A stretch of DNA of 36,745 nt from an uncultured Acidobacteriota bacterium (GTDB taxonomy: Bacteria > Acidobacteriota > Thermoanaerobaculia > Multivoradales > JAHEKO01), in the NCBI GenBank assembly GCA_963713825.1, contig CAVQNG010000022.1, positions 1 through 36,745 on the forward strand, read 5' to 3'. Below, piece by piece: positions 1 through 36,745 of this stretch. Every line of letters starts with the position of its first letter. Positions within the stretch are counted from its first letter, which is position 1. The notes under the pieces are model-generated. The model worked only from the letters and a program-made list of their open reading frames with translations. It was not told the DNA's origin and ran no database searches. A program made the translations under genes and the position numbers.

Positions 1-154
1 GATCGACCGACTCACAACTGCGATCGGCGGATTGAATCTGCTGTGGCGTGCTCGACGCGGCCGAGCTCGGGGTCCTCGGTCGGTACACCTCACCCATGCC
101 GCCTTCACCCAGCTTGGCGGTGATTCGGAAGTGGGAGAGGGTTGTGCCGATCAC
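1..154 (-). pseudogene. N-terminal remnant of a Ser/Thr kinase (Gly-rich loop only), frameshifted and truncated
   Basis: GTG at 154-152 overlaps the TGA of the upstream kinase (GTGA). It reads MIGTTLSHFRITAKLGEGGMGEVYR, then one base is missing near 80, and the shifted frame gives (A)EDPELGR. Kinase similarity is lost after about 57 and there is no VAIK. The original frame stays open to the window edge. Confidence 0.75.
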
Positions 155-2850
155 GGTCGCCTGAGATCGTTCTGCCAGTTGAGAACGAGGGCCATGGGCT
201 GTTGGTTCTGTTGCTCTTTCTGCTCGGTCTGCTTGACGACCAGGAATCGCTGACCGTCGGCGGTCACATCGTAGTCGAAGCCGTCGTTGAAGGGTCCGAG
301 CTCGAAAAGTGTTTCGGTGGCACCGACCTGGAAGGTGTCGCCCGAGCCGTCGACTTTGGTGGCCATCAGGGTGCCTTCGGCGGTCAGATAGAAGATCTCG
401 CTGCCATCGCGGCTCCAGCGTGGCCAGTCACCGCCGTCCGAGATCTGCCATTTGCGTCCGCCGCCAGGGAACGGGGTGACATAGATCTCCCATTGCCCGG
501 AATCGTCTCCCGCCCAGGCGAGCCACTGGCCGTCCGGAGAGACCATCGGGACCGTGTCGTTGAACTTCGTAGGCTGGAGGGGGATGGGCTCGCCCTCACC
601 CTGGACATCCCAGGCGAACATGTCTTCGCTGGTGCCGGTGTTGACTTGATAGATCAGGTAGCGACCGTCGGGGCTCCAGCTGGAGGGATAGCTCGTGCCT
701 TCTTGTTCGCGCAGGAGCTGCTCTTCGCCACCGCCGGTCATGGATTTCGCATAGAGCTGGAACGAGCCGGATCGGTTGGAGCTGAAGGCGATCGTATTCC
801 CATCCGGGGACCAGGCGACAAAGTAGTCTGCGCCGGTTTCGAAGGTGAAACGCGTCTCCAGCTCGCGATCGAGATCGAGCTGCCAGAGATCGGTGTTGCC
901 GCTTTCGAAGTCGGCTTTGCTGACGATGGCCTGATTGCCCACGGGTGACAGCTGCACCTCGATGTAGGAGTCGGGAGCGCCGATTTCGGAGAGGATCTCG
1001 CCCGAGCGGGACCTCCACTGCAGATTCGCCAGTACCGACTCACGGGCAGAACCCATCTGGTAGGCCAGGGTCCCCTGGTCGCTGACGGAAAATGAGCCGA
1101 GAACCGCTCCCATGTCGACATAGATGTTCTCGGCGAGTGGGAAGGCGTCGCCGGTAGTTTGTCGAGTCTCGGCATCGAAGGGTCGGGCCATCAACGTCTG
1201 ATCGAAGACGTAGAGGAGATGTCCCGCGGCATACTCGACGTTGGAGGTCGCCGGCATCAGCTCACTGACTTCGCCCGCCAACGAGCCGATCTTGATGCTG
1301 CTGTTCGAACCGGCTCCACCGCCCCCGGCCCGGGCCACGAATAGGAAGTGGTCGCCATTGGGTAGGAAGCGGGGGTGACGATGGCTGTCCTCTCCGAGCT
1401 TGGCGTCGAACTCGGTGAGCTCGACCGACTCTCCTCCTGCCGCGCTGACCTTGTGCAAAGGAGAGTTGTGGCTCGGCGCAAAGACGATGGTGCCGGCATC
1501 GTTCCAGGCGCCGCCTTTGCCGTTGGACGCCTCGCACAGGGCCATGGCCGGTCCACCGGTCGCCTCGATCTTCTTCAGCTTGCCGCCGGCGAAGAAGCCG
1601 ATGTGTCGACTGTCGGGGGACCAGAACGGGTAGAGGGCACCTTCGGTTCCAGTCAACGGCCTGGATTCCAGCTCGTCGAGGTCGCGGATCCAAAGCCGTT
1701 CGACCCCATCCTCACCGCGGATGCCGAAGGCCAAGGTGCGCCCATCGGGGGAAACCGCCACCGGGGCAGGGTAGTCCGAGCCCAGATTGAACTCTCCCCC
1801 TGGCGGAGCCGGAATGGACGCCCGCGTCGTTGGCTGCGGAGGAACTGGGTCTTGCGGCCAGAAGGCGATGGTCGCGGCCCCAACGATGGCCGATGCGGCG
1901 ACTGCCCAGGGGAGTAGCCGGCGCCAGGTGGGTAGCGGAGCGTAGTTGGCTGTGGCGGCTTGGGCCTTGGCAGCCTCAGGATCGGCCAGATAGCCGGCGA
2001 TGGCGATTCGAGCCTCGCCGATGGCCTGGAGCCGATCGTTGATCTCCTTCTGGAGACAGCGGTCGAGCAGGTTGCGGACGACCGGAGGCACGTCGGCGGG
2101 TAGCGCCTCCCATTCGGGCTCGCGGGCCAGGATTCCGGCCAGGGTGTCGGAGATGGTCTTGCCGGCGTAGACGGTCTGCCCGGTCAGCATCTCCATGACA
2201 ACGGCACCAAAGGCCCAGATGTCGGCTCGGCGGTCGGCGGCTTCGCCGCGGGCCTGCTCGGGGCTCATATAGGCAGCAGTGCCCAGCAACACCCCGGCTC
2301 CAGTGTTCATCTGCGCAGTCAGGGTAGGCGACAGGGAGAGAGAGGGGTGGCTCGGATCCGAGTCCGAACCGGCTCCGGACTCGAGAGCCTTGGCGAGGCC
2401 GAAGTCGAGAACCTTGATCTTGCCGCTTTCGGTGAAGTTGATGTTGGCCGGTTTGAGGTCCCGGTGCACGATGCCTCGGTCGTGGGCCGTTTCCAGGGCT
2501 TCGGCGATCTGCAAGGCAATGGTCATGGCTTCATCGAGGGACAATCGGCCTCGCTTGATCCTCTCAGCGAGAGTCTCGCCCTCCACCAGCTCCATGACCA
2601 GGAAGTTGTGGTCGTCGTCGTGCTCGACCTGGTAGATCGCGGCGATGTTGGGGTGATTCAGCGATGCCAGCACCTGGGCCTCGCGGCTAAAGCGAGCCAT
2701 GCGCTCGGCATCCTGCGCGAAGAGCTCGGGCAGCACCTTGATCGCCACCTCGCGTCCGAGCTTGGTGTCCTCGGCACGGTACACCTCGCCCATGCCGCCC
2801 TCGCCCAGCTTGCCGGTTATCTTGAAATGAGCCAGAGTCTCACCAATCAT
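151..2850 (-). CDS. Hanks-type Ser/Thr protein kinase with TM helix and C-terminal PD40/TolB-like beta-propeller repeats
   Basis: 899 aa. Motifs GEGGMG, VAIK, HRDLKPAN, DFG and YMSPE; TM segment LLPWAVAASAIVGAATIAFW; repeated (W/V)SPDG motifs; GAGGAG SD upstream. Confidence 0.95.
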   Translation of the reverse strand: MIGETLAHFKITGKLGEGGMGEVYRAEDTKLGREVAIKVLPELFAQDAERMARFSREAQVLASLNHPNIAAIYQVEHDDDHNFLVMELVEGETLAERIKRGRLSLDEAMTIALQIAEALETAHDRGIVHRDLKPANINFTESGKIKVLDFGLAKALESGAGSDSDPSHPSLSLSPTLTAQMNTGAGVLLGTAAYMSPEQARGEAADRRADIWAFGAVVMEMLTGQTVYAGKTISDTLAGILAREPEWEALPADVPPVVRNLLDRCLQKEINDRLQAIGEARIAIAGYLADPEAAKAQAATANYAPLPTWRRLLPWAVAASAIVGAATIAFWPQDPVPPQPTTRASIPAPPGGEFNLGSDYPAPVAVSPDGRTLAFGIRGEDGVERLWIRDLDELESRPLTGTEGALYPFWSPDSRHIGFFAGGKLKKIEATGGPAMALCEASNGKGGAWNDAGTIVFAPSHNSPLHKVSAAGGESVELTEFDAKLGEDSHRHPRFLPNGDHFLFVARAGGGGAGSNSSIKIGSLAGEVSELMPATSNVEYAAGHLLYVFDQTLMARPFDAETRQTTGDAFPLAENIYVDMGAVLGSFSVSDQGTLAYQMGSARESVLANLQWRSRSGEILSEIGAPDSYIEVQLSPVGNQAIVSKADFESGNTDLWQLDLDRELETRFTFETGADYFVAWSPDGNTIAFSSNRSGSFQLYAKSMTGGGEEQLLREQEGTSYPSSWSPDGRYLIYQVNTGTSEDMFAWDVQGEGEPIPLQPTKFNDTVPMVSPDGQWLAWAGDDSGQWEIYVTPFPGGGRKWQISDGGDWPRWSRDGSEIFYLTAEGTLMATKVDGSGDTFQVGATETLFELGPFNDGFDYDVTADGQRFLVVKQTEQKEQQNQQPMALVLNWQNDLRRP

Positions 2851-2997
2851 TCGTCAACTCCTCGAGCCGGCGGATGTCTTCACAATCCGCACGTTGAGCT
2901 CCGATCGCAGGATGTAACGGAACTTGTTGGCGCCTATTGTATGACGGAACGGTTGTAACGGGGGCCGTCCGCATTGGCGAGCGAGCGAGTCGAGGTT

Positions 2998-5241
<2,244 letters not shown>

Positions 5242-5713
5242 TGGTATTCCGCTCCAAGCGGCCGGGTTCTCTCGAGTCCGATCATCGAAAATTCAGCTCG
5301 CCCCGTTGTCGTTTCGTCGCTCTTGGCGGTGCTACTGGATTGTACTTCACTCCGAGGCGACCATCGTTGCAGCCTGCGTTGGAGTAGAATGCCTCAAATT
5401 CTGCGACAGCGACGCAAGAGGTTCGGTCGCCACGGCGGTCCGTCGGCATGACGGCCGTTTCAAGAGGAGTCACGCATGATCGGAACGACATTGGCGCATT
5501 TCAAGATCACCGGCAAGCTCGGTGAGGGTGGCATGGGTGAGGTCTATCGAGCTGAAGACAGCAAGTTGGGTCGGGAAGTGGCGATCAAGGTGCTACCAGA
5601 GTTGGTGGCCGGTGACGCCGAGCGCATGGCTCGTTTCGAGCGTGAAGCCAAGCTCCTCGCGGCCCTCAACCACCCCAACATCGGCGCGATCTATTCCCTT
5701 GAATCGCCGGACA

Positions 5714-5778
5714 GGCGGGGGCAAGCCCCGCTCCTACAGAGACCGATGCCGATGTAGGGGCGCCCCTTGCGGGCGCCC
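5714..5778. repeat. Back-to-back pair of GTAG-family REP hairpins (REP doublet)
   Basis: Minus strand 5738-5714 reads TGTAG-GA-GCGGGG-CTTGC-CCCCGC-C. Plus strand 5753-5778 reads TGTAG-GGGCGCCC-CTTGC-GGGCGCCC. Both have a GTAG foot, a GC stem and the same CTTGC loop. Confidence 0.8.
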
Positions 5779-5791
5779 GGGAGGGGGCGAG

Positions 5792-5819
5792 CCCAGGACC
5801 CAAGGCCCAAGACCCAGGT
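5792..5819 (+). repeat. Heptamer tandem repeat (CCCARGN)x4
   Basis: cccagga cccaagg cccaaga cccaggt, read directly from the sequence. Confidence 0.75.
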
Positions 5820-8273
5820 CTCCCGATCCACTTTCTCGTCCTGGAGCTCATCGAGGGCGAATCCCTCGCCGAGATCCTGGCGCGGGGCCCTCTCGGTCTC
5901 GAGAAGGCGATGCAGGTCGGGCAGCAGGTGGCCCTGGCCTTGGAGTCGGCCCACGACAAGGGGGTCATTCATCGTGACCTGAAACCGGCCAACGTCATGC
6001 TGACCCAGAATGGAAGCGTCAAGGTGCTGGATTTCGGTCTGGCCAAGGCCTGGGACGTAGAAGAGACCTCGGGCAGCGCTCCGCTGATCAGCCGTTCGCC
6101 AACCCTTACGCAAGGGATGACCGAGGTCGGCGTGCTGCTCGGTACCGCGGCCTACATGAGCCCGGAGCAGGCGCGCGGCAAGCCGGTCGACAAGCGATCG
6201 GACATCTGGGCCTTCGGCGCCGTGCTGCTCGAGACCCTGACCGGGCGCAAGGCCTTCGGCGGCGACACGATCACCGACATGATCGCTGCGGTCGTAGCGC
6301 GAGAGCCAGAGTGGGAGAGGCTACCGGCCGGTACTCCAAAAGCAGTGACTCGCCTGCTACGCCGCTGCCTCGAGAAAGACCAGGAGCAGCGCTTACGTGA
6401 CATTGGCGATGCGCGGTTGGAGCTCGAGGAGATGCTGGCCAATCCAGAAAGTCTGCACGCCGAGCCCGAGGTTGTGGCAGCATCTTCCAAGACCAGCCTG
6501 CTGTGGAAGGTTGGCGTCGCGGCACTGGCATTGCTGACAATGGGTCTGGGCTTTGCGCTGTGGCGTGCCAGTCAACCGGAACCGCAGCAGATCACCCGCG
6601 CCTTCATCCCGGCCCCGACTGGAGGGGATTACGACCTGGCCACCGACTATCCTGCCCCCGTGGCCGTCTCTCCGGATGGCCGTACTCTGGTTTTCGGGGT
6701 GCAGGAGGAAGAGATCAAGAGCCTTTGGGTGCGTGACCTCGACGACCTCGAGGCTCGCCCGCTGGCTGGAACCGAGGGGGCCATGTATCCGTTCTGGTCA
6801 CCTGACAATCGCCACATCGGTTTCTTCGCTCAAGGCAAGCTCAAGAAGATCGAAGTCGCCGGCGGTCCAGCGATGAGCCTCTGCGATGCTCCCAACGGCA
6901 AGGGAGGCAGTTGGAACGCAGATGGGATCATCGTCTTCGCGCCAGCCCACACCACAAACCTGCAGAGTGTGTCGTCCGCCGGAGGTGAGCCTACGGATGT
7001 CACCTCGGTCGACCCTGAGAAGGGTGAAGACAGCCACCGGCATCCGCGGTTTCTACCGGATGGGGAGCATTTCCTCTACGCCGCCCGTGTCGGTTTTGGA
7101 GGTTCGAGTGAAAACAGCCGGTTGATGATCGGTTCGCTGTCAGGCGAGTCCCGGGAGTTGATGCCCGGCTCCTCCAACGTCGAGTTCGCAGCCGGACATC
7201 TCCTCTACGTGTACGAGCGAACCCTGATGGCGCGGCCGTTCGATGCCAGTCAACTCGAGCTCACGGGGGATGCCTTTCCAATCGCCGAGGAGGTCTGGGG
7301 CGACCAGGGAGCCTTGCTGGGAGTCTTTTCAGCTAGCGAGAACGGAGTTCTCGCCTACCAGACCGGCACACCGCGCGAAGACGTGAACTCGCAACTGCAG
7401 TGGTTCGATCGCTCGGGCCAGATGCTGGGTGAGGTAGGAACTCCGGACCCCTACGCCGAAGTGAGCATCTCGCCGGATGGAACTACGGCGGTGGTCAACA
7501 AGAGGGATCCAGGGAGCTCCAATCGGGACCTCTGGCTGGTGGACCTGGAACGGCAGCTCAAGACGCGGTTCACCTTCGATCCGGCTCAGGATTGGATCGG
7601 TGTTTGGTCGCCGGACGGAGCCCGGATCGCGTTCAGCTCTGAGCGCAGCGGCACCGGGGACCTCTACGTCAAGTCGGTCACAGGTGGAGGTGAAGCGGAG
7701 CTGCTCTACGACGACGACACGCAGAAGTACCCGGCCTCCTGGAGCGGGGATGGACGGTATCTGTTCTACGAATCGTGGGGCTCCGGTGGGGAGTCCAACC
7801 TGTTCGCCCTCGATCTCGAAGAAGGCGGCGAACCAATGGCGATTCAGGCCTCCAACTTCTCCCAGAGAGTCCCAGTAATCTCACCCAATGGTCGATGGCT
7901 CGCCTACTCCAGCAACGAATCGGGACACAATGAGATCTATGTCACCGCCTTTCCTGAAGGTGGCAGAAAGTGGCAGGTCTCCACGCAGGAAACCGGCTAC
8001 GCGCGCTGGGGAAGCGACGAGGACCTCTTCCTGATGGGCCCCACGGGTGAGCTGCGGATTGCTGAGGTCGACGGCTCGAGTGAGACCTTTCGAATAGGCC
8101 CTATTCGGAAGATCGCCGACTTCAGGCTCCAGACTCTCGGTTTCGACTTCGACCCTTCGCCCGACGGTCAGCGAATCTTGATTTCGCAAGTCCTCGAAGA
8201 GGAGGGGCAGGGCGCCAAGATGAATCCCATGACCCTCGTCCTAGGCTGGACCGCGGACCTCGAGCGGCCTTAG

Positions 8274-8317
8274 AGGCCGCCTCCTTTCGGGGCCTTGGGT
8301 CCGGGGCTGGGCCCTGC
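8274..8317 (+). repeat. GC-rich hairpin and reverse-complement copy of the heptamer repeat directly after the kinase stop
   Basis: aggcc...ggcct stem at 8274-8295. 8290-8308 (gggccttgggtccggggct) matches the reverse complement of 5790-5808 at 18/19 positions. Confidence 0.6.
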
Positions 8318-8369
8318 GTGCTAAGGTTGCGCCAGTTCTGAGAACCAAAGAAGTGGAAGGAGGAGCGGT

Positions 8370-8825
8370 ATGACTGCTGCTGAATCGATGGGTGTCGGGC
8401 CTCGCCCGAAAGCGCCGATGCACCTTTGGATTGTCGGTGTTCTGGCTCTATTGTGGAACTTCATGGGGGCCTTCGACTACCTGGCCACCCAGCTGAAGCT
8501 CGAGTCCTACATGGGCAACTTCTCCGAGGAACAGCTGGAGTACTTCTACGGCATACCCGCCTGGGCCGTATCGGGCTGGGCCATCGCCGTTTGGATCGGC
8601 CTCGTCGGCACGGTGGGACTCCTCCTGCGCCGCAAGTGGTCGGTCCTGGCGTTCGCCATCTCCCTGGCCGGTCTCGCCATCAGCTCGATCTACACGCTTT
8701 TCCTGTCGAATGGGCTCGAGATCAACGGAACGACAGGGATCATCATGACTGTGGTCATCTTCGTCGTGTCGATCTTTCTGGTCTGGTACTCCAAGCAGCA
8801 GGCGAAGGCTGGAATTCTCACCTAG
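8370..8825 (+). CDS. Hypothetical integral membrane protein (about 4 TM helices)
   Basis: 151 aa with four hydrophobic segments and a GGAGGAG SD. A candidate extended -10 (TGcTAAGGT) lies at about 8319-8327. Confidence 0.85.
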   Translation: MTAAESMGVGPRPKAPMHLWIVGVLALLWNFMGAFDYLATQLKLESYMGNFSEEQLEYFYGIPAWAVSGWAIAVWIGLVGTVGLLLRRKWSVLAFAISLAGLAISSIYTLFLSNGLEINGTTGIIMTVVIFVVSIFLVWYSKQQAKAGILT

Positions 8826-8916
8826 TCGGGCAGTGAGCAGGTCGAGTCTCGTTGTCGCGGTCGCGCTGGTCTGAGTGGCTGCCGGCAGCATCGCAGCCGG
8901 TAGGGAGCTTCTTGAT

Positions 8917-9312
8917 ATGAACGATTTCGCAGAACGCTACACGGCTGCGTGGTGCAGCCAGGATCCGGCCGCCGTGGCGGTGTTTTTCTCTGACGATGGC
9001 TCTTTGACCGTCAACGGTGGTGAGCCTTCCGTGGGTCGGGAGGCCATTACTGAGGCGGTCCGAAGTTACATGACGGCTTTTCCCGACCATGTGCTGCATT
9101 TCGACAAGCTCGAGGAGCATGAGGGTCGGGTGCGCTTTCACTGGACCTTCGAGGGCACCAACACCGGACCCGGAGGCACGGGCAACCGGGTCCGCTTCAG
9201 CGGCTTCGAGGCGTGGCTGATCGGTGAAGACGGCCTGATCCAGGATTCACAGGGTAGTTACGACGAGGCCGACTACCAACGCCAGCTCCAGGCAGACCCG
9301 GGAACGGATTAG
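8917..9312 (+). CDS. SnoaL-like / NTF2-family ester cyclase protein
   Basis: Motifs YTAAW, GREAI, AFPD and WTFEGTNTGP...TGNRVRFSG are typical of SnoaL-like domains. ATG at 8917 has GGGAG upstream. An upstream in-frame extension is discussed in the findings. Confidence 0.85.
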   Translation: MNDFAERYTAAWCSQDPAAVAVFFSDDGSLTVNGGEPSVGREAITEAVRSYMTAFPDHVLHFDKLEEHEGRVRFHWTFEGTNTGPGGTGNRVRFSGFEAWLIGEDGLIQDSQGSYDEADYQRQLQADPGTD

Positions 9313-9349
9313 AGAAGATCGGTTCTATCGGGCGCGCAGCGTCAGAAGG

Positions 9350-9856
9350 TCACTCGTCCTCGTCGGCAGAGGGACCGTAGAGCGCCGGCAGCGGCAGGTC
9401 GTTGAGGCGCAGATACACCGTCAGCTGACCGCGATGATGAATCATGTGATTCATGATGAAGCTGCGGAGGACGGCTACCTTCGGAAACGTCAGGACCTCC
9501 TCGCCGGCCTTGAGCAGGGACCAGGAGGCCATGAGGGTTTCATCGCTGGCGTTGGCGATGGCTTCGCGAGCCGCCGCAACGTTGGCGTCGAACATCTCGA
9601 GGGCACCCTCGACCGTCTCCACCGGTTCTTCCTTGATCGGCTCCTCGCCCTCCGGCGCCATGTCGAAGCTGGACTCGTTGATGGTCATCACGGACCACTT
9701 CGGCATATTGGCCATGTGCGTCAGCATGCCGCGCAGATCGAACGACTTCTCATGCGGTCGCCAATCGAGCTTGTCGTTGGGGATCCGTTCCAGGGCCTTG
9801 CGGGTGTTGGCCATCTCGTGGTCGAACTCAGGCAGTAGGGCTTGGGCTATCGTCAT
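9350..9856 (-). CDS. DinB/YfiT-family protein
   Basis: Motifs TRKALERIP, WRPHEKS, early His, and NHMIHHRGQLTVYLRL. Start reassigned to ATG 9856, which follows an AAGGAGG SD. Confidence 0.9.
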   Translation of the reverse strand: MTIAQALLPEFDHEMANTRKALERIPNDKLDWRPHEKSFDLRGMLTHMANMPKWSVMTINESSFDMAPEGEEPIKEEPVETVEGALEMFDANVAAAREAIANASDETLMASWSLLKAGEEVLTFPKVAVLRSFIMNHMIHHRGQLTVYLRLNDLPLPALYGPSADEDE

Positions 9857-9990
9857 GGGAACCTCCTTGTTTGTTGGGTGGGCAAGGCTAGCACTTTTCG
9901 AATGTGGCAACGGGGCCTGCTGTTGCACGGGAGTTAGTGCGGTATCCTGTGGCGCGCATCCTGTTACATACGTTGGAAGGGATCAGGCGG

Positions 9991-12288
9991 ATGATTGGCT
10001 CGACACTGTCGCACTTTCGAATTACCTCCAAGCTCGGTGAAGGCGGGATGGGTGTGGTTTGGGGAGCAGAGGACACCGATCTGCATCGACCTGTTGCTTT
10101 GAAGGTGCTCTCGGACGAGACGCTGGCCCGCGAGGACATGCGGGCCCGATTCATGCGAGAGGCACGCACGGCGGCGGCCCTCAATCACCCCAACATCTGC
10201 ACGATATACGAGGTCGGCGAAGTCGACCGGGTGCCCTTCATCGCCATGGAGCTCATCGAGGGATCGAGTCTCGAGAAGCGTCTGAGCGAGAGACAACTGG
10301 CTCTGTCTGAGCTCCTCCGGATCGCGACTCAGATCGCTGAAGCCATGGCGGCGGCCCACGCCGGTGGAATCGTGCACCGGGATCTGAAGCCAGGCAACGT
10401 CATGCTGACTGGAGACGGGCAGGTCAAGATCCTCGACTTCGGCCTCGCCAAGCCGCAGACGGCGCTGCTGGGTGGGGAAGGAGACGAGACCCTAGCCCAG
10501 CCCATATCGGCCGAGATGACGCAGCAAGGGACGATTCTCGGCACGGTTTCCTACATGTCTCCGGAGCAGGCCGCGGGAAGAGACGTGGACTCACGATCGG
10601 ACATCTTCTCGTTCGGAGTCCTGCTCTACCAGATGACGACAGGTCAGCTACCGTTCCGCGGTGACACTTCGACCTCGACCCTGGCCAAGATCCTCGAGAC
10701 CGAGCCGGAATCGATTTCGGCTGTGCGCCAGGGATTGCCACCGGATCTCGAGAGGGTCGTTCGACGTTGTCTGCAGAAACAGCCGGATGCTCGATACAAC
10801 GACACACGCGACCTGGTGGCTGAGCTGCGCGATCTCCAAACCACGGGTGAGAGCCAGGCGGCTGCACCGGTCGAGCAAAAAGGCGAGAGCAAGAAGATCC
10901 CAGCATGGATCTGGGGTGCAGCACTGGCTATCTTGGTGGCCGCTGTGGTCTTCCTTGCGGGGCCGTTTCGCAAGAGCGCCGTGGAGCCGGCGGCCCCCGA
11001 AGTGGTTGCCGTCGCAGAGATACCCTCGGTGGCTGTCCTGCCTTTCCACAATCTGAGCGCCGACGAAGACAACGCCTACTTCAGCGCCGGCATCACCGAG
11101 GAGATCATCAGCAAGCTCTCCCGCATCGATGGGTTGGAGGTCGCCTCCCGTAGCTCAGTTGCAGCGTTCACCGATACCGCCCGCGATGTGCAGCAGATCG
11201 GTCGAGATCTGGGCGTGCAGTATCTCCTCGACGGGAGCGTTCGACGCGCCGGCGATCAGGTTCGGGTCTCGGCGCAACTGGTCGACGGTTCGACCGGGCG
11301 CAATCTCTGGTCGGAGGATTTCGACGGTAACCTCGAGGACGTCTTCGCCATGCAGGAGAAGACCGCGCTCAAGATCGCCGAGCGATTGGATCTCGAGCTC
11401 AGCCCCGAAGAACAGCGCGACGTGCAACGCCATTTGACCGACAACGTGGCGGCTTATGACGCCTTTCTCAGAGGAATGTCACTGTCGCGCAGTTGGGGCG
11501 ATCGAGAGAGCCTGCAGCAGGCGGCGGAGCACTTCGCTCTGGCCCTGGAGCAGGACCCTGACTTTGCCGCCGCCATGGCAGGCTGGGCCTTCGTCGAGTC
11601 CGACATCTATCGAAACTTCGACACCACCGAAGACCGTATCCAGCATGCCGAGAGGCTGGCGGAAAGGGCTGTGGAGCTCGATCCCACGATGCCGGATGCC
11701 AGCCATGCCCTCGGACTCATCGCGGGCAACCGCTTCGACTACGAGCGGGCGTCGCGACTGCTCCGAGAGGCCGTGCGGCTAGATCCCAAGGAAGCCCGTT
11801 TCTGGGACAATCTCTCCTGGGCACTGGCATACGAGACGCCGCCCGATGGAGATGGAGCGGTCCAGGCGGCACGCGAGGCGGTTCGCCTGCAGCCGATCTT
11901 CCCCGGTGCCTACTATCACCTGGGCCGCGGTCTAATCGCCCAGGGGAAGTACGAAGAGGCGCGACAGGCCTTCGAGACGTCTCTCGAGCAGAATCCCAGA
12001 TTCAGCTCTGGGCACTTGGGGCTGGCCCAGGTCCATTTGGCTCTCGGAGAGTGGGACGCTGCGTTGGCCGAGATCGAGAAGGGTGGCCTGAAGGACACGG
12101 CCATCGTTGCCTACTATGAGACTGCGGCCTTCGCCGGAAAGGGCGAGCTCGACGAGGCCTTGCAGTCTCTGGAGAGGACGCTCGAGCTCGACTACCGTGA
12201 CTTCGCAAATCTCAACGCCAGCCCCTACTTCGCGGCCCTTCGGGAAGACCCGCGCTTTTCTGAGCTCGTTGAGCGCTACCAGGGCTGA
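9991..12288 (+). CDS. Ser/Thr kinase with TM helix, TolB_N-like (SVAVLPF) domain and TPR repeats
   Basis: The start MIGSTLSHFRITSKLGEGGMG matches the paralogs. Motifs HRDLKPGN and DFG; TM segment WIWGAALAILVAAVVFLA; SVAVLPFHNLS...LDGSVRRAG domain; TPR repeats. Confidence 0.95.
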   Translation: MIGSTLSHFRITSKLGEGGMGVVWGAEDTDLHRPVALKVLSDETLAREDMRARFMREARTAAALNHPNICTIYEVGEVDRVPFIAMELIEGSSLEKRLSERQLALSELLRIATQIAEAMAAAHAGGIVHRDLKPGNVMLTGDGQVKILDFGLAKPQTALLGGEGDETLAQPISAEMTQQGTILGTVSYMSPEQAAGRDVDSRSDIFSFGVLLYQMTTGQLPFRGDTSTSTLAKILETEPESISAVRQGLPPDLERVVRRCLQKQPDARYNDTRDLVAELRDLQTTGESQAAAPVEQKGESKKIPAWIWGAALAILVAAVVFLAGPFRKSAVEPAAPEVVAVAEIPSVAVLPFHNLSADEDNAYFSAGITEEIISKLSRIDGLEVASRSSVAAFTDTARDVQQIGRDLGVQYLLDGSVRRAGDQVRVSAQLVDGSTGRNLWSEDFDGNLEDVFAMQEKTALKIAERLDLELSPEEQRDVQRHLTDNVAAYDAFLRGMSLSRSWGDRESLQQAAEHFALALEQDPDFAAAMAGWAFVESDIYRNFDTTEDRIQHAERLAERAVELDPTMPDASHALGLIAGNRFDYERASRLLREAVRLDPKEARFWDNLSWALAYETPPDGDGAVQAAREAVRLQPIFPGAYYHLGRGLIAQGKYEEARQAFETSLEQNPRFSSGHLGLAQVHLALGEWDAALAEIEKGGLKDTAIVAYYETAAFAGKGELDEALQSLERTLELDYRDFANLNASPYFAALREDPRFSELVERYQG

Positions 12289-12321
12289 ACCAGGCTGACT
12301 TGTCGTTGGATTTTGGATTCG

Positions 12322-12343
12322 CTGGCGCTGGGAACCGCGCCAG
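12322..12343. terminator. Hairpin between two convergent kinase genes (possible terminator or stabiliser)
   Basis: ctggcgc-N8-gcgccag stem-loop with no clear U tract. Confidence 0.35.
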
Positions 12344-12360
12344 ACACCTGGTCCGGGAAC

Positions 12361-14667
12361 TCACCCTGCTCGATCGATGTGTGGGATGTTCGCCTTTTCC
12401 AGCAGCGCTTTGAACCTGGGCTCGGAGCGCAGGTTGTCGAGGAGCGGCCAGTTGAGGAACGAGATCAGCGGGTTGCGCTCGTCGTAGGCCTTCTCCAGCC
12501 AGCCGAGCGCGGCCTCCTTATCGCCCAGGCCGGCGTGACCCCAGGCGAAGAACATGGCCGAGACGTACTGACCCGCGGCTCGCGCCTCGAGCTCGGCGAG
12601 AATCTCTTCGGCAAGGCCACGCTCCCCGGCGGCACCATAGGTATAGGCCAACCATCCCAGGTAGTAGGAGCCTCTCCCCGATAGAGAAGTCGCCCGCTCC
12701 ATCGTCGCAATGGCTTCGTCGTGCCGACCGCTCTTCGAGTAGGCGCCGCCGAGAACCCAATGGGTGAAGAGGAAATCGCTCTCCATCTCGAGGGCTCGAC
12801 CGAGCGCCGGCAGGGCCTCCTCGTTCTTGCCGGCCACGAAGTGTGCCAGGCCCAAGCAGGTGTTGGCATAGGGTGAGAGTGGATCGATTTCGAGTGCCTC
12901 TGTAATCATCGACACGGCCTCGTCGTATCGATGGGCAAAGCTGAGCAGGAAGCTGTACCAGCACCTGGCCAGCGCCGCTTCGGCATTGACCTCGATCGAG
13001 CGTCGGAGGCTCGACTCGGCCCTTTCGAAGTCCCACTCGAGCCAGAGCTGGATGAGCGCCCTGGCGGCGTGAAGCTCGGCCAGGTCGGGCTCGAGCTCGG
13101 TGGCGCGGTCGATGGCGGCCTGCGCCTTGGCGAGTGCGACGCCTGGATCGAGTCCGTAGAAACCCAGGCTGCTGTAGGCGTTGGCCAGTCCGGTGTAGGC
13201 GAGGGTGTAGGAGGGATCCTTCCGGGTCGCCTGCTCGAAGAAGGCCGCGGCCTTCTCGAGCGAGCCAACCTCCCGCCGGTACCAGTTGTGTTGTCCCTTG
13301 AGATACAGATGATAGGCCTCGAGGTTGTGGGTTTGACGCTTGCTGGGCTTGGTATCGGCCGCACCACCTACCTGTCCCCGGAGGACCTCGGCGATGCTCT
13401 CGGAGATCTCGTCCTGGACAGCGAAGACGTCCTTCATGTTGCGGTCGTAGCGCTCCGACCAGATGTTGAATCCGTCCTCGACGTTGATGAGCTGGGCGGT
13501 GACGCGCAATTGGTCGCCAGCGGTCTTGACGCTGCCATCGAGGAGCATCGTGACGTTGAGAGCCTGCCCGACCTGCCGGGTGTCGTGGGCCTGATCCTTG
13601 AAATGGAACGCCGAGCTTCGGGAGGCGACCCGCAAACCTGCGATCTGGGTCATGGCATTGAGGATCTCTTCGGCCATGCCTTCACAGAAATACTCCTGGT
13701 CCCGCTTGGGGCTCAAATCGCGGAAAGGTAGGACGGCGATGGAAGGTGCGACGTCAACCTCACCTATCGGCTCAGTTGGCGGCGGGGATGCCGCGGGCTC
13801 GTCCGGCCGGCTGTCCGAGATGGCCTCCAAAGCGAACGACAGATCTCGCACCGATTGAAAACGCTCACCGACATCCTTCTCCAGGCACCGGCGGATAATG
13901 CTCTCCAGGACCTGCGGCACCGAGGAGTTCGAGCTCGGGGGCATGGCTGGATCCTCACGCAGGATCGCACTGAGAATGTCCGCGGAGGAATCGCCGGGAA
14001 AGGCCCGGGTACCGTAGAGCATCTCGTGGAGGAGGGTGCCGAAAGAGAAGATGTCGGAGCGGTGGTCGGATTCGTGCCCCCGGGCCTGCTCGGGAGACAT
14101 GTACCCTATCGTTCCCATTACCGTACCGGGTTGGGTGTGCTGGGTCAGCGTCGCGAGCGTCGCGCCATCGCCAGTTGGTGCTCGACGGTCGCTCCACTTC
14201 GCCAATCCGAAATCGAGGATCTTGGCGCGACCGTCTCGAGTGACGAAGATGTTCTCGGGCTTGAGGTCTCGGTGCACGATGCCCTTGTCGTGGGCCGCGG
14301 CCAGCCCGTGCGCAATCTCGACAGCAAGGCCGAGCGCTCTGCTGGTGGTCAAGCTGTCGGACTCGAGCCGCTCTCGGAGAGTCTGGCCTTCCAGTAGCTC
14401 GGTGACGGCGTACCCAAGACCCTCTTCGTTGCCGATGTCGTAGAGCGCCAGGATGTTGGGATGGGCGAGAGCCGCGACCGCCCTCGCCTCGAGCTCGAAT
14501 CGCTCGAGCGCCCTTGGCTCCTGAGCCACCTTGGCAGGCAGCACCTTGACCGCGACTTCACGCCCCAGACGGGTATCGCGGGCCCGATAGACCTCACCCA
14601 TGCCGCCCGCACCGAGGGAGTCGAGAACCTCGTAGGGTCCCAGTCGAGTTCCTGCTGCCAGGGCCAT
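12361..14667 (-). CDS. Cytoplasmic Ser/Thr kinase with TolB_N-like domain and TPR repeats
   Basis: Start reassigned to ATG 14667 (MALAAGTRLGPYEV). Motifs GAGGMG, VAVK, HRDLKPEN and DFG; SIAVLPFRDLS domain; TPRs. No TM segment between the kinase and the sensor. Confidence 0.93.
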   Translation of the reverse strand: MALAAGTRLGPYEVLDSLGAGGMGEVYRARDTRLGREVAVKVLPAKVAQEPRALERFELEARAVAALAHPNILALYDIGNEEGLGYAVTELLEGQTLRERLESDSLTTSRALGLAVEIAHGLAAAHDKGIVHRDLKPENIFVTRDGRAKILDFGLAKWSDRRAPTGDGATLATLTQHTQPGTVMGTIGYMSPEQARGHESDHRSDIFSFGTLLHEMLYGTRAFPGDSSADILSAILREDPAMPPSSNSSVPQVLESIIRRCLEKDVGERFQSVRDLSFALEAISDSRPDEPAASPPPTEPIGEVDVAPSIAVLPFRDLSPKRDQEYFCEGMAEEILNAMTQIAGLRVASRSSAFHFKDQAHDTRQVGQALNVTMLLDGSVKTAGDQLRVTAQLINVEDGFNIWSERYDRNMKDVFAVQDEISESIAEVLRGQVGGAADTKPSKRQTHNLEAYHLYLKGQHNWYRREVGSLEKAAAFFEQATRKDPSYTLAYTGLANAYSSLGFYGLDPGVALAKAQAAIDRATELEPDLAELHAARALIQLWLEWDFERAESSLRRSIEVNAEAALARCWYSFLLSFAHRYDEAVSMITEALEIDPLSPYANTCLGLAHFVAGKNEEALPALGRALEMESDFLFTHWVLGGAYSKSGRHDEAIATMERATSLSGRGSYYLGWLAYTYGAAGERGLAEEILAELEARAAGQYVSAMFFAWGHAGLGDKEAALGWLEKAYDERNPLISFLNWPLLDNLRSEPRFKALLEKANIPHIDRAG

Positions 14668-14844
14668 TGTGCGGCCTAGTCTAGCGCAGGCTCTTGGCTT
14701 GCATGAACAAGGGGGTACTGACGGAACCTGACACACGTTTGGTGCACCATGGGCTCGAGGCTGGAAGGTGCCACCCTCTTTTCGTTGGCAATCCGAGGCG
14801 TGCCTAGCACCTATGACGGGTCGAGAGGCCGGAGAGGAGGTCCC

Positions 14845-15849
14845 ATGGAAGCGCAAGGCATGGTGGACACAGTTGGGTCGGCGAAGCAGTGGCTTCGGAC
14901 GGTGACGATCGGCGCGGGGATGCACAGCAAGAACCTGACGATCTTTCCGCTCTACTGGAGGGGTGACGAAGCGATCGCGAGCCACGAGGCGCCGCCGAGT
15001 TGGGGTGATGATGAGGTCGGGGATCGCAAGAAGGTCCGCTATCAGTTGCTCGCGGATGCCATCGAGGCGAAGCAGGCGAGGGTGGAGGAGACGAGCGAGG
15101 CGGGAGATGTGCCCCTGCTGGCGGTTACGAACGACGGTGCAATGCCGATCTTGATCCCCGAAGGAGAGATCCTGATCGGCGCCAAACAGAACCGCACCGT
15201 GAATCTGACGCTGCTCGTGGCAGGAAAGACTCAGATGCAGATGCCGGTGAGTTGTGTCGAGGCTGGGCGGTGGAGCCGAAAATCACGCCACTTCGAGGCC
15301 AAGGCCTGGGCCCATCCGAAGCTGCGAGAGCTCAAAGTGCGTAGCGCCCAAATGTACCGTCGCGAGACCGGAATGGCCAGGGCCGATCAGGGTGCGGTCT
15401 GGAAAGAGGTGGACGATCACCTCGAGAGCTTCGACATTCCTGCTCCGACGCGGGACCTGGCGCTCAGCTTCGAGGAGCCAGCTGTGCACACGAGTGAGTA
15501 CCGCGAGTGGATCCAGCTACCCGAGTCGGCTTGTGGCTTTCTGGCGGCCCGAGGTGAAGAAGTGATCGGGCTCGATCTCTTCGACTCAGCCGAGACCCTG
15601 CAGAAACTCTGGCAGCGCATGTCGGATGCCTATTTCGTCGAAGCGGCGCGGGGCGACGACCGCTGCGAGAAGACTCCGAGCAAGGTGGCTAACGAGTTCC
15701 TGGCGTCGGTCGAAAAGTACCTGGCACCGGCCGAAAAGCAGCCCGAGCTCGGATTCGAAATGGAGCTGGTCGACGACGCTTTGTCAGGATCCGCACTGTG
15801 GTACGACGGTGCGGTCTGTCACCTGTCGGCCTTCAGCACCAACAACTGA
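14845..15849 (+). CDS. ARPP-1 / DUF6569-family protein
   Basis: Motifs NLTIFPL, GDVPLLAVTN, GEILIGAKQNR, VSCVEAGRW and QGAVW were recognised from memory as this family. GGAGAGGAGG SD precedes ATG 14845. Confidence 0.8.
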   Translation: MEAQGMVDTVGSAKQWLRTVTIGAGMHSKNLTIFPLYWRGDEAIASHEAPPSWGDDEVGDRKKVRYQLLADAIEAKQARVEETSEAGDVPLLAVTNDGAMPILIPEGEILIGAKQNRTVNLTLLVAGKTQMQMPVSCVEAGRWSRKSRHFEAKAWAHPKLRELKVRSAQMYRRETGMARADQGAVWKEVDDHLESFDIPAPTRDLALSFEEPAVHTSEYREWIQLPESACGFLAARGEEVIGLDLFDSAETLQKLWQRMSDAYFVEAARGDDRCEKTPSKVANEFLASVEKYLAPAEKQPELGFEMELVDDALSGSALWYDGAVCHLSAFSTNN

Positions 15850-15922
15850 GGCCCGCTCACTCGTCCGTCCTGGGTCACGATCGTTGAGAGGTCGGTCCGG
15901 GTGATCCGCGGGGGGACGGCAA

Positions 15923-15962
15923 TAGGGGCTTAGGGGCTTAAGGGCCTAGGGGCGTAGGGGAC
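15923..15962 (+). repeat. G-rich octamer tandem repeat (TAGGGGCT-like)x5, potential G-quadruplex
   Basis: taggggct taggggct taagggcc taggggcg taggggac gives five G3-4 tracts. Confidence 0.8.
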
Positions 15963-16100
15963 GGCCCCGTGCGGGAGTCTCAAGAAATCTTGTTGCTCTG
16001 GAATCAACAAACGGTGCAAGGCCGCGAACGAGGTCTCCAGCCGGAGGCCCAGGACGACGGGGGACAGCCTCGGGCGTGGCCTGTTTCGCCTTACGATTCA

Positions 16101-16196
16101 GGCCCCCAAGACCTCAAGGAACGACCTCGCGCAGCGCAGGTCGCTTCAACCCCCAAGCCCTCAAAGACCGGCCGAAGGCACGCCGGCTGCCTCAAC
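16101..16196. repeat. C-rich (CCYCAA-type) short repeats interleaved with two hairpins
   Basis: Repeat units cccccaag acctcaag and ccccaagc cctcaaag. Stems cgacct/aggtcg at 16122-16143 and ccggc/gccgg at 16168-16186. Confidence 0.5.
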
Positions 16197-16199
16197 CCG

Positions 16200-17666
16200 T
16201 CACCGCACCTTCGTTTCCCAGTTGCTGTGCTGCAGGAAGCGGGTGACGTTGCCGGTGTCGTCGACTTCGAAGAAGAACTCCTCGCCCAGGGATTTGTCGT
16301 CTTTGCGCACTCGGCGGAAGGTGTGATCACCGATCTTCTCGAGCTCGAAGAGGCTCTGCTTTGGGTCGCGGGTTCCCAATCCGAGGACGGCGAGCCCATC
16401 CTTCCATCGCAGGATCGCAGTCTGGCCCCAGGCGGAGTCGTAGACGCCAACATAGCGGGCCAGATCCGGGTCCCAGTCGGGTATGTCGTCGGGACTGTCT
16501 GTTGCGGCCTCGATCGCTGGAACGATGAGGTCCGCCGCTTTCTCGGCGTAGAAGGTCACGGGCGTGCCGATGGCACTGGCCAGGACGATGACGCCCAGCT
16601 TGTTCTTCGGCACCAGCAGGAACTGGCTGTAGTAACCGGGGCACCCACCGCTGTGGCCGACGAAGACGTGGTCGTTGCTCTTCCAGGTGCCGAAGCCGAG
16701 GCCGCGTTTTGTTTCCCAGTCGGGGTCCATCCACTGGACGCGTTGCATCTCACGCAAGGTGGAGGAGCGGAGGATCTCCTGGGTGTCGCTCCCCAAAAGC
16801 CGAAACTGCCACGACGCGAAGCTGGCGAGGTCCGGGACGGTCGAGGCGAAGCCGGCCGCTGGCGCGATACCGTGGGTCTGGAACATGGGTAGGCGGCGGC
16901 GCGAGCCATCCCGTTGCAGATAGCTGTGCCCAACCGCCATACGTTCACCCCATTCCGCCTCGGGGATGTCGGTGAAGGTGTCGTCCATCTCCAGGGGATC
17001 GAGAATCTGGGACTGAATCCGGTCGTGGTAGGCCTGGCCGGACACCTCCGCAACGATTTCGCCCACGAGGGTAAGCCCCAGGTTCGAGTACTGGAAGTAG
17101 CGCGAGGATGGGTAGAGCGTCGATTGGTTGGACAGCTGCTGGACGATCTGGTCGTGGGTTGGAAAGACGAAATCGGGATCCGACCAGTAGGGGAAGTCCG
17201 ATTCTCGCGGCAGGCCCGAGGAGTGACTCAGCAGTCGACGAACTGTAATGGCCTCGTCGTTGGGATGAGCGTCCTGGAGCGTGAACCAACTCAGATACTC
17301 GGAGACCGGAGCATCGAGGCGAACTCGATCCTGGTCGCGCAGCTGCATGAAGGCGACCGAGGTGAAGAGCTTCGAGATCGAGCAGATGCTGTAAATGGTC
17401 TCTGCAGTGGCTGGCGTGCCGGTGTCGGGGTTCGCCAGTCCGAAGCCGCGTGCTGTCAACAGTTCTTGATCGAGGACGACGCCGATCGATGCGGCCGGCA
17501 CGCGGCTGATGCCCAGCTGGTACTCGACCCAGGCTTCCCAGGCAGCGACCGCATCGCCAACGCGCGGATCGTCACCCAGCGACCGGGAGGCGGGTTCATC
17601 GTCGGAGGCGATGACGGGTGTGACAGCAATCAGAACCAGCAGTACGATCGACGTGAATCGGTGCAT
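16200..17666 (-). CDS. Secreted serine hydrolase, beta-lactamase class C / AmpC-like family
   Basis: Signal peptide plus SxxK (SISK), LLSHSSGL, YSN and HSG motifs, and a C-terminal accessory domain. Confidence 0.92.
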   Translation of the reverse strand: MHRFTSIVLLVLIAVTPVIASDDEPASRSLGDDPRVGDAVAAWEAWVEYQLGISRVPAASIGVVLDQELLTARGFGLANPDTGTPATAETIYSICSISKLFTSVAFMQLRDQDRVRLDAPVSEYLSWFTLQDAHPNDEAITVRRLLSHSSGLPRESDFPYWSDPDFVFPTHDQIVQQLSNQSTLYPSSRYFQYSNLGLTLVGEIVAEVSGQAYHDRIQSQILDPLEMDDTFTDIPEAEWGERMAVGHSYLQRDGSRRRLPMFQTHGIAPAAGFASTVPDLASFASWQFRLLGSDTQEILRSSTLREMQRVQWMDPDWETKRGLGFGTWKSNDHVFVGHSGGCPGYYSQFLLVPKNKLGVIVLASAIGTPVTFYAEKAADLIVPAIEAATDSPDDIPDWDPDLARYVGVYDSAWGQTAILRWKDGLAVLGLGTRDPKQSLFELEKIGDHTFRRVRKDDKSLGEEFFFEVDDTGNVTRFLQHSNWETKVR

Positions 17667-17768
17667 GATTTCCCTCGCTAGTGAACTGGTGGGTCAGGAC
17701 TTCTCCCACGGCTTGCTGTTGATGTAAGGAAGGGGCTCGCGCCTCTCTTGATCAGGTCGAGTCGATCC

Positions 17769-20078
17769 TCATGCCTTCGGGTGCAACCAGTAGGCCAGGG
17801 CAGGTAGGAGAACGATTGCGCCAAGCATGTTGAGCAGGAACATGAACGTCAACAGGATGCCCATATCAGCCTGGAACTTCAACGGCGAGAAGATCCAGGT
17901 GGCCACTCCAACCGCCAGCGTGAAGCCAGTGAAGATCACCCCGCTGCCGGTCAGCTTCAGCGTTTCACGGTAGGCCTCTTGCAGAGGCGTGCCCTGGGCC
18001 AAGATGCTGCGCAGACGAGCGTAGATGTAGATCCCGTAGTCGACACCGATTCCAACGCCGAGAGCGACTACCGGCAAGGTGGAGATCTTGAGTCCGATCT
18101 CGAGTATCGACATCAGGGCATAGGCGAGGATCGATACCAGAGCGAGCGGGATAACGATGCAGAGGGTGGCGCGGAGCGACCGGAAAGTGATCAGGCAGAG
18201 GACAATGATGGCCGCGAAGATCCACATCAGCATCGGAAATTGAGCCGCGGAGACGGTCTCATTGGTGGCCGCCATGACGCCAACGTTGCCCGTCGCGAGC
18301 CGGAACCGGATCTCATCGGAGCCGTGCAGCTCGCGGTATGCCTTGACCGCTGAGACGATCCCTTCGATGGTCTCGGCCTTGTGGTCCTGTGAGTAGATAT
18401 AGACCGGCATCACACTGCAGTCGGAGTTCAGCAGCCCCGTGCTGGTGTCGATATAGGTCACCGCCTGGGCCATGGTCGACGGGTTGCGGGGCAGGACTCG
18501 CCACTTGAGGCTGCCCTCGTTCCAGCCGGCGTTGATGATCTTGGCCACAGTACCTATGCCAAGCACCGACTGCACGCCAGGCACGTTGCGCATGTGCCAT
18601 TCGAAGCGGTCGATCGTGGTCATGATGTCGTGTCGAGTACAGGCCTCGGGCTCGGACTCCACGATGACAGTAATGACGTCGACGCCGATGGAGAAGTGTT
18701 TGGTGATCACCTCGGTGTCGATGTTGTATTGGGAGTCGGCTCGCAGCTCCGGAACGCCGGGATGCAGATCACCGATCTTGATCTGGGTCGCCTTCCAGCC
18801 GCCGACGGCGAAGAGTATCGCCGCCACGAAGACGATGATCGCGGCGTTGCGGGGAACGGTCACCCGGGCCAGGGCTGTCCAGAGGTGATCCAACTTGTCG
18901 GCCCGCTTCCGCAGCCGGGCTGCATATTTCTCGTCGAGCTCGACATAGGACAAGAGCACTGGCACCAGCACCAGATCCGTGAGAATGATCACGGCCACTC
19001 CGAGGCTGGCGGTGATGGCCATCTCTTGGATCATGCGGATGTTGATCAGCATGATGGTGATGAAGCCGATGGTGTCGCTCAACAGAGCGATGGTGCCCGG
19101 AATGATCAACCTGCGCAGGCCGGGTTGGGCCGCCTCGAGACTGTCGGCACCCTCGAAGACCTCGGCTCGGAAGGCGCTCACCATCTGAACGGCATGGCTC
19201 ACACTGATGGCGAAGATCAGGAACGGCACGAGGATCGACATCGGGTCGATGCCGAATCCGAGCAGCGGCAGCAGACCCAACTGCCAGATCACCGCGATCA
19301 GCGAGCAGCCGACGACGATCAGGGTGAGCTTGGCGCTCTGGGAGTAGAGGTAGACGAAAACAACCGTAATGAAGAAAGCCACCAGGAAGAACAGCACGAC
19401 TCGTGCTACTCCGGCGGCGATGTCACCGATGACCTTGGCGAAACCGATGATGTGATAGTCGAACTCGACCCCCACATCGTGGTTGCTGTATTTCTGGCGG
19501 ACCTCCTCCAACTGGTCGGCCACGTACAGGTAGTCGAGGCGCTCGCCGGTGGTGGGATCGATCTCGAGGAGCGACGCGACGACAAGAGCGGAGCTGAAAT
19601 CGTTGGCCACGAGGCGGCCGACGTAGGCCGATTTGAGGAGATTTGCGCGGACCTTGGCGAGCCCTTCATCGGTCATTGCGAAGTCGTCAGGAATGACGTT
19701 GCCACCCGAGATGCCATCCTCCACTACTTCCGTGAAGCGGACATTGGGCGTGAAGAGCGACATCACCCGAGTCCGGTCGACGCCGGGGATGAAGAAGACG
19801 TCGTCGGTGACCTGTTGCAGCACCTCGAAGAACTTCGGTGTGAAGATGTCCCCTTCGCGCGCCTTGATGGCGATGACCACCCGATTCGCGCCGCCGAACG
19901 CGTCGCGATACTCGACGTAGGTCTGCATGTATTCGTGTTCGAGTGGCAGCAACTTCGCGAAGCCGGCGTCGATGCGGAGGTTGGTGGCCTGGTAGGCCAT
20001 GAAGACCGTCACCAGTCCGAAAATAGCCACCACCAGGCGGCGGTTGCCGAAGATCAGGTTCTCGAGCCGCTGAAACAT
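17769..20078 (-). CDS. RND-superfamily (MMPL-type) transporter
   Basis: 769 aa with two repeated halves, each a periplasmic loop plus TM bundle. GIGVDYGIY motif. Last gene of the DUF1302/DUF1329 cluster. Confidence 0.92.
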   Translation of the reverse strand: MFQRLENLIFGNRRLVVAIFGLVTVFMAYQATNLRIDAGFAKLLPLEHEYMQTYVEYRDAFGGANRVVIAIKAREGDIFTPKFFEVLQQVTDDVFFIPGVDRTRVMSLFTPNVRFTEVVEDGISGGNVIPDDFAMTDEGLAKVRANLLKSAYVGRLVANDFSSALVVASLLEIDPTTGERLDYLYVADQLEEVRQKYSNHDVGVEFDYHIIGFAKVIGDIAAGVARVVLFFLVAFFITVVFVYLYSQSAKLTLIVVGCSLIAVIWQLGLLPLLGFGIDPMSILVPFLIFAISVSHAVQMVSAFRAEVFEGADSLEAAQPGLRRLIIPGTIALLSDTIGFITIMLINIRMIQEMAITASLGVAVIILTDLVLVPVLLSYVELDEKYAARLRKRADKLDHLWTALARVTVPRNAAIIVFVAAILFAVGGWKATQIKIGDLHPGVPELRADSQYNIDTEVITKHFSIGVDVITVIVESEPEACTRHDIMTTIDRFEWHMRNVPGVQSVLGIGTVAKIINAGWNEGSLKWRVLPRNPSTMAQAVTYIDTSTGLLNSDCSVMPVYIYSQDHKAETIEGIVSAVKAYRELHGSDEIRFRLATGNVGVMAATNETVSAAQFPMLMWIFAAIIVLCLITFRSLRATLCIVIPLALVSILAYALMSILEIGLKISTLPVVALGVGIGVDYGIYIYARLRSILAQGTPLQEAYRETLKLTGSGVIFTGFTLAVGVATWIFSPLKFQADMGILLTFMFLLNMLGAIVLLPALAYWLHPKA

Positions 20079-20099
20079 CGCGCCGGGTTTCCTTTCCGC

Positions 20100-21116
20100 C
20101 TACTTCGCCAGGCTGTCAGTCGGCGTCGTCTTGACTCCGAATTCGCCTACCATCAGTAGCTGTCCTTCGCCGGTCTCTACGATTGATGAGATACCACGCC
20201 GATCGGATTGCGGTAGCAGTTCGAAGGTGGATCCACCGTCGGATGAAATGAGCATCGTTCCGCCGAGCCCACTGACAGCGATCCTGCCATCCGCCAGCCG
20301 AATCCCGTCGGTGAGCATCGCCGTGGTACCGGTTTCGACCGGCGCCCAGTTCTCGCCAGCATCTTCAGACCGAAACAGATGCCCTTGAAGGCCAAAAACC
20401 AGCACCGTGTCGCCGTCCAGGGGAAGGGTGCCAAAGAAAGATCCTTCATAGGGTGAGGGCAATTCCGCCCAGGTCGCGCCGCCGTCGTCGGAGCGGTAGA
20501 TCATGCCCGCCTCGGCTGCCAGATACAGCCGACCTTCAGCCGACCTCGCAATGTGATGCAGATGAAAATCCCACTCGCTGATGGGCTCGAAGCTCCATGT
20601 CGTGCCGCCATCGGAAGTGCGGTAGAAGCTCCCGTAGGCGCCGACTGCGAAGCCGTTGTCAGCATCAGAGAACCAGACATCGAGCAGTGGGCTTTCCTCT
20701 TCGGGTGCCCAGTTGACGATCTCCCAAGAGGAACCGCCGTCCGAAGTACGCAAAATCACCGAGTCGTGGCCAACCACCCAGCCCAGGTCGGAATCGTTGA
20801 AGTGGACCCCGGTGAGCGCCGCCCGTGTCGGGACCGAGGCCTGTTGCCAAGAGCTTCCCTTGTCGGTGGAGGTCAGGATGTGACCCCTTTCTCCGACCAC
20901 GACGAGGCTACCGTTGGCGGCAGACGCATCGAGCAACAGGGACTTTGCTGCTAGACCGGCTTTGGCTGCCGGTTCGGGCTCGATCTCATCCTGGGCGGTT
21001 GCAGGAACGGCGTTGTACCCCGACACCAGGAGAGCGATGGCGAGGTACCGCCAGAGGCCGTTGGAGAAAGACAAATCTGACTGCGCCGGCAGGCGAGCTT
21101 TTCGAATCCAAGCCAT
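20100..21116 (-). CDS. YCF48-related / BNR (Asp-box) repeat beta-propeller protein
   Basis: Repeated (T/S)xDGGxxW Asp-boxes, VVGERGHIL motif and an N-terminal export signal. Confidence 0.9.
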   Translation of the reverse strand: MAWIRKARLPAQSDLSFSNGLWRYLAIALLVSGYNAVPATAQDEIEPEPAAKAGLAAKSLLLDASAANGSLVVVGERGHILTSTDKGSSWQQASVPTRAALTGVHFNDSDLGWVVGHDSVILRTSDGGSSWEIVNWAPEEESPLLDVWFSDADNGFAVGAYGSFYRTSDGGTTWSFEPISEWDFHLHHIARSAEGRLYLAAEAGMIYRSDDGGATWAELPSPYEGSFFGTLPLDGDTVLVFGLQGHLFRSEDAGENWAPVETGTTAMLTDGIRLADGRIAVSGLGGTMLISSDGGSTFELLPQSDRRGISSIVETGEGQLLMVGEFGVKTTPTDSLAK

Positions 21117-21172
21117 CTTCCGTCCTCCCCAGGACGTGCTCGGGGGCCAGTTCCCCCACTTGAGAAGCCAGT

Positions 21173-21207
21173 GCGACGGAGCAGGCCGTGTTGGCCCACT
21201 CCGTCGC
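21173..21207 (-). other. Intercistronic hairpin downstream of the DUF1329 gene
   Basis: 9-bp stem gcgacggag/ctccgtcgc with an inner ggcc/ggcc pairing. It may stabilise or attenuate the transcript. Confidence 0.5.
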
Positions 21208-21223
21208 CCGCAGAGTTATGGCG

Positions 21224-22588
21224 CTAACGGACGCCCGAACGGCGCAGCGCCGCCGGGGTGAAATCCTCCATTGTTCGATTAATGCCGAATTTGTACATCG
21301 GCAGCTGATTGTCGAGACCGATGGCAAGATATCGGCCTGCCTGCAGGTCGATGTGTACCTCGAGTGTCGTCCAGTACGTCGGCAGGTCGTAGTAGTTGAT
21401 GGCGTGACCCTCGGAGACCCGCCAGAGCTGGTCCCGGTTGTCGTACTGATCCATGGCCACGATCTGCCAGCTGTCCTCGTCGACATAGAAGGTGCGCCGT
21501 TTGTAGATGTGGCGAGCGCCCTCCCTCAGCGTTGCATCCACCACCCAGACCCGATGTAGCTCATACCGGTTGAAGTCGGGATTGGTGTGCAGCGGGGTGA
21601 GGATGTCCTTGACGAGAACTTTGTCGCTGTGCAGTTTGTAGGAGTTGTACGGCACGTACATCTCCTTCTTGCCGACGAGCTCCCAGTTGTACCTGTCGAC
21701 GGCGCCGTTGAACATGTCGAACTGATCCGACGTTCGCATGCCGTCGGCGGCCGTTCCAGGATTGTCGTACGCCACGTTGGGAGCACGACGGACACGGCGC
21801 TGGCCTGGGTTGTAGAGCCAGGCGCTGCGGTGCTCCTTGACCTGATTCATGGTCTCGTGGACCATGAGGATGCCGCCGGCCAGCCGCGCCGGTGCTGTGA
21901 CCTCCTGCTTGAAGAAGAGGATCTTGTTATTGAGATCCGCCTCGGTCATGCCGTCCATGCTGTAGAGCAGGAAGAACTCATCGGAAAACTGCACAAGCGT
22001 GTACTTGCCACCCCGGGTCGGAGCCGCCTGGGCGATCGTGCGGGACGCGATGCCGCCACGGAAACGCAGCAGATGGTTCCAGATGACCTCCACACCTTCC
22101 TTCGGGATGGGGAAGGGGATCCCGTTGATCGCCCCCTCCACGCCGTGGCCGTTCTCCACCAGCCTGGCGGTGCCGGCGATCTCCTTCGTCATGTCGTAGA
22201 TCCGCTGCGGGTAGGAGGCGCTACGGTGCGTCGGGTAGACGTTCATCTTGAAGCTTGGATAAGCCTCGAGCACCGCCTTGTACCCCGGCGAGAGTTTGTC
22301 TGCGTACTCCGCCATGTTGTCGGCGGTGATCGTGAACGAAATTGCATCACTGGCAAATGGGTCGGGGTGGTGCATTCCGGGTTTGTAGCTTGCAGGTGGC
22401 GTGGTAATTCCACCTTCCCAGGCCGGAATCGTGCCGTCAGCATTGCCGGCCTTTTCGGCTCCCAGGGGAGTCAGGTCGGCACCGAGTCGAGCGATCTCCT
22501 CCGAGGACAGCTGTGCCTGGAGCACGGTTGCCGAACCGACGACGATCGTCAGCGCGCAACACAAGAGGATCAGCTTGGTTTTATGCAT
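21224..22588 (-). CDS. DUF1329-family periplasmic protein
   Basis: Signal peptide plus LTPLGAEKAGNADGTIPAWEGG, AWLYNPGQRRVRRAP, RYELHRVWVV and FTPAALRR signatures. Confidence 0.93.
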   Translation of the reverse strand: MHKTKLILLCCALTIVVGSATVLQAQLSSEEIARLGADLTPLGAEKAGNADGTIPAWEGGITTPPASYKPGMHHPDPFASDAISFTITADNMAEYADKLSPGYKAVLEAYPSFKMNVYPTHRSASYPQRIYDMTKEIAGTARLVENGHGVEGAINGIPFPIPKEGVEVIWNHLLRFRGGIASRTIAQAAPTRGGKYTLVQFSDEFFLLYSMDGMTEADLNNKILFFKQEVTAPARLAGGILMVHETMNQVKEHRSAWLYNPGQRRVRRAPNVAYDNPGTAADGMRTSDQFDMFNGAVDRYNWELVGKKEMYVPYNSYKLHSDKVLVKDILTPLHTNPDFNRYELHRVWVVDATLREGARHIYKRRTFYVDEDSWQIVAMDQYDNRDQLWRVSEGHAINYYDLPTYWTTLEVHIDLQAGRYLAIGLDNQLPMYKFGINRTMEDFTPAALRRSGVR

Positions 22589-22606
22589 AAGTCTGCCTTC
22601 CTTCCC

Positions 22607-24535
22607 CTAGAACGAGTACTTGACGTTGGCCGCGACGAAATCGCGGTCGTTGATGAGGTTGTAGCGGCCGGCGCCGCTGTAGGTCGTCCAGCTCAGGTCG
22701 AACTGTAGCTTGGAGAGGTACTCGAAGCCGAGTCCGAGTGTGAAGGCCGTCCGACCGTCGATGAAGGCGCCACCTGGCCCAGGCGTGTTGCCGTCGACGT
22801 CATGCCCCCAACCGAAGCGGGGAATGAGGTTGAAGGCTCCGATTGCATTGTTGTAGACGAGACGACCCACCAGGCGATATCCCCAGGAGGTGGGATCGGC
22901 GAAGGCCTCTGCCGGCTCATAAGGCTTGCCCGCGTGAGCACCGCCTGGCATCGATTGGATCGGGTTGCCGCTGGTGTAGGTGCCAGGTCCTTCGTACCTC
23001 AGCTCGTCTTTGCTCGGCATGCCGGAGACGTGGACGATGGCTGGCTCGAACAAGAGCAACCCCTGATCGGCACGAAGGAAGCGAATCGATCCCCAGGCCT
23101 TGGTCAGCGTGAACTGGGCCTGGACTGCGTCGTGGAGTCGGTAGCCGGGAATCACCTCATTGAAGGTAGCCCCACCCGGTACCGCCTGATTGGTAGCGGC
23201 AAGTCCAGGCGAGATCGGCGACAGGGCTGCGAACAGCAGCTCGACGTCATCGATAAGGTACGGAGAGTCCTGTTTGTAGGAGACTTCGCCCTGCAACGCG
23301 ATTCCGGTCGTGGCGATCTGGGAGTTGAAGCTCACTCCCCACAGCTTGATGTCTTCGGGGTAGGCGATGAAGTACCTCGCCGTCGCGGCATAGGCATCCG
23401 TTGCCGCGGCCTGTCCCGCCTGCGCGGCCAGGGCATCCACCTCGGGGCTGGCACCCGGCGGCACTCCAAACGTCTGATAGATGACCCCTGCGGCTCTCGG
23501 TCCCGCCACGGCAGCGGCTCCAGCCCCCTGGATCGTACCGGTTATGCCGTTCACCGTAGGCAGCCGGCTGTGATAGTTCATGAAGTAGAAACCGAACTCG
23601 GTGTTGCCGAATCCCGCTAGCCAACGCAGGGCAGCTCCCCACTGGCCGCTGTCCGAGGGTTCGATATCGGATCCCCTGGGTACGCCAAGGAAAGGGTGAT
23701 CCGTCGGCGGCTGGACGAAGAACGGAGACTCTCCGGTGTCCGGTGCACTGCCAAAGGCCAGGAAGACGGTCGTTCCCCCTCGCCCTGCGAAGTCGTTGGT
23801 GGAGAAGTAGGTTCCTGGGGGGTCGATGACGGTCTCATCCCAGTCGTACTGGTAAAAGGCCTCCATGGAGAGGGTCTCCGAGAGGTCGATCGAGGTCCAG
23901 GCCATGCCGACGGGCCGAAAGGCTTCGCGGAGCTCGGCGCCGGGCACACGCAGCGCCGCTACATCCACGGGGTTGATGCTGCTGATGCCACCCGGGATGA
24001 AGGTGCTCTCGCCCCAGTTCAACACCTGTTGGCCGCCGCGGAGCTGGCCCCGCCGGCTGCCGAGATCGAACTTCCACCAGGCGTATGCGTCGAGGAGCTC
24101 GGCGCGGCTGCCAGCCCAATCCAGGGCCGGGCCGGAGAGTGGCGTCCGTGCTCGCTTCCCACCCTTGAGCTCGAAGTCGTAGAAACCGGAGCCACGAATG
24201 AAGGCGCCGACGTTCTTATAAGCGAGTTGGATGTCGACCGTCGCCTTGACGGCGTTGTTGGTGATTCCGGTGTCGAAATTCTGGTTTCCGTCGTCACCGT
24301 TGACCGAGTAGGCGGTGCCGCCTGCGGCCAAGCCGATGATCCGCTGATCTGGGTCGTCGAGCCGGGAGCGGATGCCGTACGACAGCGTGGTGTCGACGTG
24401 GAACTGGAACTGCCCGATCGAGAGATCGACTGCCTCTGCAGGTACTGTCGAGATTGTGCCCAGTACGACAGCGAGGACAATCAGACCGACGCTCCCACCG
24501 AACGCACAGAGCCGAGTCAGTGGTTTCTTGCTCAT
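22607..24535 (-). CDS. DUF1302-family outer-membrane protein
   Basis: Signal peptide plus NGDDGNQNF, QVLNWGES, NYHSRLP and YPEDI motifs. Ends in the beta-barrel signal DRDFVAANVKYSF. Confidence 0.93.
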   Translation of the reverse strand: MSKKPLTRLCAFGGSVGLIVLAVVLGTISTVPAEAVDLSIGQFQFHVDTTLSYGIRSRLDDPDQRIIGLAAGGTAYSVNGDDGNQNFDTGITNNAVKATVDIQLAYKNVGAFIRGSGFYDFELKGGKRARTPLSGPALDWAGSRAELLDAYAWWKFDLGSRRGQLRGGQQVLNWGESTFIPGGISSINPVDVAALRVPGAELREAFRPVGMAWTSIDLSETLSMEAFYQYDWDETVIDPPGTYFSTNDFAGRGGTTVFLAFGSAPDTGESPFFVQPPTDHPFLGVPRGSDIEPSDSGQWGAALRWLAGFGNTEFGFYFMNYHSRLPTVNGITGTIQGAGAAAVAGPRAAGVIYQTFGVPPGASPEVDALAAQAGQAAATDAYAATARYFIAYPEDIKLWGVSFNSQIATTGIALQGEVSYKQDSPYLIDDVELLFAALSPISPGLAATNQAVPGGATFNEVIPGYRLHDAVQAQFTLTKAWGSIRFLRADQGLLLFEPAIVHVSGMPSKDELRYEGPGTYTSGNPIQSMPGGAHAGKPYEPAEAFADPTSWGYRLVGRLVYNNAIGAFNLIPRFGWGHDVDGNTPGPGGAFIDGRTAFTLGLGFEYLSKLQFDLSWTTYSGAGRYNLINDRDFVAANVKYSF

Positions 24536-24734
24536 CTGCCCACTCCTCTCATGGTTGTCTCCTTCCTATCTTCCCATTGATGACCGTAGACGACAGCCGC
24601 GAGAGGGCTCTGGAACCCACACAGGGGCCTCTGAGGCAGGCAACCCGAACCACCCTGAGCAGAAACCACCTGTCAGGCCTCCCTCGCGAAAAAAACGAAA
24701 CCTTGAGTGTAGAGTCTCTTGCCAGTGGATTGTT

Positions 24735-24768
24735 GTAGGCAATACCCACCCGGGTGGGTATTGCCTAC
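24735..24768. promoter_or_regulatory. Perfect 34-bp palindrome in the divergent intergenic region (putative operator)
   Basis: gtaggcaatacccaccc|gggtgggtattgcctac has exactly complementary arms and no spacer. The operator role is inferred. Confidence 0.65.
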
Positions 24769-24883
24769 CTGCGCGGGTGGTTATATTGGAGGGCCGCTCG
24801 AGACTGAGGGAAAACAAATCGTCCGCTCCCGCGTCTAATGTTCTGATGCCACTCAAGACTCCGACCGAAGGGTCGAAAGATCC

Positions 24884-26431
24884 ATGGAGACTCGAACTTT
24901 GATGCGACACTCAATGATACTCCTGTTTGTTGCACTGCTGCTTGCACCGCTTCTCGGGAGCCCAGCCAACGCCGATGAGATGCCCTGGCCGACTCTGAAG
25001 GCGGGCCCGCACGGTGTCGGGTTCCGAACCCTGGATGTAACCGACTACGGGCGCACAGTCGCGCCGCGAGTCGATTGGCGAGGTGTCGAGCATCCCGGCA
25101 ACAACTTCCGCCAGGTCCTGATCTCGGTCTGGTACCCGGCTGCCGTCGAGGCCAAGCGTGAGCCGATGGTCTACCGCGACTACATCGAGGCGGCCGGGTT
25201 CGAGACCCCCATAAAGGGCGAGCTACTCTTCGGTCTCGACGCCTATCTGGCCCACTCGTCGTTTGGTGGGGCCGACAAGGAGAAGCTCCGGAGGATGGTC
25301 GAAGAGACGACGACCGCCTATCGTGATGCGGCACCGCTCGAGGGCTCCTACCCAGTCATCGTCTACGCTCCGAGTTTCAGCTACGAGCCATTCGAGAACT
25401 CGGCTCTCTTCGAGTATTTGGCGAGCCACGGCTACATCATCGGAGCGAGCCGCTCCTCTGGACCAGAGACACGGGAGATGTCCATGGATCTGGCGGGAGT
25501 CGAAGCCAGCGTCCGTGACATGGAGCTCATTCTCGATGCGCTGCACGAAGACGACAACGCCGATCTAGGACGGGTCGGCGCAGCGGGCTTCAGCTGGGGA
25601 GGGCTGAGCGCCGCGCTACTCGGTATGCGGAACTTCAACGTGCAGGCGGTGCTGGCGCTCGATGGCACCCTGGAGCACGCTGAGATCCCTGCAGTCGAGG
25701 AGAGGTACGACTTCGTACCGCGGCGACTACGCGGCGGGTACCTCGCCATCGTTGGCGACCGCGAGCCGGCCCGGTCGTTGGGCGACGATGCGCTGTATGC
25801 GGATGTGTTCGAGCTGCGTTATCCGGATCTCATGCATTGGGATTTTGCCTCCGACCTCATCCGTATCCAAGTGCACAGCACCAGCGAGCCCGATCCGGAG
25901 CGCCGTGTCCTAGTCGACGACGCCTACGGGCTCATGGCCTATCAGGCACGTCTGCTGTTCGATGCCTACCTGAAGGGGAACGAGGTCAACAGAGAGGTGC
26001 TGCTCGAAGGCAACATGCGGGCGATGAATTCGGCCATCGTCATCGAGAACCGAACGGCCCGGGCCGCGCTGCCGCCACCTCCGAGTCCGGCGGAATTTGC
26101 GACCCTGCTCCGCACCGATGTCGAAGAGGCTCGCTTGGTTCTCGCTAGTGTGGAGAAGAACGATCCCGACATCGAGCTCCTCGATTGGACGCAGTTCCAG
26201 GACGCGGTCACGGTGAGTCCCTTCGAGACCAAGCTCGCCATCCTCGAGCTGGCACGGGAGGAGTTGGGTGAGAGCTCGATCCTCTTCAACAACTATGGCC
26301 AGGCCTGGCGACTCGAAGGCGACACGGAGAAGGCCCTCGGCTATTTCCGCCAGGCCCTTGCCCACAACCCCGACAGCGGCTTCGCCAAGAAGTCGATCGA
26401 GGAGCTCGAAGCGGAGCTGGCCTCGCAGTAG
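24884..26431 (+). CDS. Secreted alpha/beta hydrolase (dienelactone hydrolase / PAF-acetylhydrolase-like) with C-terminal TPR
   Basis: Signal peptide plus GPHGVG, VWYPA, YPVIVY, LASHGY and nucleophile elbow GFSWGG. Terminal TPR NNYGQAWRLEGDTEKALGYFRQALAHNP. The start may instead be 24902. Confidence 0.88.
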   Translation: METRTLMRHSMILLFVALLLAPLLGSPANADEMPWPTLKAGPHGVGFRTLDVTDYGRTVAPRVDWRGVEHPGNNFRQVLISVWYPAAVEAKREPMVYRDYIEAAGFETPIKGELLFGLDAYLAHSSFGGADKEKLRRMVEETTTAYRDAAPLEGSYPVIVYAPSFSYEPFENSALFEYLASHGYIIGASRSSGPETREMSMDLAGVEASVRDMELILDALHEDDNADLGRVGAAGFSWGGLSAALLGMRNFNVQAVLALDGTLEHAEIPAVEERYDFVPRRLRGGYLAIVGDREPARSLGDDALYADVFELRYPDLMHWDFASDLIRIQVHSTSEPDPERRVLVDDAYGLMAYQARLLFDAYLKGNEVNREVLLEGNMRAMNSAIVIENRTARAALPPPPSPAEFATLLRTDVEEARLVLASVEKNDPDIELLDWTQFQDAVTVSPFETKLAILELAREELGESSILFNNYGQAWRLEGDTEKALGYFRQALAHNPDSGFAKKSIEELEAELASQ

Positions 26432-26491
26432 GTGAAAGGCTCTCGCCCTCCACACTTCCGAGCGCTCTTCGATCGGCATACAATGTCGAGC

Positions 26492-27400
26492 ATGCGAATG
26501 CGGTTGGGAGGGGCTGCGATTCTGTTCCTCTTTCTTTCGTTCCCATTGGTTGGCCAGGAGCTCGAGCCGGCTGCCTACAAGGTGGTGCCGATCAATGTGA
26601 ATCTGTTTCAGGTGGGCTACGTCCTGGCAGTCGGCGATGTGAGCTTCACTCCGGCGCTACCAGCCGAGGATGTCGAGGCCACCATCAACTCAATGACCGT
26701 GATGTTGGGTCGGACCCTCGGGATTTTCGGCCGGTCGGCGAATCTCGGATTCGTGCTGCCTGTCACGGTCGGCCATCTCGAGGGGCTCTACATCGGCGAG
26801 TTCACGGAAGTGGATCGTTCGGGACTGCGCGATCCCATGTTCCGCTTGGCGGTGAATCTCTATGGCGGTCCAGCCATGGAATTGAAGGAGTTCGCCTCCT
26901 ACAAGCCGAAGACCAATGTTGGAGCTAGCCTTCGAATCCTGGCACCGCTGGGGCAATACGACTCCAGCAAGATCATCAACTTGGGCACCAACCGCTGGTC
27001 TTTCAAGCCGGAGATCGGCGTCAGCAGGGCCCTGGGTAAGTGGAGCCTCGAGTTCTACGCCGGAGTCTGGATCTTCACGGACAACACAAATTTCATTGGG
27101 GGTATGACCCGCGAGCAAGATCCCATCGGCTCATTCCAATTCCACACCCTCTACACCTTCAAGCCAGGAAGGTGGCTGGCACTGGACCTCAACTACTACA
27201 ACGGTGGGACCACGACAGTCGATGGCTTGGAGAACTTGGACCTGCAGCAGAACTCGCGAGCCGGTCTGACCTATTCTCATCCCCTGAATCGCCGAAGCAC
27301 CCTGAGGATTGCCTACAGCCGGGGTGCGCGGACGACCATCGGCGCAGCATTCGACGCCATTGCGGTGGGCTACTCGTACGTGTGGGGTGGCGGGTTCTAG
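26492..27400 (+). CDS. COG4313 / Phenol_MetA_deg-like outer-membrane channel
   Basis: Signal peptide plus SGLRDP and APLGQYD...INLGTNRWSFKPEIG motifs, with an aromatic C-terminal strand. Start placed at ATG 26492, 7 nt after TACAAT; 26483 and 26498 are alternatives. Confidence 0.8.
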   Translation: MRMRLGGAAILFLFLSFPLVGQELEPAAYKVVPINVNLFQVGYVLAVGDVSFTPALPAEDVEATINSMTVMLGRTLGIFGRSANLGFVLPVTVGHLEGLYIGEFTEVDRSGLRDPMFRLAVNLYGGPAMELKEFASYKPKTNVGASLRILAPLGQYDSSKIINLGTNRWSFKPEIGVSRALGKWSLEFYAGVWIFTDNTNFIGGMTREQDPIGSFQFHTLYTFKPGRWLALDLNYYNGGTTTVDGLENLDLQQNSRAGLTYSHPLNRRSTLRIAYSRGARTTIGAAFDAIAVGYSYVWGGGF

Positions 27401-27430
27401 GCGGCATCCAAGCCGCTGCACCGATCGGGA

Positions 27431-28456
27431 TCAGCGGCATCCAGTTCCCAGCAAACTGATCGCGGCGGAGACAATACGCTCGACATTTGGTAGGACGTGT
27501 CGCTCGCGTCGCTGGTCGAAGGGGATGGTGCTGTCGACACAGACTCTCGCGAAGTGCGCCTGGAGATCGGCCTCCAGTACGGTTGCTGCGAGCTCGCCCG
27601 AGAGGCCGAAGTCCCGGTAGTCCTCATCCACGACCAGAAGGCGACCTGATCTCTCGACCGCCTCGCACACCGCAGTGCGATCCAGAGGTTGGACACTTCG
27701 CAGGTCGATCACCCCGGCTTGTGTGCCGTGCTCTGTGGCCAGAAGCTCGGCAGCCTCGAGCGAGCGGTGGACGCCGACTCCGACGCTCACCATGGTCAAG
27801 TCGTCCCCCTGACGCCTGGTGACTGCACTTCCCAATGGAATCGGCTCCCAAGCGTCTGGAACCAGTCCACTCTCGCCTGCGGCGGGAACGTCGTAGCTGA
27901 CAGTCGAGCGGCCTCCAGCACCGAGGTAGTCACGCCAGTAGTCGGCCAGAAGTTTGTGCTCGAGATAGATCACCGGCCCGGTATCAGCGAGAGCCCCTAA
28001 CATCAGACCGCCGGCGTCGGCTGGGTTGGAGGGTACGACCACAGAGAGGCCGGGTATGTGCCCGAGCCACCCCCAGAGTGCCTGCTCGTGTTGGCCGCCA
28101 TCGCCATAGCCGCCCCCGCAGGCGGCCCGCACCACCATCGGTGCCCGCCATCGCCCACCGGAGAAGGTCTCGACCTTGGCCGCCTGATTCACCAACGCAT
28201 CGGCCGCCACTGGCAGAAAGTCGATAAGCATGATCTCCACTACCGGCCGAAGGCCCGCCATCGCGGCACCGACAGCCGCACCGAGGAAGGCCGACTCGCT
28301 GATCGGCGCCGGTCGCACCCGAGCCTCACCGAAGCGTGCGTAGAGGTTCATCCGAAGGCCGGCCACGTCCTCGCCGAACACCACGATTCGCTCGTCCTCG
28401 TCCATGGCCTGACAGAGAGCCTCCTCGATCGCGGCGGCGAAACCGAGCTCCCTCAT
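27431..28456 (-). CDS. 2-oxoacid/acetoin dehydrogenase E1 beta subunit (PdhB/AcoB-like)
   Basis: Motifs GEDV, PISE, GLRPVVEIM, HEQ, PGLSVVVPS, LEHK and VIDLRS. The start ATG 28456 overlaps the alpha-subunit stop (ATGA). Confidence 0.92.
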   Translation of the reverse strand: MRELGFAAAIEEALCQAMDEDERIVVFGEDVAGLRMNLYARFGEARVRPAPISESAFLGAAVGAAMAGLRPVVEIMLIDFLPVAADALVNQAAKVETFSGGRWRAPMVVRAACGGGYGDGGQHEQALWGWLGHIPGLSVVVPSNPADAGGLMLGALADTGPVIYLEHKLLADYWRDYLGAGGRSTVSYDVPAAGESGLVPDAWEPIPLGSAVTRRQGDDLTMVSVGVGVHRSLEAAELLATEHGTQAGVIDLRSVQPLDRTAVCEAVERSGRLLVVDEDYRDFGLSGELAATVLEADLQAHFARVCVDSTIPFDQRRERHVLPNVERIVSAAISLLGTGCR

Positions 28457-29508
28457 CGCCAATCCTCTTGCAGGCTGGCAACTGCGGTGTCTACGGCTGC
28501 TCGAACCTTGTCGTCGATCTCCCTCTCGAGGACTTCCAGTTCGGTACGTTCCAGTCCGAGTCGCTTTCGCAGTCGACGGACCGGGTCGTGGCCCCGCATG
28601 GTGGCGGCACTGGAGACCATCTTGGCGATCCCGCCGAGGCTCGCGGCGCGGCCGCCTAGCCCAGCACCCTGCCCACTGGTGGCAGACTTGATCAGGGGAC
28701 GGAGCTTGTCCTTGAGCTCGGCTACCGGCTGGCGAACGATTCGCAGTAGCGGATCCCCGAGCAGATGCCCCTCCGGGCGCACACACGAAGCGAGAATGAA
28801 GCCTGGACCGCCGCCTCGTCGGGCTCGCGAAACCGACTCTGCGGCAACCCGCCACACCTCTTCTACGTCCGCACCATCGACCTCGGTAGCGGGAATCCCG
28901 AATCCTCGGACGCGATCGACGAGGTTGCCCGAGGTCACCCTCTCCGACGCGGTCGTGATGGCCATCCCGTTGTCCTTGCAGATAAACAGGACCGGTAGCT
29001 TCCAGGCCCCGGCGAGATTGAAGGACTCCAAGAGCATTCCCTGATTCATGGCACCCTCGCCGAAAAAGGCGACGGCCACCCGGTCGGGGCGCAAGTGCTG
29101 ATGAGCGAGCGCGAATCCACAGGCGAGTGGGCCTGAGCTGCCGACGATGCCCGAAGCGGCGGCCAGGTGGTCCTTGGACATCAGATGCATGTGGCCGCCC
29201 TGACCACGGCCGAGGCCGGTAGTGCTTCCCAGACACTCGGCTACGATCCCAGCCAGATCGACTCCGTGCATGACCATGGGAGGGCTCGAGCGATGATCGG
29301 CGGCGATTGCGTCGCCGTCGGACAGGTGATCGACGACTCCGGCGACGATCCCCTCTTCGCCGATTCCCAGGTGCATCTCACCCGAGATGCGGCCTTCCTG
29401 CCAGAGCTTCGAGACCTCCTCCTCGAGCTTCCGACTGGTGAGCATCAACCGGTACAGACCGGTTCGATCCGGTTCCTGCCGCGCAGTCTGCAAGGTGTCT
29501 CCCTGCAC
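28453..29508 (-). CDS. 2-oxoacid/acetoin dehydrogenase E1 alpha subunit (PdhA/AcoA-like)
   Basis: Motifs HLGIGEE, HR, GQGGHMH, TPP-binding GEGAMNQG...DN, VDG and GH..GD. The start may be TTG 29493, which follows GGAG. Confidence 0.92.
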   Translation of the reverse strand: MQGDTLQTARQEPDRTGLYRLMLTSRKLEEEVSKLWQEGRISGEMHLGIGEEGIVAGVVDHLSDGDAIAADHRSSPPMVMHGVDLAGIVAECLGSTTGLGRGQGGHMHLMSKDHLAAASGIVGSSGPLACGFALAHQHLRPDRVAVAFFGEGAMNQGMLLESFNLAGAWKLPVLFICKDNGMAITTASERVTSGNLVDRVRGFGIPATEVDGADVEEVWRVAAESVSRARRGGGPGFILASCVRPEGHLLGDPLLRIVRQPVAELKDKLRPLIKSATSGQGAGLGGRAASLGGIAKMVSSAATMRGHDPVRRLRKRLGLERTELEVLEREIDDKVRAAVDTAVASLQEDWR

Positions 29509-29676
29509 TCCAGGCTATCGCAGTGCGAAAGGGGAGTCGACAGCGATGGCATCTTTTCGGTCCAAATACGTATTGATCAGGTAAGTCCGAAGTGATTTTC
29601 AAAGAAGTCGATGAGCGGGAGCCGATGAGTCCGGCGGATGGGCTTCGGTATCTGAAACTGCAGAGGGAGCAACGGG

Positions 29677-31044
29677 ATGAATCGAACGAAATTGGGCTTC
29701 ACAGTGTTGATGACGGCTTGCATGCTGCTGCCGACTTCTCTGGTTGCGGCATCGGGGCAGGAGTCCCTGGCGGAAGACGAGCTCGGGCCGGAGATCTGGG
29801 TCGACGGTCCGGAGACTGTTCTTGATGGAAGTGGCTCCAACCATCCGCACGTCGCTGTCGACGAGTTTGGAAACCGGGTCTATGTGTGGGAGGCAGGTTT
29901 AACAACGGGTGGCGCTCGAGATGACGTCTTCGTGCGCCGCTTCGATGCGGCTGGTAGCTCCCTGGGAGATCCAGTCAGGGTCAATACCTTGATCGACGAG
30001 GCGCAGGAGAACGCCCGGGTGGCGACTTCGTCGGACGGCTCGTTCCTGGTGGTCTGGGAGAGTGCAGAGCCGAGTGTGGTAACGCCCACGGTCGATCGGG
30101 ACCGGGTTCGTAGCCAGGCCTTCGATGGTGATGGTAACAAGGTTGGAACGGAACAACTGCTGAGCACCGTGTCGCCTGAGAGCCTACAGCCCCTCCATCT
30201 GGATGTGGCTGCGCTGCGAGTTGCCGATGGCAGTCCAGGGGGCTATGTCGTGGTCTGGAGTAGCTGGACTCAAAACGGTACAGATACGGGGAAGAACATC
30301 CAGGCACGTCTGATCTCACCGAACGGGTCGCCATTCGGCGGACAGTTCCAGGTCAATGGCACCATTTCTGGAGATCAGACTGAACCGGCGGTGGCCGAGC
30401 TCCCCGACGGTGGTTTTCTGGTGGTCTTCGTCTCACCGAACAATAAGCTCTTGGGGCAGCGTTTCGATGCTGCCGGGCAGCCGGTGGGTAGCGACTTCCA
30501 GATCAACACGACTTTCGACAATGGTGTATCAGCACCGGACGTCGAGCTCGGTTGGGATGGTGTCGTCGGCGTGATCTGGGAGGATGATGAGGATGGGCTG
30601 GAATTCGAAGAGATCAGGGCGCGGCTCTTCGACTCCGACTTGACTCCACTGGGCCCCGACTTTCGAGTCAACAACCTGCTTACGGATGATCAGAAGAATC
30701 CAGCGCTTGGCAACTACGGTCCGGAAGGGTTCCTGGCGATCTGGGGAAGTGACGAGGGCTCTACAGCAGGGGACGACAACAGCAAGCTCAGTGTGCAGGC
30801 TAGACTCATCACGGGTCAGAACACCTTCGATGGGCTCCAGTTCCAGCTCAACGACTGGATCGAAGGGCGCCAGCATGTCCCTGCTGTTTCGGGCTGGTAC
30901 GGACGGCTGGGCACCGCCTTTCGAAGTGATTCGAACGTCGATGAGAACTCCGACGTCATCACCGGACGTCAGGTCGAGCACTGCATCTTCTGTGACGACT
31001 TCGAATGGGGCAGCGAATGGCGCTGGTCGACAGTGGTCGAGTGA
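29677..31044 (+). CDS. Secreted repeat protein (six RxFD..G...F.VN-like repeats, probable propeller) with IFxDxFE-type C-terminal motif
   Basis: Signal peptide and six repeats such as RRFDAAGSSLGDPVRVNT and QRFDAAGQPVGSDFQINT. Ends in IFCDDFEWGSEWRWSTVVE. Confidence 0.85.
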   Translation: MNRTKLGFTVLMTACMLLPTSLVAASGQESLAEDELGPEIWVDGPETVLDGSGSNHPHVAVDEFGNRVYVWEAGLTTGGARDDVFVRRFDAAGSSLGDPVRVNTLIDEAQENARVATSSDGSFLVVWESAEPSVVTPTVDRDRVRSQAFDGDGNKVGTEQLLSTVSPESLQPLHLDVAALRVADGSPGGYVVVWSSWTQNGTDTGKNIQARLISPNGSPFGGQFQVNGTISGDQTEPAVAELPDGGFLVVFVSPNNKLLGQRFDAAGQPVGSDFQINTTFDNGVSAPDVELGWDGVVGVIWEDDEDGLEFEEIRARLFDSDLTPLGPDFRVNNLLTDDQKNPALGNYGPEGFLAIWGSDEGSTAGDDNSKLSVQARLITGQNTFDGLQFQLNDWIEGRQHVPAVSGWYGRLGTAFRSDSNVDENSDVITGRQVEHCIFCDDFEWGSEWRWSTVVE

Positions 31045-31055
31045 GTTGGGTAAGG

Positions 31056-31628
31056 CTAGCTCGCGAGCGATTCGGTAGACAGCTCGCGCCGTAGCCAGGC
31101 CTTGCTCTTGGACCAGTCGCGCTGCGCGGTGCGCAGGGAGATGTCGAGAGCGTCGGCGGTCTCCTGCGGCGTGAGTCCGGCGAAGTAGCGACAGTCGAAG
31201 ACCCGCGCCAGGCGGTCGTCGAGCTCCCCGAGCCTCTCGAGGGCCTGGTCCAGAGCCAGGATGAGGTCGGCCTGGCCTGCTTCGCCGATCTGGACTTTGT
31301 CGAGTGGGATCGGCGTAATGCCCGAGCCCCGTTTGATGGCCGACTTGCGGCGGGCGTAGTCGACCAGAATCTGACGCATTGCCCGCGCCGAGATCGCATA
31401 GAAGTGATTTCGATCGCTGACCTGGACACGGGTCTGGTCCACCATGTTGAGGTAGGCCTCGTGCACCAGGGCAGTCGTGTCGATCGTCTGGCCGGGCCGG
31501 AGGCGGTTCAGCTGCTGGTGGGCGATTCGCTTCAAATCCTCATACACCAGGGGCACGAGGCTCTTGAATGCTCCCGGATTTCCCTCGCGATAGGCGATGA
31601 GGAGCTGTGTGATGTCGCCCTGTTTCAA
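31056..31628 (-). CDS. ECF sigma factor, kinase-associated type (TIGR02999-like)
   Basis: Motifs ITQLL, LVPLVYEDL, TTALVHEAYL, AMRQILVDYAR, RYFAGL and RDW. The TTG start overlaps the kinase TGA and has a GGAGG SD. Confidence 0.93.
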   Translation of the reverse strand: MKQGDITQLLIAYREGNPGAFKSLVPLVYEDLKRIAHQQLNRLRPGQTIDTTALVHEAYLNMVDQTRVQVSDRNHFYAISARAMRQILVDYARRKSAIKRGSGITPIPLDKVQIGEAGQADLILALDQALERLGELDDRLARVFDCRYFAGLTPQETADALDISLRTAQRDWSKSKAWLRRELSTESLAS

Positions 31629-34417
31629 CCTTGCCTCCCGTGGCTAGCGAGCTTCTCGTCGAGTCCGGCAATCCGATTATGAAGCCAGACGTCGTCGGGA
31701 GGAAGCCCCTCCAGGAGCTCCTTGGCTACAGAGTATTGTTCGCTGCCTTCGTCGTCGCGACCCAATTGATGGAGGGCTGCAGCGAGCTCCAGTCGGGCCT
31801 CACCGATCAACCAGTGGTCCGTAGCCAGCTCGGCCTGCCGCAACTCCAAGCCTTCGCGCAAGCTCGGCTCGGCCTGAGTCGGCTGGTCCAGATCGCACCA
31901 GATACTTCCGAGGCCGATCAGAGAATCGGCCAAGTTGAGCTTCGATCCGCCCTCACGCTGCACGGTGAGAGCGTCGAGGAGCAGCTGCTCGGCTTCCTCT
32001 AGATCGCCCTGACGCTGAAGGGCTTGCGCGAGGAGACTCTTGACCCGGGCAGTCGCCTGGTGCTCCTCGCCCAGGAGGCGTTCGAACCGCTCGAGAGTCG
32101 AACGATATGCGGCAACGGCAGAGTCGTGTTGCCCCAGAGCAGACTGACAGCTGGCGTGATTGATCTCGCAGGCGATGCGCTGGAAGTGGTCTTCGGAGAC
32201 CGAGCCATACATGATCTCGACCGACCTTCGGGTGAGCGGTTCGGCTTCCTGATAGCGCCCCTGATCCATCATCAGCCGCCCGATGTTACTCAGCACCTCC
32301 GCGACCTCGACATGGTCCGGGCCGAGGCGACGCTCGCTCACCGCGAGTGCCTGGCGGTAGAGCTGCTCTGCCTCTTCGAACCTGCCGGAATTGTGAAGGT
32401 TGAAGGCGACGTTGTTCGTGAGCTGGGCGACGACCGGATTCTCCTCACCGTACAGTCTCCGCAGTACCTCGAGGGACTCCTGCTTGAGCTCCAAGGCGAC
32501 TTCGACGTCTCCGAGGTTTTCCAGTGTCGTGGCGAGAATATGGTTCGTCAGTGCGGCCTGCTCTTCGTTGCCGCTTTCTTGCCAGATGGCCAGGGTGCGA
32601 CGAAGGATGGCTTCCGCCTCGGTGGCTTTCCCCACCGTGTTTCTGAGTTGAGCGAGATGGCCCAGGGTCACGGCCAGGTCTTCCGCCGAGACCGGATCTT
32701 CAGCCTCGTGCAGGTGAACGGCCTCGACCAGGAATGCGTCGCATTCGTCGTACTCACCTCGCGCAAAATGGATGGCACCGAGTGTGGTCAGGCTCTTGGC
32801 GAGCTCCATGTTGGCCTCGGGGCCCTCGGCTCGCAGGGAGGAGACCGAATCGCTGGCGAGGTCTGCGGCCTTGTCGAAGTCACCGATGCCCGTGTAGGCG
32901 CGGCTCATGACCTCGAGGAGTTGAGCGCGCAGGAAGGGTTCATCGGTGAGCTCGGTGCGAATGCGAGCTTCACCCTGGTCGAGCAGATCCCGAGCGGTAA
33001 CCTGCTCTCCCGCCTCTTGGCGAGGGTTGGCTGCTTCGAACAGGCTGCTCAGGAGATCGGCGACGCGTTCGGCTCGCTGTGCCTGGAGCTGAGCCCGGTC
33101 TCGCTCGCTAGCAGCCACACGACCCTGCCAGGCAATGGTCACGACTCCAGCCCCGAGGAGAAGGGAGATCAAAGCCGCTGCCGCAACGCTGAGCCGGTGC
33201 CGGACGACGAACTTCCCGGCCCGATATCTCCACGTGCTGCGCCGGGCATGGATCGGACGCCCTTCGAGATGTCGTTCGATGTCGTCTGACATCTCGATGA
33301 CCGATGCGTAGCGTCTCTCGGGCTCCTTGCGAAGTGCCTTGAGAGCGATCGTGTCGAGGTCGCCTTCGAGACGCTTCTGTAACTTCTGGGGAGACAGGGG
33401 GGGAGCCTCGAGATTCTCTCCGCCCGCGCCTGCCTCGATGACCCGGCTTGGTGGTTTGGTGAGCGTTTGGGCTCGATCCTCCATGGGTCCACTGGAGTCA
33501 GAGCCGGAGCCGCGCAGGCGGTGGGGTGTCGTCCCGGTCAAGAGCCGGTACAACAAGACTCCCAGAGAGTAGACGTCAGTGGCGGTGGAGACAGCACGAT
33601 TCTGGATCTGCTCTGGGGAGGCGTACTCGGGCGTCAACGGCTGGAAGGCGGTTGCCGGATCGCCCTCGGCTTCTTCGAGGATCTTGCCGACGCCGAAATC
33701 GAGCAGCTTCGCCTGTCGCTCGGCAGTTACCAGAATATTGCTGGGCTTGAGGTCGCGGTGCACGACGAGGTTCTGATGGGCGTACTGCGCAGCAGTACAA
33801 ACCTGCCGCATCAGCTCGAGCCGATCTCGCACCGATAGGCCACGGTTGCGGCAATACTCGTCGATGGGTTCGCCGTCGACATACTCCATGACGAGATACG
33901 GGAAGCCCTCGTCAGTGACCCCGCCATCGAGAAGTCGGGCGATGCCTGGATGCTCCAGGCGGGCCAGAATCTGCCGTTCGATGAGGAATCGCCGCTCCTT
34001 TTCAGGCGTTTCCAGGCCCCGGGGTATCAGCTTGAGGGCGACGCTCTTCTCGAAGTGCTCGTCGGCGCGCTCGGCGAGATAGACGACACCCATGCCGCCG
34101 CGGCCAAGGACCTCGACGAGGCGGTAGCGGTCGATCGTCCGACCTGCCTGGTCGGTGTCGAGGGTCTCTCCGAGGTCGCTCGCCAGCCCTGCGAGCAGAT
34201 CGGGAGTCCCCTCGCCGAGAGGCTGGTCCAGAATGTCTTCCTGATCCTGCGCTGCTGCGAAGAGCGCCTCGACTTCCTGACGGAGCTTCGAGTCGTCGCC
34301 GCACTGCTCCTGCAGGATCGACTCGCGATCCGATGCGTCAGCAGCGTCGAGAATCTGATCGAGGATTCTCGCGACCCGCGCCCAGTTGTCCCGATCGGTA
34401 TGAGCTAGTTCCGTCAT
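31625..34417 (-). CDS. Ser/Thr kinase with TM helix and TPR repeats, ECF-partner type
   Basis: N-terminal W..V..I/LRQEVEAL extension; motifs GRGGMG, ERQILARLEHPGIARLLDGG, HRDLKPSN, LTPEYASPEQ and GDLDTI; TM helix; kinesin-light-chain-like TPRs. Confidence 0.95.
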   Translation of the reverse strand: MTELAHTDRDNWARVARILDQILDAADASDRESILQEQCGDDSKLRQEVEALFAAAQDQEDILDQPLGEGTPDLLAGLASDLGETLDTDQAGRTIDRYRLVEVLGRGGMGVVYLAERADEHFEKSVALKLIPRGLETPEKERRFLIERQILARLEHPGIARLLDGGVTDEGFPYLVMEYVDGEPIDEYCRNRGLSVRDRLELMRQVCTAAQYAHQNLVVHRDLKPSNILVTAERQAKLLDFGVGKILEEAEGDPATAFQPLTPEYASPEQIQNRAVSTATDVYSLGVLLYRLLTGTTPHRLRGSGSDSSGPMEDRAQTLTKPPSRVIEAGAGGENLEAPPLSPQKLQKRLEGDLDTIALKALRKEPERRYASVIEMSDDIERHLEGRPIHARRSTWRYRAGKFVVRHRLSVAAAALISLLLGAGVVTIAWQGRVAASERDRAQLQAQRAERVADLLSSLFEAANPRQEAGEQVTARDLLDQGEARIRTELTDEPFLRAQLLEVMSRAYTGIGDFDKAADLASDSVSSLRAEGPEANMELAKSLTTLGAIHFARGEYDECDAFLVEAVHLHEAEDPVSAEDLAVTLGHLAQLRNTVGKATEAEAILRRTLAIWQESGNEEQAALTNHILATTLENLGDVEVALELKQESLEVLRRLYGEENPVVAQLTNNVAFNLHNSGRFEEAEQLYRQALAVSERRLGPDHVEVAEVLSNIGRLMMDQGRYQEAEPLTRRSVEIMYGSVSEDHFQRIACEINHASCQSALGQHDSAVAAYRSTLERFERLLGEEHQATARVKSLLAQALQRQGDLEEAEQLLLDALTVQREGGSKLNLADSLIGLGSIWCDLDQPTQAEPSLREGLELRQAELATDHWLIGEARLELAAALHQLGRDDEGSEQYSVAKELLEGLPPDDVWLHNRIAGLDEKLASHGRQG

Positions 34418-34495
34418 TGCAGGGGCGCAAAGATAGCAGACTGCCTGTGGCCCCTACTCGATCGGCCCGTGCCATGGTCTCTTGCTCAGCTCTTC

Positions 34496-34687
34496 CTAGC
34501 CGACTCTGCTGGCACCGCTGCTGGCTTCTGCTGATCGACCGAAGGCCGCCAGTCCAGCCAGTGAGCCGGCCAGAGCCGCCGTCCAGACCAGGTCGATGGG
34601 GCTCGCCATGCCCCGCAGGGCCGTGAGGCCCCAAGAGGGCAGGAAGAGGAGGAAGGTCAGGGTCCAGTAGGTCAGGAATCGTTGCAT
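34496..34687 (-). CDS. Small hypothetical membrane protein (63 aa, two hydrophobic segments)
   Basis: AAGGAGG SD 8 nt before the ATG. It fills the gap between co-oriented genes and is hydrophobic. Confidence 0.6.
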   Translation of the reverse strand: MQRFLTYWTLTFLLFLPSWGLTALRGMASPIDLVWTAALAGSLAGLAAFGRSAEASSGASRVG

Positions 34688-34724
34688 GGGTCTAGCCTCC
34701 TTGTAGTTCCGGAGGCTAGATCCC
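34688..34724 (-). promoter_or_regulatory. Hairpin that sequesters the SD of the 63-aa ORF
   Basis: The minus strand reads ggga-tctagcctcc-ggaactacaa-ggaggctaga-ccc-ATG, a perfect 10-bp stem containing GGAGG. Confidence 0.55.
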
Positions 34725-34731
34725 GTGACTG

Positions 34732-35679
34732 TCAGATTCTGTCAGTCGTGTCGTCGGGAACGCGAGCCAGGTCCACTGGCTTGGAGGCTCGAACCATGGC
34801 CACGGCGGCGAAGATCACGCCTGTGGCCATCAACATTCGCACGGTGACTGTCTCGTCCAGGATCAGCCAGCCCAGAAACACGGCCACCACCACATTCAAG
34901 TAGGTGCTGCTGCTGACAATCGGTGCTGGCCAGTGGTCGAGGAGATACACATAGGCGGTGAACGAGACGATCGAGCCGAAGATGGCGAGATAGAGGACGG
35001 CCGCCACTCCCTCCCAGCTCCATTCGAGCCTCTGCCATTCGCCGCGGACCAAACCGGCCACCGCCAGCGCGATGCCTCCGGCCAACATCTGTAGTGCGGC
35101 ATTGACCACCGCACCGCTGGAGATCGGATTGCGTTGGGAATAGACCGAGCCCAGGGACCAGGAGGCGGCAGCTCCCAGAATCGCCAGAGGTCCCCGCCAG
35201 TCCGCGTTGCGGAGCTCTTCGAGGTCGATCCCAATCAGGCTGACTGCAGCGACGAAACCCACCAGGAGCCCGACGAGTTGTGTCGCTGACGGTCGATAGC
35301 GTAGGCCAGGCAGGGTGGCGGCGAAGAGCACCATCCACAGAGGCGATGTGACGATGAAGATCGAAGCGAGGCCCGATTCGACGTACTGCTCGCCCCAGAC
35401 CACCAGGCCGTTGCCGACCGCCAGTAGAAGGAGGCCGACGATGATGTTCGTGCGCCAATCGACTGCGCGGGTCGGCAGGGGTTGGCTGGTCAGCCGCGCC
35501 CAGGCAAAAAGGACCAGCCCGGCCAGCAGAAATCGGCTCGCGGCGAAAGTCGCCGGCGGCAAGTACCGCACACCGATGCGAATGGCCAGGTAGGTCGAGC
35601 CCCAGAAGAGACTGACCGTAGCGTAGGCGAGCAGGGTCGAGGCTTCGAGACTGAGGCGGGGTTGGTGGTTTGCGGACAT
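34732..35679 (-). CDS. EamA / DMT-family transporter (YedA-like)
   Basis: Motifs WGSTYLAIRIG, RFLLAG, YLAIFGS and YLNVVVAVFLGWLILDE; about 10 TM helices. Start placed at ATG 35679. Confidence 0.92.
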   Translation of the reverse strand: MSANHQPRLSLEASTLLAYATVSLFWGSTYLAIRIGVRYLPPATFAASRFLLAGLVLFAWARLTSQPLPTRAVDWRTNIIVGLLLLAVGNGLVVWGEQYVESGLASIFIVTSPLWMVLFAATLPGLRYRPSATQLVGLLVGFVAAVSLIGIDLEELRNADWRGPLAILGAAASWSLGSVYSQRNPISSGAVVNAALQMLAGGIALAVAGLVRGEWQRLEWSWEGVAAVLYLAIFGSIVSFTAYVYLLDHWPAPIVSSSTYLNVVVAVFLGWLILDETVTVRMLMATGVIFAAVAMVRASKPVDLARVPDDTTDRI

Positions 35680-35816
35680 GGAGGGGAACTCTCTCGACTC
35701 GAGCCATTGTGATCGATCGCGAGGTCCAGAGTCGAGCCGACCCACTGCGGAAGACAGCTATAATCTGGCAACCATCCGAGAAGCACGTCCGGTTGGACCT
35801 AGAAAGGCGGAGACCC

Positions 35817-36745
35817 TTGATCGGCACCACGCTGTCGCAGTATCGAATCCTGGAGAAGCTCGGTGAGGGCGGAATGGGGGAGGTCTATCTCGCCGAGGAC
35901 ACTTCGTTGAAGCGAAAAGTGGCGTTGAAGGTCCTGCCGGCAGAGATGGCAGCCGATCCGGAGCGTCTGGCCCGCTTCAAGCGGGAAGCCGAGTCGGTAG
36001 CCGCCCTCAACCATCCCAACATCGTGACCATTCACTCGGTCGAGGAGGTGGATGGCACCCACTTCCTGACCATGGAGTGGGTGGACGGCCAGACCCTGGG
36101 TCAGCTCATGTCCCGGGGTGCCATGCCTTTGGAAAAGGTCTTCGAGCTGGGGGTGCCCATTGCCGACGCTTTGGCCTCAGCCCACGAGGAAGGCATCACG
36201 CACCGGGACTTGAAGCCCGCGAATGTCATGGTGACAGGGAAGGGCAGGTTGAAGGTTCTCGACTTCGGTCTCGCCAAGCTGGCCATGGAGGGTGGTGAGG
36301 AAGGCTCGGATGAGCAACCGACCCAGGCTCTGACGCAGGAAGGGCTAGCGGTCGGAACGGTGCCCTATATGTCCCCCGAGCAGGTGCGGGGCGAGGGCGT
36401 CGATTACCGAACCGACATCTTCTCGCTGGGAGTATTGCTCTATGAGATGGCGAGCGGCCAACGGCCCTTTGGGGGCAAGAGCTCGGCCGACCTGGTTTCG
36501 GCCATTCTGCGGGACCGGCCGCCGTCGGTGACCGAGATCAGGGCTGAGTTGCCCCATCACCTCGGTCGGGTGCTGCAGCGATGCATGGAGAAGGATCCCG
36601 AGAAGCGCTTCCAGACCGCCAAAGACGTCAAGAACGAGCTCGAAGGCCTGAAGCTCGAGGTCTCCTCCGGGGTGGCGCGATTGAGCAGCGCTTCGATGCC
36701 GGCAGCTCCGCCGGAGACTCCAACCTCCGGTTCTCGTAAGGGCCT
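35817..36745 (+). CDS. Ser/Thr protein kinase, partial (runs off the window; absent from the ORF track)
   Basis: TTG at 35817 follows GGAG. It reads MIGTTLSQYRILEKLGEGGMGEVYLAED...VALK...HRDLKPAN...DFGLAK...YMSPEQ and stays open to the end. TATAAT at 35759-35764. Confidence 0.93.
   Translation, partial: MIGTTLSQYRILEKLGEGGMGEVYLAEDTSLKRKVALKVLPAEMAADPERLARFKREAESVAALNHPNIVTIHSVEEVDGTHFLTMEWVDGQTLGQLMSRGAMPLEKVFELGVPIADALASAHEEGITHRDLKPANVMVTGKGRLKVLDFGLAKLAMEGGEEGSDEQPTQALTQEGLAVGTVPYMSPEQVRGEGVDYRTDIFSLGVLLYEMASGQRPFGGKSSADLVSAILRDRPPSVTEIRAELPHHLGRVLQRCMEKDPEKRFQTAKDVKNELEGLKLEVSSGVARLSSASMPAAPPETPTSGSRKG

Follow-up and report, generated by a model that had tools for sequence, protein, structure and literature searches.

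How does a protein kinase gene come to contain a cluster of short dispersed repeats within its catalytic domain, and what is this DNA doing there? The question arises from a 36,745-nucleotide stretch of an uncultured Acidobacteriota genome (the window), in which a Ser/Thr kinase gene has palindromes and heptamers between the codons for strands β4 and β5 of the N-lobe. We consider it probable that positions 5703 to 5826 are an in-frame mosaic of dispersed repeats, lodged in a permissive kinase loop that acts as a repeat sink.

Anatomy and reading frame of the insert

The features of the locus are the following.

5476..5705, plus strand: N-terminal part of the Ser/Thr kinase gene, from the ATG at 5476 (residues 1 to 76 and the first two bases of codon 77), with the glycine-rich loop, VAIK, helix C, and strand β4 (IYSLE); based on the translation, the Pfam Pkinase match of the intact sister copy, and the AlphaFold2 model
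Between 5705 and 5706, plus strand: frameshift point, where one T of the sister copies (gaatcTgccgg) is absent; based on a three-way alignment of C22 (this contig), C21, and C5
5703..5826, plus strand: variable insert of the β4-β5 loop, 124 nt here and 125 nt in the intact copies, read as SAGQAGASPAPTETDADVGAPLAGAREGASPGPKAQDPGLP
5714..5738, minus strand: GTAG REP hairpin of type A, minus strand TGTAGGAGCGGGGCTTGCCCCCGCC, coding-strand translation (Q)AGASPAPT
5739..5752, plus strand: 14-nt spacer between the two GTAG heads
5753..5778, plus strand: GTAG REP hairpin of type B, TGTAGGGGCGCCCCTTGCGGGCGCCC, translation DVGAPLAGA
5779..5794, plus strand: half of a type A unit in reverse orientation, GGGAGGGGGCGAGCCC, translation REGAS; based on the comparison with intergenic doublets and on direct repeat D2
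5792..5818, plus strand: heptamer array (CCCARGN) of about 4 units, translation PGPKAQDPG
5829..8273, plus strand: continuation of the kinase in the downstream frame, with β5 (HFLVLE), the catalytic segment, the activation segment, one predicted membrane segment, and a β-propeller of the PD40/TolB-like type; stop codon at 8271-8273
151..2850, minus strand: paralogous kinase with the canonical short loop of 6 residues (IYQVE-HDDDHN-FLVME), the reference used for comparison in the preliminary description of this DNA

Hairpins A and B both have a TGTAG head and a CTTGC loop, with stems of 6 and 8 bp, respectively. As DNA, they folded with energies of -7.7 kcal/mol (z of -2.1) for A and -11.7 kcal/mol (z of -2.4) for B. 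Both are stem-loop palindromes of 20 to 40 nt with GTAG at one end, i.e., GTAG REPs. The preliminary description had correctly located these two GTAG/CTTGC hairpins but had taken them for an outward-facing pair. A and B are not one canonical doublet: their GTAG heads face each other across the 14-nt spacer, whereas the intergenic doublets of the same family have their heads on the outside. Hairpin B and the half unit at 5779-5794 form a truncated canonical doublet, and the content of the insert amounts to about 2.5 REP units plus heptamers. The heptamer array, which had been described as four copies of CCCARGN, was recovered with a period of 7 and 3.6 copies; the pattern (CCCARGN)x3 gave 2 overlapping matches in the window and none in 100 shuffles.

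The folding of the two hairpins as single strands, which is better than that of shuffled sequences, and the occurrence of the same repeat modules at the boundaries of tandem kinase arrays would fit a role of the nucleic acid itself, either as an mRNA structure that pauses ribosomes or stabilizes the transcript or as a recombination hot spot for gene conversion among tandem paralogs. Such a role is extremely improbable, considering that the whole RNA segment from 5700 to 5830 folded no better than shuffles (z of -1.0), a result that led us to drop an mRNA element formed by the whole insert, and that many orthologous loops contain no recognizable hairpins in genes that are still intact.

Translation from the ATG at 5476 ends at a TAG codon (5755-5757) located within the GTAG of hairpin B. 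It is only from 5703 onward that the downstream kinase frame is open, over 856 codons in which no further disabling mutation was seen. The insert had been reported as stop-free in the kinase frame; this is correct for the downstream frame, but the gene of the window is broken by the missing T after 5705. As two of the three forward frames run through the insert without a stop, a stop-free reading is weak evidence of coding, and we did not retain it as proof.

A 37-kb region is present in three copies in the assembly, and the contig, which represents one of them, has 97.2% identity to C21 and 93.3% identity to C5. The three copies are either true paralogous segments or strain variants that were binned together. 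The sister copies C21 and C5, from the same assembly, have the T and encode an intact 932-residue protein with the mosaic in frame. The T was also present behind 5705 in one contig (depth of 2.5) of metagenome run X1. Most likely, the T-less copy of the window results from an error of assembly or represents a rare null allele. Profile searches with the intact copy revealed a Pkinase domain (E value of 1.7e-43, residues 10 to 307) and PD40 domains, and an alignment of 62 sequences showed that K38, HRD (166-168), and DFG (186-188) are invariant. Following the correction of 1 nt in the window copy, the product is a Hanks-type Ser/Thr protein kinase (Pfam PF00069). The corrected insert encodes 43 residues, the length initially estimated, at the place where the paralog at 151-2850 does have the six residues HDDDHN between IYQVE and FLVME. 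We infer that it is translated in vivo; RNA runs X19 and X20 contained only 6 to 7% of the sequence words searched.

The frameshift in the window copy, the ease of obtaining a stop-free reading when two of three forward frames are open, and the normally extragenic location of REPs, as presented by Di Nocera, De Gregorio and Rocco (2013, PMC3733652), could also be accommodated by a pseudogene broken by a selfish repeat, in which the coding potential of the insert would be an accident of G+C richness. This is highly improbable: the insert is in frame in two sister copies and in four orthologs, all of them intact over about 930 residues, the missing T was seen in a metagenome contig, and the catalytic motifs are conserved. 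Inserts are not confined to decayed genes, as their carriers include intact genes with the kinase catalytic motifs.

The AlphaFold2 model of the corrected protein displayed a confident bilobal kinase fold (mean pLDDT of 82.7 and pTM of 0.80). In this model, β4 (residues 72 to 78) and β5 (residues 118 to 124) are connected by a low-confidence coil (residues 79 to 117, pLDDT of 53 to 58). The insert is thus predicted to occupy a tolerated surface position between β4 and β5, of the type described for Rickettsia palindromic elements (RPEs). The loop would be structurally permissive, and its Gly/Ala/Ser/Pro/Thr-rich peptide, probably disordered, would leave untouched the catalytic core of a Hanks-type kinase that is joined to a membrane segment and to a PD40 propeller.

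Repeat families and recurrence at the kinase loop

The preliminary description had predicted that both hairpins would have other copies in the genome. Allowing up to 4 mismatches, 50 copies of hairpin A and 23 of hairpin B were detected, and the 13-nt REP cores gave 115 genomic matches with up to 1 mismatch. A degenerate REP pattern, present in 9 of 31 genomes, had 63 matches in the genome containing the window and 14 to 65 in each of the five congeners searched (5/5); the reversed control had none in any genome. At many intergenic loci, the units form canonical tail-to-tail doublets, in which A is followed by reverse B. Heptamer-type arrays were found at 44 loci genome-wide, versus 9 for the reversed pattern, and a third type of module, a hairpin with a GAAGC head, had 57 occurrences, versus 0 for its control. 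The majority of REP copies fall in short open frames, the verified coding contexts being kinase loops, one nSTAND1 linker, and one AP_endonuc_2 tail. The modules of the insert are GTAG REP hairpins, which come in two stem types, and a microsatellite of 7 nt; in other paralogs, the GAAGC hairpin is added. All would be elements that normally reside between genes.

Repeat-derived inserts recur at the β4-β5 loop, as had been anticipated, in paralogs, orthologs, and database relatives. Within the genome, the loop of 81 kinase N-lobes was canonical in 62 cases, longer by 1 or 2 residues in 7, and longer by 6 to 37 residues in 12. Three further loci, including the window copy, are frameshifted inside the insert, making 15 insert-bearing kinase loci, 12 of which are read through in frame, in agreement with the bias toward in-frame lengths predicted at the outset. 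The insert DNA of the paralogs consists of REP units, half-REP octamers, heptamers, and the GAAGC hairpin. Nine of the 115 REP cores are located within 76 loop windows representing 0.34% of the genome (expected number, 0.39). The other REP cores in 230 kb of kinase reading frames were found upstream of the start codon (two cores) and near the C terminus (one core).

Since the heptamer unit is not a multiple of three, slippage in the 7-nt array, or in half-REP octamers, might switch kinases off and on within the population, as in contingency loci. This would account for a kinase located near 107.8 kb on C5, the frame of which is lost precisely at a perfect (CCCAGGA)x4 tract and would be restored by one unit more or two fewer, and for the frameshifts inside the insert at 3 of the 15 loci. 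We nevertheless regard this explanation as very unlikely, as the intragenic tracts are short (3 to 4 units), the frameshifts of the window and of a locus near C5:50.1 kb each result from the gain or loss of a single base outside the heptamers, and the frameshifts observed away from the loop in some kinases fit assembly errors or ordinary decay. No variant of heptamer tract length was seen in metagenome contigs, the cover of which over 5792-5832 was only 0.7 to 4.4 and from which rare variants are dropped. Some of the insert-bearing genes may be dying, or the draft assembly may contain indel errors.

The history of the loop was reconstructed on a paralog tree obtained by a quick search. Of the duplicates of C5 genes on C21 and C22, the tree included only the intact copy, and it was limited to rows covering most of the domain, which left out the frameshifted genes. 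Gain and loss of the enlarged loop required 7 changes on the best tree, of which at least 4 were forced by well-supported branches; this score was matched in 34 of 500 label shuffles, and gains versus losses were not settled by the tree. The inserts have common junction residues, S-x-x-E-R-E-G on the left and P-S-I/V-H on the right. These residues show that many inserts within the genus share ancestry, and the independent insertions may therefore be fewer than the loci.

Turnover of the loop and its significance for the host

All four full-length orthologs from congeners (78 to 85% identical, with no stops) contain an insert, in loop segments of 61 to 77 residues with differing contents. In the loop of a database relative with 93% identity across the kinase domain, the REPs are of different types. 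Replacement also occurs among natural strains: in four of four sediment or salt-marsh metagenome runs, from four studies, a contig joins position 5702 to position 5827 with 92 other letters between them, an allele that is in frame because 125 - 92 = 33. In another genus, genome G009 contains no GTAG REP copy, and its kinase loop holds an unrelated palindrome, which belongs to a family of 11 loci found only in G009 among the four genomes searched. Of 114 parsed database relatives, 61 have loop segments of 48 to 95 residues, a share that is inflated because the search words of the survey were partly taken from the insert.

The modules are not restricted to kinases. An nSTAND1-WD40 protein encoded on C33 contains them in frame at one linker, in which the module content varies between congeners, and an AP_endonuc_2 reading frame contains them in its C-terminal tail. 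In all verified carrier proteins, the reverse type A unit is read in one frame, as R/Q-E/A-G-A/T-S-P-x-P-T. The right-hand part of the loop (L-S-P-Q-A-P-T-P...P-S-V-H) is kept in the four orthologs, the loop peptides of which are unconserved beyond what the DNA repeats dictate.

The constant frame of the reverse type A unit might be a sign that the peptide is under selection and not neutral. It would then be conceivable that REP turnover produces Ser/Thr/Pro-rich peptides that are kept by selection and diversify the regulation of a very large repertoire of sensor kinases, for example, as autophosphorylation or docking sites or as a spacer near helix C. The persistence of the enlarged loop in intact genes, both throughout the genus and beyond it, the long loops of the database relatives, the 12 of 15 loci in frame, and the kept right-hand part of the loop argue in the same direction. 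We nonetheless consider both this adaptive diversification and the candidate uses of the peptide unlikely: the ortholog peptides vary outside the repeat-dictated part, shared ancestry may account for the constant frame, the database survey favors long loops, and the STAND NTPase linker and the AP_endonuc_2 tail carry the same modules, which fits a general tolerance better. The preliminary description had proposed a tolerated landing loop serving diversification or regulation of the kinase family. Recurrence and in-frame reading bear out the tolerated loop; adaptive diversification or regulation was left without support, and the similar behavior of the STAND NTPase linker suggests general tolerance rather than a kinase-specific mechanism.

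Our preferred explanation, the repeat sink, would involve the following steps. An enlarged loop would have long been carried by one kinase subclade and would then have become a sink for the palindromic repeats active in each genome. Units would be gained, lost, swapped, and partly duplicated through slippage, and selection on the kinase would purge most variants that shift the frame or introduce stops. The inserted peptide itself would be near neutral. The expected outcome is a loop that differs among paralogs, among orthologs of sister species, and among natural strains.

The preliminary description had called for a RAYT gene flanked by the hairpins; none was found among the HUH genes of the genome or among the true RAYTs of two congeners. 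The genome contains four RAYT-like HUH genes (50 to 61 bits against NF047646, for a cut-off of 80), with no REP core within 6 kb; because the assembly is 96% complete, a cognate RAYT gene may be missing from it. RAYTs above the NF047646 cut-off are present in genomes G004, G005, and G024, with no GTAG unit of type A or B within 1.5 kb, and the RAYT of G005 (L070) has no flanking inverted repeat whatsoever. The one true congener RAYT examined is flanked by the GAAGC-headed hairpin and not by the GTAG type. The hairpins would presumably be moved by a RAYT-type HUH transposase acting in trans. Target mimicry was also considered as a possible attractant of insertion, based on kinase codons ATC-TAC, which give CTAC, the complement of the GTAG head; the window gene has ATC-TAT at this position, and the idea is speculative.

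A more elaborate scenario is that the loop is an evolved landing pad, in which conserved coding DNA or the replication context attracts hairpins, with turnover generating diversity and 7-nt slippage providing switches in the approximately 80 membrane sensor kinases per genome. We judge this quite unlikely; if true, bacteria would have a counterpart of hypervariable receptor loops, with domesticated selfish DNA as its driving force. The natural series of alleles makes it possible to test random intragenic landing followed by a selection filter against preferred targets, and neutrality of the added peptides against their use. Repeat-built loops also have practical consequences, since they break gene calls and alignments in metagenome-assembled genomes, give apparent frameshifts, as in the window, and are usable as strain markers. 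The ability of the β4-β5 loop of bacterial Hanks kinases to take at least 70 extra residues is useful in protein engineering.

Comparison with known systems

The organization of the repeats is similar to that of REPIN-RAYT and BIME systems in that GTAG hairpins occur as inverted doublets and in mosaic clusters with other short motifs, and the mosaic of the insert may be likened to a BIME cluster of E. coli. RAYT-type HUH genes are likewise present in the lineage. The differences are that no RAYT flanked by GTAG hairpins was found, the true congener RAYT being associated with the GAAGC-headed hairpin instead, and that the copies considered here lie within genes.

Phase-variable contingency loci rely on tandem repeats that are located in coding regions and have a unit that is not a multiple of three. 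The 7-nt repeats within kinase reading frames, one of which is out of frame at the tract, are comparable, but the tracts are short here and no length polymorphism was seen in the low-cover contigs.

RPEs (Ogata et al. 2000, as reported in PMC10969869 and PMC3184786) are described as selfish palindromes inserted in frame in functional genes, at tolerated surface regions. The likeness to the present insert, made by description, lies in palindromes that are read in frame as extra peptide at a tolerated surface. RPEs are about 150 bp in size (PMC10969869) and occupy different sites in unrelated genes, whereas the kinase loop contains 25-nt GTAG hairpins and microsatellites that turn over at one fixed site.

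The closest precedent is that of the GTAG- and CGTC-tagged REPs reported to be read in frame within known proteins, in which they often form dimers or clusters (PMC3733652). According to that report, intragenic dimers encode 20 to 30 residues and clusters 43 to 82, the carriers include a Ser/Thr kinase of Opitutus terrae (residues 625 to 640), and REPs are found at about the same site in recB of two Xanthomonas species. The present repeats are also GTAG-headed dispersed palindromes in frame within proteins. They differ from the REPs described there by their host, an uncultured Acidobacteriota bacterium, by the occupation of a single kinase N-lobe loop in many paralogs and orthologs, and by the replacement of the content between species and strains, with unrelated families in different genera. 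In-frame GTAG REPs have thus already been published, and what is new here, relative to the literature searched, is their recurrence at one loop combined with fast turnover. The in-frame REPs known earlier were scattered curiosities, whereas here one loop of a well-understood fold has been filled repeatedly.

The kinase gene and the insert in its loop

A Hanks-type kinase frame opens at ATG 5476, runs through a glycine-rich loop, VAIK and HPNIGAIYSLE, and ends at a TAG stop (5755-5757) that is the TAG within the GTAG of a REP hairpin, type B. A second frame, reading IAGQAGASPAPTETDADVGAPLAGAREGASPGPKAQDPGLPIHFLVLELIEG from 5703, continues for 856 codons to a stop at 8271-8273. The end of the first frame and the opening of the second at 5703 indicate that the gene is split by a frameshift within the segment flagged by the preliminary description, which had reported an insert free of stops in the downstream kinase frame. 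That frame is indeed open from 5703, but the upstream frame stops at 5755-5757 and the gene is frameshifted in the window. Since the third forward frame is likewise open through the segment, a stop-free reading is by itself weak evidence. The two hairpins and the 7-nt array of that description were all found at their reported positions.

Repeat elements of the insert (5703-5826)
5714-5738, GTAG head on the minus strand: hairpin A, CTTGC loop (single-stranded DNA fold better than that of shuffles, z -2.1)
5753-5778, plus strand: hairpin B, CTTGC loop (single-stranded DNA fold better than that of shuffles, z -2.4)
5779-5794: half of another REP unit, directly after hairpin B
5792-5818: 7-nt array

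The full hairpins stand head to head with a 14-nt spacer, the reverse of the canonical intergenic doublet of the GTAG REP family. With the half unit, the insert thus amounts to about 2.5 REP units plus heptamers.

The assembly (G000; 5.42 Mb, 38 contigs, 96.4% complete, 0.27% contamination) includes the window as its entire contig C22 and contains the 37-kb region twice more, on contig C21 (97.2% identity) and within contig C5 (93.3%; C5:65538-104023), either as a segmental triplication or as co-binned strain variants. Each of the three versions has frameshifts of its own, hitting different kinase genes; the short-loop paralog at 151-2850 (minus strand) is intact in the window and broken into three frames on C21. 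Around the insert, C21 and C5 are otherwise nearly identical to the window, and both have one additional T behind the counterpart of position 5705. With this T, the gene encodes an intact 932-residue protein in which a Pkinase domain (E 1.7e-43) is combined with a predicted membrane segment and PD40/TolB-like propeller repeats. Among the three regional copies, the frameshift is private to C22. The T is also present in one public salt-marsh metagenome contig (single contig, depth 2.5). Its loss from C22, located outside any homopolymer, may be a consensus error, a reading favored over that of a rare null allele.

In an AlphaFold2 model of residues 1-330 of the intact copy (62-sequence alignment; mean pLDDT 82.7, pTM 0.80), beta4 (72-78) and beta5 (118-124) are separated by residues 79-117, which lack secondary structure (pLDDT 53-58). 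All aligned sequences share the catalytic lysine, HRD and DFG without change. The low-pLDDT coil and the invariant motifs indicate that the insert is a surface loop, probably disordered, in a kinase that is normal in other respects.

Repeat families and kinase loops of the genome

Hairpin A is present in 3 exact copies, which are the three regional ones, in 14 at ≤1 mismatch and in 50 at ≤4 mismatches; the corresponding numbers for hairpin B are 4, 5 and 23. The 13-nt cores, one mismatch allowed, match 115 sites (79 type A and 36 type B), and the two types are paired at many intergenic loci (TGTAG-A, three bases, reverse B-CTACA). A degenerate type-A pattern had 63 matches in this genome and 14 to 65 in each of five congeners out of five. 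Among 13 other genera of the family, one had 12 matches; two genomes from other families of the order had 112 and 20. The remaining 22 of the 31 genomes searched gave zero matches, as did a reversed-pattern control in all 31. The window hairpins are members of a genuine dispersed REP family, and the further copies sought after the preliminary description do exist.

Heptamer arrays (CCCAGGA/CCCAAGN; 44 loci versus 9 for the reversed pattern; six perfect units at most) and a GAAGC-headed hairpin (GGCCGG...CCGGCC; 57 copies versus 0 for the control, 10 of them ≤80 nt from a GTAG core) are further contributors to the insert mosaics. Perfect six-unit CCCAGGA arrays lie at G000:C3:1673339-1673380 and G000:C25:405262-405303. 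Some heptamer arrays are directly 5' of kinase start codons (e.g., C5:50382 and C3:1773802), and the GAAGC family, written TTGAAGCGGCCGG-N8-CCGGCC, is often found just upstream of such codons.

The genome (5.4 Mb) has 97 open frames matching the kinase domain, of which 81 could be aligned through the N-lobe. The family is greatly expanded, with about 35 of the 97 frames in tandem arrays in the first 171 kb of C5 (chiefly 6000-171000) and at least six kinase genes in the window alone.

Length of the loop segment in the 81 aligned kinases
Canonical, 29 residues from L-x-H-P-N-I to ...M-E-L-V-E-G: 62 of 81
Longer by 1 or 2 residues: 7 of 81
Longer by 6 to 37 residues, always between beta4 and beta5: 12 of 81

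Three additional loci, including that of the window, have a frameshift inside the insert, so that 12 of 15 insert-bearing loci are read through in frame and the recurrence at this loop anticipated for the paralogs is borne out. Insert DNA derives from repeats. A complete reverse type-A unit is read as REGASPSPT in two genes, and several inserts contain heptamer arrays read as PGPKPQDPG. Another insert includes half a REP unit followed by YAAGCCCC octamers, apparently slippage products of the stem and loop of that hairpin. The GAAGC hairpin is also found in the loops of two tandem paralogs, and three short acidic inserts have no recognizable repeat. REP cores are concentrated in the loop, since 76 loop windows (0.34% of the genome) hold 9 of the 115 cores versus 0.39 expected; the remainder of 230 kb of kinase frames has just three, of which two precede a likely start codon and the third is close to a C-terminus. 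At G000:C5:107811-107838, another kinase loses its frame precisely at a perfect (CCCAGGA)x4 tract of the beta4-beta5 loop, where one additional heptamer unit or the loss of two would restore the frame.

Ancestry and turnover of the inserts

A quick maximum-likelihood tree was built from 64 kinase domains after removal of the insert columns, the duplicate C21/C22 copies and the rows not spanning the domain. Most insert-bearing genes grouped in a single 14-row clade with good support, interleaved with canonical-loop genes. Gain and loss of inserts required 7 changes on the best tree, at least 4 of them forced by well-supported branches, a number as low being reached by 34 of 500 label shuffles; the tree does not tell gain, loss and gene conversion apart. 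The junction residues common to the inserts (S-x-x-E-R-E-G on the left, P-S-I/V-H on the right) show that many inserts within the genus descend from one enlarged loop.

The content of the loop differs between species and strains. All four full-length congener orthologs (78 to 85% identical, no internal stops) have an insert at this loop, each with different content: one complete reverse type-A unit plus octamers in one, heptamers only in another, and degenerate remnants in two. Their loop segments have 72, 61, 77 and 67 residues versus 66 in the intact own-genome copy. Among other congener kinases, one has a full doublet of B and reverse A, translated as IVAAPLAGAREGTSPSPT, and in another, arrays and three REP units lie in a segment of 100 residues. 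A protein from the database, with 93% identity in the kinase domain, carries other REP types on the same scaffold. In four of four metagenome runs from four studies (salt marsh, sediment), a contig with near-identical flanks joins 5702 to 5827 via 92 other letters; this allele is in frame, being 33 nt shorter than the 125-nt intact form.

The closest homologue outside the genus (60% identical) has a canonical loop, and three genera outside that of the window have further kinases of this subfamily with enlarged loops. In genome G036 (L036, G036:C352), the loop contains three tandem 21-nt units (AGEAAET-like heptapeptides) followed by a GAAGC hairpin. In G009, it contains a different palindrome from an 11-locus family seen only there among four genomes searched; the degenerate type-A pattern detected no GTAG REP copy in that genome. 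That separate lineages have filled this loop with repeat families unrelated to each other cannot be explained by shared ancestry alone.

Of 8000 candidates scored in a database search with residues 45-165 as the seed, 2124 proteins reached E ≤ 1e-10. Among the best 120 matches, 114 were parsed, with 48 canonical loops, 5 of 30 to 34 residues and 61 of 48 to 95 residues, shares of long loops that are overstated because the search words were drawn partly from the insert. Many long loops among these 120 contain peptides encoded by REPs, one protein having three tandem WEGTSPSPT units. In more distant kinases of the family (P0071, P0114, P0038, P0120 and others), the loop reads, for example, CHSERAERVEESPE, VIPSEQSESRDP or NSKLKTQNSKL; these peptides resemble translated copies of AT-rich repeats or of other dispersed palindromes.

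Transposases, other carriers and known intragenic repeats

The genome encodes four proteins with a Y1_Tnp match (313 to 363 residues) scoring 50 to 61 bits on the NCBIfam RAYT model (cut-off, 80); no REP core lies less than 6 kb from any of their genes. A single RAYT passes the cut-off in each of congeners G004 and G005 and in G024, a more distant genome, and no GTAG A or B unit was found within 1.5 kb of these. The proposed RAYT flanked by the REPs of the window was thus not recovered at any of these genes. The G004 RAYT lies between inverted GAAGC hairpins (26-nt arms, 92% complementary, 561 nt apart; G004:C114, L069:1252-1277 and 1839-1864), indicating that the GAAGC module, not the GTAG hairpins, is tied to a RAYT.

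Kinases are not the sole case of in-frame repeat loading of one site. A 1,335-residue open frame on contig C33 (L005, C33:1903-5907) combines nSTAND1 (E 6.3e-95, two stretches) with WD40. Its residues 434-463, at a gap in the nSTAND1 profile match, are an in-frame reading of a GAAGC hairpin, a type-A unit in forward and a type-B unit in reverse orientation (REP units at about C33:3207-3291). At the same linker, homologues from four congeners have one REP, two REPs, the GAAGC module only, or unrelated sequence. A REP doublet also forms part of the C-terminal tail of an AP_endonuc_2 (xylose isomerase-like) open frame (L006, G000:C5:545504-547273, minus strand), where it may stand in for the native C-terminus or lengthen it.

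The initial observation is real and its extent larger than first seen. The proposal that the kinase loop is a tolerated landing site is supported by the recurrent repeat inserts at one loop, the in-frame loci and the low-pLDDT coil of the model; an adaptive role (diversification, regulation or phase variation) is unproven. In a literature search of limited reach, we found no report of one loop of one fold filled across many paralogs and species, of its content being swapped rapidly down to the strain level, or of its uptake of unrelated repeat families. In-frame REPs as a phenomenon are already known. Di Nocera and colleagues (PMC3733652) describe intragenic GTAG and CGTC REPs in several species, one carrier being a kinase, with dimers encoding 20 to 30 residues and clusters 43 to 82; they report one case, in recB orthologs, where the REPs differ and their position is roughly shared, and argue that such inserts occupy flexible linkers. 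Rickettsia palindromic elements and other in-frame repeats are covered in reviews (PMC10969869 and PMC3184786).
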